Below are positions 1 through 64,000 of a DNA stretch of 64,000 bases, piece after piece (the stretch's first letter is position 1; each line of letters starts with the position of its first letter). Below the pieces are notes generated by a model. The model did not search any database and was not told the origin of the DNA. It saw only the letters and a program-made list of their open reading frames with translations. A program made the translations under genes and the position numbers. Source of the stretch: a virus (taxonomy: Duplodnaviria; Caudoviricetes); the IMG/VR virus record IMGVR_UViG_3300010266_000007, positions 2,012-66,011 of that record. One strand, written 5' to 3'.

Positions 1-681
1 TATCTCGGAAATCATTTCTGCAAGCCATTGTTTCGCACCTTCATAGTCCCTATCCAAGAACGGCTCTTCGATGAAGGTATCGGTGCGGAAACAGTTGAAG
101 CAAAGCTTGTGAGGCCGAACACCGTATTCCTCCTCGACCGCAGCCGAATAGAGGTACAGCTGCCTAAGATAAGCGTCCAGTTCCTCGTCCGTTTTGGTCG
201 GTTTCTCTCGCTTGCTCCGAGGCTTCAAAACCCTGGACTTGTTATCCACCACATAGAGGGAGCCATCCAGCTCTCCAAGAAAATCAATGTAGCCAATGAA
301 GGGGATTCCATTCACCTTGAAATCCACCTTCTTTTCAATGGCTGCAGGTCGATACGGAAACGGGTGGATGCCACGCAAATACTCAAGACCACCAGTGAAG
401 TAGTTCCCGAAGACCGTTTTATTTGGCGCCCGACCGACAACCTCTTTCTTGAAATCTCGCAGGTAAATGTCTGTCAACTGGCGCGGGGATTTTCCCTCCT
501 TGAAGTAGGTTTCAATCAGCTTGTGCATGAATGTGCCATAGCTTGCGAAAAACATTTCTTTGCCGCGGATATGCCGGATGTACTTCAGATAAAATCGATA
601 TGGGCAATCTACGAAAGCTTTGATACGGGAGTAGCTCCAGACCATATCATCAATGAGCGGTGCGTAATTGATTTCTCCCAT
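1..681 (-). CDS. PD-(D/E)XK (AddB/Cas4-like) exonuclease, runs off left edge
   Basis: Manual translation MGEINYAPLIDDMVWSYSRIKAFVDCPYRFYL...IEKK...GYIDF...VVDNKS...QLYLYS; RBS AAAGGTGG upstream of ATG 681; absent from ORF track because it is open at the edge. Confidence 0.85.
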   Translation of the reverse strand, partial: MGEINYAPLIDDMVWSYSRIKAFVDCPYRFYLKYIRHIRGKEMFFASYGTFMHKLIETYFKEGKSPRQLTDIYLRDFKKEVVGRAPNKTVFGNYFTGGLEYLRGIHPFPYRPAAIEKKVDFKVNGIPFIGYIDFLGELDGSLYVVDNKSRVLKPRSKREKPTKTDEELDAYLRQLYLYSAAVEEEYGVRPHKLCFNCFRTDTFIEEPFLDRDYEGAKQWLAEMISEI

Positions 682-693
682 AGTCCGCCACCT

Positions 694-1065
694 TTAGAAA
701 GGCAGGCGGTTGTCGTCGATTTCGCCCTCATCAACTGTGGGCTGCGGCTCTGTACTGCTGTCACGAGGTTCCTCTCCGTCAAGCTCAAAGGAGAACATTT
801 TGAAGTTGGTATATGTAACCTTTTTCTCTTTGTCGTACTTGGTTGTCACATCCACATCGCCGAGTTTGATGCGGTTGCCCTCTTTCAAACTGGCAGCTTT
901 CTTTGCTGCCGCCGTTCCGATGGCGAGAACGAAACCGGAAAAATCCTGTTCATACTCGCCAGACTGTTTGTTCTTTCGACTGATGGACATACGAACCTTC
1001 GTGCTGGTGTCGCTCATCGGCGTCACTTCCCAGACCTTTGCATAAGCACCTGTGCGAAAACCCAT
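694..1065 (-). CDS. ssb: Single-stranded DNA-binding protein
   Basis: 123 aa, beta-rich OB-like core, acidic tail ending DDNRLPF, next to ERF. Confidence 0.75.
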   Translation of the reverse strand: MGFRTGAYAKVWEVTPMSDTSTKVRMSISRKNKQSGEYEQDFSGFVLAIGTAAAKKAASLKEGNRIKLGDVDVTTKYDKEKKVTYTNFKMFSFELDGEEPRDSSTEPQPTVDEGEIDDNRLPF

Positions 1066-1068
1066 GTG

Positions 1069-1770
1069 TTACTCCTCCTTAATACTGAATGTCTCTTTGA
1101 AATCTGCCAGCAATTTACCGGCAAGAGCTGACTCGGTGATGGCAAAATAGTTGCCACCCTTTGCGTACTTGGACACAAACTTTTTCACATCCTCCGCCTT
1201 ATCCTTATTGGACTCAAGGAAGTGCTTGACTGTCTCGTCAAAACTCTGGATGATGCCTTCCGCAATCATCTTATCCTCAGCCGCCTCAGCAGCACGCTGC
1301 TTGCTGCGGAAATTATCGGGGTCGTCATCCGGCGTTGCGATGTTGAAATACTTGAGAAGGAAGTACCGACTTGAGTAAGTCAACCCGGAACCAAATGCCT
1401 GTGAAGCATCGCTCTGTTGTCCAACAAGAGCCCAACTGACATCGATGCGCTCTTCGGGATTGTCGTTGTTGACCCAAGACCATGTCATATCGGCGCTTAC
1501 CAGAATCTCGTTGCTATTTTCTTCGTAAAACTCGCCCTTACCAGTTGTCTTGGTTTTCTTATATGTATAGGGTTCTACTCTTGTAGTTCCAGACTGAATA
1601 CTGGGAACCAGTGACAGGTGATACTTGTCCATAAAAACCGAGATTTTTGCGAGAATTTCATCTTCGGTGACATACTTGTAGCCGTAGCCGCTTTTGTTTT
1701 TCCGGATGACCTCGACCTGTTTTCTGACCTTGGCAAGCTTTTGATAAATGTTGGCTGTCTGCTCTGACAT
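1069..1770 (-). CDS. erf: ERF-family single-strand annealing recombinase
   Basis: GYGYKYVTEDEIL and QAFGSGLTYSSRYFLLKYFNIA motifs. Confidence 0.85.
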   Translation of the reverse strand: MSEQTANIYQKLAKVRKQVEVIRKNKSGYGYKYVTEDEILAKISVFMDKYHLSLVPSIQSGTTRVEPYTYKKTKTTGKGEFYEENSNEILVSADMTWSWVNNDNPEERIDVSWALVGQQSDASQAFGSGLTYSSRYFLLKYFNIATPDDDPDNFRSKQRAAEAAEDKMIAEGIIQSFDETVKHFLESNKDKAEDVKKFVSKYAKGGNYFAITESALAGKLLADFKETFSIKEE

Positions 1771-1788
1771 AAATAACCTTCTTTCCTT

Positions 1789-2367
1789 TTATTCGCCGCA
1801 AAGATAGGTAGCTTCCATATCGGCAAGATGCAACAGGACAGCAAGCTTACTCCGCTCGAAAATTTTGCCGATAAAAGCATTCCCGCCCTTTACTGCTGTG
1901 TCCCAACCGCCCATATGAGCGCGGATAGCGAGAATTTCCTCCGGCTCAAGATGCATGAAGTTCTGAATAAGGATGACAGACTTGTCTGCGTGCTCTCCGC
2001 AGGGGAACTTCTCATCGATTTCATAGACCTCTTTCTTGTACCACTGGCCGGTCTCATCATCCTTGACATTGCGAAAGCCTTTCTTGTAGAAGTTGACCTT
2101 GCAAATGTCGTGAAGCAGCGAAACAACTGCGACAGTTTCTTCGGGGTAGCTGTTCTGCAATCCGGCGTTTGCCAGCCCTCTCTTTAAGCAGTCATACACA
2201 TTCAGGGAATGCTGAAGAAGCCCACCTTCATGGCAGCCGTGGAACTTTGTGGATGCTGGTGCAACGAAGAAGTCGGAATCCTCCAACCATCGCAGAAGCA
2301 TATCGGAGCCATCTCTGTGTACTGCGTTATTGTACACAGAAAAAAATCTCTCCTTTAACTCGCCCAT
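1789..2367 (-). CDS. HD-domain hydrolase
   Basis: APASTKFHG...HSLNV...LLHDICK...H..KS...IRAHMG...LHLADMEA; start moved to ATG 2367 after RBS AAAGGAG. Confidence 0.8.
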   Translation of the reverse strand: MGELKERFFSVYNNAVHRDGSDMLLRWLEDSDFFVAPASTKFHGCHEGGLLQHSLNVYDCLKRGLANAGLQNSYPEETVAVVSLLHDICKVNFYKKGFRNVKDDETGQWYKKEVYEIDEKFPCGEHADKSVILIQNFMHLEPEEILAIRAHMGGWDTAVKGGNAFIGKIFERSKLAVLLHLADMEATYLCGE

Positions 2368-2387
2368 AGGAACCACTCCTTTCAATC

Positions 2388-2415
2388 TTATATTTTATTT
2401 AATTGTGTTGATATA
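2388..2415 (-). promoter_or_regulatory. AT-rich 28-bp motif, copy A (TATATCAACACAATTAAATAAAATATAA)
   Basis: 24/28 identical to 19222-19249; lies just upstream of the RBS of the HD-ERF-SSB-nuclease operon. Confidence 0.5.
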
Positions 2416-2420
2416 TGTAA

Positions 2421-2448
2421 AGAGAAACCTGCTTGATGCAGGTTCTCT
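2421..2448 (-). terminator. Rho-independent terminator of the mazF-mrpR-like operon
   Basis: AACCTGC/GCAGGTT stem followed by a T-rich tract on the minus strand, directly after the stop at 2451. Confidence 0.6.
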
Positions 2449-2450
2449 GA

Positions 2451-2972
2451 TTACCAATTTCGGTTGGATTTGGGAATGGGATAAAGCTTTTCTGCCGTTG
2501 TCTTTGCATGGGACAACTTCATTTTACCGTATGTCTGCATCAAAAGCATGACTGCGATATTACGGTTTCCGTCCAATTCCAAATCCTGATACTGGCTTTT
2601 CCCATACAGACTTCCGTTTGCGGTGCGGAATGGGAGCCTCTCTTCACCGACATTCTGCCAGCCAAAACGGCTGGTATAACCATAAGTACCATCGTACTTC
2701 TTGATAAGAGACTTCTTGGCTTCCTCATCGCAGAAAACAGGATTGTCTCGCTTAAAAGACTCGATACGCTCCCAAACCGCATCGTACATATCGGGATTCT
2801 TTACATCCTCCATCATACGCTGCTCCAGCTCGGGGTCAGTATGTTCTGCGATATATGCCTTGATTAAACGGCTGCGCTCTTCGCCGACAGCTCGTTCACC
2901 AATCTCTTTGGCTGTTTCTGTGGCAAGCCAAGCACCGCCTGCAAAGATTGAAAACAAATCTCCGATACCCAT
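2451..2972 (-). CDS. Hypothetical protein with hydrophobic N-terminus
   Basis: 173-aa ORF co-oriented and 12 bp from the upstream gene. Confidence 0.6.
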   Translation of the reverse strand: MGIGDLFSIFAGGAWLATETAKEIGERAVGEERSRLIKAYIAEHTDPELEQRMMEDVKNPDMYDAVWERIESFKRDNPVFCDEEAKKSLIKKYDGTYGYTSRFGWQNVGEERLPFRTANGSLYGKSQYQDLELDGNRNIAVMLLMQTYGKMKLSHAKTTAEKLYPIPKSNRNW

Positions 2973-2984
2973 TTTTTCACCGCC

Positions 2985-3935
2985 TTACATCAGGAAAGCC
3001 AGCTTCCAACGCTGGTAGTCTTCCATATAGTCTTTTTCAATTTTGTTTTGTTTGTGCTCCAGCTTGACCCTGCCTTTGACAACATATGTCCGCCCGGACA
3101 TGAAATCAACTGCTGCGTCAGAGAAGTCCACTGGAATACCAGCCCGCTCTCTCTCGTACATCCGATAGAAAAGCCCGGACATCCATACTCTGTAGAAGCT
3201 TAATTGCTGCTTTGTCTTGCCATCCTGAAGTGCGGCGGCAGAGCGGTGCGAAAGCATAGAGCGAATGGACATGGTTTTTGTGGTAGCCCGAACCCCACGC
3301 ATAATGGTATCGCCAGGAACTCTGTCACGCCGAATTTCCTTTGCGTAATTCGGATGTTTGTACAAAAAACCAGGAAGCTCCACCGCATTATGAAATGCAG
3401 GAAGGGATTCGCGGTAAAGAGGAACACAGTTATCGCCGTACCGAATGGACATATCCATGAAGTCTACATCCGAAGCCGTGATGCTCAGCGTATCTTCTTC
3501 CCGGATACCGGAAAACGCCATCCAGTAGTAGCAGCGGTAGAGATTATCGATAGTCTCGTCGCCCTCTGGGTCAAAGACCTCGTTGAGATACCGCTGGAGA
3601 TGTAGCGGGCTTGTGACCATCTGCTTTCTGACCTTGTCAAGACCGACCGCTGTGATGCGAAGCATCCCATCACAGGCACCCGGCACATTCATGGTGATAC
3701 ACCACTTGACATACTCTTTCAGTATCGTCAGCGACATCCATTGACTTTTGGAGCGCAATCCTACGATTTCATCAATCACAGGCTGTAGTTCCTCGGTGCT
3801 TTTCGTACACAAATCAGCGCCCCATGCCTCTTCATGCGGCTCAAACGCGGTAAATACCGTTGTTGCCACATTCGCGGTATTGATGCTTTGTGTATAGTTG
3901 CGGATGAAGTTTATCTTTAACCCTTCATTGTACAT
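2985..3935 (-). CDS. MrpR(YopR)-like phage repressor with degenerate tyrosine-recombinase fold
   Basis: 316 aa; N-terminal MYNEGLKINF, FSGIREEDTL box, C-terminal RVWMSGLFYRMYE; no HxxR or catalytic Tyr box recognisable, as in SPbeta MrpR (recognised from memory, not aligned). Confidence 0.62.
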   Translation of the reverse strand: MYNEGLKINFIRNYTQSINTANVATTVFTAFEPHEEAWGADLCTKSTEELQPVIDEIVGLRSKSQWMSLTILKEYVKWCITMNVPGACDGMLRITAVGLDKVRKQMVTSPLHLQRYLNEVFDPEGDETIDNLYRCYYWMAFSGIREEDTLSITASDVDFMDMSIRYGDNCVPLYRESLPAFHNAVELPGFLYKHPNYAKEIRRDRVPGDTIMRGVRATTKTMSIRSMLSHRSAAALQDGKTKQQLSFYRVWMSGLFYRMYERERAGIPVDFSDAAVDFMSGRTYVVKGRVKLEHKQNKIEKDYMEDYQRWKLAFLM

Positions 3936-3964
3936 GGCGAACCTCCCGTTAATTGTATGTAGGG

Positions 3965-4402
3965 TTATGCCGGAACGGCAGCATTCAAGCGGATTGCCTT
4001 ATGCCAAACGGCAAGCAGCACCTCAGTATCCAGAAATGAAATAGCGGAGGTAGCGAGGAGATTTGCTGCTGCTATCTGCCGCATATAGCGGTTGGACAAT
4101 GTGGTGATATACTGACCGATGCGTTCTTTCGACATACATTCGGGATTCTCGCACAGAACCATGCTATCCAAACGAAGGCCGCTGTCAGCCGACTTGATAA
4201 CAACATGGGTGGGCTGTCCGGCTTTCTTAATGGAACTGGTAAGGGGAAGGGCGATGATGTTGGGGCTGTGTGCGTTGCCGACATTGTTCTGAAAAACAAC
4301 ACCGGGACGCCAGCCATTTTGTTCGCAGCCGCTTCCTCCGAAGTCCATCAGATATACCTCTCCGATTTGAGGGATTCGCTGCTCGTTATGATGAAAACCC
4401 AA
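3965..4402 (-). CDS. mazF: MazF/PemK-family endoribonuclease
   Basis: GEVYLMDFGGSGCEQNGWRPGVVFQNNVGNAHSP...LTSSIKK...PTHV; catalytic Arg and Thr present; TTG start at 4402 after RBS AAGGAG. Confidence 0.85.
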   Translation of the reverse strand: MGFHHNEQRIPQIGEVYLMDFGGSGCEQNGWRPGVVFQNNVGNAHSPNIIALPLTSSIKKAGQPTHVVIKSADSGLRLDSMVLCENPECMSKERIGQYITTLSNRYMRQIAAANLLATSAISFLDTEVLLAVWHKAIRLNAAVPA

Positions 4403-4440
4403 GGTACTAACTCCTTCAATACAATTATGTTGATAGTTGG

Positions 4441-4469
4441 AGTATAGCATAATGGTGGTTTCAAGTCAA
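4441..4469 (-). promoter_or_regulatory. Sigma70/A-type promoter of the mazF-mrpR-like operon
   Basis: TTGACT-17 bp-TATACT with extended TG on the minus strand. Confidence 0.7.
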
Positions 4470-4496
4470 GTCAATTATATAGACAACATAAAAAGT

Positions 4497-4841
4497 TTAT
4501 GAGAAAATAAGGGTGTAGGTTTTCTCGGGCTCCACAGCTTTCATGTTACCGCAGTTTACCGTGAGTATAGTACCCAAAGGATTGGCGTCGCTATTGATTT
4601 CGGCAAATTTTATCCGGTCGATGCACATAGTACTTGTCTCGGACTTTAGGCAAATCAGATTGGGATTTTCGCATATCAACATAATTGGGAAGGACAATCT
4701 GATTTTGCAGGGGTCTGCCACACGATACCATTCCTGATTCTCCGTGCAGAAGAGAACCTGTTGCGGTTTGTTTCGGGAACAGTATTCCTTCAGTTCCCTC
4801 ACAGAAACTCTTTTTTTCATCTCGTAGTCAGAAACCTCCAT
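4497..4841 (-). CDS. Hypothetical protein (start may be ATG 4820)
   Basis: 114-aa ORF, co-oriented with neighbours. Confidence 0.6.
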   Translation of the reverse strand: MEVSDYEMKKRVSVRELKEYCSRNKPQQVLFCTENQEWYRVADPCKIRLSFPIMLICENPNLICLKSETSTMCIDRIKFAEINSDANPLGTILTVNCGNMKAVEPEKTYTLIFS

Positions 4842-4869
4842 TGATTTATGAGGAAGCCCATGTTATACT
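4841..4869 (+). promoter_or_regulatory. Candidate promoter for an antisense small RNA
   Basis: TTGATT-17 bp-TATACT with extended TG. Confidence 0.5.
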
Positions 4870-4875
4870 ACAAGT

Positions 4876-5010
4876 GGGTCATGATGAGTGGTGTCGTTAT
4901 GACCACGGCCTGTAAATCTATGGGCTGCTCGCATACTGTTTTCTTGAGTTTGTGTTCATCGGCAGTATGCAACATGGGATAGTCCGTCGAAAGGCGGGCT
5001 ATTCTTTTTC
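4876..5010 (+). ncRNA. Candidate ~135-nt three-hairpin small RNA
   Basis: Bounded by the promoter at 4841-4869 and terminator at 4980-5010; stems 4877-4904, 4931-4970, 4980-5001. Confidence 0.35.
4980..5010 (+). terminator. Rho-independent terminator
   Basis: TAGTCCGTC-GAAA-GGCGGGCTA followed by TTCTTTTTC. Confidence 0.6.
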
Positions 5011-5013
5011 CTA

Positions 5014-5042
5014 TTGACAGAAACATAAGTTTATGCTATCCT
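5014..5042 (+). promoter_or_regulatory. Promoter of the CI-like repressor, inside inverted repeat ATTGACAG-N20-CTGTCAAT (5013-5048)
   Basis: TTGACA-17 bp-TATCCT with extended TG. Confidence 0.7.
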
Positions 5043-5070
5043 GTCAATGCAAACAGTAGTTACGGTGTTA

Positions 5071-5099
5071 ATGCTACCACAAATAATGGGTCGTGTCAA
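5071..5099 (-). promoter_or_regulatory. Leftward promoter facing the repressor promoter
   Basis: TTGACA-17 bp-TAGCAT with extended TG on the minus strand. Confidence 0.65.
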
Positions 5100-5131
5100 C
5101 AACCAATCTCAAATTACGGAGGATAGTCATC

Positions 5132-5938
5132 ATGGACTTCGGCCAGCGCCTGAAAAATCTGCGTTTGGAGCGCGGATATACACAGCAGGATTTGAGTTCT
5201 GCTGTCGGAGTCTCTACCGTTGCTGTTAGGTCGTGGGAACACAACACGAAAAAGCCGAACATGGACGCCTTGATTGCACTTGGGCGTTTTCTGAACACAT
5301 CGATAGATACGCTTCTTGATATTCAGCCGAAAGGGAGCGAACAAAACTACACTTTTATACTCTCTCCCGCAGAGAAACGCTTCCTACAGAACTATCGTGA
5401 GCTTGATTCCCACGGCAAAAAAATCGTGAACACCGTATGCTCTTTGGAGAAAGAGCGTATTGACCTGGCGGCAAAACCGAAGAACCGCAGCAAAGTTATC
5501 CAGCTTGCAAATACCGAGAGAGAGCGGTATATCCCACGATATACTACACCATCCGCAGCCGGTACATCTGTCCCGCTTGACGGCGCTGACTTTGAGATGA
5601 TTCTGGTGGACAACAGTGTCCCAGACGAAGCAGATTACGCCGTAAACATCCAGGGAAACAGTATGTTCCCATATATTCACGATGGCGACATGGTATATGT
5701 GAAAAAGGATGCGGAAATGGCTATCGGCGATGTCGGTATCTTCTGTGTGGATGGCGCAATGTACTGCAAGCAGTACTATGTAGATGAAAATGGGAACCTT
5801 GAGTTAGTATCCGCGAACCCAGAGCTTCGTAACACGAATGTCTTTGTGTCGTCGGATAGCGGCAGCTCTGTAAAATGCTACGGAAAAGTTTTGATGGGCT
5901 TCAAGCTGGAACTGCCGGACTATTTGTTTGAGGAGTAA
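5132..5938 (+). CDS. CI/LexA-type repressor (XRE HTH plus S24 peptidase)
   Basis: N-terminal HTH (RLKNLRLERGYTQQDL...WEHN), Ala-Gly site PSAAG, GNSM serine and YCKQ lysine; RBS GGAGG before ATG 5132. Confidence 0.9.
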   Translation: MDFGQRLKNLRLERGYTQQDLSSAVGVSTVAVRSWEHNTKKPNMDALIALGRFLNTSIDTLLDIQPKGSEQNYTFILSPAEKRFLQNYRELDSHGKKIVNTVCSLEKERIDLAAKPKNRSKVIQLANTERERYIPRYTTPSAAGTSVPLDGADFEMILVDNSVPDEADYAVNIQGNSMFPYIHDGDMVYVKKDAEMAIGDVGIFCVDGAMYCKQYYVDENGNLELVSANPELRNTNVFVSSDSGSSVKCYGKVLMGFKLELPDYLFEE

Positions 5939-5970
5939 AAGAGCAGGGCAATCACGCCCTGCTTTTTCTT
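5937..5970. terminator. Bidirectional terminator between convergent genes
   Basis: AAAAGAGCAGGGC-aatcac-GCCCTGCTTTTT. Confidence 0.7.
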
Positions 5971-6200
5971 TACTGGATAGCAGACTGAATGTGGCTTTTT
6001 GCATCGTCGATTTTTTCGAGCGCATCATTCAGACTATCCAATGCGTCTTCCATCTTTTCAAACCGTTCTGTGCTTTGCAGATTTTCAGGGTAGTTATCAA
6101 CACAGTCCTGCTCCTTGTCGCAAACCCTTTCTACCACAGAAGCGGCATTGCTCAACATATTGAGGGCGTCTCTGAGCTGCCCCCGTCTTCTATCATCCAC
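5970..6200 (-). CDS. Hypothetical coiled-coil protein
   Basis: 76-aa ORF with RBS AGGAGG. Confidence 0.7.
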   Translation of the reverse strand: MDDRRRGQLRDALNMLSNAASVVERVCDKEQDCVDNYPENLQSTERFEKMEDALDSLNDALEKIDDAKSHIQSAIQ

Positions 6201-6235
6201 TCAATTCCTCCTATGAAAGCAATTTGCATAGTGAA

Positions 6236-6589
6236 TTAGGCCGTCTGCCATACACCAGCGATATTCATATCGAGCCGCAGAGTATCTTCTGCCGCCTTAG
6301 AGATAGAGAACGAAGTGACTTCCTGTAAAAGCTTACAGAAACTATTCTCTCTACCGTTTTCTAAAATGACCTCGTCGCAGAAGATGCTGATAGTCAGCAC
6401 TTTGTTATCCATATTGACACTCACGTCAATGACGGAGCAATCAATCTCTTCAAAAAGCGCATCGACTTTCTCGCAAGCTCTGCTGACCTGCTCGGATTTT
6501 TCCGGTGAGACAACAAAAGCCGCACCGAACTCTTTGGAGGCATCCTCAATCAAACCATGCACCGTGTCAAAACAACCTTTGTATTCCAT
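6236..6589 (-). CDS. Hypothetical protein
   Basis: Start reassigned to MEYKG after RBS. Confidence 0.65.
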   Translation of the reverse strand: MEYKGCFDTVHGLIEDASKEFGAAFVVSPEKSEQVSRACEKVDALFEEIDCSVIDVSVNMDNKVLTISIFCDEVILENGRENSFCKLLQEVTSFSISKAAEDTLRLDMNIAGVWQTA

Positions 6590-6602
6590 ATTGTCCGCCC
6601 CC

Positions 6603-6992
6603 TTATTCGATTGGTGTTGTGATACCATGAAAGGTAAATGTCAGCCGAATCCTGTTTTTTGCCAGAGGATAGACCTCTGTATTGCTGGCAAACTCAGCGG
6701 CTCTGGCAAACCACTCCGGATTATCAAAGTCCAACCTCTTTGCCTCGATAGAGACACTGCCCATTGTCTTGAACGGTTCACACAGTTTATATGAAAGAAC
6801 GGCATCCGTTCCTTTGGCGAAATGCTTGAGCACAGAATAGACGAACTTCATCTGCTGATGCTTGGGAAGACTGATGATGGTTGTCTTCATCTCATCATTC
6901 ATCACCTCATCATAAATGGCATCGACGAAACTGTCGAACGCCGTTTCAATGTCGGCATCAAGCGCATACTGCAAATCCAAATTGTTATCCAT
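6603..6992 (-). CDS. Hypothetical protein
   Basis: Start MDNNL after RBS GAAGGAG. Confidence 0.65.
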   Translation of the reverse strand: MDNNLDLQYALDADIETAFDSFVDAIYDEVMNDEMKTTIISLPKHQQMKFVYSVLKHFAKGTDAVLSYKLCEPFKTMGSVSIEAKRLDFDNPEWFARAAEFASNTEVYPLAKNRIRLTFTFHGITTPIE

Positions 6993-7031
6993 AAAGACCA
7001 CTCCTTCCAATATCTATTATACCACACACAG

Positions 7032-7634
7032 TCAACTGCAGAGCTGACAGGTGATTTCCACATCGCCAGATGCATTCTCTCCGAGAATTTGCAACAGAGA
7101 GTTCACAATCATAGATGCGTTGGTTTTTCCACTAAAAGAAAGAGAGACCTTCTTCATGGACATGATTTCATCCTTATCAGGCACTGAGGCACGAGATGCT
7201 ACTGGCTGGACAGGAGCTGGGGCAGGTTTTACCTCGCCCTTCAGGAACTGCCCCCATGCTTCTCGCTGTTCGGCATTCATGGAGTGCCCTACCGGGAACT
7301 TTACTGCAAGACCGTTTGTCTGGATGAACCGCCGTATGGTAAGCGGCTGCACATGGAACATAGCTGCCAGACTGGTTGCGTTTGCCCCGTAAATAGCCAG
7401 TAGGTGGTTGAGATATTCTTCCTGCGTCGGCTTGGAGACCTCCTTAAAAATCTCCCAGGAAGTAGGTTGGTTCAAGTTGATAGACAATGTTTTCCCATTC
7501 CTTTCTTTCCACTGCTTTTTCGTCAAGTTATCTGACGGGAGAGAACACTTCCGACTTTTGCTGCCACGCTTGCGATGGCGAGCCTGTTGAGCCAGCTGTT
7601 TATTTTGCCAGCAATCATAAGTAAAGTCATCCAC
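7032..7634 (-). CDS. Hypothetical protein
   Basis: GTG start after RBS GGAGG; basic N-terminus. Confidence 0.6.
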   Translation of the reverse strand: MDDFTYDCWQNKQLAQQARHRKRGSKSRKCSLPSDNLTKKQWKERNGKTLSINLNQPTSWEIFKEVSKPTQEEYLNHLLAIYGANATSLAAMFHVQPLTIRRFIQTNGLAVKFPVGHSMNAEQREAWGQFLKGEVKPAPAPVQPVASRASVPDKDEIMSMKKVSLSFSGKTNASMIVNSLLQILGENASGDVEITCQLCS

Positions 7635-7848
7635 CGTGTTCCTCCATCCTTTGATATACACGGAACTTCTCTTCCAATTCCGTTGGCGACCGTGCTTTTC
7701 CAAGCTTGCGAAAGCCATCCTCTACCAGCTCATACAAGAAGTAAAAGTCGCGGCTGTCTTTACTGGTCAGGATAAAGCGCAGCTCGTGATTACTATTATA
7801 GTATCCAACCCACACTCGCTCGCCTTTTGGGTATTTAGGTTCGCTCAA
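7627..7848 (-). CDS. Hypothetical protein
   Basis: TTG start MSEPKYPKG overlapping the end of the CCA gene. Confidence 0.55.
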   Translation of the reverse strand: MSEPKYPKGERVWVGYYNSNHELRFILTSKDSRDFYFLYELVEDGFRKLGKARSPTELEEKFRVYQRMEEHGG

Positions 7849-9187
7849 TAAGCTCCACCGCCTTTCGCAGCAAAACATCGTGTTCGTTGGGGAGCGTATC
7901 GAGAATAACCTCATCCAAAAGCTCGTGGAGGATGGCTCCGACTTGTCTTCCCTGCGGCACACCGAGAGAAATGATATCCTTGCCGTTGATTGCCAGGTCT
8001 TTTAAGGAAAAGCATTTTTCCTGTTCAAGTATCTCTGCCATCAGCACGCCGAGCGCCACGCACCGCTCGATTCTGGACTCCTGTGTGCCCTCTGCATGAG
8101 CTTTGATATCCGCCATCCTGACATCCAATAGTTGAGAAAATCTGCGCTCGCCGATTTTGCAAAGCCATCGGCGAACTGTTTTCGTTGTTGGTTCAATGAC
8201 GGTATCATGGTACAAAACAAGGTCAAGCACTTCCTGTTTTGTTGTGGTGTCAAAGCGCAGCCGTTCCAGAACAACTTTGGAAATATCATAACTATAGTTT
8301 CCGTGTCCGTGAAAATGGCCGCCGTTCTCATCCTCGGTATAACAGCAAGGCTTTCCGATGTCGTGCAGCAGCAGTGCTACCTTAACAGCAATGTCCTTGC
8401 CCGTATAGTTGGCAACTGCATGAGCGATGTGGTCATAAATGGTGTACTGGTGGTATTTGTTGTTCTGGTCAAAACCGATACACGGTTTCATCTCTGGAAT
8501 GATAGTCGCAATCACATCGGGATAATCCAGCAGGACGGGGAGGACGCCGTTTCCGAGAAGCAGCTTGCAAAGTTCGCTGTGGATTCTTTCCGCAGCAATA
8601 TTCGTAAGCCGCCATGCGTTATCATGAATGGCCTGAGCCGTGTTCTTCTCAATCGAAAACCCATAGACAGAAGCAAACCGTAATGCACGCAGAATGCGAA
8701 GTGCGTCTTCGCTGAATCGGTCATTCGGATTTCCGACGCAGCGAATAATGCCATTCTTCAAATCGTCTACGCCATGAAAGGGGTCAATAAGACCGGCACC
8801 GTTATACGCCATTGCATTGATGGTAAAATCTCTGCGGGACAAATCCTGATAAATGCTCTCTGTGAATGTAACAGAATCAGGACGACGATTATCTGAGTAA
8901 TCCCCATCAATGCGGAAGGTCGTAATTTCGTATTTGCCCGCTCGCTCCATATCAGCTGTGATTGTACCGTGCTTTAATCCTGTATCAATCGTCCGGACGC
9001 TACAGCGGTTGAGATACTCCTTAACCTCCTGCGGTGTAGCAGAGGTGCAGATGTCCCAGTCTTTCGGCTCTTTGCCGAGCAAGCTGTCTCGAACGCAGCC
9101 ACCGACAATATATGCCTCATGGTTTTCATAGCGAAGCCCAAGAATAATCGCCTTTGCACCCTTTGGAATGGAAATCTTATGCATCAA
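7835..9187 (-). CDS. cca: CCA tRNA nucleotidyltransferase with HD domain
   Basis: VGGCVRD, DWDICT, DLSRRDFTINAMA, EDALRILRALRF, ERIHSEL, LLHDIGKP. Confidence 0.93.
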   Translation of the reverse strand: MMHKISIPKGAKAIILGLRYENHEAYIVGGCVRDSLLGKEPKDWDICTSATPQEVKEYLNRCSVRTIDTGLKHGTITADMERAGKYEITTFRIDGDYSDNRRPDSVTFTESIYQDLSRRDFTINAMAYNGAGLIDPFHGVDDLKNGIIRCVGNPNDRFSEDALRILRALRFASVYGFSIEKNTAQAIHDNAWRLTNIAAERIHSELCKLLLGNGVLPVLLDYPDVIATIIPEMKPCIGFDQNNKYHQYTIYDHIAHAVANYTGKDIAVKVALLLHDIGKPCCYTEDENGGHFHGHGNYSYDISKVVLERLRFDTTTKQEVLDLVLYHDTVIEPTTKTVRRWLCKIGERRFSQLLDVRMADIKAHAEGTQESRIERCVALGVLMAEILEQEKCFSLKDLAINGKDIISLGVPQGRQVGAILHELLDEVILDTLPNEHDVLLRKAVELIERT

Positions 9188-10199
9188 GAGACCTCCTGTT
9201 CACGCTGACCACGAACTCCTCAACGCGCTTCATATCAGGATGCTCCGGCAGGTTTGTGTTCCGCTTCGCATAATCAAGACGCTTTTCAAAATCTGAGACC
9301 ATCTCGAAAAACTCTGGACGGTAGGTGCCATCCTCCAGTTGATAGTCTCCTCTGCGGATACTCATAAGGAGAGGCAGGTCGGCGCCACGATAGGTGATGA
9401 TGTCACCTTTCTCAAGAATATCCAGACACATCAGATACAGGCGGATGAGATGCATGGCGTGCTTGTTGAGATGATTGTCATCCTTCTTATGGTTTCTGTG
9501 GTTCAGCTTTTCATAGGTGCCGACAACATTGGTCAAGTCGTTTAGAATGCTGTTGAACTCACGCACCGGATACTTTGTAAGATGAATGTCCGCAAAAATC
9601 TCTCTGTCCAAATCCTCGCGTGAGCTCTCAGCCGTGTAAAGAGTGATGCCGCCATTTTCAAAGACCCTATACCTGCTTTCAAACGCTTTGACAGCACTTT
9701 TCATGGAGTTTAGAATGTGCTCTTCTTTCCGTGCTTGCGGAAGTTTGTCTCTGGCGAGAGCATTCTCCAGCCGCCGCAGCTGCTGGTTGGCGTATCCACC
9801 GAAGGAATTCACCGCTCGCTTGGAGAGAAACAGCTTCCTGTTCTCAATCATTTCTCGCCCGATGTCTGTGCAAACCATGTACTGTTCCGGGCGACAACCC
9901 AGCATTTCAATCGTATTGGGATTGCAATTCAGAAGCAAACTTACAAGCTTATTGAATGAGTAGACTGTGGTATCCGTTTCTGTATGAACGACCTGTTCAA
10001 AATTGGACAACCCCAACAAATCGGAACGGCTGTTCAGGGCACAACCACGGATATCCACATCAGAGGTTTCGACATTTGTGCCGTAGGAATAGCTGCCGCC
10101 CAGCGTGAGAAAGATGATTTTGCTTTTCAGGTGTTCATTACTTCTGAGAAATTCATACGCAGGGCTTTGCAGCATTTCTCTGATTTGTTCTGTGGTCAT
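9177..10199 (-). CDS. Pol-beta superfamily nucleotidyltransferase (RlaP/T4 NrdC.11-like)
   Basis: GGSYSYGTNVETSDVDIRG, NCNPNTIE, KHAMHLIRLY. Confidence 0.85.
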   Translation of the reverse strand: MTTEQIREMLQSPAYEFLRSNEHLKSKIIFLTLGGSYSYGTNVETSDVDIRGCALNSRSDLLGLSNFEQVVHTETDTTVYSFNKLVSLLLNCNPNTIEMLGCRPEQYMVCTDIGREMIENRKLFLSKRAVNSFGGYANQQLRRLENALARDKLPQARKEEHILNSMKSAVKAFESRYRVFENGGITLYTAESSREDLDREIFADIHLTKYPVREFNSILNDLTNVVGTYEKLNHRNHKKDDNHLNKHAMHLIRLYLMCLDILEKGDIITYRGADLPLLMSIRRGDYQLEDGTYRPEFFEMVSDFEKRLDYAKRNTNLPEHPDMKRVEEFVVSVNRRSLDA

Positions 10200-10213
10200 G
10201 TTATCCCTCCTCG

Positions 10214-10468
10214 TTAAACATTCAGGGCAAGAGTATCATACATAGTAAGAATCCCACCGACAACAACAAACTCGTATATGTGGTAAGCCGCTCCGGGTAG
10301 AACCCCATAGTTGTCGCTCTCATCAAAAACATTGAAGACTTGGCAACGCTCGTCATGCGACAGTTCAAGGAACTCTTTGCACTCTTCTTCCGAATCAAAG
10401 GAATACATCGCAGCTTTTGTTGCCGACTCATCAAAGCCAACATAGTCTGATACAAACAGCTTCTTCAT
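10214..10468 (-). CDS. Hypothetical protein
   Basis: 84-aa ORF translationally coupled to iscS. Confidence 0.6.
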   Translation of the reverse strand: MKKLFVSDYVGFDESATKAAMYSFDSEEECKEFLELSHDERCQVFNVFDESDNYGVLPGAAYHIYEFVVVGGILTMYDTLALNV

Positions 10469-11634
10469 TTTGCTACCTCATTTGCCAGTATCTCAATGCA
10501 GGACGCAATAATATTTGCTGCATCTACTGCTTCGTCTGCCGTATTCATTCTGGAGAATGAAATTCGGATAGAGCTTCTTGCTTCGTCTGCTGTCAGACCC
10601 ATCGCTGTCAGCACATGGCTTGGCTCAGCTTCATGGCTACGGCAAGCGGAGCCAGCAGAGATACAGATGTTCTTTCCGTCAAGCATCAAGAGCAGAGTTT
10701 GCCCATCAATGCCGGAAAGGCACAGGTTCAGCGTCTTCCCTGGATTGAGAACGGACGGGCCGTTGGTGCGGACAATATCAGTGCGCCCACTCTTTTTTAA
10801 GGCATCTGTCAATGCCATATAAAAACGCTGTTTAAGCGTAGAAACCCAGATACAATCCTCATGGAGACTCTTGGATGATATTTCACAGGCCTCACCAAAG
10901 CCTACAATACCGGCAACATTTTCTGTTCCGGCACGGAGTCCGAACTCCTGCTCCGCACCGCCAAAGATGATGGGAGTCAACACACTTTTATCCTTGGCAA
11001 ACAGCGTGCCGACGCCTTTTGGCCCGTGGATTTTGTGAGAAGAAAGCGAAAGAAAATCGCACCCAATTTTCTCCACATCGATGGGATGGCAACCGGCGGC
11101 CTGGACGCAATCTGTGTGGAACAGGATGCCACGCTTCATGCAAATCGTGCCGATTTCTTCAATCGGATTGACGGCGCCAGTCTCATTGTTAACATACATA
11201 ACAGATACCAGCCCTGTCTTGGGGGTAATGGCATCTTCTACGCTCTGCACAAACACTTTTCCGTCGCTATGTGCAGGCAGATATTCAATATAAAACTCGT
11301 CTTTTATAAGCGAATGAGCCGCTTTCAGAACGGAATCGTGTTCAATGGCAGAAACCAGAATATGCGTCTTTCCGATACTTTTAAGATATTCCTTTAAGCC
11401 CTGAAACACAAGACTATTTGCTTCGCTGCCGCCAGAAGTGAAGAGAATCTGCTCCGGCTTGGCATTAAGGAACTCAGCTACCTGAGCTCGTGCCTGTTTC
11501 ACGGCTTCGCCTGCACTGCGTCCAAACTTATAGAGTGTACCAGCATTACCGTACTGAGTAGTCAGATACGGCATCATGGCATCCAATACACGCTTGTCTA
11601 TCTGCGTGGTGGCCGCATTGTCCAGATAAATCAT
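10465..11634 (-). CDS. iscS: Cysteine desulfurase (IscS/NifS)
   Basis: MIYLDNAATT, FTSGGSEAN, HTDCVQA, SSHKIHGPKGVG (PLP Lys), SAGSAC (catalytic Cys). Confidence 0.95.
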   Translation of the reverse strand: MIYLDNAATTQIDKRVLDAMMPYLTTQYGNAGTLYKFGRSAGEAVKQARAQVAEFLNAKPEQILFTSGGSEANSLVFQGLKEYLKSIGKTHILVSAIEHDSVLKAAHSLIKDEFYIEYLPAHSDGKVFVQSVEDAITPKTGLVSVMYVNNETGAVNPIEEIGTICMKRGILFHTDCVQAAGCHPIDVEKIGCDFLSLSSHKIHGPKGVGTLFAKDKSVLTPIIFGGAEQEFGLRAGTENVAGIVGFGEACEISSKSLHEDCIWVSTLKQRFYMALTDALKKSGRTDIVRTNGPSVLNPGKTLNLCLSGIDGQTLLLMLDGKNICISAGSACRSHEAEPSHVLTAMGLTADEARSSIRISFSRMNTADEAVDAANIIASCIEILANEVAK

Positions 11635-11695
11635 GTGCGCCACGCTCCTTTCTTTTCTGTGTTGCATTGATACAGCCCATCAAGCAGCTGCAAAA

Positions 11696-12307
11696 CTACT
11701 GTGCGGCAGGCGGTTCCGCCGCTTCATTTTTGTAAACAGCTTCAAGCCGCAGGATTTCATCCAGTGTTCGCGGGGTGTAATCCATCCACGGCATCATCGA
11801 GCCGACATTATACATAAGGCATGGGTGCCCGTATAATTCCTGCATCAGGAAGCGGTCATGCTCCATCATGTTCCACTCAAAAGAGTTATGAACATGACCG
11901 TACAGATGATACCAGTCGTAATAGTGGTTCTTAAAACACGGGATTGGGTAATGACAGAGGACAACCTTACGGTCAGAGTCCTCAACCTCCAGATACTCCG
12001 TGACCTTGACGAACTTCTTGAGAAACCGCCCATCGCTGCAGCGGTCATGGTTGCCCTTAATCAGAAATACCTGCCCGTTCAACTGGTTAAGGACAGAAAT
12101 CGCTTCCTGCATATTGCACCAGAACATATCGCCAAGAACATAGACGGTGTCACCCGGATGAACGGCGGCGTTCCATCGCTCAACAAGTGCAGCGTTCATG
12201 TCCTCAACTGTTTTGAAAGGACGATTATCGAACGCCAGAATGTTATTATGGCCGTAATGCCAATCGGAGATATATAGTTTTCTGTTAGCTGCTTGCTGCT
12301 CGGACAC
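11696..12307 (-). CDS. Calcineurin-like metallophosphoesterase
   Basis: ISDWHYGH, LGD, KGNHD, LCHYP, LYGHVH. Confidence 0.9.
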   Translation of the reverse strand: MSEQQAANRKLYISDWHYGHNNILAFDNRPFKTVEDMNAALVERWNAAVHPGDTVYVLGDMFWCNMQEAISVLNQLNGQVFLIKGNHDRCSDGRFLKKFVKVTEYLEVEDSDRKVVLCHYPIPCFKNHYYDWYHLYGHVHNSFEWNMMEHDRFLMQELYGHPCLMYNVGSMMPWMDYTPRTLDEILRLEAVYKNEAAEPPAAQ

Positions 12308-12536
12308 CGCTTAACACCTCGATTCTATCTGCTGCTTGGAGCAGCACATTTTTAGGAATACGGCAGTCATCACCCATCTGCCCATTAGGTTGGGTGCTGC
12401 CGTACAGCCGAAGCTTTTCTACGAGACCCTTGTCAGGAAACTCATAGCGTTTCAGATACTCCGGTTTGCTGGCTGGGCATTCATAGCATGAACGGTTTTC
12501 ATATACACCACAGCCGCCGCTTTTATAACACTTCAT
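12285..12536 (-). CDS. Hypothetical Cys-rich protein
   Basis: RBS AAGGAGG before MKCYKSGGC. Confidence 0.6.
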   Translation of the reverse strand: MKCYKSGGCGVYENRSCYECPASKPEYLKRYEFPDKGLVEKLRLYGSTQPNGQMGDDCRIPKNVLLQAADRIEVLSGVRAASS

Positions 12537-12546
12537 AAAGTCCTCC

Positions 12547-12849
12547 TTAGAACGGCAGCTGAACACCGGGGTCTGCATCAAAAATCAGTTTCCTGACGGC
12601 GGCGGCAAACTCTTCCTCGTCGATTGCCTGAATATCATCGTAACGCAGGCGTTCAATCAGTTCATGAACCGCTTTTGTAATGGCGGTCTCGACAATGATT
12701 TCCAAACGGTCAATGCGTTCATTGGCGCTTCCCACCATTCCCTGCATGATATTGTGGTATGCTGCAAGCTCTCGTTTGGATTCCCTGTTTTTCTCCATCA
12801 GTTCGTGAAGCATGATTTCCTGCTGCTGGACTTTCTCTTCCATTGTCAT
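12547..12849 (-). CDS. Hypothetical coiled-coil protein
   Basis: 100-aa ORF overlapping the thg1 stop. Confidence 0.6.
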   Translation of the reverse strand: MTMEEKVQQQEIMLHELMEKNRESKRELAAYHNIMQGMVGSANERIDRLEIIVETAITKAVHELIERLRYDDIQAIDEEEFAAAVRKLIFDADPGVQLPF

Positions 12850-13640
12850 AGCCGTCGCTCCACATACTCTCTGTCTTGTGTAAAGACAGGCGGTTCACGG
12901 TCAACGACCCAACGGCTTCTGGAAACCTCCACAGTCGCATCCCCGTTTAATACAGAGACGGCCTCTGTTATCCTTGTTTTGATGCAACAGGAGCCACGCT
13001 TGCAATCCGTGGGGAAATCATTCCAGTTGATATTGCGTTCTTTCCAAAGCATATCTTGGATTTTGTTGCAGTTCTTCCCGTGCAGCTCTCGCTGACTGAA
13101 ATTCGCCTGTCCAACAGCTTCTATGCTGTTCCGTGTGGCATCCTGCTGACGCCAAATCAGACAGTTGCAGACCTCGTCCAGAGGAACGGTGAAAGCTCTG
13201 GCATCGAACATGGCAGTTTGGAACTTGCGGCGATAAACGGAAAGGTCGATGCCGCTGTCTTCTTTTTCCGTCTGCTCGGCAAACGCCTTATTGAACGCCA
13301 GCGTCGCCATTGATGCGGCAATGCTGCACATCTTCTGGACATTATAGCCGAACCATGCATCTGTACGAATAGAGGCGTAATCGGTCAAAACCAATGTGAT
13401 TTCATCAGACTGCGTGTATCCGAAGACGCAGCCCTGAATGTTGGCACACAGGAAACGCATGGTTTCCTGCATGGCAGACATAAGAACACGGTCGAAAGGC
13501 TTTCTCATTCCCTTTGTAAAGGTGTGAAAAGCCTTGCCGTCAATACGGATGATGACAGGAACACGACGGGTCAGGTAATTGCGTGAAACATACTCATACC
13601 GTTTCATCCTGTCGCCCAGCGAATCGCGTTGATTTCCCAT
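12846..13640 (-). CDS. thg1: tRNA(His) guanylyltransferase Thg1 / Thg1-like protein
   Basis: IIRIDGKAFHTFT, YTQSDEITL, FDARAF, WRQQDATRNS. Confidence 0.93.
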   Translation of the reverse strand: MGNQRDSLGDRMKRYEYVSRNYLTRRVPVIIRIDGKAFHTFTKGMRKPFDRVLMSAMQETMRFLCANIQGCVFGYTQSDEITLVLTDYASIRTDAWFGYNVQKMCSIAASMATLAFNKAFAEQTEKEDSGIDLSVYRRKFQTAMFDARAFTVPLDEVCNCLIWRQQDATRNSIEAVGQANFSQRELHGKNCNKIQDMLWKERNINWNDFPTDCKRGSCCIKTRITEAVSVLNGDATVEVSRSRWVVDREPPVFTQDREYVERRL

Positions 13641-13676
13641 AAGCGTACCCTCCTGTAAATGTAGTTTGAAAATTGC

Positions 13677-13734
13677 TTGACATCACGACCATTTGGTCGT
13701 ATGATATAAGAAAAGCACGACCAATCGGTCGTGC
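13677..13734 (+). promoter_or_regulatory. Promoter with two ACGACC-N4-GGTCGT operators
   Basis: TTGACA-17 bp-TATGAT; palindromes at 13685-13700 and 13717-13732. Confidence 0.75.
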
Positions 13735-13745
13735 TGAAAGGAGAT

Positions 13746-14060
13746 ATGATTATGATAGATTTTGATATGAACTTTCAAGACACCTATAAAACTCCCAGTG
13801 AAGACCTGTTGAGCAATGGTGAGCAGTGGTTCTTCCTTGAAACCGAAAAGGATATTTTGAAGAATCGGCGGGAGGAACTCGGGATGACCCAGCAGCAGGT
13901 GGCAGATGCTGCACACATTCAAGTTCGCCAATATCAGAGACTGGAAAACGGAGAGCGCAACATAAGCGGTGCCAGTATGAGGATTGGATTATCTGTGTGT
14001 GCCGTTTTGAAGCTTGACCCCTACCGCTTTATGCCAGAGTTCCGTTGGAACAAAGACTAA
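13746..14060 (+). CDS. XRE-family HTH regulator
   Basis: LKNRREELGMTQQQVADAAHIQVRQYQRLENGER; RBS AAAGGAG. Confidence 0.85.
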   Translation: MIMIDFDMNFQDTYKTPSEDLLSNGEQWFFLETEKDILKNRREELGMTQQQVADAAHIQVRQYQRLENGERNISGASMRIGLSVCAVLKLDPYRFMPEFRWNKD

Positions 14061-14559
14061 GCGTTTCCAAAAGTGCTTTCTGAGGAGCGAACTCCCGATA
14101 AAGTTCAATCTCTTTTGTGAGCCGTGCCATAACGGCATCTTCTTTTGCATCGTACCTGCCGAGGTAAATCTTCTTACTGTTATAGGTAATACTGGCGACC
14201 CATTTTTCTCTTTGCTTATCAAAGAAAACGCCGGAAACGCCAGATGTGTTGGTGATATAGAGGCTGCGGTTCCTGTCGTTCTCTGACCGCTGGCAACAGC
14301 GCAGATTCTCTTTTCGATTATCGGCCTTGTTTTTGTTGATGTGGTCAACAAACTGGCCTGGCTTTGCGTGCATAACCAGCCGGTGAAAGCGGACAAACCG
14401 CCGTACACCGCAGTAAAAGTAGCTGCTGACAAGATAACCGTCTTTGTCGCAGTACCAACTGTCTCGGCCTTTGATAATTGGGAGGTCATCCAGGTCAAAG
14501 AGGAACTCGGCAACGCCTATACGCAGAATTCCGTATGTATTGAGAAGCTCGACTGTCAT
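14029..14559 (-). CDS. HNH endonuclease with C-terminal AP2 domain
   Basis: FHRLVM...VDHINKNKADNRKENLR...N; SGVSGV...KWVASI...YLGRY. Confidence 0.9.
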   Translation of the reverse strand: MTVELLNTYGILRIGVAEFLFDLDDLPIIKGRDSWYCDKDGYLVSSYFYCGVRRFVRFHRLVMHAKPGQFVDHINKNKADNRKENLRCCQRSENDRNRSLYITNTSGVSGVFFDKQREKWVASITYNSKKIYLGRYDAKEDAVMARLTKEIELYREFAPQKALLETLSLCSNGTLA

Positions 14560-14891
14560 GAATACATAAGGTCATGAACGGCCACACCAAAGGTTTCCTC
14601 GAACCAATGCCAGATATCCTCACGGTGTGTGCCTTTTGGGAACCCGCACCAGGCAACTTCGATACATTCGGTTTCTGGATTCATCGGCACATCGCCGAAC
14701 TCCTCCCACAGTTCCGTGTATGTTTTGCCCTGAAAGGTTCTCATGATGGTAACGCCGTCCATACTCTCAACAGCGGAGTCAAAGAAGTTATCGAAGTCTT
14801 CCAGCTCCCCGTTGAGATGCCATCCTGCGATTTTCAGTCCCGTTCCGTACAGGTCGTGCCAATACTCAAAGAATTTTTTGTAATCAGGCAT
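14556..14891 (-). CDS. Hypothetical protein
   Basis: 111 aa, RBS GGAGG. Confidence 0.65.
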   Translation of the reverse strand: MPDYKKFFEYWHDLYGTGLKIAGWHLNGELEDFDNFFDSAVESMDGVTIMRTFQGKTYTELWEEFGDVPMNPETECIEVAWCGFPKGTHREDIWHWFEETFGVAVHDLMYS

Positions 14892-14968
14892 TTGAAATTA
14901 CCTCCGTTTCTATACCGCTTTCCGTATCGGTCGTTTTTCTAAAGTCCCAAACCGATATGCATCAACAT

Positions 14969-15031
14969 TGTTCGCCAATCCGACACTTGCTCGCATTGCT
15001 TGCAATGCGAGCAAGTGTCGGATTGCGAACA
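14969..15031. repeat. 63-bp near-perfect palindrome
   Basis: 14977-14999 and 15002-15024 are exact 23-bp reverse complements around TT, extended by 7 bp past a single bulged C. Confidence 0.95.
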
Positions 15032-15117
15032 TAAGTGGCGAACTCTTACTTTTGCCTTTGGCGAAAAGCTGCTGAAAGTGAATATGTATAACAGCAAATC
15101 TACAAAGCGGTTGGTCG

Positions 15118-15333
15118 TTATGCTTTATCTGCGGGGAATAGTTTGCCATCATGTAGGCAGTCCCTGGCTTTCTGGCTCATTTCGACGAGGCTGTCCACCA
15201 GCTTCTTCAATCCGTCTACGGTACTTTCACCATCGTAGTCGCAGCCGATAGCCCAGATATCAAAAAGCCATTCATCGGCGCAGTCAGGTTCGCACATCTT
15301 ACAGCCAGTTGTTTCGTCTGTCCAAGTTCTCAC
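15118..15333 (-). CDS. Hypothetical protein
   Basis: 71 aa, overlapping start/stop with the upstream gene. Confidence 0.6.
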   Translation of the reverse strand: MRTWTDETTGCKMCEPDCADEWLFDIWAIGCDYDGESTVDGLKKLVDSLVEMSQKARDCLHDGKLFPADKA

Positions 15334-15728
15334 AGCTGTTCCTCCAACTCAAATCCCTTGTGGCAAAATCCAGTTACATCGGAGATATAGTCAGAGATGG
15401 CTTCCTCATCTTCGATGTCATTGGGAATCGTGATTTCGTTTGGCAACTCAACGCCGTCGTCATCCTCCGGGTCAATATCCCACTGAATGTTGACCGCCTT
15501 TCTCTGCGGGCATTCCACTTCGCGCCACTCTCCCTCGCACGCCCAGATTTCCGAACCGAAACCACGGTCAAACTCCCATTCGTTAAATAGCTCTGAGATG
15601 GGGGTGGAGATGCGGTCGCTGTCTTCGGGGTCATCATACTGAAACTCTGTCAACCCACGCATCAAGTCCTGTAAGGAATAACCGTGGTCAATCATCCATT
15701 GAAGTTGGTACTTCTGGTAATCGGTCAT
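15330..15728 (-). CDS. Hypothetical acidic protein
   Basis: 132-aa ORF in operon. Confidence 0.65.
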   Translation of the reverse strand: MTDYQKYQLQWMIDHGYSLQDLMRGLTEFQYDDPEDSDRISTPISELFNEWEFDRGFGSEIWACEGEWREVECPQRKAVNIQWDIDPEDDDGVELPNEITIPNDIEDEEAISDYISDVTGFCHKGFELEEQL

Positions 15729-15738
15729 ATCGAAAATC

Positions 15739-16179
15739 TCACACTCCTCTTAGCGCGTCGAGAACTGCCTGCGGAACAACCCGCTTAATTTCCTCGTGAA
15801 TTGCATTCATCACGACTGCGCCCTTTAAGTACTTCTCAACTTCGGTCTGGGCAAACTGCTTCGTTTTATCTTTACACTCAGCCACCGCCGCCTGTACGGT
15901 TCCCTGAATCAAATCCAGCATCTCCTTGTGCGACATCTGCTCTTTGATGTAAGACTGGACTTCTGCCTTCACCAGTTTGTCGGTCATCGGCTCAGTGTAT
16001 CTGCTCTCGTAAAGACGCCTTGCCCACACTTTGGCGGTATCAGCAACGCATTCCTCGACTTCGTTCTGGAATGCTTCTCGTGCGATTGTCTTTGCGTAAG
16101 CACGCATAGCTTTGATAACCTCCTGTTCAAAGAGGTCTCCGTTTGTAAATTCCAAATCGATTGTTGCTCTGTGCTTCAT
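15739..16179 (-). CDS. Hypothetical protein
   Basis: 146 aa, RBS AAAGGAG. Confidence 0.65.
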   Translation of the reverse strand: MKHRATIDLEFTNGDLFEQEVIKAMRAYAKTIAREAFQNEVEECVADTAKVWARRLYESRYTEPMTDKLVKAEVQSYIKEQMSHKEMLDLIQGTVQAAVAECKDKTKQFAQTEVEKYLKGAVVMNAIHEEIKRVVPQAVLDALRGV

Positions 16180-16200
16180 GAAACCCGCTCCTTTCTTACA

Positions 16201-16479
16201 TCAGCTTAATCCATCAACAAAATCCCATTCGACATTGTATCGGAACTCAGTATTCAGAATTCCGTCCAACAGTTCGTCGATGTACTCCTCATCATCCCGG
16301 TCTGTCGGGATGGGAATAATCATCTCAAACTCCGGAGCAAAGCAGGATGACTTTACCCAAATTGTTCTTTTCCCCATGTCAGGAACCTCCTTATCGCATA
16401 TCGGGCAGTACCCGGCAGTTCCATCAGAAGGGATGTTTATATGGTGCCCACATCTTGGACAATGGACGATGCCGCTCAT
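16201..16479 (-). CDS. Small zinc-ribbon protein with internal in-frame restart at 16377
   Basis: CPRC...CPIC; ATG 16479 overlaps the upstream stop; AAGGAGG precedes ATG 16377. Confidence 0.55.
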   Translation of the reverse strand: MSGIVHCPRCGHHINIPSDGTAGYCPICDKEVPDMGKRTIWVKSSCFAPEFEMIIPIPTDRDDEEYIDELLDGILNTEFRYNVEWDFVDGLS

Positions 16480-16688
16480 ACACATCGACCTTTCATAAAT
16501 CGTTTCCCGCACAGCGGGCAGTTGCGTATCTCAATGATATCTTGAGTCGTGAAACTGCCATCGTCGTCAAGCACTCTCACCCTCAACATTCCCTGCCTGT
16601 TTACAGCCATCTCAATGCCGCTGTATTCAACGGCTTGGTTCATTGGAACAAAATCATTTGTCCCAGACTCACAGTATGGACATCTCAT
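16476..16688 (-). CDS. Small zinc-ribbon protein
   Basis: CPYC...CPLCG. Confidence 0.6.
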   Translation of the reverse strand: MRCPYCESGTNDFVPMNQAVEYSGIEMAVNRQGMLRVRVLDDDGSFTTQDIIEIRNCPLCGKRFMKGRCV

Positions 16689-16692
16689 AGAA

Positions 16693-16893
16693 TTAACCTT
16701 TCATATTAACGCAGTAACACTGACACTTTGTGTTCCAGCAATCTGTACTGCAATGAGGAGTGCCTTTCCGTGAATAGTCCTTTGGCGCAATGATGCTTAG
16801 GATGATTTCCATTTCGTTCGGGCAAGAACCCATGTAGAGCATCTTTTCTTCAACTTCCTTTGCAATTTTTCTGCGATACCACATTAAAAACAT
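16693..16893 (-). CDS. Hypothetical protein
   Basis: 66-aa ORF in operon. Confidence 0.45.
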   Translation of the reverse strand: MFLMWYRRKIAKEVEEKMLYMGSCPNEMEIILSIIAPKDYSRKGTPHCSTDCWNTKCQCYCVNMKG

Positions 16894-16902
16894 ATCAAGC
16901 TC

Positions 16903-17250
16903 CTAATCCTCTTCCTCGTCAAAACCCTCTTCGTCATCATCTTCGATTTGAGAATCGTCAACCAACTGCTCGTCCCAATCGACCTCAATGTCAGACACAA
17001 TGGTATCAATTCTCTTGAAACCATACTTCTCGCAGAACTCTTGAGGAACACTCATAGCAAAATCAGCCCAGTTGAAATAGGAACAGTTGTACTTGTAAGT
17101 TCTCTTACCATCTGGGGTTTTGCAATAGTCGGTTGACGCTTTGCAGACAGCGTCTTTCAAATCAAACTCCGCATTCGGGACATCAAACTGAAGTGAAAGA
17201 ACGCGAACATCTAAGCCGTCACGCTCTATCGCCACCACTGTTCGCAACAT
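16903..17250 (-). CDS. Hypothetical protein with acidic tail
   Basis: 115 aa, RBS AGGAGG. Confidence 0.65.
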   Translation of the reverse strand: MLRTVVAIERDGLDVRVLSLQFDVPNAEFDLKDAVCKASTDYCKTPDGKRTYKYNCSYFNWADFAMSVPQEFCEKYGFKRIDTIVSDIEVDWDEQLVDDSQIEDDDEEGFDEEED

Positions 17251-17271
17251 ACTGTGTACCTCCTTATAAAA

Positions 17272-17628
17272 TCAGCCTTTCATCCATTCGTGTATGAATT
17301 TAATTGCCGCGCCTTCACTTTTTTGTTCTGCATTAAACTCCATATCATCGAAACCAAGCTGTTCAAAAATACATTCTGCCATAATCTGCAACGCTCCCCG
17401 AAAACCGTAGTCGGCAACCATCTGTTCCAGAGAATCATAGTATGAGGAGCAGTATGTGCAAATTTCGTCCAGAGTATAGTCCTGCAGGTCAACAACAGCC
17501 TGACATACAATATAATTCCCAAACCACTCTCTGTACTCGATGTAGCTGTATCGTGTATCCGTCACCTTTGCCATATACTGGGCGCAATCTGGGTCTGTGC
17601 AGGTATAGTTAAGCTTCAGTTTCTTCAT
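17272..17628 (-). CDS. Hypothetical protein
   Basis: 118 aa in operon. Confidence 0.65.
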   Translation of the reverse strand: MKKLKLNYTCTDPDCAQYMAKVTDTRYSYIEYREWFGNYIVCQAVVDLQDYTLDEICTYCSSYYDSLEQMVADYGFRGALQIMAECIFEQLGFDDMEFNAEQKSEGAAIKFIHEWMKG

Positions 17629-17629
17629 G

Positions 17630-17848
17630 TCAGCCGTTTACCTCGTTTACCAGCGATTCCAGCATACCTTTTAGTTCTGTGTCGTCTGGCATAATGACAT
17701 CGTAGTTGAACGGGAAGAGGCGCTTAACGCCAAGAGCCTGCTCCTTATTGGAATAGACGACCTCGGTCACCGAAACCATACACATTTCCATGTACTTCTT
17801 TGTAAGCTCGTCTTTTGTATCGCCAACGACTTTGAACCAATTGTTGAT
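17630..17848 (-). pseudogene. Probable 5'-truncated gene fragment
   Basis: Protein-like frame NNWFKVVGDTKDEL...EVNG* coupled to the next gene; no in-frame start with a good RBS before it runs into the oppositely oriented helicase gene. Confidence 0.4.
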
Positions 17849-19042
17849 GCCCGCATGGGCAGAGGTAAATCGTCTGCTGCCATTCGCTATATGAACCGGC
17901 ACAAGGACAGCAAGCGGTTTTTGTACATCACCCCATATCTGGACGAGGTCGGGCGTATCTGCGAACGCTGCGACTTTGACCAGCCGGACAGCGACCACAT
18001 GAGCAAGTCCTCCGAGCTGAAGCTCCACCTTCGTCTTGGACACAATGTTTCCGCAACGCACTCGTTGTTCTACCTGATGGACGATGAGGCGCTGAAGCTA
18101 ATCCGTGAGAAGCACTACTCTCTCATTGTAGATGAGAGTATCCAGGTGATAGAGAGGCTGAATATCACCGATAAGGATTTCGACTTGATTGTCACCCAGC
18201 TCGCTGAAGTTTTGGAAGACGGATGCATCCAGTGGAAAGATGAGGAATACACTGGGCGGTTCAGCGATTACAAGGAGATGGCAAACACCCGCTCACTATT
18301 CCGGCTGGACAATGCGCTGCTGAACATTCTCAACCCGGAACTGCTTCGTTCATTTGATGAAGTGTTCATGCTGACCTATCTTTTCAATGGGCAGTACCAG
18401 AAAGCATATCTGGATTATTTCGGATTTGACTACAAAGTCGTTGGTGTAGAGAGCGATGCCAATGGGTATCGATTCTCCGACAGACCGGATGAACCGCCGC
18501 CGCTGGATTACCACGACCTGATACATATTGTGGACAGTCCCAAGCTCAATGCTGTCGGGGACAAGACTTATACCCTGTCCAAGTCATGGTACGATAAACG
18601 GGGGTATAACAATGCCGAGATTCGTACACTGCGAAACGGCATGAAGAAGTTCTTTCAAAGTATCCCAGGCGGCGGACAGGAGACCCGACTGTGGACTTGC
18701 TATAAGAGCGATGTAAACAAGCTGGTAGACAGCAAGACCGGAAGGTTCCGAAAGAACTTTTTGCAGACCAGCGCCAGAGCGACCAATGAGTACAAAGACC
18801 GCACCGATGTGGCCTACATGGTCAACCGGTTCGCAGACCCAAACATCATTAAATTCTTCCATGCGCAGAACATCACTATTGATGCGGACGCATTCGCACT
18901 GTCTGAGATGCTGCAGTGGATATGGAGAAGCGCCATTCGTGATGACCGCCCCATCAACCTATACATACCGAGCAAGCGCATGAGAGAGCTGCTCATAAAT
19001 TGGATAGACACGACGAACGGAGGAAAGACGATTGCAGTATAA
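17840..19042 (+). CDS. SF2 helicase-like P-loop protein, N-terminus apparently clipped
   Basis: Walker A (IVD)ARMGRGKS, in which the first ATG at 17855 lies inside the P-loop; IVDES Walker B; QWIWRSAIR motif VI-like. Confidence 0.75.
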   Translation: MVDARMGRGKSSAAIRYMNRHKDSKRFLYITPYLDEVGRICERCDFDQPDSDHMSKSSELKLHLRLGHNVSATHSLFYLMDDEALKLIREKHYSLIVDESIQVIERLNITDKDFDLIVTQLAEVLEDGCIQWKDEEYTGRFSDYKEMANTRSLFRLDNALLNILNPELLRSFDEVFMLTYLFNGQYQKAYLDYFGFDYKVVGVESDANGYRFSDRPDEPPPLDYHDLIHIVDSPKLNAVGDKTYTLSKSWYDKRGYNNAEIRTLRNGMKKFFQSIPGGGQETRLWTCYKSDVNKLVDSKTGRFRKNFLQTSARATNEYKDRTDVAYMVNRFADPNIIKFFHAQNITIDADAFALSEMLQWIWRSAIRDDRPINLYIPSKRMRELLINWIDTTNGGKTIAV

Positions 19043-19205
19043 TTACCCCTATACATATGAAGAATCCGATGAGCTGCGGCTCAAACAGGAGGAGATTTTT
19101 GAGAACCCGCTTGAAAATGAAGCGGCGCTGGAACGATACATAGAGCGTGAGCGGATGCGCTTTCACAGAGAATGGTTCCAATATACAGCCGAAGATTATG
19201 AGTAA
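19032..19205 (+). CDS. Small acidic hypothetical protein (57 aa)
   Basis: TTG start after GGAGG; MQYNYPYTYEESDELRLKQEE...; below the ORF-track cutoff. Confidence 0.6.
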   Translation: MQYNYPYTYEESDELRLKQEEIFENPLENEAALERYIERERMRFHREWFQYTAEDYE

Positions 19206-19221
19206 GGCTTTTTATTTTTCT

Positions 19222-19249
19222 TATATCATAGCAATTAAATAAAATACAA
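19222..19249 (+). promoter_or_regulatory. AT-rich 28-bp motif, copy B (TATATCATAGCAATTAAATAAAATACAA)
   Basis: 24/28 identical to 2388-2415; directly upstream of the RNAP RBS. Confidence 0.5.
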
Positions 19250-19266
19250 CTGTGAGGTGAGCGAGT

Positions 19267-22011
19267 CTGGCAAAACAGTTAGTATGTCAGAAGTATATCT
19301 TCAAACTGCATAGCAGCAGATTGCGAAAGGCCAAGTGGAAGCTGACGCTGCCCATAGCGGAGGCAAGACGAAACGATGAGGTCATTTCGCTTGCAGACAG
19401 CCAGGTGCTGCGCTGGCTGGACGAGTTGAACGGGATTACCGATGCCGAGGCTAAGGCGAAGGAAATCAAGATGGAGATTCGGCGCCTGCGCAAAGAGCAG
19501 AATAGCGTGCAGAACCGCCGCCGTATCAAGCAGCTTTATGCACAGCTGGACACTATCCAGTTCAAGCCGGATTACCTGTGTGTAATCATCGACAAAGAAA
19601 AAGATTATCACCGTGCCTGCCGTGGGTTCAGCATTAACGGCATCAAGTATCAGCGCTTGTTGGGGACAAATGGCGGCGTCAAGAATGAGACGATTGTCTT
19701 TGTCAGCGAACGGCACGCAGACGAAATCCGCAGGCGCATTAACAATGGCCGCAATATGGAAAAGGCAATGGTGCCTGCCAAGCTGGAAGCCTACAATGCA
19801 TTGACCTGCAGCGCATCCATTCCTGTGTCTATGCCGCATGGCATTCTGGTAGTGAGCGACTGTGAGACGGAGTTTCTGTCCGATATCATCTACCTGAACG
19901 ATGAGGGTGATGGCGAGCCCGTGATGGAGGAGCGTAAGCAAGCGACCGTACAGCTTAAAGAATCGGACGGGTACGGTCTGATGCTGCCGTCTCTGGCAAG
20001 GCGTTGGTCAGAGGAACTTGAGCTTGACTACCTTGTCAGTGGAGTGAACACCAGATTCTCATGGGAGAAAGGCATGGTATTCACTTTTGACTTTTTGGAC
20101 TTCGCTGAGAATGTCGCTGGGACTTACATTGTCAAAGACGCATGGGGCAACGATGTGGATGTGCGGAATGTGGAGTTGATACTGACAACATCCATGCTGA
20201 AGTTGTGGGACGCCTATACCAGCTGTGACGACTATGTGCAGAACTGTATCCGCAACGGCTATACCTTCGGTGTTGCGAAGACTTGCCCGAGAGAGCTGGA
20301 GAGTGAGAGAACGCTGAACTATCAGTTCATCCAGAGCTATGAGTTGGACGATGCGGATATGGAGCAGCTTATCAAGCCGACGATGGATGAGATAAAGGAT
20401 GTGCTGTATGCCGACTGGGTAAAGACTGTTCTGTTCCTCAAGGGCGCAGGACTGAACGAAGAGAATGTCGGGTGTATGGAAAACGACTTCATAAAGGCGT
20501 TGATGATTGAACCCCATATTCTCAATGACCCCTATGTTCAGAGCAGCGTCTATCAGATGATAAAGAACCGCATCAATGAGGCTAAGGTAGGCGTGCTGAA
20601 GGTACACGGAAATTACTCCATTGTGTCCGGCGACCCCTACTCCCTCTGTCAGAACATCTTTGCTATGCCGGTGACGGGACTGCTGAAATCCGGTGAAATC
20701 TACAATCAGTACTGGTGCCGACAGGGTACGGAGAAACTGGCTTGCTATCGGGCGCCTATGACCTGCCACAATAACATTCGGCTGGTGTACCCGAACCATA
20801 GCGAGACGGCGGCCTACTGGTATCAGTACATGACGACCTGCACGATTTTCAACTCGTGGGACACGGCTGCCCATGCTTTGAATGGTATGGACAAAGACGG
20901 CGACCTCGTGATGCTGACCGATAACGATGTTCTCGTTCGTAATCTGAAAGAGCTTCCTGCCCTGATGTGTGTGCAGCGCAATGCCAAGAAGAAAATTGTT
21001 ACCGAGGCAGACTTTATTCGGGCAAATATCGACAGCTTCGGTGACGACATCGGAAAGACAACAAACTGGATTACCTCCATGTTTGATGTGCGGGCGCAAT
21101 TCAAAAAAGGTAGCAAGGAATATGAAGCGCTTGATTATCGTATCAAATGCGGGCAGCTGTTCCAGCAAAACGCCATCGACAAGGCCAAAGGAATTATTGC
21201 CAAGCCCATGCCGAGAGAGTGGCATGACCGCCACAGCGTCAACACCATTGATGACCCTGCCAAGCGCCGCTTTTATCAGAAAATCGTAGCGGACAAAAAG
21301 CCGTACTTTATGCGAATCATCTATCCCACGCTGATGAAACAGTACAATACATACATAAAGAACACCAACAAGAACGCCATGCGTGAATTCCAGATGACGG
21401 TGGACGAATTGCTGGAGCTGCCGCCTACCGAACTGAGTGACCGGCAGAAGGACTTCCTCCGTTACTACGAGTCCCGGATGCCGGTTGGCAATCACGATTG
21501 CGTGATGAACAGGATATGCCGCCGCTTTGAGCAGGAGTTTGACGGATATCTCGGACGGCACAGCGCAGAAACAGAGTTTGATTATACCGTTATGAAAAGC
21601 GGAACCGCCTATACCCGTTCGCAGTACAACGCAATTTTGAAACTGTACGAGAATTACAACCACAGGCTGCGCAGCTATGCTGTGTTTGCAAACTACGAGC
21701 GAGTAGACGAGTACGATACCTTCTCCAAGATGATGGAGATGCGTACAGAGTTTGAGCAGGAGTGCAGCAAGATTTGTTCCAACCGGTTTGCCCTGTGTGA
21801 CATCGTATTGGATATTTGCTACCGGAAAAGCTCGACAAAGCGGTTTGCATGGGAGATGTGCGGGAACGAAATCATTCGCAATCTGTTGAATAAGCATGAT
21901 GGACTGATTTCCTATCCGACTATCGACCCCGCCGGAGAAATCGTGTTTTGCGGGAACCGCTTTACCCTGAGACAAAAGAGACTGGAGGAATTCAATGAGC
22001 ATTGTTCTTAA
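19267..22011 (+). CDS. yonO: YonO-like single-chain DNA-dependent RNA polymerase (cellular RdRP-like double-psi barrel)
   Basis: Catalytic NGMDKDGD (DxDGD), SDGYGLM, YRAPMT; about 900 aa; sits upstream of HU and late genes as in SPbeta; frame open from 19261, probable CTG start at 19267. Confidence 0.85.
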   Translation: MAKQLVCQKYIFKLHSSRLRKAKWKLTLPIAEARRNDEVISLADSQVLRWLDELNGITDAEAKAKEIKMEIRRLRKEQNSVQNRRRIKQLYAQLDTIQFKPDYLCVIIDKEKDYHRACRGFSINGIKYQRLLGTNGGVKNETIVFVSERHADEIRRRINNGRNMEKAMVPAKLEAYNALTCSASIPVSMPHGILVVSDCETEFLSDIIYLNDEGDGEPVMEERKQATVQLKESDGYGLMLPSLARRWSEELELDYLVSGVNTRFSWEKGMVFTFDFLDFAENVAGTYIVKDAWGNDVDVRNVELILTTSMLKLWDAYTSCDDYVQNCIRNGYTFGVAKTCPRELESERTLNYQFIQSYELDDADMEQLIKPTMDEIKDVLYADWVKTVLFLKGAGLNEENVGCMENDFIKALMIEPHILNDPYVQSSVYQMIKNRINEAKVGVLKVHGNYSIVSGDPYSLCQNIFAMPVTGLLKSGEIYNQYWCRQGTEKLACYRAPMTCHNNIRLVYPNHSETAAYWYQYMTTCTIFNSWDTAAHALNGMDKDGDLVMLTDNDVLVRNLKELPALMCVQRNAKKKIVTEADFIRANIDSFGDDIGKTTNWITSMFDVRAQFKKGSKEYEALDYRIKCGQLFQQNAIDKAKGIIAKPMPREWHDRHSVNTIDDPAKRRFYQKIVADKKPYFMRIIYPTLMKQYNTYIKNTNKNAMREFQMTVDELLELPPTELSDRQKDFLRYYESRMPVGNHDCVMNRICRRFEQEFDGYLGRHSAETEFDYTVMKSGTAYTRSQYNAILKLYENYNHRLRSYAVFANYERVDEYDTFSKMMEMRTEFEQECSKICSNRFALCDIVLDICYRKSSTKRFAWEMCGNEIIRNLLNKHDGLISYPTIDPAGEIVFCGNRFTLRQKRLEEFNEHCS

Positions 22012-22762
22012 TGAATATGACTGGGCGGAGAGAATGCTGAACAACCATGACCTCGGCTCAAAGCCCGTGGAGACCCTTAGCCGCATTTCAAGATACTACT
22101 ATGAGAACCAGTACAGCAAAAAGGAGATTCGGCGACTGCTCGACTCCTTTATGCTGCAGTGCGACCCATCTGTTTCGCTCGTTCAGTGGTCGGACATTCT
22201 GGACAAGCTGACAAAGAACGCCGCTAAGTTTCCACTGATTCGGCTGGACGGGGTTGACATCACCGAGAACGAACTGCGAAAGATTGAGTCACTTGATGGA
22301 AAGCAGCTTCGGCGGTTGGCGTTTACGCTGTTGTGCGTTGCCAAGTACTGGGATGCTGCATCCGACAAGAACAATCACTGGGTCAACAGTTCCGACAAGG
22401 AAGTCATGCAGATGGCGAATATCAACACCTCTATCAAGCGTCAGAGCCTTATGTTTGCAGAGCTGCGCAGTGCTGGCTTTATTCGGTTTTCCAAAAAGAT
22501 TGATAATCTGAATGTGCAGGTGTGCTTTATGGAAAGCGGAAAGACAGCAATACATATTCAAGACTTCCGCAACCTCGGCTATCAGTACATGAAGTACTAT
22601 GGCGGGCAGTACTTTGAGTGTGAGAACTGTGGTCTGACTGTGAAGATGCAGGAGCCTGCAAAAGGCCGCCCGCAAAAGTATTGCCCCAACTGCGCTGTGG
22701 AACTGCACACAAGGCAGATTGTTAATTCAGTAATGCGCCGAAGACAGGCTTTGAAAAACTGA
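21995..22762 (+). CDS. Hypothetical protein with C-terminal Zn finger
   Basis: CENCG...YCPNC; overlaps the RNAP stop. Confidence 0.75.
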   Translation: MSIVLNEYDWAERMLNNHDLGSKPVETLSRISRYYYENQYSKKEIRRLLDSFMLQCDPSVSLVQWSDILDKLTKNAAKFPLIRLDGVDITENELRKIESLDGKQLRRLAFTLLCVAKYWDAASDKNNHWVNSSDKEVMQMANINTSIKRQSLMFAELRSAGFIRFSKKIDNLNVQVCFMESGKTAIHIQDFRNLGYQYMKYYGGQYFECENCGLTVKMQEPAKGRPQKYCPNCAVELHTRQIVNSVMRRRQALKN

Positions 22763-22781
22763 ATCTGTTTACAAAAAGTAC

Positions 22782-22829
22782 CCCCGTCAAACCGTTGTGC
22801 CACAAGGCAAAAGGGCGTGTTTGATGGGG
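22782..22829. other. Stem-loop in the intergenic gap before the late region
   Basis: CCCCGTCAAAC/GTTTGATGGGG 11-bp stem (one G-T) enclosing TTGTG-C-CACAA. Confidence 0.5.
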
Positions 22830-22893
22830 TGTTGTAATGAATGATAATAGCAAACCTATAAAATAAAAATTTGAAGCAAAGGATGATAGTTCA

Positions 22894-23082
22894 GTGATTG
22901 CAATTACTTTATCAGAAAAAGAGGCCATTCGTGAGAAGTTTCCCCGCGTTCACATTGTGCGCACGATGAAGAGCGACTCAAAACGGCATCATTATTATAT
23001 GGTTGAGGAGGGCGCCCCCATGAGACTGCTGCGCAGTCTGCGCGGGCAGGAGCATCCTCGTGACAAACGAAAGGGAGTGTAA
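22894..23082 (+). CDS. Small basic hypothetical protein
   Basis: 62 aa, GTG start after AAAGGA. Confidence 0.6.
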   Translation: MIAITLSEKEAIREKFPRVHIVRTMKSDSKRHHYYMVEEGAPMRLLRSLRGQEHPRDKRKGV

Positions 23083-23115
23083 GCCATAGGCACCAATACA
23101 GCAAGCTATAAAGAA

Positions 23116-24282
23116 ATGCGCGACATCGTTATGGGAAAGCTGGTTGACCACACCATAGACGATGAGTACGAGGACTTGAGCGAGCGTCTGTTTGGTGAGG
23201 GCAACTGCTTCAACTCCAGTGAAGTACGGAAACGGATGTATGGGATGCGTACCATCATCGAAGCTATCGAGCGTGACGGTGAGGCTGCCGTATGCGATGA
23301 AGAGCAGCTGTCTGCGCTGGAGACCAGACGCATTGAACTGCTCAAGGAACGGCAGAAGTTCTTTGACCAGAGGAATGCGTTTAACAAACTGATTCGTGAG
23401 CGTTCCCGCCAAGAGGAGCTTAACGAGATTCTTGTGGAAGCGGTCAAGAACGGGGACTTGCCCCGCCTTGCCTATGAGCCGTGCCATATCGAACCGTCCG
23501 ACAACGACCTGTTGGTCAGTCTTAACGATATTCATTACGGTGCGAATGTGGACAACCATTGGAATACATATAACTCAAATGTGTGCAGAGAGATGATGTG
23601 TCGGTATCTGGATAAGGTCATCTCTATCGGCGAGACGCACGGCAGTGAGAACTGTATTGTCTGGTCAAATGGTGATGCTATTAGTGGTAATATTCACCAG
23701 TCTATCGCCATCACCAACAAGGAGAATGTAATTGAGCAAATCAAGGGCGTTTCGGAACTGATTGCTGAGTTCCTTGCCGAACTGAGCAAACATTTCAAAT
23801 CCGTGGTATTTGTCAGTGTGGCGGGAAATCACAGCCGCATTACACCCAACAAGGATGATGCCTTGCTCGGTGAGCGTCTGGACGATTTGGTCGAGTGGTA
23901 TCTTGACGCACGGCTGCAGAACTTCGAGAATGTCATCATTGGCGCTGCGGAAGGAAGTTCTGCAAAAATCGACAGCACCATGTATCTTATCAATGTTCGC
24001 GGTAAGACATACTGCGGCGTTCACGGCGACTTTGATGGTTCCGCCAGCAAAGTGCAGGCGCTGCAGACAATGGCGAGAACTCCGCTGTACGCTGTACTAT
24101 CCGGGCATTTGCATCATAACAAGATTGATGAAGTGCAGGGCGTAAAGACCATCATGGCGGGAAGCTTCCTCGGCATGGATGATTACTGCGTACAGAAACG
24201 AATCTACGGGAAAGCGGAACAGATGGTATGTGTTTGCGATGTGGATGGCGTCCGCTGTTCCTACAGTGTCCCCCTTCAATAA
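23116..24282 (+). CDS. Calcineurin-like metallophosphoesterase (possible ATA start at 23086)
   Basis: SLNDIHYG, NGDAISG, AGNHSR, VHGD, SGHLHH. Confidence 0.85.
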   Translation: MRDIVMGKLVDHTIDDEYEDLSERLFGEGNCFNSSEVRKRMYGMRTIIEAIERDGEAAVCDEEQLSALETRRIELLKERQKFFDQRNAFNKLIRERSRQEELNEILVEAVKNGDLPRLAYEPCHIEPSDNDLLVSLNDIHYGANVDNHWNTYNSNVCREMMCRYLDKVISIGETHGSENCIVWSNGDAISGNIHQSIAITNKENVIEQIKGVSELIAEFLAELSKHFKSVVFVSVAGNHSRITPNKDDALLGERLDDLVEWYLDARLQNFENVIIGAAEGSSAKIDSTMYLINVRGKTYCGVHGDFDGSASKVQALQTMARTPLYAVLSGHLHHNKIDEVQGVKTIMAGSFLGMDDYCVQKRIYGKAEQMVCVCDVDGVRCSYSVPLQ

Positions 24283-24291
24283 ACAACCCGC

Positions 24292-24328
24292 GAGGGCTGC
24301 CCTGTAATGGGCAGCCCTCTTCTGATTT
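24292..24328 (+). terminator. Rho-independent terminator
   Basis: GAGGGCTGCCC-tgtaat-GGGCAGCCCTC followed by TTCTGATTT. Confidence 0.7.
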
Positions 24329-24329
24329 C

Positions 24330-24598
24330 ATTGAGACTTCGGTTCCACCTCCTACTCCGTTTCTGGAGAGGGAACGCAGTATGCCTATTACAAGGCGGGC
24401 AACTCGAAGGTGAAGAACAGAAGTGGCTCCGCTGCCAACTGGTGGATGCGTTCTCCTTGGTCTGGTAACAGCATTAGCTCTTGTTATGTCGGCAGCACCG
24501 GTAACGCCATCTATGGCTACGCCGCCACCAGTTTTGGCGTCGCTTTCGGCTTCTGCGTCTAACCCCTCCACCCCGCCGCATTTGCTTTGACGCAGAAT
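24330..24598 (+). pseudogene. Orphan copy of the DGR target 3' end (pre-VR arm, VR, IMH, 36 nt downstream)
   Basis: Colinear without indels from 24338 to 24598 with 61327-61587; in-frame TGA at 24332 and no credible start or RBS. Confidence 0.92.
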
Positions 24599-24608
24599 AT
24601 ATCTTCAT

Positions 24609-24684
24609 GGGGTCGTGGTCAAGCGGTTAAGACACCGCCCTTTCACGGCGGTAACGATGGGTTCGATTCCCTCCGACCTCACCA
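24609..24684 (+). tRNA. tRNA-Glu(TTC)
   Basis: GGGGTCG/CGACCTC acceptor, CCGCC-CTTTCAC-GGCGG anticodon arm, TTCGATT loop (one bulged T in the T-stem), encoded CCA. Confidence 0.92.
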
Positions 24685-24690
24685 TACTTT

Positions 24691-24776
24691 GGGAGAGTGG
24701 TAGAGCGGTCAATTACAGCAGACTGTAAATCTGCCGCCTTCGGGCTGCGTTGGTTCAAATCCAACCTCTCCCACCA
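24691..24776 (+). tRNA. tRNA-Tyr(GTA)
   Basis: GGGAGAG/CTCTCCC acceptor, GCAGA-CTGTAAA-TCTGC, long variable arm, encoded CCA. Confidence 0.95.
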
Positions 24777-24779
24777 TAT

Positions 24780-24855
24780 TGCGGGCAGGACAAGCGGTTA
24801 AGTCGCAGGTCTCATAAACCTTGAGGAATCGGTTCAACTCCGGTGCCCGCAACCA
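24780..24855 (+). tRNA. tRNA with CAT anticodon (initiator-like Met, atypical)
   Basis: TGCGGGC/GCCCGCA acceptor, loop CTCATAA, TTCAACT, encoded CCA. Confidence 0.85.
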
Positions 24856-24887
24856 GTTTCAATTCTACAGAAAGCGAGGTGGCTTGT

Positions 24888-25919
24888 ATGCCCCGAAAAA
24901 CAAAGCAGAACGAAATCACAAGCCCTGAGCTTTTAAGTCAGGTCAACCCGGAAAACATCCGGCTAAAGCAGGACTTTATTGCCTACCTACAGTCTGTTCA
25001 GCGTAGCCCCAAAACAATTGCGGGCTATGCGAACGACCTTGATATTTTTTGGGTTTGGAATTTGCAGAACAATGGGAACAAGTTTTTTCCGAAAATCTCC
25101 AAGCGTGATTATGCCGCATATCAGCATTGGCTCATCAATGAGAATGGTAATTCTCCCGCTCGTGTGCGGCGCTTGAAGTCTGCGATTTCTTCCCTCTCCA
25201 ATTATGTGGAGAACATCTTGGATGATGAAGATGAGTTTAAGGGATTCCGTTCTACTGTAAGGAAGATAGAGAATCCCGCCATGCAGCAGGTGCGAAAGAA
25301 AACGGTGTGGAGCGATGAGGCGCTGGACAAGCTTCTTGATGACCTGCTCGCCTGCGGGCAAAACAAAAAGGCTTGTGCTGTTGCTCTTGCTATGTGCAGC
25401 GGGCGGCGCAAGGCAGAGCTTTGCCGGTTCAGGGTTGACGATTTCAAAGACGACAACCTTGTATGTGGCGGCGCATTGTACAAGACCAGTGAGCCGATTC
25501 AAACAAAAGGGTTTGGCCTTGGTAAGTACATCTACTGCTACACGCTGGCAAAAAAGTTCAAGCCGTATTTTGATGCTTGGATGCGTGAACGGACGGAACT
25601 TGGCGTTGAAAGCGAGTGGCTGTTTCCGGCTGGAACGACCAGTGAGCAAATGAGTGAGACAACACTCAACAGTTGGGCGAACACCTTTAGCAGAATGACC
25701 GGCGAAGATTTTTACTGGCACAGTCTGCGGCATTACTTCACAACGCATCTCTCCAAGCTTGGCTTACCGGACAACATCATTCAAGACATTGTCGGGTGGG
25801 AGTCTGCCGATATGGTGCGCGTTTATAAAGACCTGAGCGCAGAGGAACAGATTTCGCAGTACTTTGACGAGAATGGTGATATTCGGTCTGACGCACAGAA
25901 GTCACTGTCAGACCTGTAA
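24888..25919 (+). CDS. Tyrosine recombinase (XerC/D-like)
   Basis: SAM-like N-domain, SGRRKAEL (Arg), KTKG, HSLRH, GWES...VRVY (Tyr); ATG 24888 after GAGGT. Confidence 0.92.
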   Translation: MPRKTKQNEITSPELLSQVNPENIRLKQDFIAYLQSVQRSPKTIAGYANDLDIFWVWNLQNNGNKFFPKISKRDYAAYQHWLINENGNSPARVRRLKSAISSLSNYVENILDDEDEFKGFRSTVRKIENPAMQQVRKKTVWSDEALDKLLDDLLACGQNKKACAVALAMCSGRRKAELCRFRVDDFKDDNLVCGGALYKTSEPIQTKGFGLGKYIYCYTLAKKFKPYFDAWMRERTELGVESEWLFPAGTTSEQMSETTLNSWANTFSRMTGEDFYWHSLRHYFTTHLSKLGLPDNIIQDIVGWESADMVRVYKDLSAEEQISQYFDENGDIRSDAQKSLSDL

Positions 25920-25936
25920 CGGAAAGGAAGGCAAGG

Positions 25937-26248
25937 ATGGATATTAAAAGGGTCGATTTAATTCAGCAGCTTGTGGACAGACATGGCTATACCAAGAAAG
26001 CCGCCACAAGCATTGTTGATGATTTTACCAATCTTATTTTGGAAAATCTCGAAGAAGGAAACACAATTTCGATTCGCAATTTTGGCTGCTTCGATATTTT
26101 GGAGCGCAAAGCTCGAAGCTGCCCCAACCCACAGACTGGCGAGAAGGTCGATGTGCCTGCACATTGGATTCCCCGCTTTTACCCCGGCAATAAAATGCGC
26201 ATGGCTGTTAAGCTGTGGGAGGGAAATCAAAAAAGGGGGCTGATGTAA
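25937..26248 (+). CDS. hup: HU/IHF-family DNA-binding protein
   Basis: ISIRNFGCF...RKARSCPNPQTGEKVDVPA...PRFYPG. Confidence 0.92.
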   Translation: MDIKRVDLIQQLVDRHGYTKKAATSIVDDFTNLILENLEEGNTISIRNFGCFDILERKARSCPNPQTGEKVDVPAHWIPRFYPGNKMRMAVKLWEGNQKRGLM

Positions 26249-27286
26249 ATGGCGGACGCCCCGAGACGCAGAAAGCTTGAAAAGACCACAGATGACTCAA
26301 TGGTGCTTCAGACCTCTCAGAAGTTTTACTGCTGCAGATGCGGCACATCATATAGCCGCAAGAAGGGATATTTTCCTGTCAGCCACAGCCTGATGTACCG
26401 TGGCTCTGGCTATCTTCCTATTTGCAATGACTGTGTAGAGGATATGTATGAACAGTACAGAGCCTCCCTCGGCGATGACAAAGAAGCCATGCGCCGGATG
26501 TGCATGAAGCTCGACCTGTATTGGAATGAAGATATCTACAATATGGTAGAGCGCACCGCGGGTGTCAATTCCCGTATTCGTAATTACATCGGGAAGACCA
26601 ATCTGATTCGATATATCGACAAAACCTTTGACGACACTATTGCAGAGGGCACGGCGATGGATTGCCAGCAGTCGAACATCGCCTTTCAAGAGCATCCACA
26701 GGCTTTGGATGAAAACGAAGAGATGCCTGTTGACCAAAAGCTTGTTGATTTCTGGGGTGCTGGCTTTACATCCGATTTCTATGTGGAGCTTGAGCGGCGC
26801 TATCAAGACTGGACAAACGGCGTTCCTGTTGCGGAGCCAAGCGAACGGTCTCTGTATAAACAGATTTGTATTTTGGAAGCGACAATCAGTCGTGACAGTG
26901 CGCAGGGGAAGGCGATTGATAAGAATGTCAATGCCCTCAACACACTACTTGGCAGTATGAATTTGAAGCCTGCGCAGAAAAAAGAGGGCGCAGATGCGGC
27001 GGTCGATGGGACGCCGTTTGGCGTGTGGATTCGGAAATGGGAAAATACGAAGCCTATTCCCGAACCAGACCCGGAGCTGAAGGATGTGGACGGAATTGTT
27101 CGCTACATCACGATTTGGTTCCTGGGGCATCTTTGCAAAATGCTTGGTATCAAGAATACATACTGCAAGCTATATGAAGATGAAATTGCCAAAATGCGTA
27201 TTGAGCGCCCCGAATACGAGGATGAAGACGACGAGACAATGTTCAACGACATCTTCAGCTCGGACAAAGCGAGTATGGCTGAATGA
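26249..27286 (+). CDS. Packaging-region protein, possible terminase small subunit
   Basis: Zn-binding CCRCG...CNDC; directly upstream of and overlapping terL. Confidence 0.55.
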   Translation: MADAPRRRKLEKTTDDSMVLQTSQKFYCCRCGTSYSRKKGYFPVSHSLMYRGSGYLPICNDCVEDMYEQYRASLGDDKEAMRRMCMKLDLYWNEDIYNMVERTAGVNSRIRNYIGKTNLIRYIDKTFDDTIAEGTAMDCQQSNIAFQEHPQALDENEEMPVDQKLVDFWGAGFTSDFYVELERRYQDWTNGVPVAEPSERSLYKQICILEATISRDSAQGKAIDKNVNALNTLLGSMNLKPAQKKEGADAAVDGTPFGVWIRKWENTKPIPEPDPELKDVDGIVRYITIWFLGHLCKMLGIKNTYCKLYEDEIAKMRIERPEYEDEDDETMFNDIFSSDKASMAE

Positions 27287-29004
27287 CGCGGCAAGAGCGC
27301 ATTATGAGCGGCGCCGCCGTATGGTGCGCCTATTATCGAGCGAACCCCCATCGGTTTGCAAAGGACTACCTGCATCTGGATTTGCATCTTTTTCAGAAGA
27401 TATTGCTGGTGATGATGAATGTCTCCACAACATTTGTTTTTATCGCAAGTCGAGGTCTGGGTAAAACATTCCTATCGGCAATCTTTTGCTGTATCCGTTG
27501 TATTTTGTACCCCGGTACAAAGATATGTATTGCCTCCGGTACGCGGGGTCAGAGTATCAATGTGCTTGAAAAGATACAAACGGAATTGCGGCCATGCTCA
27601 CCGGAGTTGTGTAATGAGATTGACGATAAACAGACCAAGATAAATGCAACCAATGCACAGATTGTTTTTAAGAACGGTTCGTTTATTAAGGTCGTTACCG
27701 CCAGCGATAATGCCCGAGGTAATCGTGCCAACATTTTGCTGATTGATGAGTATCGCATGGTGTCCAAGGATATTATCGATACGATTCTCCGTAAGTTCCT
27801 GACGAATCCGAGACTTCCCGGATACCTGAACAATCCTGCCTATAAGCATTTGGCGGAGCGAAATAAAACGCTGTATCTTTCTTCCGCTTATTTCAAAGAC
27901 CACTGGTCTTATACCAAAGCCGAGGATAACTGCCGATTCATGCTGGACGATAAGCGAAAGGACTTCGTGTGTGGATTCCCGTATCAGCTGGCAATTCAAG
28001 AGGGGCTGCTGTTCAAAGAGGATGTGGCAGACCAGATGGCAGAGTCTGACTTCAGCGAAGTGAAATGGAGCATGGAGATGGATGCCCTTTGGTTTGGTGA
28101 CACCGACGGTTCGTTCTTTGAGTTCAACTCCATCTCGAAGAACAGGCGCATTAAATACCCCATGCTGCCAGAGCGGGTTTCGATTCTTCTTGGCAACAAC
28201 AAAATCAAAATCCAACCCAAGCAGCTTGGTGAAAAGCGAATCTTATCTGCGGATATTGCGTTGATGTCCAGTAAGAAGCATAACAACGATGCAACGGCTG
28301 TGTTCATCAATCAGATGCTTCCGACCAAATCGGGGAGATACACAAGCAATATCATTTATGGCGACTCTTCAGAGGGACTTCATACAGAAGACCAAGCGTT
28401 GGTCATTCGCAAACTTTACGACGAGTTTGACTGCGACTATATTGTGCTGGACTGCACCGGGCTTGGCCTGGGCGTATATGACGCTCTGGTTCGAGATATG
28501 GTTGACCCGGAAAGCGGCGAAATCTACCCCGCACTATCCTGCTGCAATAATCAGGAGATGGCAGACAGATGCACAGTAAAGGGCGCGGACAAAGTAATTT
28601 GGGCAATCAAGGGCAACCCTGCGCTGAACTCCGAATGTGCGGTGCTGCTGCGTGAGGGGTTCAGAAGCGGCAAGATACGCCTTCTCGTTACAGAGTATGA
28701 GGCGGAAAACATCCTGTCTGAAATCAGGGGATATGCCAGCCTTTCACCGGCAGAGAAGGTCAGGCTGCAGATGCCATACATCCACACGACGCTATTGGTT
28801 GATGAGTTGGTCAAGCTACAGCATGACGAGTCCGGTGGACGGGTAAAGATTTTTGAACGAGCTGGTATGCGGAAAGACCGCTATTCCAGTCTTAGTTATA
28901 ACTACTATGTGGCGGCACAGCTTGAGAGCAAGCTTATCCGCACAAAGGCGGCAGAGTTTAACTCCAGTGATTTCTTCATGTTTAAGCCGCCCAAAATAAA
29001 ATAG
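27283..29004 (+). CDS. terL: Terminase large subunit
   Basis: Walker A ASRGLGKTF, Walker B LLIDEYR, nuclease ILSADIA...IVLDCTGLG...KDRYS. Confidence 0.92.
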   Translation: MTRQERIMSGAAVWCAYYRANPHRFAKDYLHLDLHLFQKILLVMMNVSTTFVFIASRGLGKTFLSAIFCCIRCILYPGTKICIASGTRGQSINVLEKIQTELRPCSPELCNEIDDKQTKINATNAQIVFKNGSFIKVVTASDNARGNRANILLIDEYRMVSKDIIDTILRKFLTNPRLPGYLNNPAYKHLAERNKTLYLSSAYFKDHWSYTKAEDNCRFMLDDKRKDFVCGFPYQLAIQEGLLFKEDVADQMAESDFSEVKWSMEMDALWFGDTDGSFFEFNSISKNRRIKYPMLPERVSILLGNNKIKIQPKQLGEKRILSADIALMSSKKHNNDATAVFINQMLPTKSGRYTSNIIYGDSSEGLHTEDQALVIRKLYDEFDCDYIVLDCTGLGLGVYDALVRDMVDPESGEIYPALSCCNNQEMADRCTVKGADKVIWAIKGNPALNSECAVLLREGFRSGKIRLLVTEYEAENILSEIRGYASLSPAEKVRLQMPYIHTTLLVDELVKLQHDESGGRVKIFERAGMRKDRYSSLSYNYYVAAQLESKLIRTKAAEFNSSDFFMFKPPKIK

Positions 29005-29022
29005 AAAGGTGGTGATACCTGA

Positions 29023-30510
29023 GTGAGCAATTCTGAAAATGGCAAGTCTACCAACATGGAGGGCATGATTGGTATCTCCAAAAAGTTCGCCCTGCTCAAT
29101 CACTTGATTACAAGGGATTTGAACAATAACACCAATGCACCCACATTTTCTCTATACAAGAAAGATGACATTGCTACATACCTGACCGACCCGTACCGAT
29201 ACGAGAAGCAACTTCGTAAGGCGGTTACTTATATCTACGGGGCAAGCTCTCACTTCCGCAGGCTCATCCAGTACTTCACTGGCCTTTCCGATTTTGCATA
29301 TGTCGTCTCTCCTTACCACATTGACCCCAAGACCGTCAACATGAAATCGGTCAACCGCAATTACAGAAAGGTTTTGAATACCATGTCTGCAATGAATGTA
29401 CGGTCGCAGTTTCCTAAGATATTGACGGTATGTCTGCGTGAGGACACTTTTTATGGGACGCTGTGGGTCACGAGCGACAGCATTACCATTCAGCAGCTTC
29501 CGGCTGATTACTGCGCCATCTCGACCATTGAGGGAAATGTGCTGAATGTGACATTCGACTTCTCCTATTTTGATGGTCATTCGCAGTATCTGGAGTTTTA
29601 TCCGACAGAGTTCCAGACCAAGTACAAAGTCTATCAAAAGAATAGACAGCGGAAGTGGCAGGAGTTGGACTCCCCGACCTCTTTCGCTATCAAGTGCAAC
29701 AATGACATTCTGGATTATGCCATTCCCCCGTTTGCAGGCATTTTACGAGAGGTGTACGACCTCGAAGATTACAAGCAGCTAAAGCTCACTAAGACCACTC
29801 TTGAGAACTATGCAATGCTTGTTATGACGCTTGGCATCAACGAGGATGGCGAATGGCAGATGGACTTGGACAAAGCCAAAGAGTTTTGGCGCAATCTGGA
29901 TTCCGTACTGCCGGAGGAAATTGGCAGTGTTCTCTCTCCCATGCCTATCAACAAGATAAGCTTTGAGAAATCCAATACCGGCGATACAAACACTATCTCT
30001 GATGCAGAACAGAATCTCTTTACAGCGGCTGGCGTGTCTTCGCTTCTGTTCAACAATGATAAGGCATCCGCAAATGCGCTGCTTCTTTCTATCAAAGCAG
30101 ACCAGGCGGTAACTTTTGGTATTGTAAAAAGCATTGAGGATATGGTCAATCGTTTCATCCAGTATCAGGGGTATGGAAAGAATTTCAAAATCACATTCCT
30201 TGATTGCAGCCCTTTCAACAGAAAAGAATTGGGAGATATGTACCTCAAAGCGTGTCAATACGGACTCCCCTTCATCTCCATGTACGCAGCATCACAGGGG
30301 TTGTCTCAGAGTGAAGTTGATTGTATGAGCTTCCTTGAAAACGATGTACTTGGTCTTGCCGAACGGTTTAAGCCGTTGCAGAGTTCTTCTACTCAGAGTT
30401 CTTCTGTAAGCACTGCCGCAACTGATGAGGGCGGTGCTCCACAGAAGGATACGGGAGACCTGACCGACTCCGGAGAGCAGTCAAGAGAAGACTCTGACGA
30501 CTGGGGATAA
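29023..30510 (+). CDS. Portal protein
   Basis: 495 aa directly after terL, acidic tail. Confidence 0.8.
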   Translation: MSNSENGKSTNMEGMIGISKKFALLNHLITRDLNNNTNAPTFSLYKKDDIATYLTDPYRYEKQLRKAVTYIYGASSHFRRLIQYFTGLSDFAYVVSPYHIDPKTVNMKSVNRNYRKVLNTMSAMNVRSQFPKILTVCLREDTFYGTLWVTSDSITIQQLPADYCAISTIEGNVLNVTFDFSYFDGHSQYLEFYPTEFQTKYKVYQKNRQRKWQELDSPTSFAIKCNNDILDYAIPPFAGILREVYDLEDYKQLKLTKTTLENYAMLVMTLGINEDGEWQMDLDKAKEFWRNLDSVLPEEIGSVLSPMPINKISFEKSNTGDTNTISDAEQNLFTAAGVSSLLFNNDKASANALLLSIKADQAVTFGIVKSIEDMVNRFIQYQGYGKNFKITFLDCSPFNRKELGDMYLKACQYGLPFISMYAASQGLSQSEVDCMSFLENDVLGLAERFKPLQSSSTQSSSVSTAATDEGGAPQKDTGDLTDSGEQSREDSDDWG

Positions 30511-30518
30511 TCGGAGGT

Positions 30519-30701
30519 ATGTATATGGAGAATTTCATTTATGTGTTTGACGAGGATACTCGTGACCAGCTGATGTCCAGAGGATGTGAAATGCTGGGGC
30601 AAAATGCCGAGAAGCATATCTTCGTGTTTTTGAATACGGGTAATCTGAATTTTGAAGATGAGGACATTCGATATGTGCTGTCAGACACGCTGACATTCTA
30701 A
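30519..30701 (+). CDS. Small hypothetical protein
   Basis: 60 aa, RBS GGAGG. Confidence 0.6.
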   Translation: MYMENFIYVFDEDTRDQLMSRGCEMLGQNAEKHIFVFLNTGNLNFEDEDIRYVLSDTLTF

Positions 30702-30702
30702 C

Positions 30703-30733
30703 CCACGCTTTGCGCAAGCGTGGATTTTATTTT
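30703..30733 (+). terminator. Rho-independent terminator
   Basis: CCACGCTT-tgcgc-AAGCGTGG followed by ATTTTATTTT. Confidence 0.65.
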
Positions 30734-30756
30734 AGCCAAAGGTGGTGAACTGTGAT

Positions 30757-32298
30757 ATGGGCGAGAGAAACATGAGTATCGTGTTCTCCTCCGGGGTACG
30801 CAATCTTGTTGAACGCAATTCGTCTTTTGACAGCGGCGTTCTCCGTGTAGCATACACCGGGAAAAACCGCAATAACAGCTTCATCAGCAAGGAAACCTTT
30901 GAACGATGTATGCCGAGTATCTATAACTGTCCAATTGTGTGCAACTATGACAGAGAGTCAGATACTATCGGGTCACATGATATGGAGCTTGTCTCTGACG
31001 ATAAAGGAATGCGGATTGTAAATATCACGCAGCCGGTGGGTGTGATTCCTGAGAGCGCAAAGTATTGGTGGGAGGAAATTGAAGATGACTCCGGCCTGCA
31101 TGAATACCTCTGTGTGGACGCACTTATCTGGAAGCGTCAGGAAGCATACCGCAAAATCAAAGATGATGGCATCACGGATGAGTCTATGGAGATTACCGTG
31201 AAAGAGGGCGGAATGGTCGATGGCGTATATGTTATTGACCGATTTGAATTTACTGCCTTTTGCCTCTTGGGCACGGCAAAACCGTGCTATGAATCAGCAT
31301 CGTTGGAGATGTTCTCATGTGATGATTTCAAACAGCAGCTTGCAATGATGATGCGAGAATTTAAGGATTCGTTTACTACAGCACAACCCTCGCAAGAGGT
31401 TGGCATACACCCACAAAATTATTCGGAAGGAGGAGAAGAGGTATTGGAACAGAAAGTTGCACTGATGGCAGAATTCGGCCTGACTGCCGATATGCTTGAC
31501 TTCAACATTGAGGAGTTTTCCGTGGAAGAGCTTCGCGCTAAGTTTGAAGAGTTAAAACCCGCCACCGTTACTCCCGCAGCAGAGCCTGAGAAGGGCGCTG
31601 AAAACTTTGCTCTGGAAAGCCAGTTCCGGCAGGAGCTGTTTGGCGCTCTGGAAGCAGAAAAGGTTGAGACCTGCTGGGGCATGGATTCTCATTATTGGTT
31701 CTGGGACTATGACCGGGATGCGTCCGAAGTGTACGCAACCGATGTTACGGACTGGAATCTTTATGGTTTCCCCTACTCAATGGATGGCGACCATGTGGTC
31801 ATCGATTTTGCCGGTAAGAAACGCATGAAGCTTGCACTTGTCCCGTTTGACGAGGGCGGTCAGGCTGACCCCATCAGCGGTATGTTTGCAAAGGTTGCCG
31901 AGAAGTACACTGCAAATGATGCCCAGTGGGCGGAGAAGTACCAGACCGCCTCCGACACGATTTCGTCTATGGAGAACGAGCTTGGCACTTTGCGCCAGTT
32001 TAAGACAGACACCGAAAACGCCATTGCCAAGGGCGAGCGGGATGAAGTCTTCGCTCAGTTTGAAGACTTGGTCGGCGTCGAGGCATTTGAAAATCTGCGT
32101 GAGCACTGCATGGACTATACGGCTGAGGCTTTGGAGGAGAAGTGCTATGCAATCCGTGGCAGAAATGGCACGACCGCAAAGTTCTCTTACGAACCCAAAG
32201 CCCCCAAGCTGCCCATTCAGCGGGCAGAGCCGACGCAGGAGCCTTATGGCGGTGCGTTTGCTGAGTATGGCTTTTCCAAGCCCAATCAGCACAATTAA
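30757..32298 (+). CDS. Prohead protease/scaffold fusion
   Basis: N-terminal protease-like region (NRNNSFISKE, HDME, ESMEI) followed by an acidic coiled-coil; lies between portal and capsid. Confidence 0.75.
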   Translation: MGERNMSIVFSSGVRNLVERNSSFDSGVLRVAYTGKNRNNSFISKETFERCMPSIYNCPIVCNYDRESDTIGSHDMELVSDDKGMRIVNITQPVGVIPESAKYWWEEIEDDSGLHEYLCVDALIWKRQEAYRKIKDDGITDESMEITVKEGGMVDGVYVIDRFEFTAFCLLGTAKPCYESASLEMFSCDDFKQQLAMMMREFKDSFTTAQPSQEVGIHPQNYSEGGEEVLEQKVALMAEFGLTADMLDFNIEEFSVEELRAKFEELKPATVTPAAEPEKGAENFALESQFRQELFGALEAEKVETCWGMDSHYWFWDYDRDASEVYATDVTDWNLYGFPYSMDGDHVVIDFAGKKRMKLALVPFDEGGQADPISGMFAKVAEKYTANDAQWAEKYQTASDTISSMENELGTLRQFKTDTENAIAKGERDEVFAQFEDLVGVEAFENLREHCMDYTAEALEEKCYAIRGRNGTTAKFSYEPKAPKLPIQRAEPTQEPYGGAFAEYGFSKPNQHN

Positions 32299-32309
32299 AT
32301 AAATTACAA
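32282..32309 (+). promoter_or_regulatory. AT-rich motif, degenerate copy C
   Basis: 21/28 identical to 19222-19249, immediately before RBS GGAGG of 32323. Confidence 0.3.
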
Positions 32310-32322
32310 GGAGGAGTCGATT

Positions 32323-32853
32323 ATGGCTTATACAGTTATCCGTACCGATTTGATGAGCGGTACCAAACAGCCTGCTGACCTTGTTTCTCTGCGCTTTTAT
32401 GATGCAAACGGCAAGCAGGCCGAGGTGGAAAACGGCGTCATCGTCAAGCTTCAGGGCTATGAAGACGGTGAGCGTGAGGTGATGAAGGCTGTCGCCGCAA
32501 CTGCGTCCGATGACCTGAACGAGTGCGCTATCGTTGCTGGTGTTGAGGTCATGTATGACGAGCGCAAGAAGAACCTCGACGAGTACATCAACGAGGCTGG
32601 CAAGGCTGTGCGTGGTTACATTCCCCGCAGCCGCAACATTTTCTCTGTGACCAAAGAGGGCTTTGTCGGTGGTACCGTCCCCACCAAGGGTGCCGAGGTC
32701 GGCATTGGCACCGGCGGTAAGATTGACGCTGCTGGCACCGGCCTTGGCGTTTGCGTTGATGTCGAGGTTGCCGGTCGTTACACCTATTATGCCATTAAGC
32801 TGGGTAAGACTGAGGCCACTGCTGCCGCAGCCAATCCCGGTTCCGGCGACTAA
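32323..32853 (+). CDS. Capsid-associated (decoration-like) protein
   Basis: 176 aa between scaffold and major capsid gene; strong RBS. Confidence 0.6.
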   Translation: MAYTVIRTDLMSGTKQPADLVSLRFYDANGKQAEVENGVIVKLQGYEDGEREVMKAVAATASDDLNECAIVAGVEVMYDERKKNLDEYINEAGKAVRGYIPRSRNIFSVTKEGFVGGTVPTKGAEVGIGTGGKIDAAGTGLGVCVDVEVAGRYTYYAIKLGKTEATAAAANPGSGD

Positions 32854-32873
32854 TTTGAGAGGAGGACTTAACT

Positions 32874-33887
32874 ATGGCTGAAATGAAAGATATCGTCAAG
32901 ATTGCCGTTGATGCCTATCACGGTAATGTTGAGCAGTATTCCGTCGGTCAGTCTATGGAGCTTTTGCAGAAGGCTCTGATTGAGGCCAACGGCGGCAGCA
33001 CAACTTTGAACTATAAAAACATCCGTGACGGTAAGTGCAGTGGTCTGTTTACTCTGATTGAGGAAGTTCTCAGCCGCACCGTCGTGGAAGGCCTGCAGGG
33101 CGATGAGTATTTCAATGCGCTGGTTGACTTCCGCAATGTTGCCGAGGGTGACAAGAACCTCTTTGAGGTGGAGGACAGCAACCTGTTCATCGTGTCCGAG
33201 GCCGCAGACGGTACTCAGGGTATCCGTCGTCAGCGTCTTGGCGGCTACAGCGAAGTGTCTATTCCCACTTCTCTGAAGGTCGTGAAGATTTACGAGGAAC
33301 TCAACCGCGTGCTTTCCGGTCGTGTTGACTTCAACCACTTCATTAACAAGGTGGCCGAGTCCTTCCGCCAGAAGCTGCTTAATGATGTGTATGCCCTGTG
33401 GAGCAATGCATCTGCGCAGGACTTTGGCGGCGTGACCTATTTCCCCGCTGCCGGTGCTTACGATGAGGACGAGCTGCTCGACCTGATTGCTCATGTCGAG
33501 GCCGCCGCCGGTGGCAAGGCTGCAACCATCATCGGCACTAAGAAGGCCATCCGTAACCTGGATGTCACTCCTATGGGCGACAAGGCTAAGGAAGACCTGT
33601 ACAATATGGGCTACGCCGGTAAGTTCTACGGCACCCCCGTTGTGGTGGCTCCCCAGCGTCATAAGGTCGGCTCTACCGACTTTGTGCTGGCAGACGATAT
33701 GCTGACTATCATTGCCGGTGATGACAAGCCCATCAAATGCGTGTACGAAGGCGACCCCATTGTTATCATGGGTGAACCCACCGCCAATGGTGACCTGACT
33801 CAGGAATATCTGTATGGCGAGAAGTACGGCATGGGCATCGTCCTTGCTGGCGGCAACGCTGGTATTGGCCGTTACGAAATTGCCTAA
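32874..33887 (+). CDS. Major capsid protein
   Basis: 337 aa, highly biased codons, position after protease, followed by terminator. Confidence 0.82.
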   Translation: MAEMKDIVKIAVDAYHGNVEQYSVGQSMELLQKALIEANGGSTTLNYKNIRDGKCSGLFTLIEEVLSRTVVEGLQGDEYFNALVDFRNVAEGDKNLFEVEDSNLFIVSEAADGTQGIRRQRLGGYSEVSIPTSLKVVKIYEELNRVLSGRVDFNHFINKVAESFRQKLLNDVYALWSNASAQDFGGVTYFPAAGAYDEDELLDLIAHVEAAAGGKAATIIGTKKAIRNLDVTPMGDKAKEDLYNMGYAGKFYGTPVVVAPQRHKVGSTDFVLADDMLTIIAGDDKPIKCVYEGDPIVIMGEPTANGDLTQEYLYGEKYGMGIVLAGGNAGIGRYEIA

Positions 33888-33909
33888 CGGATAAACAGCA
33901 GACAGAAAA

Positions 33910-33937
33910 GCGGGGCTCCTTGTGAGCCCCGCATTAT
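33910..33937 (+). terminator. Stem-loop after capsid gene
   Basis: GCGGGGCTC-cttgt-GAGCCCCGC. Confidence 0.6.
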
Positions 33938-33955
33938 GTATGAAAGGGAGATGTT

Positions 33956-34519
33956 ATGTCTAACGAAACCGTAACCAAGCCCAGAACGCGCCGCAGTTCG
34001 ATGGAGGGCACAAATGCTGTTGCAGAGCGGCCTGCTGCGGAAGTCTCTGAGGCTACAAAAAAGCCTGTAGTGCCGAAGGAGATTGACCCCAATCAGATTA
34101 TCACTGTTCGCAATGGTTTTCAGGGGCGTCTTGTTTATAAGAGCAAGCGCACCGGTGAGCGTTGGAGCTGGGAGTCTTTTGGCGCAGAGCAGGATATGGA
34201 GTTGAGCGAATTAAAAAACGCAAGGAACTCCAACAAGAAGTATTTCATCAACAACTGGTTCATGTTTGACGAGGACTGGGTTATCGACTATCTCGGCATG
34301 AGACAGTACTATAAGAACTCCTTGAATATTCAGGACTTTGACCAGCTGTTCAAGAAGCCCGTTGGCGAGATTGAGGATATTATTTCCAAGCTCTCAGAGG
34401 GGCAGCGCAAGTCTGTGGCGTATCGCGCCAAGCAGCTTATCGCAGAAGAGGAAATCGATTCAAACAAGGTGATTAACACATTGGAGAAATGTCTTGGTGT
34501 TGAGCTGGTGGAACGATAA
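33956..34519 (+). CDS. Head-associated hypothetical protein
   Basis: 187 aa after MCP. Confidence 0.7.
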   Translation: MSNETVTKPRTRRSSMEGTNAVAERPAAEVSEATKKPVVPKEIDPNQIITVRNGFQGRLVYKSKRTGERWSWESFGAEQDMELSELKNARNSNKKYFINNWFMFDEDWVIDYLGMRQYYKNSLNIQDFDQLFKKPVGEIEDIISKLSEGQRKSVAYRAKQLIAEEEIDSNKVINTLEKCLGVELVER

Positions 34520-34535
34520 AGGAGCGTGACAGTGA

Positions 34536-34985
34536 ATGAGTATTTCTTATGATGTGTTCACGGGTGCGTTCCTTTCCAAAGTGTCAGAATTCGATTTTGT
34601 CAATATGCGTGTATTTGAGCGCAACTCTTTGATTGACGGTTACATGAAACGAGCCATTGCAGCTTTCAGAAAGATTTGTAAGTACGACCTTTCGACCACC
34701 GGCGATGATGTCATTCGTGAGTTTGATGTCGATATTGCCGACGGAGATTTGGACGAGCTGGCAGACATTATTTCCGAAGGTATGCTGGTACAGTGGATGA
34801 AACCTTTTACATACAGGCAGGAAAGTCTTGAAAGCGTTTTGAACACAAGAGACTTTACCACCTATTCCCCCGCTGAGCTGTTGATGCGGATTGGAAACGC
34901 ATATAAAGCGGCTCAAAAGGATTTTACGAATATGATGAGGGAGTATTCGTATAATCACGGGGATTTAACGGACTTACATATATGA
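34536..34985 (+). CDS. Putative head-tail adaptor
   Basis: 149 aa; position in neck region. Confidence 0.55.
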   Translation: MSISYDVFTGAFLSKVSEFDFVNMRVFERNSLIDGYMKRAIAAFRKICKYDLSTTGDDVIREFDVDIADGDLDELADIISEGMLVQWMKPFTYRQESLESVLNTRDFTTYSPAELLMRIGNAYKAAQKDFTNMMREYSYNHGDLTDLHI

Positions 34986-35326
34986 TGATTCAGACCACGG
35001 TGGGCGTGCCGATGGATGCCGCTATGCTGAATAACTATTTCCGCACCCTCGTAAATCTTTTCTTTAAGATTCTTCCTATTAAGGAAAGCGGAGAGAGTTC
35101 ATTGGAAGTTTATATGAGAAGTCTCCAGGCGGAACTGCTTGGGTGCAAGGAGCTCATTGAAGCAATCCACGATGACCCGCTTCTTCTGTCATTGATTGCG
35201 ATTCTGCAATACCTGATTGATACGCCAGAATGCGAAGTAAGCGTTGTAAAGCGAGAGGTGTTTCGTGCCATTTCGATTTGCAATAAGCTGAAAGCGAGGT
35301 ATGCCGTACAGCAGGAGGTGTCGTAA
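34982..35326 (+). CDS. Hypothetical neck-region protein
   Basis: 114 aa, coupled. Confidence 0.6.
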   Translation: MMIQTTVGVPMDAAMLNNYFRTLVNLFFKILPIKESGESSLEVYMRSLQAELLGCKELIEAIHDDPLLLSLIAILQYLIDTPECEVSVVKREVFRAISICNKLKARYAVQQEVS

Positions 35327-36105
35327 TGAATCCATGGAGTACTTATCAGGCCAGAATGGCAGCAAACGGTACAAACAAACGGGACGCTGTAAAGCGCAGA
35401 GAGTGTGCCTTTTTGAACGCAAAGCTCCCTACAAGTTTGTCCTACCACAAGCTGACTATTGATGGGCAGCCACGCGAGTTGGCAGTCATCAATTCGGACA
35501 ACCTGAATATGAAAACGCTGTGTACGATGCCGGGAGAGGACTTACCGCACGGCGGCCTCGTTCATTGGATGGATAACTACTGGCTTATCACAGAAAAGGA
35601 CGCCAACAACGAACTATATACCAAGGGCACTATGCAGCAGTGTAACTATCTGTTGCGTTGGATAGCGGCTGACGGGACGATTGTTGAGCGATGGTGCATC
35701 ATTACCGATGGTACAAAATACCTGACTGGTGAATATGGCGACAACGAATACATTGTCGTCCGTGGTGACTCCAGAGTGTCCTTGACGATTGCAAGGGATG
35801 AGTACTCTATTCAGTTGAACCGTGAAAGCCGGTTTCTGATTGATGACTACGACACTCACGATATTCTTGCCTATCGTCTGACAAAACCGTTTAAGCTGGG
35901 CGGGAGCTTCAATGGAAGCGGTGTCTTGAATTATGTTCTGACGGAGTGCAACACAGAAGACACCGACAACTTTGAACTGCATATAGCCAACTACTACAAA
36001 TATTTTCCGAGGGACGGTCAGGAGAATATCCCCGATGAGCCTGATAAAGACGGTGAAGATACGCCGGGCGGCGATACCACCGGAGGAAAGAAGGTGTGGT
36101 TCTGA
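35326..36105 (+). CDS. Putative head-closure protein
   Basis: 259 aa, beta-rich; neck position. Confidence 0.55.
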   Translation: MNPWSTYQARMAANGTNKRDAVKRRECAFLNAKLPTSLSYHKLTIDGQPRELAVINSDNLNMKTLCTMPGEDLPHGGLVHWMDNYWLITEKDANNELYTKGTMQQCNYLLRWIAADGTIVERWCIITDGTKYLTGEYGDNEYIVVRGDSRVSLTIARDEYSIQLNRESRFLIDDYDTHDILAYRLTKPFKLGGSFNGSGVLNYVLTECNTEDTDNFELHIANYYKYFPRDGQENIPDEPDKDGEDTPGGDTTGGKKVWF

Positions 36106-36605
36106 TGCAGCTTGAGGAGTTTTATGACTATAAGAACCAGCTGATGGATGACCTGCTGACAAATGCAGAAATCATCCGCCTTCTGGACGACAACTACAAG
36201 GACAGCGACCAGCCGGAGAGGTTTGTGTATTCACAGGTGTTCCCCTTTGAATATGTACCGGACACTATTGAACATGGTCAGACTTTTATCTGCTGTGATG
36301 TAGATGTGCAAAAGTCGCTGAACAAAACCTTTTTAATCCCCGTTCTGTATGTCTGGGTTTTTACCCATAAGAGCAAGATGAAACTGCCAAAGGGTGGCGT
36401 CAGAGTGGACAGGCTGTGTTCCGAAATTGCAAAGGCAGTAAACGGTAGCAGATGCTATGGGCTCGGCGAGATGGATTTATATGCGGTAAAAAGGTTTGCT
36501 CCGGTAACGGATTATCAGGGAAAGGTTATGACATTCCAGGCAAAGGATTTCAATCGGGTATCACCTACAGGCAAGCCCGTTCCATCCAACAGGAAGACCG
36601 GATAA
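36105..36605 (+). CDS. Putative tail terminator
   Basis: TGATG coupling; position before tail tube. Confidence 0.55.
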   Translation: MQLEEFYDYKNQLMDDLLTNAEIIRLLDDNYKDSDQPERFVYSQVFPFEYVPDTIEHGQTFICCDVDVQKSLNKTFLIPVLYVWVFTHKSKMKLPKGGVRVDRLCSEIAKAVNGSRCYGLGEMDLYAVKRFAPVTDYQGKVMTFQAKDFNRVSPTGKPVPSNRKTG

Positions 36606-37322
36606 ATGCGCACAAGAAATATGCTTTATCGGCGTGAATACGACATCAATGATGCTATTCACATCAAGATACCAACGGTCGGAGAAATCCTGGAATGTGA
36701 AGACGGGTATTACAGCATTGTAGCGATGCTGACTGCTATGCCGATTGATATGATGGTTCAGCTTGATGATATCGGAATCGACTTTACCACCATTGATGAA
36801 TATGACCTTTTCCTTCTTTTGGTCGGCACCCTGAAGGAGCAAGACACCTCTCTTGTTTTTGCAGACCTTGATTTGAAGCAATTCCAGACTGCCGTAAACG
36901 AACAGAACGGAAACATTGTATTGGTCGATGAAAGTTCAGGGGTAGTTATTGACCGGGCTATCCACGCCCAGATTGCTGGTGCGCTCAGGAAGATTCACCA
37001 TCTTGAGAAAGACAATCGCAAACCAGCCAATGGCGAAGCCAAAGAATACATGATTGAACGCGCACGCAAAAAAATGCGCAGACAGCGCAACCGAGAAACG
37101 ACTTCTCAGCTTGAGGAGTTGATAGTTGCGCTTGTCAACACGGAACAGTACCACTATGGGTTTGAGGGGACACGAGAACTCTCAATCTATCAGTTCAACG
37201 AAAGCGTGCGGCAGATTATCAAGAAAATCGACTATGACAACAAGATGCACGGCATCTATGCTGGCACAGTCAGCGCAAAAGACCTAAGCCAAGACGATTG
37301 GAATTGGCTAACTCATAAATAG
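36606..37322 (+). CDS. Hypothetical tail-region protein
   Basis: 238 aa, coupled. Confidence 0.65.
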   Translation: MRTRNMLYRREYDINDAIHIKIPTVGEILECEDGYYSIVAMLTAMPIDMMVQLDDIGIDFTTIDEYDLFLLLVGTLKEQDTSLVFADLDLKQFQTAVNEQNGNIVLVDESSGVVIDRAIHAQIAGALRKIHHLEKDNRKPANGEAKEYMIERARKKMRRQRNRETTSQLEELIVALVNTEQYHYGFEGTRELSIYQFNESVRQIIKKIDYDNKMHGIYAGTVSAKDLSQDDWNWLTHK

Positions 37323-37335
37323 GAGGAATGTCTAT

Positions 37336-38130
37336 ATGAATATCAATGATATCACTATCACCAGCCTTGAGACCATCAATGCTTTTGATATCGTGACAGG
37401 CGCCTACAAGTTCACTCTGGATGAGCTGCAGAATGCGACTATCGCACAGACTCAGGAGAAGACCGATATTACCGGTAAGCAGGGGCGCAAGCTGAACTCT
37501 CTGAAGAAGAACAAGGCTGTTACCGTCAGCGGCACCAATGGCCTCGTGTCCGGCGGCCTGCTCGAACTGCAGGTTGGCAGCGAGTTTGAAAACAAGAAGA
37601 CCACTGTGAAGTGGACGGATTATCTTACTGTCTCCGGCAATGCGGCTGCCACACAGTACAAGGCTGTCGGTACGACCGGCAATGAAATCGAGTCTGTCTA
37701 TATCAAGAACTCCGACGGTACTCTTGGCGATACGCTGACTCAGGGCTCTGCTGTGGCTGAGGGCGTGTTCACCTACAACCCCACCAGCAAGGCACTTGCC
37801 TTTAATGAAGGCGAGATTGCTGACGGCACCGAAATCGTCGTGTTCTATATGCGTCAGATTCAGGCCGATGTTCTGGAAAACCTGAGCGACCACTACTCCG
37901 GTAAGTGCGCTCTGTACATTGACGCCTTTGCCGAGGATAAGTGCGCCAATGTGTTCCGCATCCAGTTCTACATTCCCAAAGCCGACTTCAATGGTGAGTT
38001 TAGCTTCGAGATGGGCGACAACCAGACTGTTCATGCATTTGAGGCAGAGTCTCTGTCCGGTGCCTGCGGCACCAGCGGCGCTCTGTGGACTTATACCATC
38101 TTCGGTGCAAACGCTGAGGATGTTGCCTAA
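37336..38130 (+). CDS. Major tail tube protein
   Basis: 264 aa, Thr/Gly-rich beta protein with strong codon bias upstream of TMP. Confidence 0.75.
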   Translation: MNINDITITSLETINAFDIVTGAYKFTLDELQNATIAQTQEKTDITGKQGRKLNSLKKNKAVTVSGTNGLVSGGLLELQVGSEFENKKTTVKWTDYLTVSGNAAATQYKAVGTTGNEIESVYIKNSDGTLGDTLTQGSAVAEGVFTYNPTSKALAFNEGEIADGTEIVVFYMRQIQADVLENLSDHYSGKCALYIDAFAEDKCANVFRIQFYIPKADFNGEFSFEMGDNQTVHAFEAESLSGACGTSGALWTYTIFGANAEDVA

Positions 38131-38138
38131 GAAAGCGG

Positions 38139-38414
38139 GTGACACAGATGGCTTCTGCGGTCAAGAAATGTCGGGTATGCGGTAAGGAATATGAAGCCTG
38201 CCGCAGTGCCAATCGAGCCGCAGGTGTCTTTCGCTGGCAGGAAGTAGCCTGTTCGCCTGAGTGCGGTGCAATCTATCTGCAGAAGATTAACGAATCTCGT
38301 GGGATTGTTAATCCGCAGAAAAAGGCCAAGCACAAGAAGTGCGCAGAACCCGTTGTGGAACAGGCGGTCGTTGATGCTGAGCCTATCAGCGGAAAACCTG
38401 TGGAAGAGGAATAA
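38139..38414 (+). CDS. Small Zn-finger protein
   Basis: CRVCGKEY...CSPEC. Confidence 0.6.
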   Translation: MTQMASAVKKCRVCGKEYEACRSANRAAGVFRWQEVACSPECGAIYLQKINESRGIVNPQKKAKHKKCAEPVVEQAVVDAEPISGKPVEEE

Positions 38415-38420
38415 GCAACC

Positions 38421-38451
38421 GGGAGGGTGGAGTAATCCGCCCTCCCTTTTT
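38421..38451 (+). terminator. Rho-independent terminator
   Basis: GGGAGGGTGGA-gtaa-TCCGCCCTCCC followed by TTTTT. Confidence 0.75.
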
Positions 38452-38465
38452 CTATAGGGAGAGAT

Positions 38466-38921
38466 ATGGCGAGAACCAAATTTAATGTTGATAAAGACAA
38501 GGACAAACGAACATATGCAGGAATTGTGTTCGACAGTCAGCTTGAGATGAAATACTTTCGTGATGTGCTTTGTCCCGGAGTGGAAAGCGGTGAGGTAGTT
38601 CGATTTGAACTACAGAAAAAGTATGAACTGCAACCAAAGTTCACACACGATGGAAAGACGGTGCTGCCGATTACCTATGTGGCAGATTTCTACATAGAGT
38701 ATGCCGACGGACATACAGAGGTGATTGATACGAAAGGCTGCCCAGACAGCGTCGCCAAAATCAAGCGAAAATTGTTCTGGCACACCTATCCAGATGTGCG
38801 TTACCGCTGGATTACCTATGTCAAAAAATGGGGCGGCTGGCTGGATTACGAGACCGTACAGACTTTGCGCAAAGAGCAAAAGCGCAGCAGGAATAAAAAG
38901 GAGGATACAGACAATGGCTGA
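38466..38921 (+). CDS. DUF1064-like PD-(D/E)XK nuclease
   Basis: FDSQLEMKY, QKKYEL, TYVADF, VIDTKG. Confidence 0.8.
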   Translation: MARTKFNVDKDKDKRTYAGIVFDSQLEMKYFRDVLCPGVESGEVVRFELQKKYELQPKFTHDGKTVLPITYVADFYIEYADGHTEVIDTKGCPDSVAKIKRKLFWHTYPDVRYRWITYVKKWGGWLDYETVQTLRKEQKRSRNKKEDTDNG

Positions 38922-39501
38922 TAAAGAAAAAAAGATTTCGATTGCATCTTTTGATAAGGTACTGAAGGAGCAGGCTGTTCCCGATACAACAGAACACTGG
39001 TTTGGTAACGAGGTCGTTATCAAGCACACGATTTCGATTGCACAGATGTTGGCATTCGTAGACAATGTTGTGTCCAGCTGTTTCCATGACGAGGGGTATA
39101 TGCCGGAGGTCAAAGACTTGCTGATTAAGAGCAACCTCTTGACCCGGTATGCAAACTTCACGCTTCCTGAAAATCTGGAACACCGATACACACTTATTTA
39201 CAACACGGACGCCGTGGCGATGGTGAGCAAGCATATCAGTTCTGCCCAGTTCGATGAAATCCTTCGGGCGATTGATGAGAAAATCGACTATATCTGTAAC
39301 ACCAATATCATGGCGATTGAAAAGCAGATGCAGCAGCTTGCAGCGTCCTTTGAGGATGTTTCCAAAAAGACCTCCGAAATGTTTGCCGGGGTAAACGGCA
39401 GTGATATTGCGAAGCTGATTGGCGCTATTGATAAGAGTGGAGTTGATGAGCAGAAGCTTGTGCAGGCATTCCTTGAGCAAAGAGAGGATTATAAGGAATG
39501 A
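38914..39501 (+). CDS. Putative tail assembly chaperone
   Basis: Start MADKEKK after AAGGAGG; helical; upstream of TMP. Confidence 0.55.
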   Translation: MADKEKKISIASFDKVLKEQAVPDTTEHWFGNEVVIKHTISIAQMLAFVDNVVSSCFHDEGYMPEVKDLLIKSNLLTRYANFTLPENLEHRYTLIYNTDAVAMVSKHISSAQFDEILRAIDEKIDYICNTNIMAIEKQMQQLAASFEDVSKKTSEMFAGVNGSDIAKLIGAIDKSGVDEQKLVQAFLEQREDYKE

Positions 39502-40091
39502 GCTTGTCAAGCAAGCTGAATGCATGGATTAAGTCTCCACAGGGACAGGCTCGTTTGCAGGAGAAGATGGCGGAATACACCAGAGATGGTGTGGAAAGAA
39601 CTGCCGCCGGTGACTCTATCGTCCCAGAGAAGCGTATCTGGGAAGCCGCTGCAAAGTTCATACAGGTTCTTCAGATGACAGCCAAAAGCTATGACCTGCC
39701 TGAATCTGTGATGAAGCACATTGACGAGATGGACAGTGGAAGCATCATTCGTGTTGGGGACGGATTCGAGGTTCCGCTATATTTTGGCGGTGACCTACAT
39801 CGTGAGTCCCTTGAAAATGATGCTACGAGCTATGGTGGAATCGACAACATTGTGGCTCTGTTCAACAATGGCTACCATGCGTCCAACTATGTATATGGTT
39901 GGTGGAATGGTCATTCGCCATCCGGGGAGGCTATTAGTCGCTCGCTGTACAACGAAGACTTTGCATGGGTGCGCAGCAAAAAAGAGCGTGAAGCACTGAA
40001 GTTTATTCAACAGGCAATCAGCGACTTCAATGGGAACTATGGTTCCGACTACAATGTAACTGCGGTTGCCGCAGACATATATGAACAATAA
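39498..40091 (+). CDS. Hypothetical tail-region protein
   Basis: 197 aa, coupled. Confidence 0.65.
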   Translation: MSLSSKLNAWIKSPQGQARLQEKMAEYTRDGVERTAAGDSIVPEKRIWEAAAKFIQVLQMTAKSYDLPESVMKHIDEMDSGSIIRVGDGFEVPLYFGGDLHRESLENDATSYGGIDNIVALFNNGYHASNYVYGWWNGHSPSGEAISRSLYNEDFAWVRSKKEREALKFIQQAISDFNGNYGSDYNVTAVAADIYEQ

Positions 40092-40097
40092 ATTTTG

Positions 40098-40127
40098 AAA
40101 GGCTTGGCTTTGTGCCAAGCCTTTTCT
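40098..40127 (+). terminator. Rho-independent terminator
   Basis: AAAGGCTTGGC-tttgt-GCCAAGCCTTT followed by TCTT. Confidence 0.7.
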
Positions 40128-40139
40128 TCGTAAAGGACG

Positions 40140-43100
40140 GTGATGACGATGGCAATGGATGCAGATGTACGGTTACTAATCGGCGTAGCTCGCGGTGGTG
40201 CTGATGGTGACAGCGAGGCTCTGATTCGCAAAGAGCTTGCTGAAATCATGAAGAATATCAAGGCTACCGTGACAGTTGACACCAAGACATTTGGCGAGCA
40301 ACTGCGTAAGGAACTGGATGCCATTAGCAACAGCGGCAAATTCTATGTCAATTTGTCGAAGATTAGAATCGGTGCCGGTGCCATTACTGACTTCAGAAAA
40401 CAGTTAAGCGCCGTCATTAACACAATCAACCTTGATAAGGGAACGAGCATTACCCTTACCGCCGAAAACATCGGCGAAGTCAAGTCAAAACTGAAGGACG
40501 CAGGTGATGCTGCAGACGAAGCTGCCCGCAAAGTTGCAGCGTTCAAAGTGCAGATGGAGGCGCTTGGTCACCAGAAGACCGTTGTACAGAGAAGCCTGAA
40601 CGGCTTGGTTGACAGCGGTGTATCTGAGAGCGAGAGCCAGCGTGTGGCGTCGCTGGTGGAGCAGTATCGTCTGTGGGCGATGAGCGTGGAGACTGTTCGC
40701 GCTTCCAAAGAAGCTACAAGCGACGAGTACAGGCTTAGCTTAGAAGCCGAAGGCGCAGCTATTCTGGAGAACATTAACCGGATTTATGCAGAACGCCAGG
40801 CTGCGGAGGAGGCCGCTGCGGCAGAGGCCGCTGCGGCAAGAAGTGCTGAGGCTGCCAATAAGGAAAAGATGGCAACCATCAACGAGGTCATCAGCGCCTA
40901 TAAGAAAGTCAGCACCTATATTGACAAGAATCCTCGCATTGATGGCACAGAGCTGGAACAGCTCACACTGATGCGTGAGCAGCTGCTCGGTGTATGGAAC
41001 GACAGCAAGAATGCTGCCGATGGCATGACGAGCATGAGCAAGACAGACTTGCGAAAGCTGCTGTCTGATTTTGCTGCACTGGACACTTCTATTACGGAGT
41101 CCGGCAAGAAGGGCAATACGCTTGTTGGAATCATTTCATCCGCTTATAAGAAGTTTGGCGGATGGATGCTGGTGACGAGAAGCCTGATGGTCATGGTCAA
41201 CAACTTCAAGCAGATGGTGACCAATGTGCGGGCGCTGGATGCCGCCATGACCGAATTGAAGAAAGTTACCGACGAGACCAGAGCAACCTATGCTCAGTTC
41301 TTCAACGAGGCAGCCGTGCGTGCCAAGAGTCTCGGCGCAACACTGACCGATACGATTACAGCAACAGCGGACTTTGCGAGACTGGGCTACTCCATCAGTG
41401 AAGCGGCAGAGTTAGCAGATGCCGCGCTGGTCTACAAGAATGTTGGCGATGGTATCAATGATATTTCTGAAGCATCGGAAAGCGTCATCTCTACTATGAA
41501 GGCATTCGGCATCGAAGCTGCCAATGTGATGACCATCGTTGACAAATTCAATGAGGTCGGCAACCGGTTTGCCATTTCTTCTAAGGGCGTTGGTGATGCA
41601 TTGGTGCGTTCTGCTTCCGCTCTTGCAGCCGCCGGTAACAGTTTGGACGAAAGCATCGCCCTTGTAACAGCGGCGAACAATGTTGTGCAAGACCCTGAGA
41701 AGGTCGGTACAACAATGAAGACCGTTTCCATGTATCTTCGTGCGGCAAAGACCGAAGCGGAAGAGGCCGGTGAAAGCACAGAAGGTATGGCGGAGAGTGT
41801 CTCCAAGCTGAGAAAAGAAATCCTTGCGCTGACCAGCGGACGAGTCGATATCCAACTGGATGAAGATACTTTCAAAAGCACCTATCAGATTTTGAAAGAA
41901 CTCTCCGAGGTATGGGGAGACCTTACCGATATTACCAAAGCCAACATCATGGAGATGATTGGTGGTAAGCGAAACAGCAATGTGGTGGCCTCGCTGCTGA
42001 ATAACTTTGCAGATGCAGAAGCTGTTCTTGAAGTAGCTGCGGATTCTGCGGGTTCTGCCCTCAATGAAAATGAGAAGTATCTCGATTCTATCAACGGCAA
42101 AATTGCTCAGTTCCAGGCAGCCTTTGAAAAGCTCTCCGCTTCCTTTGTAAGTTCCGGACTTGTTAAGGGTGTTGTGGATGGCGGCACGGCCATCCTCGAA
42201 ACGCTGACTGCAATCATCGATAAGCTGGGTTCGTTCCCTGCTTTGATTTCCACAATCACCGCAGCTGTAACAGCGTATAGCGGTGCCAAAGGAAAGAACC
42301 TCGGAATCTTTGATGTTGTTGATGGGAAGGTAGGTATTTCCGGCGGCATTACGGATTGGTCTGCGGCCAACAAAAATATTGCTGAGTACAATAAGGTGCT
42401 TGGCTCGTCCATACAGACACAGCAGATATTTATCAAATATCTTGATGGTACTGACGACTCCCTGGCGGGATACCTGAAGTCCCTAAAGGGCGGCAAGGCC
42501 ACTATGTCCGGTTACAAAGCGTACTGTAAGCAGGCCGGTGTGGAGACGAAAGCGTTTGGAGCGAGTTCAAAAGCGGCTGCGATTGGTGTTACGGCACTTA
42601 ATACAGCTATCAATATGCTTACCTCACTTGCGATTGGTTTGGTAATTCAGGGCATCATCACAGGCATTACCCATCTGATTAACGCCAGCGATGAAGCGAT
42701 TGAAAAAGCAAATGAACTAACCAATGCGTTCAATGAGTTCCGCCAGACAAACTCCGATAACATCGACAAATTGCAGTCGCTGAAGGAAGAGTTTGAGACG
42801 CTGTCAGTTGGTGTTTCCCGTTATGGCGAAAACATTTCGTTGACCGCCGATGAGTATGACCGATACAAGCAAATCGTTCAGACGATTGTGGATATCTCTC
42901 CCGCTTTGTCAGAGGGATACAGCATTGAGAACGGTTATCTCGCAGACAAAAACGAGCTGATTGAGCGTGCCATTGAGCTGCAGGAACAGCAGTATAAGAG
43001 TGAGCTTCAGCAGATGACGACCACAGAAAAACTTTCTGAGGTTATCAAGGGATATGCAGCATCTTATGACAAGCTGAAAAACGGCGACATTATGACCACG

Positions 43101-46100
43101 GATACGGACTTGTCCAACAATATGTGGAAGATGTTCCGTGTCAACGACAGAGATGTGACGCCTGAGTTTGTTGGAAACTCCGGAGACAATAAGAGCCGGT
43201 ATTTGTCTGAGCAGATTATGAAGGCTCTGGGCGTAACCGATATTGGTAAGGAACTGGAGAAGTACACAAACGAGTACGGCTATTACCAGTGGGGTGACTT
43301 CTGGGATGATTACGCAGACCAAGTCTCTCACAATATCGGAAAGATTGCGGCCTCTATCGACTATACGGAAGTTGGCTTCGAGTCCCTTTCTGATTTTGAA
43401 GCCGCTGTCGAAAAGACAAAGAATGCCGCTGTTCGCTATGGTGAGGCGAGAGACGGTCTTGAAAAGGCCAATCAGGATGTTGCCGACCAGCTGAAGCTTG
43501 TTGCACAGAACAATGCCGCTTACGACGATTTAAGCACAGAGGCACAAAATATTGTTTCCAATTTCATCGACCGCTTTGGCGTTGATGATGTTACAAAGAA
43601 AAACTTCTGGGGAAAGATTGTTCCCGATGAAGACGCCATCACTGATATTAAGGTTCAGATAAACGACTTCATCGACAAGCTGACACCGGAAGTACAGAAT
43701 GCAATGTCCGGCCTGTTTGACCTGAAGGGGTTGTTTGATGCAGGTGACATCAATGTTGATGAATTCCAGGAAACTGTCAATGCGATTATCAGCGACCTTG
43801 AAGCGGCTGGGTTTGACGATGATACCATCAAATACCTCAAGCTCTCATTGGAGACAGATACCGTTGAGCGGCAGCTTGCTGCTGTCAAAGAAGCCATCGG
43901 CGGCGTTGGCGGCAAGTATGATGCTCTGTTAGGCAAGATGTCTGCGCAGGAGCTGGAAATTGCTTATAACATCATCTCCGAAGAAGGCTCCATGACCTTT
44001 GAGGAATTGCAGGAGAAAATCGAATGGCTGAAATATGCCAACGCCGATATGGTGAACACTCTCGATTTCTCCGACATGATATCCGGTCTGGATAGTGCGA
44101 AGGATGGCCTTGACAGTATTATCTCTGCAATGGACAGGCTGAACTCCGGTACTGCCATGACAAAGCAGCAGCTTGCCAACCTCGCCTTGCAGTACCCTAA
44201 GCTTCTGGAACAGGCAGACCTGTTTGTTGACGGGTCTATTGATGGTCAGAGGCAGCTGCTGAACAGCGTTCTTGAGATGAACGAGGCAGAGTATGATGCC
44301 CAGTTGGACACCAAGATTGCCGAACTGAAAGCAACCGAACAGGTCATCAATGACCAGCTTGCTCTGGAAACCGAAAAGGCTAACATTATTGCCGACATAA
44401 AGAACCTGAGCGTTAATGGACAGGTTCAGCAGGAGGAAGCTCTTCTTCAAAAGATGAATGAGCTCAATGACTTGCAGGGCAGAAACTATGTGGCCGAGAA
44501 GAACGGTGAGCTGACCGTAAATGAAGAAGCGTTGAATAAAAAGCTGGGCGCAGAAGTCGAATATGGTCAGCAGGCAACGGAGAACATCTGGCAACCGTAT
44601 GCCAATACCATTAAGAGCGCACATACGCAAGGCTTCTCCAAGTCACTTGAAGCGACCAACAACTACGGCAATAGTCTGTTTGCCAAGATTCGCAACATTG
44701 CTTCCAGCGTCTGGGGTGCGCTGAGTCAGGCTGTCAAGGATGCTACGACAGGTAACTGGCAGGGTATCTCCCACTATTTCCAGTCAGCAGTGTCCGGTGC
44801 GGTAGGCGGCACTTCGATTGACGCCGGAGATGTCACCGTCACTTTCGACGGTGCAAATACTTATGTCGGCACAGATACACTGGATGATTGGATTTCAAAA
44901 CAGGAGCAGGCATCTGCACAGCGTATTGCCGCACTGGAAGATTTCAAACAGCGAACGGTCAACGCCTACAAAAACCTTGAGGCGTTGCGTGGGCTTGACC
45001 TGACAAGCATCTATGGTTCTGCCGGTAGTTCTTATGGCAGCAGAAGCGACAGCAGCAGCGGAAATAGTTCAGACGGTGACAGCGACACAAAAGACAAAAT
45101 CAAAACTGTTGAAGAGTATATCGCTGACATTGATGCCTATTACGAAGCAGAGAAGCGGCTGCAGGCCGCACAGGAACGGGCAAACTCTCTGGCGAAAAAG
45201 CTGAAGTATGCGGAAGACCCGGCTGAAAAGATTAAGCTGTCCAGTGATTTGATTGACGCTTATAAAGAAGAGATGGCCGCCGAGAAGGATTTGATGGAGC
45301 TGAAAAAGAGCACCATCGCATCCAATGTCGGCGCTCTTCGCGCTCTTGGGTTTGAGGTCGAGTATAACAGCGAAACAAACGAGCTGTACATTAAGAACCT
45401 TGAGCACCTGAATGAGCTCACGGCATCGTCCGCTGGAGAGTACGACACACTGCAGGAAGCGACAAATGCCCTTCGTAAGGAAACGGAAGACCTGATAGAT
45501 GTAACGGAGCAGCTTAACGATGACAACATCGATGCTGCGAGTTCCATTGAGGATTTGGGTTATCAGGTTCAGGAGACAAAGAACAATATCATCGACTATA
45601 TCGAGGAAGTCTATAAGAAGCAGATAGATGCCTATCAAAAGATTATAGACCTGAGAAAAGAGATGATTGAGTCCGCTAAGGACGAGTTCGACTATGAAGC
45701 TGATATTGCCGATAAAGTCAAGGAGATAGCCGACCTGCAGGCCAGAATCGACCAGCTTGCTCTGGATGACAGCAGAAGCGCACAGGCAGAGCGAAACTCC
45801 CTGATGCAGGAGCTGGAAGAAAAGCAGAAAGACCTTGCGGACACCCAGAGAGACCATTCTGTTGAAGCCCAGACAGACGCCCTGGACAAGATGGGCGAAG
45901 ACTATGAGGCAGACAAAGAAGCAGAACTGGAACTGCTCAGAAGCACGGTCAACTCTTCCGAAGAGCTTTGGACGGCGTTTTATCAGACGCTCCTTGGGCA
46001 GAGCGTATCTGTCGGTGCGTCTATTGACGCGGAGATTTCTTCTGCATGGATACGGGCTGCGGAAGCTGTAAGGCAATACAGCGACGCAGTAAGCGGAGTA

Positions 46101-46562
46101 AGCGGCGTTGGTACTGTGGTAAGCAATGTCCCCAAATACCACGATGGCGGCGTTGTAGACGAGGCGAATCTCAGCAAGGACGAGGTTCTTGCCATTCTGC
46201 AAAAAGGCGAAGTTGTGCTGAATGAAGCCAAGCAGAAGAGCCTGTATCGAATCATTGATTTCCAGACGGAACTGTCAAAGCGTCTTGGTGTGGTTATTGG
46301 CACACTGCCGACAATCTCCGTTCCGGCGTCAGGTATCAAAGACACTATGAGCGGACTGACGCAGGACATCATTGGCGGCACTGCGCAGAGCCTTGTATTT
46401 GAACCGCACTTTGAGGTCAATATCACCCATAACGGTGAGATGGCTGACACAGACGCAAAAGCCTATGGCGAACGGATTGCCGATGTGGCGATTGACAAAC
46501 TTTACAGCGCATTTGAGCGGCGTGGCATCAACAGCACGCGAGGCTCAAGGCTGAAACCATAA
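40140..46562 (+). CDS. Tail tape measure protein
   Basis: 2140 aa, Ala-rich coiled coil, TP901-type core (LDAAMTELKKV...FARLG...DKFNEVGN), C-terminal PKYHDGG. Confidence 0.95.
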   Translation: MMTMAMDADVRLLIGVARGGADGDSEALIRKELAEIMKNIKATVTVDTKTFGEQLRKELDAISNSGKFYVNLSKIRIGAGAITDFRKQLSAVINTINLDKGTSITLTAENIGEVKSKLKDAGDAADEAARKVAAFKVQMEALGHQKTVVQRSLNGLVDSGVSESESQRVASLVEQYRLWAMSVETVRASKEATSDEYRLSLEAEGAAILENINRIYAERQAAEEAAAAEAAAARSAEAANKEKMATINEVISAYKKVSTYIDKNPRIDGTELEQLTLMREQLLGVWNDSKNAADGMTSMSKTDLRKLLSDFAALDTSITESGKKGNTLVGIISSAYKKFGGWMLVTRSLMVMVNNFKQMVTNVRALDAAMTELKKVTDETRATYAQFFNEAAVRAKSLGATLTDTITATADFARLGYSISEAAELADAALVYKNVGDGINDISEASESVISTMKAFGIEAANVMTIVDKFNEVGNRFAISSKGVGDALVRSASALAAAGNSLDESIALVTAANNVVQDPEKVGTTMKTVSMYLRAAKTEAEEAGESTEGMAESVSKLRKEILALTSGRVDIQLDEDTFKSTYQILKELSEVWGDLTDITKANIMEMIGGKRNSNVVASLLNNFADAEAVLEVAADSAGSALNENEKYLDSINGKIAQFQAAFEKLSASFVSSGLVKGVVDGGTAILETLTAIIDKLGSFPALISTITAAVTAYSGAKGKNLGIFDVVDGKVGISGGITDWSAANKNIAEYNKVLGSSIQTQQIFIKYLDGTDDSLAGYLKSLKGGKATMSGYKAYCKQAGVETKAFGASSKAAAIGVTALNTAINMLTSLAIGLVIQGIITGITHLINASDEAIEKANELTNAFNEFRQTNSDNIDKLQSLKEEFETLSVGVSRYGENISLTADEYDRYKQIVQTIVDISPALSEGYSIENGYLADKNELIERAIELQEQQYKSELQQMTTTEKLSEVIKGYAASYDKLKNGDIMTTDTDLSNNMWKMFRVNDRDVTPEFVGNSGDNKSRYLSEQIMKALGVTDIGKELEKYTNEYGYYQWGDFWDDYADQVSHNIGKIAASIDYTEVGFESLSDFEAAVEKTKNAAVRYGEARDGLEKANQDVADQLKLVAQNNAAYDDLSTEAQNIVSNFIDRFGVDDVTKKNFWGKIVPDEDAITDIKVQINDFIDKLTPEVQNAMSGLFDLKGLFDAGDINVDEFQETVNAIISDLEAAGFDDDTIKYLKLSLETDTVERQLAAVKEAIGGVGGKYDALLGKMSAQELEIAYNIISEEGSMTFEELQEKIEWLKYANADMVNTLDFSDMISGLDSAKDGLDSIISAMDRLNSGTAMTKQQLANLALQYPKLLEQADLFVDGSIDGQRQLLNSVLEMNEAEYDAQLDTKIAELKATEQVINDQLALETEKANIIADIKNLSVNGQVQQEEALLQKMNELNDLQGRNYVAEKNGELTVNEEALNKKLGAEVEYGQQATENIWQPYANTIKSAHTQGFSKSLEATNNYGNSLFAKIRNIASSVWGALSQAVKDATTGNWQGISHYFQSAVSGAVGGTSIDAGDVTVTFDGANTYVGTDTLDDWISKQEQASAQRIAALEDFKQRTVNAYKNLEALRGLDLTSIYGSAGSSYGSRSDSSSGNSSDGDSDTKDKIKTVEEYIADIDAYYEAEKRLQAAQERANSLAKKLKYAEDPAEKIKLSSDLIDAYKEEMAAEKDLMELKKSTIASNVGALRALGFEVEYNSETNELYIKNLEHLNELTASSAGEYDTLQEATNALRKETEDLIDVTEQLNDDNIDAASSIEDLGYQVQETKNNIIDYIEEVYKKQIDAYQKIIDLRKEMIESAKDEFDYEADIADKVKEIADLQARIDQLALDDSRSAQAERNSLMQELEEKQKDLADTQRDHSVEAQTDALDKMGEDYEADKEAELELLRSTVNSSEELWTAFYQTLLGQSVSVGASIDAEISSAWIRAAEAVRQYSDAVSGVSGVGTVVSNVPKYHDGGVVDEANLSKDEVLAILQKGEVVLNEAKQKSLYRIIDFQTELSKRLGVVIGTLPTISVPASGIKDTMSGLTQDIIGGTAQSLVFEPHFEVNITHNGEMADTDAKAYGERIADVAIDKLYSAFERRGINSTRGSRLKP

Positions 46563-46572
46563 GCAACCCAAC

Positions 46573-46606
46573 GGGGAGATACGGGTGACTGTATCTCCCC
46601 TATTTC
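46573..46606 (+). terminator. Stem-loop after TMP
   Basis: GGGGAGATAC-N8-GTATCTCCCC followed by TATTT. Confidence 0.65.
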
Positions 46607-46628
46607 AGAAAGGAGGTTTTCTCAAAGT

Positions 46629-49600
46629 ATGGTAGTTGATTTCTCAAAGATAGACCTGCGGGAACCGCCAATGTTGATTCTTAAAAATACGACCGATGTG
46701 CCGATTGGCGTGCTGGGCTATGCCATGAATATCACTGCTGATATTAAATATGATGAAGCCTCTGTGATTGAGTTTAATCTTCCCGCACAGGTGGATGGTG
46801 AGCCTACACCGTATTATGATGCGGTCATTGGTATGCGCATTGTTGAACTGCAGAATATCGGGCAGTTCATCCTTGTGAACCCCAAAGAAACCGGCGACGG
46901 TGTGAAGAAAATAAAGGCGTGCAAGGGCTACTCCCTTGAGTACGAGTTCACTTTCAAGAAGCTCTCGCTGGCAAACGCCACCTATAATTTCTGGAACCCT
47001 GTTACACCGGACAGCACCTTGCTTGGCATTATCCTTGAGCTAATGCCATCATGGAGCATTGGAAGCATTGACAGCAACCTTGTCGGTAAGTATCGCACCT
47101 TTGAGGTCTCCGATGAGAATCTCTATAACTTTATCAAGGGAACGATACAGACTTCCTATAACTGCATTTTTGACTTTGATACCTATAACCGAAGAATCAA
47201 TGTAAAGGATGCATCCTCTACAGTACCGACCAATCCGATTTATATTTCCAACGCCAACCTTGCAAAAGAAATTACGGTTGAGGAGAACACGGAGAGTATC
47301 GTCACTCGACTGGATGTCAACGGCGCCGATGGTGTGAATATTCGTGATGTAAACCCAAGTGGAACCAATCAAATCATCAATCTGGATTACTTCATGAATA
47401 CCGATAACTTCGACCAGACATTGATTGACAAATACTATGCGTGGAAAGAAAGCTATGCAAACTATCAGCTCCCTTACTACAACCTGTCTGTGGAATATGT
47501 TCTGCAAATCATGCGTAAAACCACGGAGCAGACAGCGTTGGTGGAGTTGGAGAGCGAACGGACTGTTCTGGAAAATGAACAGGCAATCATCATCCAGAGT
47601 ATTGCACGAGACCTTGTGCCTCAGAGTAAGTTGGATGATGTAAATGCCAGACTTGCCGCAAAGCAAGCTGAAATCAATGCCAAGAACGAAGAAATCAAAG
47701 GCATTGAAGCACAGGCGGCATCCATATACAGTGAGTTGGTTACGATAAATAAAGCGGCCAATTTCAAGTCCTACTTCACACAGGAAGAGTATTTGCAGCT
47801 TGACCGATATTTGAAGGATGACGCTGTATCAGAGAGCAGCTTTGTAGCACAGACAACCGATTCCTATGCCGATGAAGATACCGGCAATCATGTTGTCAAC
47901 AAGCTGATTGGTATTAGCGACGCCAGCATTACTTATGTGACCAATACACGCAACAAGGAAATCTATGATGTCAAGGGCGGTAGAATCAAATCCGACTTTA
48001 TTGACGCAGAGATTATCAGCGCGGCATTTGAAAAAGCGCCAAACAACAGTTTTGTGATGACGGCATATCTCGGTGCAGGTGTAACGGGCGACCGGTCTTT
48101 CCCGAAGGGGTGTATCTCTTTGACGGGAACGGTGTCTTCCGTCGCGCACGATATGAAGGCAGACGCTGAAATCCCTGACCTGTTGGTCGGCTCGAAGCTG
48201 GATATTACGGTCAGCGAGGGGTATCTATACTTCACGCTGAATACCAGCGAGTATGAAAAGCGTGCTGTCGCATGGGATTTGTTTGAATACGGCAACGAGA
48301 TTCTGACCAAGGTATCGCAACCCTCCTACACATTCGGCGTAACAAGCGCAAACTTCTTGTGTCTTGACGATTTCGTGAAGTTCAAGAATAAGCTGCGGCA
48401 CGGCGAAAAGCTCTATGTCGGCATCAGCGAGGACGAGACGCTGGCTCCTATCTGTGTAGGCGTGAAAGTGAGCTTTGATTCTCCCAATGACCTGACGCTG
48501 GAGTTCAGCGACACCTACACCTCTGGTGATAGTTCATTCCTGTTGGCTGATTTGCTGGAGCAAAGCGTCTCAATGGGTAAGAGCGTAGACCTGAATAAGT
48601 ACAACTACTCTGCGTTTATGGACAGCGGGGCTTCTACCAAGGTCAAAGATTTTATGCAGACGGCGTTGGATGTATCCAAGAACGCAATCATGTCTTCTAA
48701 GGAGCAGGCCATCTCGTGGGGCGATTCCGGTATCCGGCTGCGCAAGTGGAGCGATGAAGCGCATACAGAGTATGAACCGAAGCAGGTGTGGCTGAACAAC
48801 AACAGCATTCTGATGACCAGCAACAACTGGTCAACGGCAGAGCTGGCTATTGGTAACTTCTACGATGAGAACCTCGGGGATTGCTGGGGCATCGTTGCTC
48901 CCAATATTGTTGGTACTTTGCTCGCTGGCAGCAACCTTGTTATCGAGAGCGCAAAGCAGGATGGCGGCGTATCGGTGTTCAAGGTAGATACCGAGGGGTG
49001 TGTATTGCACAACAGCAACTTCAGCATCACCAACGAGAAGAGCAACTCGCATATTCTCTTAGACCCGATGCATGGTCTGATGATTGGTAAGTATCCGCTT
49101 ATCAACAATAAGGGTGTCGTAGACGACGATAAGAAGCTTTTCTATGCGGATACTAACGGCAACCTGACACTGAAAGGCACCATCTACGCTACAGCCGGTT
49201 CTTTTAGTGGCGAAGTCACTGCGCTGAGTGGATACATCGGCCAGCCGTCACAGGGTTGGACTATTATCAGCGATGCAATTTACAACGGGAAGCCTTCGTT
49301 CTCCAGTACCACTTCCGGCATCTATATTGGAACGGACGGCATTTCTCTTGGAACGGCAAGCAACTATATCCGCGCCAATAAGAACGGCTACCTGCTTGCA
49401 AACAATGTGAGCATTTCTGGCAAGGTTGAGGCAACCAGCGGTATTATTGGCGGCTGCGAAATCTCCAATGGAACGCTGCAGGTCAGCAATGCAAACATCG
49501 TCAGTATCAATGCCAGCAAGATTACGGCAGGCACTATGTCAGCCGACAGAATCAGCGGCGGTACGATTGATGCGACTGATGTGACCATCAAGAACCTGAA

Positions 49601-50159
49601 CGCCAGTAATATTACATCGGGCACCATCAACGGCAATATTATCAAGGTGACGAACCTGAACGCAAGCAACATCACTTCTGGTACGCTGAATTGTACCAAT
49701 GTTACCGTTACCAACCTTCGGGCAGATAGCATTACTGTTGGCAAGCTGACGGCAAGCCAAATATCGGGACTGCCTGCGAGCCAAATTACCTCTGGTCAGT
49801 TTAACACGCAGAGAATCCCGGAGCTTAATTGCAGCAAGATTACTTCCGGTACTTTTGACCCGGTGCGTATTCCGAACCTGTCTGCAGATAAGATTACAAC
49901 GGGCACGCTTTCCGCAAACAGAATCAGAGGCGGCGCCTTATCTGGATGTTCCATCAGCATCGGAAGTTTTAGTGTCAATTCTTCCGGGCAAGTGTCATTG
50001 GGCTATGTAAGAGATATGTCCATTTATGGGTATTGCCGCACACGAGGCTGGGCTACATATACTGGTATCTCTGACTCAATTCCGTACATGAACAATACGA
50101 TTGACCAGTGGCTATTGTATGTTGTCAAAGGCATTGTTGTTGGATATTCAAACAATTAA
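46629..50159 (+). CDS. Baseplate hub / tail spike protein with C-terminal beta-helix repeats
   Basis: 1176 aa; N-terminal hub-like region, coiled coil, repeated (N/S)ASxITSGT units at about 49.5-49.95 kb. Confidence 0.75.
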   Translation: MVVDFSKIDLREPPMLILKNTTDVPIGVLGYAMNITADIKYDEASVIEFNLPAQVDGEPTPYYDAVIGMRIVELQNIGQFILVNPKETGDGVKKIKACKGYSLEYEFTFKKLSLANATYNFWNPVTPDSTLLGIILELMPSWSIGSIDSNLVGKYRTFEVSDENLYNFIKGTIQTSYNCIFDFDTYNRRINVKDASSTVPTNPIYISNANLAKEITVEENTESIVTRLDVNGADGVNIRDVNPSGTNQIINLDYFMNTDNFDQTLIDKYYAWKESYANYQLPYYNLSVEYVLQIMRKTTEQTALVELESERTVLENEQAIIIQSIARDLVPQSKLDDVNARLAAKQAEINAKNEEIKGIEAQAASIYSELVTINKAANFKSYFTQEEYLQLDRYLKDDAVSESSFVAQTTDSYADEDTGNHVVNKLIGISDASITYVTNTRNKEIYDVKGGRIKSDFIDAEIISAAFEKAPNNSFVMTAYLGAGVTGDRSFPKGCISLTGTVSSVAHDMKADAEIPDLLVGSKLDITVSEGYLYFTLNTSEYEKRAVAWDLFEYGNEILTKVSQPSYTFGVTSANFLCLDDFVKFKNKLRHGEKLYVGISEDETLAPICVGVKVSFDSPNDLTLEFSDTYTSGDSSFLLADLLEQSVSMGKSVDLNKYNYSAFMDSGASTKVKDFMQTALDVSKNAIMSSKEQAISWGDSGIRLRKWSDEAHTEYEPKQVWLNNNSILMTSNNWSTAELAIGNFYDENLGDCWGIVAPNIVGTLLAGSNLVIESAKQDGGVSVFKVDTEGCVLHNSNFSITNEKSNSHILLDPMHGLMIGKYPLINNKGVVDDDKKLFYADTNGNLTLKGTIYATAGSFSGEVTALSGYIGQPSQGWTIISDAIYNGKPSFSSTTSGIYIGTDGISLGTASNYIRANKNGYLLANNVSISGKVEATSGIIGGCEISNGTLQVSNANIVSINASKITAGTMSADRISGGTIDATDVTIKNLNASNITSGTINGNIIKVTNLNASNITSGTLNCTNVTVTNLRADSITVGKLTASQISGLPASQITSGQFNTQRIPELNCSKITSGTFDPVRIPNLSADKITTGTLSANRIRGGALSGCSISIGSFSVNSSGQVSLGYVRDMSIYGYCRTRGWATYTGISDSIPYMNNTIDQWLLYVVKGIVVGYSNN

Positions 50160-50170
50160 GGAGAGCGATT

Positions 50171-50395
50171 ATGAAAGCAGCCGATTTAATTAAGGAAGTG
50201 CGCAGTAGCACACAGCTACTGTGGGATTCCCATATGCGTTATATCGAGTCTGGCGGAGAGGTGGGTATGCCTTGTTTTACGCCAGACATATTGAAGCAAA
50301 AGTTAGACCGTACTGACAGAGACATCATTGAACAGGGGTTGGCAAAAGGCGTTTATATTGAGGATGCTGAAGAATATCTTGCCAAACTTGGCTGA
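50171..50395 (+). CDS. Hypothetical protein
   Basis: ATG after AAGGAG. Confidence 0.55.
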   Translation: MKAADLIKEVRSSTQLLWDSHMRYIESGGEVGMPCFTPDILKQKLDRTDRDIIEQGLAKGVYIEDAEEYLAKLG

Positions 50396-50426
50396 TTTGT
50401 CTCAGTGTGTAAGAAAGGAAAAGAGT

Positions 50427-50792
50427 ATGATTCAAGAAAAGATTAGCAGAGCCTATGAGTCTCTTATGAAACTGAACAACTTCAAGCTGCCTGTTAAAAA
50501 GGCGTATGCGGTATATAAGCTGGTTCAGGCAGCTGACAGTGCCTATCAGTTTGCGCTCACGGAGGAGCGCAAGTATCTGGACGAGTTCCACGGAACGCTG
50601 AAGGAGGACGGGAATATCACATTCCTGACTCCCAGCGACTGCACCGCATTCAAAGCAAAGCTGGATGAGCTGTGCAATATGGAAGTGGACATTGCAATCG
50701 AGGTTGTTAAGCTGGACGAAAAAGACCTGGGTGAGCAAACGCTTTCGCCTGCGGACATTTTCAATTTGGAGGGCTTTGTTGACTTTACATAA
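50427..50792 (+). CDS. Hypothetical protein
   Basis: ATG after AAAGGA. Confidence 0.6.
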   Translation: MIQEKISRAYESLMKLNNFKLPVKKAYAVYKLVQAADSAYQFALTEERKYLDEFHGTLKEDGNITFLTPSDCTAFKAKLDELCNMEVDIAIEVVKLDEKDLGEQTLSPADIFNLEGFVDFT

Positions 50793-50809
50793 TCGCAAGG
50801 AGGTGGACT

Positions 50810-51613
50810 ATGGCGTTTTGGGGAACCGAGTTCATTTTTGATGATATTCCCTGCTCCGAGTTCGGACTCATGGTTTACCACTTCGGTTCAAGCGGACAGG
50901 ATGATGTGAATTTCCAGAACGGAGAAATCGTTGAGGATAGGATTCCGGGGAGATACGATGCGCTTACCTATGGGCTGGTGCAGAATCAGTCGTTGGAATA
51001 TACGCTGGTTTTCGGGGCGAACATGGAGTCCCTTGATGCAAACGCAAGCCTGGACAGGTTTGAGGTGGAGGCGATTGCCACATGGCTCACTGGGCACAGT
51101 ACAAGAAAATGGCTTGTAATTGTGCAGGACGATATGGAGCCGTTTCGGTATAAGTGTACAATTTCAGAACTGAAGCTGATAACCTACGGCGATTTGCCGT
51201 GGGCTTTTTCGTGCAAGGTAAGCTGCGATTCTCCGTTTGCCTATACTCTGCCAGATGAGTACACCTATGCGGTCAGCGGTCAGTCACAGGTTCGTCTTTT
51301 TAACCGGAGCAGCTACAATGGCTTTTACAGGCCGAAGCTGGAGATAACCATGTATGGCGGGGATAGCATCTCTATCCAGAACCTCTCGGACAACAACCGA
51401 ACATTTCAATTCAAAGGGCTGCCGGGAGGCCGCTCTTTGACCATATATGTAGACAACAAAAATCAGGTCATCACAAACAGCTTGGATTTGAACCTGTATC
51501 CATACTTCAACATGAAGTTCATGCGGCTCGTCAAAGGCGATAACTTGTTGAAGATAACCGGAAATGCCGAGGTGAAATTCATTTGTGAGTTCCCTGTGAA
51601 CATTGGAGGGTAA
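50810..51613 (+). CDS. Distal tail (Dit-like) protein
   Basis: 267 aa; CDSPFAY and LVKGDNLLKI motifs typical of siphophage Dit. Confidence 0.7.
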   Translation: MAFWGTEFIFDDIPCSEFGLMVYHFGSSGQDDVNFQNGEIVEDRIPGRYDALTYGLVQNQSLEYTLVFGANMESLDANASLDRFEVEAIATWLTGHSTRKWLVIVQDDMEPFRYKCTISELKLITYGDLPWAFSCKVSCDSPFAYTLPDEYTYAVSGQSQVRLFNRSSYNGFYRPKLEITMYGGDSISIQNLSDNNRTFQFKGLPGGRSLTIYVDNKNQVITNSLDLNLYPYFNMKFMRLVKGDNLLKITGNAEVKFICEFPVNIGG

Positions 51614-51996
51614 TGATGATTAACAATGTTTACAGTTTGCCGGAGCTTGACTTTGTCGGCGGCTCTTCTGAGGACTTGGTGTTTCATGTGTATTATGGTA
51701 AGACCAACCCGAAGCCGTTTGGATTGACGGGCTGTACGGCAAACTTTTCTATTGTCAACTTTGTGAACAAGAACGGTGCGCCTGTGGTTTCAAAAACTAT
51801 GACTGTCCGTATGGACGAGGCGGAGACCTTTTACAATATCCTGTTCGTATCACTTGAACCGGATGACACCGTTGATTTGTTCGGAAAGTTTGTGTACCAA
51901 ATCACGATTAAGGATATTGACAACAATGTAGATATCCCCCAGCAGGGCGTTATCTACATCCATAACAATATCAACAAGGACTTTGCACGAAAATAA
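51613..51996 (+). CDS. BppU-like baseplate protein
   Basis: 127 aa beta-sandwich; GKFVYQITIKD...PQQG. Confidence 0.55.
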   Translation: MMINNVYSLPELDFVGGSSEDLVFHVYYGKTNPKPFGLTGCTANFSIVNFVNKNGAPVVSKTMTVRMDEAETFYNILFVSLEPDDTVDLFGKFVYQITIKDIDNNVDIPQQGVIYIHNNINKDFARK

Positions 51997-52034
51997 TCTT
52001 TGTTCTTAATCAGAAAATAGGAGGATAACCAGTT

Positions 52035-52442
52035 ATGAATACAACTTACTTCTTAAACCTGGCAGCGGGCAATCTTTTCGGAACCAAAACGACCCCTGAG
52101 ATTCCCAGCAGCTACTATATTGGCCTGAGCACTTCTGCGCCTAATGTCAATGGCACAAATGTGAATGAGCCTTCTACCTCTGCCGGTTACGCCAGAGTGC
52201 AGCTGACTACACTGAGCGAACCTGCATCCGGTGTTGTGACCAACACGCAGGCAATCAACTTCAACGAGAGTACTGCGGGCTGGGGCACTATCACTCACTT
52301 CGTTATCTACGACTCCGACACTGTCGGCAGCGGCAACCTTCTGATGTACGGCGTGTTGTCTACGCCCAGAAGCGTTGAGGCAGCAACCATCATGACCATT
52401 AAGGAAGGATATTTGAGCCTGTCTGCCCAGAATCCTGCGTAA
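52035..52442 (+). CDS. Minor tail protein
   Basis: YIGLST...GYARV...WGTITHFVIYD...GNLL. Confidence 0.7.
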   Translation: MNTTYFLNLAAGNLFGTKTTPEIPSSYYIGLSTSAPNVNGTNVNEPSTSAGYARVQLTTLSEPASGVVTNTQAINFNESTAGWGTITHFVIYDSDTVGSGNLLMYGVLSTPRSVEAATIMTIKEGYLSLSAQNPA

Positions 52443-52459
52443 CAAGGAGCTGATGCAAT

Positions 52460-53386
52460 ATGGCAAAGGAGTTTGATATTTATCTGAAAAGGCGCATCAC
52501 AGAATGTGACCTTATCGTCTACTCCCTTCCATATCGTGACGGTCTCACAGCAACCAACCGTATCATTCTGGAAAGCTGCCTTGAAAGCTATACCTTACAA
52601 AAGTTTGTAGCGATGCAGCTCGGCTCCGAGTTGGTCTCACACATCGACAAGATGATTAAGACCTGCTATGAGAGACTGAACTGGGGCACGACAATCGACG
52701 CCAACGCAGCGTTTCAAACGCTCTACACCATGAACCCGGAATCCAGCATTGTGGAACTGGCCGTTGAGGACATTCCTGCTTTGGAAACGATGTTTGCAGA
52801 GGCGGAAAGTCGCATGGTTTTGAATGCGGCTCCGCTTCTTGCGAATATTGCCAAGTCTCTTGGCTATGGACAGACCGCCATTGCGTTTGACGGCGGTGTT
52901 CGTGACACTTTGAAATGGGGACTGATGTCCCCAAGAGACCGTGTCATATTGGATGCGGCTGTATCTGGAACGCAGGCAGTTGATTACCTCAAGGTGGATG
53001 CGCCGGTGGTGCTGGGAGCAGAAATGGTGAACCTTTGCTACCGTATAACGAGCGCAGCCAGTACGGCTATAGAAATTGCCGCCCTTGTTCTTGGCACAGA
53101 ACTGCACTTCTCCTTTGGCCGAGCGTATGGCGGTATGGCCTTTGGCGCAAAAGTTTTCGGTGAGCATATGCAGAAATACGAAATCGTAGAAAACAACCTT
53201 CGTATTCTGACGGATGTTACAGAGTCCATCAGGCAGTTTGTTGGCACAGAAGGAAGTACGGTTGACCTTACCGTGAATGCAAGCACTATTCTGAAGCGTC
53301 ATAGGCTGCTTGCTGAAATGGATGCAGACGAGCTTTCAGAGTATGACGACATGACGCTGGACGAAGTTGACTTCGTCATTCTATAG
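52460..53386 (+). CDS. Hypothetical tail-region protein
   Basis: 308 aa, RBS AAGGAG. Confidence 0.7.
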   Translation: MAKEFDIYLKRRITECDLIVYSLPYRDGLTATNRIILESCLESYTLQKFVAMQLGSELVSHIDKMIKTCYERLNWGTTIDANAAFQTLYTMNPESSIVELAVEDIPALETMFAEAESRMVLNAAPLLANIAKSLGYGQTAIAFDGGVRDTLKWGLMSPRDRVILDAAVSGTQAVDYLKVDAPVVLGAEMVNLCYRITSAASTAIEIAALVLGTELHFSFGRAYGGMAFGAKVFGEHMQKYEIVENNLRILTDVTESIRQFVGTEGSTVDLTVNASTILKRHRLLAEMDADELSEYDDMTLDEVDFVIL

Positions 53387-53403
53387 CAATGGAGGTGATA
53401 TGA

Positions 53404-54063
53404 GTGATTTATATCAAGCTGGACGAGAGTATGAATCTCGTTATGACAGTGAATGAGCCGATTTACCGGGGTGACAATCTGAATCAGAAAATCACCTATC
53501 TGATTCCACTGCGGGTTGGTGAAGTGGATATGCTGACTGCTACTCCGTATCTGAGCTACATTCGTGCAGACGGCGTGGCTGATATTGTTCGGCTGGAGCG
53601 AACGGAGGAAAAATATAAAGAGGCCTATTACCAGTATGTCTTTCCTGTGTCCTGCCGGTTGAGCAAGTATCCGGGCGAGGTATGTACATGGCTGCAGATT
53701 TTTTCTGGAACTCCCTCTAACCCGACAATCGCCAAGAGCGGTGAATGTCTGCTGTATGTGGAGGAGTCCAAGAACATGGACGATTATATCTGCGACCATC
53801 AGCTTTCTGCTATCTACGCCTTGCAGAAACAGACGGAAACGACAGAAAGCGGCGTGGAGACCATCCGTGTGGAAATGGAGAAAAAGGGCGACAACCTTGT
53901 TTATGATTCCGAAAAGAAGGTCTTGCAGATGTCTTCTAACGGCAAGCCGGTCGGCGACCCAATCGATATGAGCGAGATGGTCAATGATGACGAGACAATT
54001 CATTTCGGAGAGGAAGACAACGACCCGTCGGCAGATGCCGATGCGGTCATTTATTTTGGCTAA
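53404..54063 (+). CDS. BppU-like tail protein
   Basis: 219 aa, RBS GGAGG. Confidence 0.6.
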   Translation: MIYIKLDESMNLVMTVNEPIYRGDNLNQKITYLIPLRVGEVDMLTATPYLSYIRADGVADIVRLERTEEKYKEAYYQYVFPVSCRLSKYPGEVCTWLQIFSGTPSNPTIAKSGECLLYVEESKNMDDYICDHQLSAIYALQKQTETTESGVETIRVEMEKKGDNLVYDSEKKVLQMSSNGKPVGDPIDMSEMVNDDETIHFGEEDNDPSADADAVIYFG

Positions 54064-54079
54064 TGGGAGGTGAGATGAG

Positions 54080-54442
54080 ATGGGTGTAAGAGTTGCATAC
54101 GGCAAGCGGTCAAAGATTACTGATGCGATTGCTGCGGGTGTGATACCAAAGGATAGTTTGATTATCACAAGCGACGCAGAGGAGTCAGAGTTGTTCTTCT
54201 ATGACGCTGCCGGTAATATGAAGCGCATCTCTGAGCGCAAGCAGTTTGCGACCATTAGCGAAGCGCAGGCATGGGTAGATGCCTATGGCTGCGATGGAAA
54301 TATTATTTCTGTGCATAACGGCTCTGACTGGGTGCCTTACATTGTTTCTGACGAAGGTGCATTAACCCCTGTTGGTTCCGGTGAAATCAGTGTTGAGGAT
54401 ATTAAAACCATCGACGGCGGAACGGCGCACGGTATTCAATGA
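54080..54442 (+). CDS. Hypothetical tail-region protein
   Basis: 120 aa, RBS GGGAGG. Confidence 0.6.
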   Translation: MGVRVAYGKRSKITDAIAAGVIPKDSLIITSDAEESELFFYDAAGNMKRISERKQFATISEAQAWVDAYGCDGNIISVHNGSDWVPYIVSDEGALTPVGSGEISVEDIKTIDGGTAHGIQ

Positions 54443-54477
54443 GACCATTCTGCAAAATATTTTGAAGGAGGAAAGTT

Positions 54478-55710
54478 ATGCCTAATAAAACTATGAAGAC
54501 TAAAATTCAGGTTCGGCGTGACACCACGGCGAATTGGCTGACCAACAAAGATGTTGTGCCTGCCGCAGGCGAGCCCTGTTTTGACCTGGAACTGGGCACG
54601 CTCAAGATTGGCGACGGCATCACAAGCTATGAGAATCTGAAGGAAATCAGCGGCGGACAGGCCGCACATTATGAGGGCGTAAAGGGCGACGGCGAGAGCG
54701 ATACTGATGTTATCAGTCGCGTGTTGACAGCCGCTGGCGCCGATGCTCAGAAAGACGATATCTTTGTCGTCAAGGCGCTGATTGCCGGTGGCAAGTATTC
54801 CTATACTGCCTATGTCTATGATGGCAGCGTGTGGGCTGCTATGGATGGTAACTATAGCGCAGAGAATGTGTACTTCGCCGATGACCTTACCTATACAGCA
54901 GCCATCGGCGTTCTGACCGTTCCCAGTTCCGGCTCTGGTACGATTGCTGCCTCCGGCAAGAATGTCAAGGATGTACTGGCCTCTATTCTGGCGAAGGAAA
55001 AGAATCCTACCGCTACCCAGCCTGCCGTGACGATTACCTGCAAGCAGATTGCTGCGTATGAGGTTGGTTCAAAAGTAACTCCCGCATACACTGCTTCTCT
55101 GAGTGCAGGCAGCTATACATACGGCCCCGCAACTGGCATCACGGCTACCGCATGGAGTGTGACGGATGGCGCTGCCACCAAGGATACCGCCTCTGGTTCC
55201 TTTGATGAGCTGACGGTTGGCGATGCTACCAGCTATGCTATTACCGCTACGGCGACTCACGGTGAGGGTGCTGTTCCTGTAACGAATCTCGGCAACGAGT
55301 ATGCAGCCGGTAAGATTGCTGCCGGTAACAAGAGCAAGGCGACGGGCAAAATCACCGGTTATCGCAATAGCTTCTACGGTACGCTGGAGGCGAAGGACGG
55401 TGAGGTGAACTCTGCGCTGGTTCGCAGCCTGAGCGGCAAGAGCGGTAAGGCTCTGGCAGCTGGCAACAGCTTCAATCTTGCGATTCCTGTCGGTGCAATC
55501 CGTGTTGTGTTTGCTTACCCTGCCACGCTGCGTGATGTCAGCTCTGTGCAGGATGTGAACGGTATGAACGCCGAAGTCAAGACCGCTTTCACCAAGAGCG
55601 TCGTCTCTGTTGAGGGCGCAAACGGCTATCAGGCGATTGACTACAAGGTGTATGTGATGGACATGGCAAATGCCAACGATACCGCCAACACCTACAAGGT
55701 CACAATTTAA
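54478..55710 (+). CDS. Tail fibre protein with Mtd_N/hyaluronate-lyase-N-like head
   Basis: KIQVRRDTTANW...PAAGEPC...KIGDG followed by Ala/Thr/Gly-rich beta domains. Confidence 0.7.
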   Translation: MPNKTMKTKIQVRRDTTANWLTNKDVVPAAGEPCFDLELGTLKIGDGITSYENLKEISGGQAAHYEGVKGDGESDTDVISRVLTAAGADAQKDDIFVVKALIAGGKYSYTAYVYDGSVWAAMDGNYSAENVYFADDLTYTAAIGVLTVPSSGSGTIAASGKNVKDVLASILAKEKNPTATQPAVTITCKQIAAYEVGSKVTPAYTASLSAGSYTYGPATGITATAWSVTDGAATKDTASGSFDELTVGDATSYAITATATHGEGAVPVTNLGNEYAAGKIAAGNKSKATGKITGYRNSFYGTLEAKDGEVNSALVRSLSGKSGKALAAGNSFNLAIPVGAIRVVFAYPATLRDVSSVQDVNGMNAEVKTAFTKSVVSVEGANGYQAIDYKVYVMDMANANDTANTYKVTI

Positions 55711-55727
55711 CATGGAGGTGACGCATA

Positions 55728-57023
55728 ATGGCTGATTTCGGTAAACTGAATTTTGCGGTTTCATTTAATCCGCAGACTGCGTTCCCTCTGGACGCACGGT
55801 ATTACTTCTCTACCCTGAGCGCCGCTCAGGCTGCCGCCGCTGCCGCTGTTGAAGTTGGTAGTTCGGACGGCGTTTATTTTTATGGTGAGAATGTCTGCGT
55901 TGTGACTGACTCTGCCGCAGACCTGTATATCATCCAGCCGGATAAAACTCTGAAGGCCGTCGGTACTGTTGTGCTGGGCGATGACAAGTCCATCGAAATT
56001 GTTGATGGCAAGGTCACGCTGAAAGGATTCAATTCCGCCACTGCTGGTCAGCAGCCCCGCATCAACGCGGCTGGTACTGCGTTGGAATGGTACACGCCTG
56101 ACACCAGCACCGTATCCGGTCTGGCTGACACGGTTGCAGGCCATACACAGGATATTCAGAATCTTCAGACCGGCAAAGCTGATAAGGCCACAACGCTGGA
56201 GGGTTACGGCATCACGGATGCTATGACCGCCACCGCAATCGCAGAGGCAATCCAGACGGCCATCGCCGCCACCGGTCATGCCAGTTTCAAGAAGGTTGGC
56301 ACTGTACCCACAGCGGCTGAGGCACAGGATAATGTTCTCTATCTTGTGATGAATGCTGACACCGGATTCTATGACATCTACGCTAAAGTAGAAAATGAAG
56401 TCGTCCGTCTGGATGATGTGAGCGTCAATCTTGATGGCTACTCCACCACCGAGCAGATGAATGAGGCGATTGCTACTGCTATTGCCAACAAGGTTGACAA
56501 GGTGGATGGCAAGGGTCTTTCCACTGAGGACTTCACGACTGCGCTGAAAGAGAAGCTGGTTGCTCTCTCTGATGATGCAGAAGCGAATTTCGTCAAGAGC
56601 GTTTCTGACGAGTTTACTGTTTCTGCGGAAGGCAAGCTCGAAGTCAAGGAGGTCGCCCAAGCCAAGGTTACTGGTCTGCCTGATGCTCTTGCTGGTAAGG
56701 TCGATAAGGTCGAGGGTAAGGGTCTGAGTACCAATGATTTTACCGATGAAGCAAAAGCAAAGCTCGATGGCGTAGAAGCTGGCGCAAACCAGAACCTGAT
56801 TGAAATCGTTAAGCTGAACGGCGCCGCTTTGGACATTTCCGAAAAGGCCGTCAATATTCCGGTTGCAGGTGTGACTGCGGGCGTTGTTACCAGCTCTGCC
56901 GATGAGAACAAGGTCGCCGTTGCGGAAGATGGCAGCATGGAGGTCAACAGCCTGAATATGAGCAAGCTGGTGCAGTCCGAGGGTGATACGCTGATTCTTG
57001 ATGGCGGCAACGCTTCTGTGTAA
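55728..57023 (+). CDS. Tail fibre-like protein
   Basis: PLDARYY N-terminus; two KVDKV(D/E)GKGLSTxDFT repeats. Confidence 0.7.
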   Translation: MADFGKLNFAVSFNPQTAFPLDARYYFSTLSAAQAAAAAAVEVGSSDGVYFYGENVCVVTDSAADLYIIQPDKTLKAVGTVVLGDDKSIEIVDGKVTLKGFNSATAGQQPRINAAGTALEWYTPDTSTVSGLADTVAGHTQDIQNLQTGKADKATTLEGYGITDAMTATAIAEAIQTAIAATGHASFKKVGTVPTAAEAQDNVLYLVMNADTGFYDIYAKVENEVVRLDDVSVNLDGYSTTEQMNEAIATAIANKVDKVDGKGLSTEDFTTALKEKLVALSDDAEANFVKSVSDEFTVSAEGKLEVKEVAQAKVTGLPDALAGKVDKVEGKGLSTNDFTDEAKAKLDGVEAGANQNLIEIVKLNGAALDISEKAVNIPVAGVTAGVVTSSADENKVAVAEDGSMEVNSLNMSKLVQSEGDTLILDGGNASV

Positions 57024-57040
57024 GCAAGCACATCGTTTAT

Positions 57041-57067
57041 GGGCGGGAGGTATATACTCTCCCGTCC
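57041..57067 (+). terminator. Stem-loop after fibre gene
   Basis: GGGCGGGAG-N9-CTCCCGTCC. Confidence 0.5.
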
Positions 57068-57099
57068 TATCTTTATAACAATGAAGAAGGGTGATTTAT

Positions 57100-58566
57100 A
57101 TGGCTACTACTACTTTTAATACCCGCATTTCCCTGAAGTATGATACTTATGCTAACTGGGTTGAAAAAGACCCTGTGTTGCTGGCAGGTGAGCTTGCGGT
57201 TGTTGTTGTGCCTGCCGCCACCGGGGCTGTGGCTAAAGAACCTGCCATCCTGTTCAAGGCCGGTGACGGTTCTTCTAAGTTCAGCCAGCTGCAGTTTGCC
57301 GCTGGTCTGGCTGCCGATGTGTACGACTGGGCAAAGGCTGAGAATAAGCCGACTTATTCCGCCAATGAGATTACCGGCCTGTCCGACTACATCTCCGGCG
57401 AAATTCAGGACACTGATACCCAGTACAAGCTGGAGGTTGATGCGGACAATGCTCGCAAATTCCATCTGTATTCTCAGGCAAAGGGCGGTTCAACATGGTC
57501 TCTGGTAAGCACTATCACCATCCCCGATGAGACCGTTTATACATTGATTGAGGGTGGCGCCAATGGTACCGTTAAGTTCAATGGTACTGATGTGAAGGTG
57601 CATGGTCTGGGCACGGCTGCTTATAAGGATGAGGGTGCTTTCGAGGCCGCCGGTGCTGCCACTACCGCATTGGACGATGCAAAGACATACGCCGATGGTA
57701 AAGACGCCGCTATCGCTGCGGCCAAGAAAGCCGGTACAGACGCCCAGGCCGATGTGGACGCATTGGAAGAGCTGGTCGGTTCTCTGCCTGCCGGTGTGAC
57801 TGCTACCACCGTTGTGGGTTATGTGGATGAGAAGGTCGGTGCTATTCCTGCGCAGACCGACTATACGGTTGCTGTTACCGCCTCTACACCCGAAGGCATC
57901 GCAAAGCGTTATAACATCAAGCAGACCGCAACCAATCTGGATGTGAACATCGATATCCCGAAGGATATGGTTGTGAAGTCTGGTACGGTTGAGACAAAGG
58001 CTGAGGCTGGTGCATGGGGCGAGGCTGGTACATACCTGCATCTGGTTCTTGCCAACGCTGCTGAAGACAACATCTACATCAATGTTGGCAGCCTGATTGA
58101 GTATGTCACTTCTGGTTCCAAAGTTGGCGACCAGATTGTGATTGATGTTAGCGCCGACCATAAGGTAACTGCTACTCTTACGGAAGGCTCTGTGACTCTG
58201 GCACAGCTCCACGCTGATGTGCAGACCGCTATCGGCAAGGCTCATAGCCATACGAATAAGGCTGAGCTGGACAAGATTGTTACTGGCGATAAGGCAAAGT
58301 GGGACGCTGCTGAACAGAAGGCTCACGAGCATGGGAATAAGACTATTCTCGACGCTATCTCTCAGGATAAGGTCGATGCGTGGGACGGCGCTGTTACTAA
58401 GCAGCATGAGCACGCAAACAAGACTGTGCTTGACGGCATCTCCGCCGAGAAGGTTGCGGATTGGGACAGCAAGGCTGCTGGCAACCATGAGCACGATATT
58501 ACCGAGTTGAAGCAGGCTTCCGGTTATATCATCTTCAACTGCGGCAGCGCCACTTTGAATATCTGA
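57100..58566 (+). CDS. Tail fibre protein with Mtd_N-like head and HxH repeats
   Basis: FNTRISLKYDTYANW...LLAGELA...KAGDG; AHSH/AHEH/QHEH/NHEH repeats. Confidence 0.72.
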   Translation: MATTTFNTRISLKYDTYANWVEKDPVLLAGELAVVVVPAATGAVAKEPAILFKAGDGSSKFSQLQFAAGLAADVYDWAKAENKPTYSANEITGLSDYISGEIQDTDTQYKLEVDADNARKFHLYSQAKGGSTWSLVSTITIPDETVYTLIEGGANGTVKFNGTDVKVHGLGTAAYKDEGAFEAAGAATTALDDAKTYADGKDAAIAAAKKAGTDAQADVDALEELVGSLPAGVTATTVVGYVDEKVGAIPAQTDYTVAVTASTPEGIAKRYNIKQTATNLDVNIDIPKDMVVKSGTVETKAEAGAWGEAGTYLHLVLANAAEDNIYINVGSLIEYVTSGSKVGDQIVIDVSADHKVTATLTEGSVTLAQLHADVQTAIGKAHSHTNKAELDKIVTGDKAKWDAAEQKAHEHGNKTILDAISQDKVDAWDGAVTKQHEHANKTVLDGISAEKVADWDSKAAGNHEHDITELKQASGYIIFNCGSATLNI

Positions 58567-58587
58567 GACCCGATAAAATAAAAGCAA

Positions 58588-58618
58588 CCCCGTCGTGTGT
58601 CATACACGGCGGGGATTT
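58588..58618 (+). terminator. Stem-loop after fibre gene
   Basis: CCCCGTCGTGT-gtcat-ACACGGCGGGG followed by ATTT. Confidence 0.6.
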
Positions 58619-58640
58619 CGCTTAAAAGGAGGCTACCTAC

Positions 58641-59105
58641 ATGGCTGAATTTAACACACGAATCAGACTCAAACGAGATACGAGCGCAAACTGGACGAAC
58701 AGTAACCCTGTCATTCTGGACGGGGAAATCATCATTGTCGATACGGCCAGCGGTAGCGTTCGCAGGAAGATTGGTGATGGGACAAAGACCTACTCACAGC
58801 TCCCGTTTGACGATGAAGACATCTACAATGCGCTTGCAGGGAAATGTGACGCAAGCGTATTTATCAATACCACTTTGGTGGCAGGCAGTTGGTCAAATGG
58901 TCAGCAGACGCTGACCGTTGCTGGGCTTGGCGCAGAGCAGAATGGTGTAATTGGCATTTCACAGAGTATTTCTGATGAACAATTTGCCGCAGCTGCGGAA
59001 GCCTGCCTGTATGTCTGCTCACAAAGTGCAGGCTCTATCACGATTGCGGCCAACGGAACAGTACCGGAATGTGACATTCCCGTTACCGTGATTTTGCTGT
59101 CTTAA
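58641..59105 (+). CDS. Mtd_N-like small tail protein
   Basis: FNTRIRLKRDTSANW...ILDGE...KIGDG; C-domain paralogous to the next gene. Confidence 0.72.
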   Translation: MAEFNTRIRLKRDTSANWTNSNPVILDGEIIIVDTASGSVRRKIGDGTKTYSQLPFDDEDIYNALAGKCDASVFINTTLVAGSWSNGQQTLTVAGLGAEQNGVIGISQSISDEQFAAAAEACLYVCSQSAGSITIAANGTVPECDIPVTVILLS

Positions 59106-59121
59106 TGGGAAGGAGGCCTTT

Positions 59122-59523
59122 ATGAACACGACAAACTATAACCTCTATCTTGAAGATGACAGCACGACACGCTTCCTTGACTGGCGCAAAAAGATGAACG
59201 GAACCGATAACTCCAATATGGTGAAAATCGATGCTGCTCTCGGTGAGAAAGCGAATAGCAGCGTGGCAGTGAATACAACTTTACTCGCCTCTGCATGGAT
59301 TGGTGTCGAGGCTCCATACACGCAGGAGCTCACCGTAACAGGTCTTACGGCTTTACAGAATGGGACTATCTCGGTGGCGCACAGTGCCACGGCAGAACAG
59401 CGCGAAATTGCCAGAGAAGCAATGCTGTCTGTTATCGGGCAGGAGGATGGCAAGCTGACTATCGCCGCAGATGGTGAAATGCCCGAATTTGATATCCCGG
59501 TCTACATCATTTTGTTAGGTTAA
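59122..59523 (+). CDS. Small tail protein, paralogous C-domain
   Basis: NTTL.A..W...TLTV.GL.A.QNG...TIAA.G..PE.DIPV..ILL shared with 58641. Confidence 0.68.
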   Translation: MNTTNYNLYLEDDSTTRFLDWRKKMNGTDNSNMVKIDAALGEKANSSVAVNTTLLASAWIGVEAPYTQELTVTGLTALQNGTISVAHSATAEQREIAREAMLSVIGQEDGKLTIAADGEMPEFDIPVYIILLG

Positions 59524-59538
59524 AAGGAGGATGATTTC

Positions 59539-61551
59539 ATGCCTATTTTATCAAATTTTCCCGGCGGAGCTGGCTCCGGCAGCGGTGGCGTGACGCTCGG
59601 CGCGGTTTCCAATATCAATGTGCTTGTTGCTTCAGGCAAGGTATATGTGAAATGGACTGACCCTTCCGATATTGTGGTATCGGGTTCTACGCTTGCAGCA
59701 TGGGGTGGAACCTTGCTTGTGCGCAAGGCCGGTTCCGCTCCTAAGAGCCGCCGCGATGGCACTGTAGTGCTGGACAGCAAGACGAGAGATGCCTACAAAA
59801 CATCTTATTTCTGCGACAGCGGTCTTTCCAACGGTGTTACCTACTACTATAAGTTCTTCCCTTATACCACAAATAATGCCTACACAGACAGCGAAGATAA
59901 TGCATTTACAGCAACGCCTACCGTTCAGGTCACTGGCATTTCAAGCTGGAATGTGACAGGTATGACTGCATCAGAAGAAGCTGGCAACGGCAAAATGACT
60001 GTTAAGTGGACTGACCCCGCTGCAAGCATTACATCGGACGGTGTTACACTGGCAACATGGGAAAGCACTACGATTGTTGTTAAGGCTGATGGTTATGCAT
60101 CCGGTAAGGACGACCCTGGGGCTGCGTTTACACGAAAGGTCACGACTCGCAACCAGTACGCCAATACGCCGCTGACCATTACAGGCCTGACGAACGGGAC
60201 GACTTACTATATCAGTTTCTATCCCGAGACTACAGACGGTGGCATCAATACTTCTACATCTCAGCGGACTACCGGTAAGGCAAACCGTATTACCATTTCA
60301 GCAATCCCTTCACAAAGCGGTACATTGACCTATAACGGTAACAGCCAGTCTCCCACTTGGAGCAACTACAGTGCTACCAAGACCACCATTGGAGGCACCA
60401 CATCAGGAACAAATGCTAATAATTACAACGCTACATTTACTCCGACTGCGGATTATCGTTGGTCAGATGGGAGCACCACGGCAAAAACAGTTGTGTGGTC
60501 AATCGGCAAGGCTGCTGGCTCTTTAAGCATTAGCCCTACCTCCATTACGCTGAATGCCTCCAACAGGTCAAAAACGATTACCGTTACGCGGGCTGGTAAC
60601 GGTGTTGTCAGTGCGAGTTCCAATAATACGGGCGTGGCAAAGGTGACCGTTTCCGGCACGACTGTTACGGTTTCCAGCGTGAATGACACGACTGGTAATG
60701 CGACCATTACCATCAGTGTTGCGGCTGGCACAAACCATACCGCACCCGCCAGCAAGACCTGCGCTGTGACTGCATCCTTCAAACCTACGGCTTCCACTGC
60801 TGCTACTTCTGGCGTGAATTATACATCCGGTCTTTCCGGCGTAGCAGCATCGGATGTAACGCTGTTTGCTGAGGCAATCTCTAACAACAGTAGCATCACA
60901 AACGCGACATCCACGGTGTACATTGATTTCGGCAGCGTTCATCGTAAGGTCAGTGTTGGCGACCAGGTGACGCTCGCCCTGAATGGTACGAATTACACCT
61001 TTGATGTAATTGGTTTTAACCATGATACGCTGACAACATCTACCGCGTATGGTGCTACCACTAAGACCGGCAAGGCTGGTATCACATTCCAGATGCATGA
61101 CCTGTTTGCAACGACCTATGTGATGAACAGTTCTAACACAAACAGCGGCGGCTGGAAGAGTAGCGCTATGCGCACCTCGACGATGGCGACTATGAAGGGG
61201 TATCTGCCCGCAGCATGGCAGACAGCCATCAAGCCGGTCAATAAAGTTTCCGGCACTGGCGGCGGTTCTTCAAGCGGTACGGAAACAGTCTCCGACAGCT
61301 GCTTCCTGCTGGCCGAAATCGAAATCTTCGGTTCCACCACCTATTCCGTTTCTGGAGAAGGAACGCAGTACGCATATTACAAGGCAGGCAACTCGAAGGT
61401 GAAGAACAAAGGTGGCTCCGCTTACATCTGGTGGGAGCGTTCTCCTATTTCTGGCAACAGCAATCTTTTCTGTTATGTCATCAGCAACGGCGGCGCCGAC
61501 AATTACTACGCCAACTACAGTTATGGCGTCGCTTTCGGCTTCTGCGTCTAA
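59539..61551 (+). CDS. DGR target: receptor-binding tail fibre (Fn3/Ig-like repeats plus C-terminal CLec/DUF6273-like domain)
   Basis: Two VKWTDP Fn3-like units, Thr-rich Ig-like domains, C-terminal WWERSP...GVAFGFCV containing the VR. Confidence 0.88.
   Translation: MPILSNFPGGAGSGSGGVTLGAVSNINVLVASGKVYVKWTDPSDIVVSGSTLAAWGGTLLVRKAGSAPKSRRDGTVVLDSKTRDAYKTSYFCDSGLSNGVTYYYKFFPYTTNNAYTDSEDNAFTATPTVQVTGISSWNVTGMTASEEAGNGKMTVKWTDPAASITSDGVTLATWESTTIVVKADGYASGKDDPGAAFTRKVTTRNQYANTPLTITGLTNGTTYYISFYPETTDGGINTSTSQRTTGKANRITISAIPSQSGTLTYNGNSQSPTWSNYSATKTTIGGTTSGTNANNYNATFTPTADYRWSDGSTTAKTVVWSIGKAAGSLSISPTSITLNASNRSKTITVTRAGNGVVSASSNNTGVAKVTVSGTTVTVSSVNDTTGNATITISVAAGTNHTAPASKTCAVTASFKPTASTAATSGVNYTSGLSGVAASDVTLFAEAISNNSSITNATSTVYIDFGSVHRKVSVGDQVTLALNGTNYTFDVIGFNHDTLTTSTAYGATTKTGKAGITFQMHDLFATTYVMNSSNTNSGGWKSSAMRTSTMATMKGYLPAAWQTAIKPVNKVSGTGGGSSSGTETVSDSCFLLAEIEIFGSTTYSVSGEGTQYAYYKAGNSKVKNKGGSAYIWWERSPISGNSNLFCYVISNGGADNYYANYSYGVAFGFCV
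61411..61551 (+). repeat. DGR variable region (VR) with IMH
   Basis: Aligns to TR 62259-62393 over 135 nt with 16 mismatches, 15 at TR adenines. Confidence 0.97.
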
Positions 61552-61604
61552 CCTCTCCACCCCGCCGCATTTGCTTTGACGCAGAATGCCCAGTGCGCAA
61601 ACAA

Positions 61605-61675
61605 GGGCAGCCCGCTCTCCCCGGTCAGGGGAGACGGCTGCCCGTATGCCGCATTGTGTAAGGGGTACACCCCTT
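61605..61675 (+). promoter_or_regulatory. GC-rich hairpins downstream of IMH (candidate target-recognition cruciform)
   Basis: GGGCAGCC..TCTCCCC/GGGGAGA..GGCTGCCC (61605-61643) and AAGGGG-TACA-CCCCTT (61660-61675). Confidence 0.6.
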
Positions 61676-61734
61676 GCGGTTAGAGGTGTGGGAATCCCAT
61701 TCGCATAAGTAAAACGGAAGAAAAGGAGGAAAGA

Positions 61735-62202
61735 ATGTCCGTATATAAATCAAAGCGCAGTACGAGCGCAATCCAGTATGTCGAGAACGCACGGCAACTA
61801 CAGGTGTTTACCATCAAGAATTGCGTGAAGTTCCCCAAACGATATACCTATATTGTCGTGCAAAAAATTGCGAATCTTGTGGAAGACATTGACACCCATG
61901 TGCGCGTGGCAGAATCAATGATGCCGACCAATCTGCATGAAGCACAGCTAAAGCGTGATGAGCTCACTTACACTTTCGGCTTGCTCAACAGCTTGGATGA
62001 TAAGCTTCAGCTGATGTATGACATCGTTTCAGACAACCCGAATTTCAAGACGGAGTTTAAGTGGTTGCCTAACGCCATGCTTGAATGGGGTCGGCTCATC
62101 CAGAAGGAGCGTGACCTTATTACGGGCGTCAAGAAGGCAGACCGGAAACGGTTCAAGGAAAAATTCAAGGAATACGAAGATAACAGTATTCCGACAAATT
62201 AA
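61735..62202 (+). CDS. avd: DGR accessory variability determinant (Avd-like four-helix bundle)
   Basis: 155 aa; KFPKRYTY motif, helical; located between VR and TR. Confidence 0.85.
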   Translation: MSVYKSKRSTSAIQYVENARQLQVFTIKNCVKFPKRYTYIVVQKIANLVEDIDTHVRVAESMMPTNLHEAQLKRDELTYTFGLLNSLDDKLQLMYDIVSDNPNFKTEFKWLPNAMLEWGRLIQKERDLITGVKKADRKRFKEKFKEYEDNSIPTN

Positions 62203-62258
62203 GTTACTCTAAGGTCAAGTCTCGTCTTGTTGTGTTCTGTGGGCTTTTGGGCTGCTGT

Positions 62259-62393
62259 GGTGGCTCCGCTAACAACTGGTGGGAGCGTTCTCCTAATTCT
62301 GGCAACAGCAATAATTTCTGTAATGTCAACAGCAACGGCAACGCCAACAATAACAACGCCAACAACAGTAATGGCGTCGCTTTCGGATTCTGT
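62259..62393 (+). ncRNA. DGR template region (TR) with IMH*
   Basis: 17 AAC/AAT codons in 45, colinear with VR; 3' end GGA TTC TGT differs from IMH GGC TTC TGC. Confidence 0.97.
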
Positions 62394-62641
62394 AGGTCTA
62401 TAGGTCAATCAAAGTAACCCTCGTGGCGAAATTTGTACTTCTGCAGAAGGGAGACTTGTTCCTGTAGCATAGTGAAATATGCTCAAAACAGTGTGTCGAT
62501 GATATGCACCGGATGACGCTTCTTGCATGGCCGATGAATACGGGAATAGTCGGTTTCATGGTGCGGACTACGCAGTTAGAACTCCCGCCTACAATAAGAC
62601 TGTACGGCACACCCAATTTTCTTGTATATAAGGGATGAGGT
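62394..62641 (+). ncRNA. DGR spacer RNA between TR and RT
   Basis: 248-nt non-coding interval at the position of the cDNA-priming spacer in known DGRs. Confidence 0.5.
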
Positions 62642-63826
62642 ATGAACAGTAAGGAAAGACATGAAATTAGATATCAGCGCAGAGTGGCGGCTCGTCAGGC
62701 GAAAAGGACTGCCTACAGTGAAAGCTTTGGCCGTTATGAAGATGTGTTCTCCTATGAGCACCTTTATCAGGCGGGCAAGAACTGCTGCAAAGGGGTTATG
62801 TGGAAGAACAGTACACAAAGCTATATGAGCCGCATTACCACGAACACCGCCAGCACGCATGACGCATTGTTACGCAGAGAGTTCAGGAGCCGTGGCTTCC
62901 ATGACTTTGACCTAATTGAGCGCGGAAAACTACGGCATATTCGGAGCGTTCATATCTCCGAGCGCGTAGTGCAGAGATGTCTTTGCGACAATATACTTGT
63001 CCCTGTGTTTTCTCACTCATTTGTTTTTGATAACGCCGCAAGTCTGAAAGGCAAAGGTGTTGATTTTGCTATGGACAGGCTGGATAGGCACTTGCATAGA
63101 TTCTATCGAAAGTTTGGCGTCGAAGGCGTAGAATCTGGCGGTGTTCTCACGGGCGATTTTTCCGATTTCTTTAACAGTGCGCCGCACTCTATTATCTATA
63201 GAGAAGCGGAACGCAGGATACATGACGATGATGTGCGTCGTATTGCCTGCCAGTTCATGGAGGACTTCGGAGATGTTGGTTTTGGACTTGGCAGTCAGGT
63301 GTCGCAGATAGATGCGCTTATGGTCGCAAGCCCGCTTGACCACTTCATAAAGGAACAGCTACACATCAAATACTATGGAAGATATATGGATGACTTCTAT
63401 CTGATACATGAGAACAGAGAATATCTGAAATATTGCATGGAGGAAATCAGAAAGAAGTGCAAGGAATACGGATTTGTTTTGAACGAGAAGAAGACAAAGA
63501 TAGCGCCGCTGCGCAAGGGAGTCAAATTCTTGAAAACGAAGTTTTTTCTGAATGAAACCGGTGCGGTCATTCGCAAGATGAACCGAAAATCACCGGTCAA
63601 GATGCGGAAGAAGCTCAGAATATTCCGAAGGTGGATAGATGAAGGAAGGTTCACTATCACAGATGTAGAGACAGCCTATCAAAGCTGGCGCGGACATATG
63701 ATTCGTGGAAACAGCACGCTTGTCTTGCGGAAGATGGATGCTTTCTACAACAGTTTATTCAAGAACAAGGAGGATTCAGGACATGGTAAAGTTTCTGAAG
63801 AACGGCAGCTTGCTCGCGCTTGTTGA
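62642..63826 (+). CDS. DGR reverse transcriptase
   Basis: 394 aa; ERVVQR, GKGVDFA, GDFSDFFNS, GLGSQVSQ, YGRYMDDF, VKFL. Confidence 0.96.
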   Translation: MNSKERHEIRYQRRVAARQAKRTAYSESFGRYEDVFSYEHLYQAGKNCCKGVMWKNSTQSYMSRITTNTASTHDALLRREFRSRGFHDFDLIERGKLRHIRSVHISERVVQRCLCDNILVPVFSHSFVFDNAASLKGKGVDFAMDRLDRHLHRFYRKFGVEGVESGGVLTGDFSDFFNSAPHSIIYREAERRIHDDDVRRIACQFMEDFGDVGFGLGSQVSQIDALMVASPLDHFIKEQLHIKYYGRYMDDFYLIHENREYLKYCMEEIRKKCKEYGFVLNEKKTKIAPLRKGVKFLKTKFFLNETGAVIRKMNRKSPVKMRKKLRIFRRWIDEGRFTITDVETAYQSWRGHMIRGNSTLVLRKMDAFYNSLFKNKEDSGHGKVSEERQLARAC

Positions 63827-64000
63827 GCAGCCGAACTGGGTCTACCTGCAGGAGAACGGCGCCTATGGCCTGTGTGATTATGAAAACGCACAGGGCGTCG
63901 CTATCAATGGTATCGTCTATAATCTTGCTGGAAACCTCATCAGTGAGAACGGCGAAGTCGATTTCAAGGATATTCCCAGCGGTGAATATATGATGCAGCA
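63783..64000 (+). CDS. Hypothetical protein, runs off right edge
   Basis: ATG after AAGGAGG, MVKFLKNGSLLALVEQPNWV..., open to the end. Confidence 0.65.
   Translation, partial: MVKFLKNGSLLALVEQPNWVYLQENGAYGLCDYENAQGVAINGIVYNLAGNLISENGEVDFKDIPSGEYMMQ

Follow-up and report, generated by a model that had tools for sequence, protein, structure and literature searches.

To our knowledge, DGRs are understood as one-way systems, in which the template repeat (TR) is the sole memory and a good allele of the variable region (VR) is lost at the next retrohoming. Gene conversion from silent cassettes is exemplified by pilE/pilS in Neisseria, vlsE/vls in Borrelia, tprK in Treponema pallidum and MgPar in Mycoplasma genitalium. 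Alternative fibre C-termini are also switched by site-specific inversion, as in the Gin/G segment of phage Mu, the Cin/C segment of P1 and the R64 shufflon, the latter with the tyrosine recombinase Rci. Multiple or remote VRs, truncated or "suspicious" targets, and target C-termini that were duplicated or recombined have already been described for DGRs (PMC4891356, PMC10907252, PMC8144416). The truncated or over-mutated "suspicious" targets were reported in Treponema denticola (PMC4891356), and the other two sources concern Thiohalocapsa (PMC10907252) and a global survey of DGRs (PMC8144416). The literature that we searched treated truncated copies as relics, and we saw no description in it of a silent VR serving as donor or partner in recombination with an expressed VR.

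Here we describe a VR copy, hereafter called the orphan, that lies outside any target-protein coding sequence, whereas the usual place of a DGR VR is the C-terminus of its target. The stretch of gut-phage DNA that we analyzed (the window, 64,000 nt) makes up 64 kb of a 66-kb linear IMG/VR record, a metagenome contig that is 56% complete according to CheckV; a close relative is available as a 115,998-nt genome with terminal repeats. We consider it probable, at roughly 60%, that the orphan serves as a donor cassette, a silently archived allele that exchanges sequence with the tip of the live fibre gene by homologous recombination.

The live locus of the window resembles DGRs of the Bordetella phage BPP-1 type, with a target VR, avd, a TR and a reverse transcriptase (RT). 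Unlike the extra VRs of such DGRs, the orphan belongs to no gene and is not diversified, yet it is conserved across a clade, carries a coding-like constraint and, as relatives show, exchanges with the expressed VR. Its organization is reminiscent of pilS and vls cassettes: it reproduces only the variable end of the gene, has neither promoter nor start, and is bordered on both sides by sequence homologous to the expression site, and donor sequence is seen in the expression site (of relatives) while the donor persists. It differs from these cassettes in being single instead of part of a library, in being carried by a phage, and in having an expressed counterpart with a stronger mutator of its own, the DGR. 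Furthermore, the cassette would restore an allele and not make diversity, sequence would also pass from the expressed copy to the cassette, and no dedicated initiation element is known in the phage. The Mu, P1 and R64 systems also store an alternative receptor-binding C-terminus, and a tyrosine recombinase gene lies beside the stored copy. Unlike in those systems, the two copies are direct repeats located 37 kb apart and show no evident short crossover sites, the phage recombinase is present in relatives devoid of the orphan, and the ends of the exchanged tracts vary, as expected for homologous and not site-specific recombination.

The region from 59539 to 63826 is a standard DGR, with VR mismatches at adenines only, an IMH, downstream hairpins, avd and an RT. 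The sequence-only reading had also invoked recombination genes of the phage, and the window does encode an Erf-like annealing protein together with an exonuclease. The relevant features of the window outside the orphan locus are as follows.

59539-61551, plus strand: live DGR target, a 670-aa fibre with a DUF6273 C-terminus
61327-61587, plus strand: live copy of the repeat (VR core 61411-61544), with 15 mismatches to the TR, all at adenines
61605-61675, plus strand: hairpins 3' of the live VR (DNA fold z = -4.6), absent from the orphan
61735-62202, plus strand: Avd-like accessory gene (phrog_30516), lying between VR and TR
62259-62392, plus strand: TR, matching the orphan VR core at 24422-24555
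62642-63826, plus strand: DGR reverse transcriptase
1069-1770, minus strand: Erf-like single-strand annealing protein, a candidate recombination enzyme for the exchange
1-681, minus strand: exonuclease gene adjoining the Erf-like gene, a candidate recombination enzyme for the exchange

The orphan (24338-24598) aligned with the 3' end of the fibre gene and the DNA downstream of it (61327-61587, offset 36989) over 261 nt without gaps and with 85% identity, which is far above chance expectation. This alignment, already described from the sequence alone, was recovered independently and by a repeat search of the window, which returned the same pair as family D1 (left edge 24337/8 versus 61326/7). 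The orphan contains the last 74 codons of the fibre gene, the stop codon and 36 nt beyond, and is a partial copy of the variable part of this gene, without promoter or start. Its parts and neighbours are the following.

23116-24282, plus strand: exonuclease gene (phrog_284), the left neighbour, used as a handle for finding relatives
24292-24319, plus strand: intrinsic-terminator-like hairpin of the exonuclease operon, 18 nt 5' of the orphan
24338-24598, plus strand: orphan copy of the fibre-gene 3' end, untranslated, with a gapless 85% match to the live copy and no start or ribosome-binding site in 17 relatives
24338-24421, plus strand: pre-VR homology arm of 84 nt without TR homology, differing from the live arm at 7 sites (5 synonymous)
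24422-24555, plus strand: orphan VR (TR-homologous), carrying the clade-wide "frozen" allele
24535-24562, plus strand: IMH-like VR 3' end and stop codon, identical to the live copy
24563-24598, plus strand: post-stop homology arm of 36 nt with 1 mismatch; the homology ends 10 nt before tRNA-Glu
24609-24776, plus strand: tRNA-Glu (24609-24684) and tRNA-Tyr (24691-24776), the right neighbours
24843-25919, plus strand: tyrosine recombinase, found 3' of the exonuclease across the phage family, whether or not the orphan is present

The orphan VR is thereby flanked by two segments homologous to the expression locus, the 84-nt 5' arm and a 63-nt 3' segment made of the IMH, the stop and 36 nt. The differences previously counted in the pre-VR arm, in the IMH/stop segment and after the stop were all reproduced. 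The arms on both sides lack homology to the TR, and the orphan is therefore not DGR cDNA, in agreement with the sequence-only reading. Within 24422-24555, mismatches to the TR fall at 22 adenines and 8 non-adenines in the orphan, and at 15 and 0, respectively, in the live VR; the adenine counts equal those given before, while the earlier non-adenine counts (9 and 1) resulted from a different choice of boundary. The IMH of the orphan (24535-24562) differs from the end of the TR, as an IMH does from an IMH*. The flank of the orphan folds weakly (z = +0.6), runs into tRNA-Glu and shows no hairpin like that of the live copy. Three TR-related copies are present in the window (orphan, live VR and TR), and each genome has a single orphan and no cassette library.

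The reading frame of the orphan is open for 75 sense codons between an in-frame TGA 3 nt upstream (24332-24334) and the TAA at 24560-24562, which agrees with the uninterrupted frame and the missing start noted from the sequence. No ATG, GTG or TTG associated with a ribosome-binding site was found for this frame in the window, and no conserved start codon or ribosome-binding site was found across 17 genomes. We also discarded two other roles for the orphan. A promoter inside it that would serve the tRNAs was rejected after a consensus scan of the plus strand gave none, and an attP site or prophage end beside the recombinase was rejected because the exonuclease and the recombinase are contiguous in every relative, including those on long MAG contigs.

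Relatives were retrieved with the exonuclease protein, which gave 80 related loci, and all these relatives are metagenome assemblies. The sequence-only reading had asked whether a cassette is present at this locus in related phages or is absent from them. It was present at the same exonuclease/tRNA junction in all the DGR-bearing relatives first examined (17 of 17), the closest clade, with exonucleases of 94% identity or more, having it without exception, and at 12 further loci of lineage A, all from other samples (L125-L134, L158 and L159). For the more distant DGR-bearing relatives L102-L104, the available sequence came from outside the exonuclease locus and contained no orphan. When the exonuclease was at most 87% identical, the orphan was absent, the exonuclease was followed instead by tRNAs and the same tyrosine recombinase, and a scan for RTs found no DGR in the records of these relatives. 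We distinguished a lineage A, whose members share the frozen orphan allele (the window, L004-L006, L008, L114 and L125-L134), from a lineage B, made of relatives with adenine-only differences between orphan and TR (including contigs 141859, 168589 and 029852). The orphan has three left-boundary variants with a common starting point in the fibre gene, near live position 61324, which indicates a single ancient duplication. In lineage A, an ATG in the terminator loop leads to the calling of an 83-aa ORF on the orphan; translation from this codon was rejected, since no ribosome-binding site precedes it and neither lineage B (TAA at this site) nor the window (TGA) shares it.

The comparison of orphan, live VR and TR, paired for 15 relatives, revealed contrasting dynamics of the two VR copies. 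The TR was identical or differed by one base in all but one of ~30 relatives, the exception being contig 149350, where the TR carries VR-like substitutions at adenines. Among genomes whose exonuclease genes had 0-1 differences in 1,167 nt, the orphan VRs were identical, whereas 19-21 of the 38 adenine sites differed between the live VRs, a level close to saturation. Ten more genomes, from ten samples, had orphans with 0 differences over copy positions 1-227. The peptide of the 83-aa ORF was identical in 127 contigs of one sub-lineage, with a dozen rare variants. Nine further live VRs, found beside the same RT protein and TR, were all mutually distinct, with 0-1 non-adenine changes each. Since the orphan is static where the live VRs are near saturation, it is not a routine target of retrohoming. 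The allele of the window's orphan was also found, with 1 mismatch, in one 335-nt Logan contig that then departs from the tRNA flank of the window. In lineage B, the orphans of 8 relatives differ from the TR at 15-26 adenines and at no non-adenine, with alleles unlike the live one, while the frozen allele of lineage A shows 8-14 non-adenine differences from the TR. Adenine-specific variation within the orphan, which the sequence-only reading had suggested looking for, was searched in relatives: the copies are mostly static, and adenine rewriting is rare (3' part of the L159 orphan). The proposal that the orphan is shielded from retrohoming agrees with the lack of hairpins and with its slow turnover, but rare orphans rewritten at the 3' end, such as that of L159, show that the shielding is not absolute. 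The orphan is largely shielded from the DGR.

The genome in the window is a mosaic. Its exonuclease gene differs from those of lineage A at 83-117 positions and from those of lineage B at 127-138, while its RT is 100% identical to that of lineage B and its live arms are of the lineage-B type. By these comparisons, the window is a recombinant whose left half carries the old frozen orphan and whose right half carries the fibre and DGR of the other lineage. The 7-8 differences between its arms follow from this mosaic structure, with no capture event required. All across one sub-lineage (at least 127 contigs), the frozen allele is found at this one site, and the TRs that were checked there are identical to that of the window or one base off. 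We found no TR that would explain the non-adenine sites of the frozen allele as changes at adenines only, be it in the window, in the ~30 relatives or in the diverged DGRs of L103 and L104 (RT 80-83% identical). Of the 10 non-adenine marks of the frozen allele, 6 are synonymous, as could be expected if an old allele had gathered ordinary substitutions or if the TR had once had a different version. The earlier suggestion that the orphan was captured from a phage with a different TR was not upheld, given the clade-wide presence of the frozen allele, the near-identity of the TRs and the mosaicism that explains the arms; among the TRs compared, none turned all the orphan mismatches into adenine changes.

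The pattern of substitutions in the orphan resembles that of a coding sequence. The orphan VR of the window differs from that of the lineage-A type by 8 synonymous and 2 non-synonymous changes (pS 0.27, pN 0.02; binomial p = 0.002), in a comparison where the signal comes from few substitutions (10-14). In the adjacent exonuclease gene, the same genome pairs gave a pS of 0.30-0.43 and a pN of about 0.01. The low pN, combined with a pS near that of the exonuclease gene, confirms the previous view that the orphan is not a freely decaying duplicate. Since a neutral relic of this age should show ~30 non-synonymous differences, the frozen allele was probably tested as a protein during its history. 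The allele is almost always found in the silent site, which argues for its recurrent use in the live gene.

Several observations show that the two copies exchange sequence in relatives. The arms of orphans differ on average by 2.4 positions from the live arms of their own genome and by 6.3 from those of other genomes (permutation p < 5e-5), and some private substitutions are common to both copies of a genome (e.g., G37 in contig 164030). As the DGR cannot alter the arms, their co-variation within genomes shows gene conversion between orphan and live copies in the relatives. One orphan (L159), located in its proper context with the exonuclease 5' and tRNA-Glu 3', retains the frozen allele in its 5' two-thirds and is newly mutagenized at adenines from copy position 172 onward; there, the non-adenine marks 174 and 189 are back to the TR state, and the marker at position 246 of the 3' arm has changed too. 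Because this marker lies outside the TR homology, the pattern points to a conversion tract from the live copy, which would fit better than direct retrohoming.

Exchange in the opposite direction is suggested by the alleles of live genes. The sequence-only reading had proposed to search for orphan alleles in the live gene, and they were found in full-length fibres of relatives. A protein search with the orphan peptide retrieved a full-length 669-aa fibre (P0001), with 96% identity to the window orphan over its last 74 residues. This protein is encoded in 5 contigs, of which the 4 that were fetched have the exact frozen VR of lineage A, with all 10 non-adenine marks, between arms of the live type; the P0001 contigs have a TR identical to that of the window, and avd and RT were called at full length. 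The same frozen VR, with its 10 marks, was found in a second full-length fibre of 669 aa (P0134) with a different backbone (33 aa apart), likewise beside an intact avd and RT and a TR identical to that of the window. A third full-length fibre (P0131), from a Logan contig (L156), is mosaic: copy positions 85-171 are frozen, with 8 non-adenine marks kept, whereas the sequence from position 172 is freshly rewritten, with TR states restored. Such a pattern would be expected if a live gene had received the orphan allele and had then undergone partial mutagenic retrohoming. At the junction at copy position 172, the frozen allele can share at most about 14 nt with any TR-derived allele. Logan assembly uses 31-nt words, which excludes a word-graph chimera for L156 and likewise for L159. 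The live VR is also identical to the orphan VR in three genomes (162902, 133370 and 161521). In these three, as in P0001 and P0134, the assembler could have threaded the orphan allele into the live locus, since identical stretches of 36-48 nt flank the VR in the 261-nt repeat. The frozen allele is near-fixed in the orphan (127 contigs) and rare in the live gene (7 contigs). In the window itself, orphan and live arms are not homogenized (8 differences), which argues against a recent exchange. The idea of a reserve cassette put forward from the sequence is thus retained as regards exchange with the live gene in relatives, and abandoned as regards its foreign origin.

The conservation of the copy, its stasis, the concerted evolution of its arms, its coding-like constraint and the occurrence of its allele in the live genes of relatives would be brought together by the archive reading as follows. 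The orphan would be a partial duplicate of the fibre gene's 3' end, ancient and untranslated, that occupies the variable DNA separating the exonuclease terminator from the tRNA/late-gene block. It would keep its allele because it is not a routine target of the DGR, while the live VR is constantly rewritten. Homologous recombination (gene conversion) through the two arms would swap the sequences of the orphan and the live tip, with the Erf-like annealing protein and the exonuclease of the phage as the probable enzymes. In one direction, live sequence would renew the arms of the orphan and, now and then, its VR; in the other, the stored allele would return to the expressed gene, where the DGR would mutate it again. 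Judging from allele frequencies, from which we infer the direction of single events, both directions would be used. The orphan would in effect be a silent store of one proven allele of the fibre tip, which would have entered the window with the left half of the mosaic genome and might be kept by selection.

It is possible, although we hold this more tentatively, that the orphan is a selected "restore point", i.e., a shielded and proven allele that can be rewritten into the fibre gene by homologous recombination. The DGR would explore the receptor-binding space irreversibly, and the silent copy, without hairpins and start, would escape retrohoming; lineages would then outlive host shifts, or dead ends made by the DGR, by resetting. 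Such resetting would explain why a silent sequence has a dN/dS of ~0.1 and is identical in more than 100 assemblies.

These readings must be weighed against others that give the orphan no stored function. It could be a neutral recombination scar, the functionless leftover of one illegitimate duplication, with conversion as a mere by-product of the repeat and no selection; this differs from the archive reading only on whether selection maintains the copy, since exchange occurs either way. A scar would be expected to be present as a single copy with a single origin, as the common boundary near live 61324 implies, and to sit in a permissive region, as does the orphan, whose intergenic spacer is highly variable across the family (0-3 tRNAs or up to 1.7 kb). 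The 164030 branch looks neutral, with 1 synonymous to 3 non-synonymous changes, including a W-to-R change in a conserved WW motif, and in two assemblies the 37-kb segment that separates the copies is missing, a loss that direct repeats would cause through harmful recombination. Truncated or over-mutated "suspicious" VR genes are, moreover, known as relics in T. denticola (PMC4891356). Yet we regard a scar as unlikely: under neutrality, non-synonymous and synonymous divergence should be similar, roughly 0.3, and the observed value for the former is 0.02, the frozen peptide is identical in 127 contigs with rare variants, and the orphan was lost in none of 29 clade genomes. A second, non-coding target of the DGR, whose VR would be retrohomed from the resident TR more slowly for lack of downstream hairpins, is far less probable. 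It would account for the identity of the orphan and live IMHs, for the adenine-only differences of the orphan VR in 8 relatives, for the polarity of the replacement in L159, limited to the 3' part as expected of retrohoming, and for the variability of codon 196-198, the nearest to the IMH and the most variable among orphan variants. It would leave unexplained why the orphan hardly changes in genomes whose live VRs are saturated with changes and how its non-adenine marks survive across a lineage whose TRs are identical to that of the window or one base off. The co-variation with the live gene concerns arms without TR homology, the change of marker 246 in L159 is impossible by retrohoming, and the hairpins are missing.

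The two copies might also serve as direct repeats for excision or cointegration, with a 37-kb module encompassing tRNAs, recombinase, packaging and morphogenesis genes that would loop out of, and into, the remaining ~79 kb. This alternative had been raised along with the reserve cassette, and the junction that it predicts was seen in two assemblies: contig 171539, whose 81,248 nt come close to what is left when 37 kb is taken from the 116-kb genome, and contig 029704 (9.7 kb) both run directly from the exonuclease through VR, avd and TR to the RT. The same contigs may nevertheless be explained by an assembler skipping the loop between the repeats, and no contig of the reciprocal 37-kb circle was seen. 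In addition, the order exonuclease, recombinase, HU, YonG and terminase is ancestral and contiguous in relatives devoid of the repeat, and the looped-out product would lack all structural genes, which makes this explanation very improbable, even more so than a second DGR target. An assembly artefact, namely a chimeric insertion of fibre reads, has a negligible probability: the same insert and flanks recur in dozens of assemblies made independently in many studies and with several assemblers, among them the 116-kb genome with terminal repeats, which contradicts the chimera that the sequence-only reading had considered.

A conserved silent VR copy that recombines with the expressed one would give a hypermutation system a memory at the level of alleles, and would unite two mechanisms that have been studied separately, retroelement mutagenesis and silent-cassette gene conversion. 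VR callers with a 75% minimum for adenine bias, or with the requirement that the VR lie in a gene, will fail to report such copies or filter them out, and assemblies of DGR phages can be mis-joined at them. Predictions of host range from the live VR alone would overlook the fallback allele. The frozen allele can be traced by its 8-10 diagnostic non-adenine marks.

The phage combines SPbeta-like features (an RNA polymerase with the YonO/RdRP fold and a YonG-like protein) with the Erf-like protein, the exonuclease and a standard DGR. We found no close relative among public phage records, where only the tRNAs matched, and a scan of genome contigs for isolates found no member of the DGR clade, the matches being MAGs with at most 86% identity. 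The binning of distant relatives in MAGs weakly suggests hosts among Oscillospiraceae and related Clostridia. Some relatives have a second DGR target that is absent from the window, a 224-aa protein with a short VR, encoded on the opposite strand ~18.8 kb upstream from the orphan. In L115, this second locus holds the frozen allele joined in frame to part of an McrB-like ATPase.

The window is a mosaic, its parts 1-24600 and 59500-64000 having different closest relatives. On the exonuclease side, it is nearest to the lineage A relatives, with which it shares the frozen orphan allele, at 7-10% nucleotide divergence, all others being more distant. By contrast, the RT shares 100% protein identity with that of lineage B, the relatives whose orphan differs from the TR at adenines only, and the live arms also match this lineage.

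Two metagenome assemblies lack the 37-kb tRNA-to-fibre module. In contig 171539 (L005/L100; 81,248 nt) and contig 029704 (L015/L084; 9,711 nt), the exonuclease, a single VR, avd, the TR, and the RT are directly joined, and the 81 kb of the former are close to what would be left of the 116-kb genome once 37 kb were removed. Either recombination between the direct repeats truly deleted the module from these genomes, or the assembler skipped it. A further contig carries an altered TR:
~3618-3751 of contig 149350 (L099), TR with 13 positions unlike all other TRs
Most of these changes are other bases at TR adenines, as in a VR. The live VR of this contig matches the altered TR, while the orphan matches the ancestral one, a pattern explained either by information flow from VR to TR or by misassembly of the contig.

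Relatives also encode a second DGR target, a 224-aa DUF6273-like protein, seen at:
G002:C1:9354-9462 (L107 ORF 1795-2469)
G001:C1:26903-27009
G006:C1:20599-20707
Its VR is shorter, with an unchanged IMH, and lies on the strand opposite to the orphan, about 18.8 kb upstream of it. In the record of the window this copy is absent and its place is occupied by the lysogeny-switch region. The 3' end of this second target locus, with its downstream DNA, terminates a fusion found in a 2-kb metagenome contig:
399-926, minus strand, of L115 (OKTR01007737.1), fusion containing the frozen orphan allele
Here, around 120 residues of a McrB-like AAA ATPase are followed in frame by the frozen allele, which is of the lineage A type and identical over positions 70-219. 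L115 adds another recombinant arising at VR repeats, although the contig may instead be a chimera.

Two proteins encoded upstream of the fibre gene were located through their homology to gene calls of another relative, L121:
54478-55710, first upstream protein
58641-59105, second upstream protein
Both match the Mtd_N family in relatives (precomputed annotation); the VR-bearing protein itself is a DUF6273 protein. In the DGR target of the Bordetella phage, Mtd_N forms the N-terminal domain.

The spacer between the exonuclease and tyrosine recombinase genes (window 24283-24842; homologues in L018-L083 and L135-L147) is a variable hotspot family-wide, with a length between about 100 nt and 1.7 kb and 0 to 3 tRNA genes. 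This junction was ruled out as the prophage end, since exonuclease and recombinase remain neighbours on long MAG contigs as well. Within the spacer, the core (~24616-24671) of the phage tRNA-Glu (24609-24684) recruited, in all four metagenomes, contigs with many different flanks and summed depths of hundreds to thousands, and is therefore nearly identical to bacterial tRNA-Glu genes.
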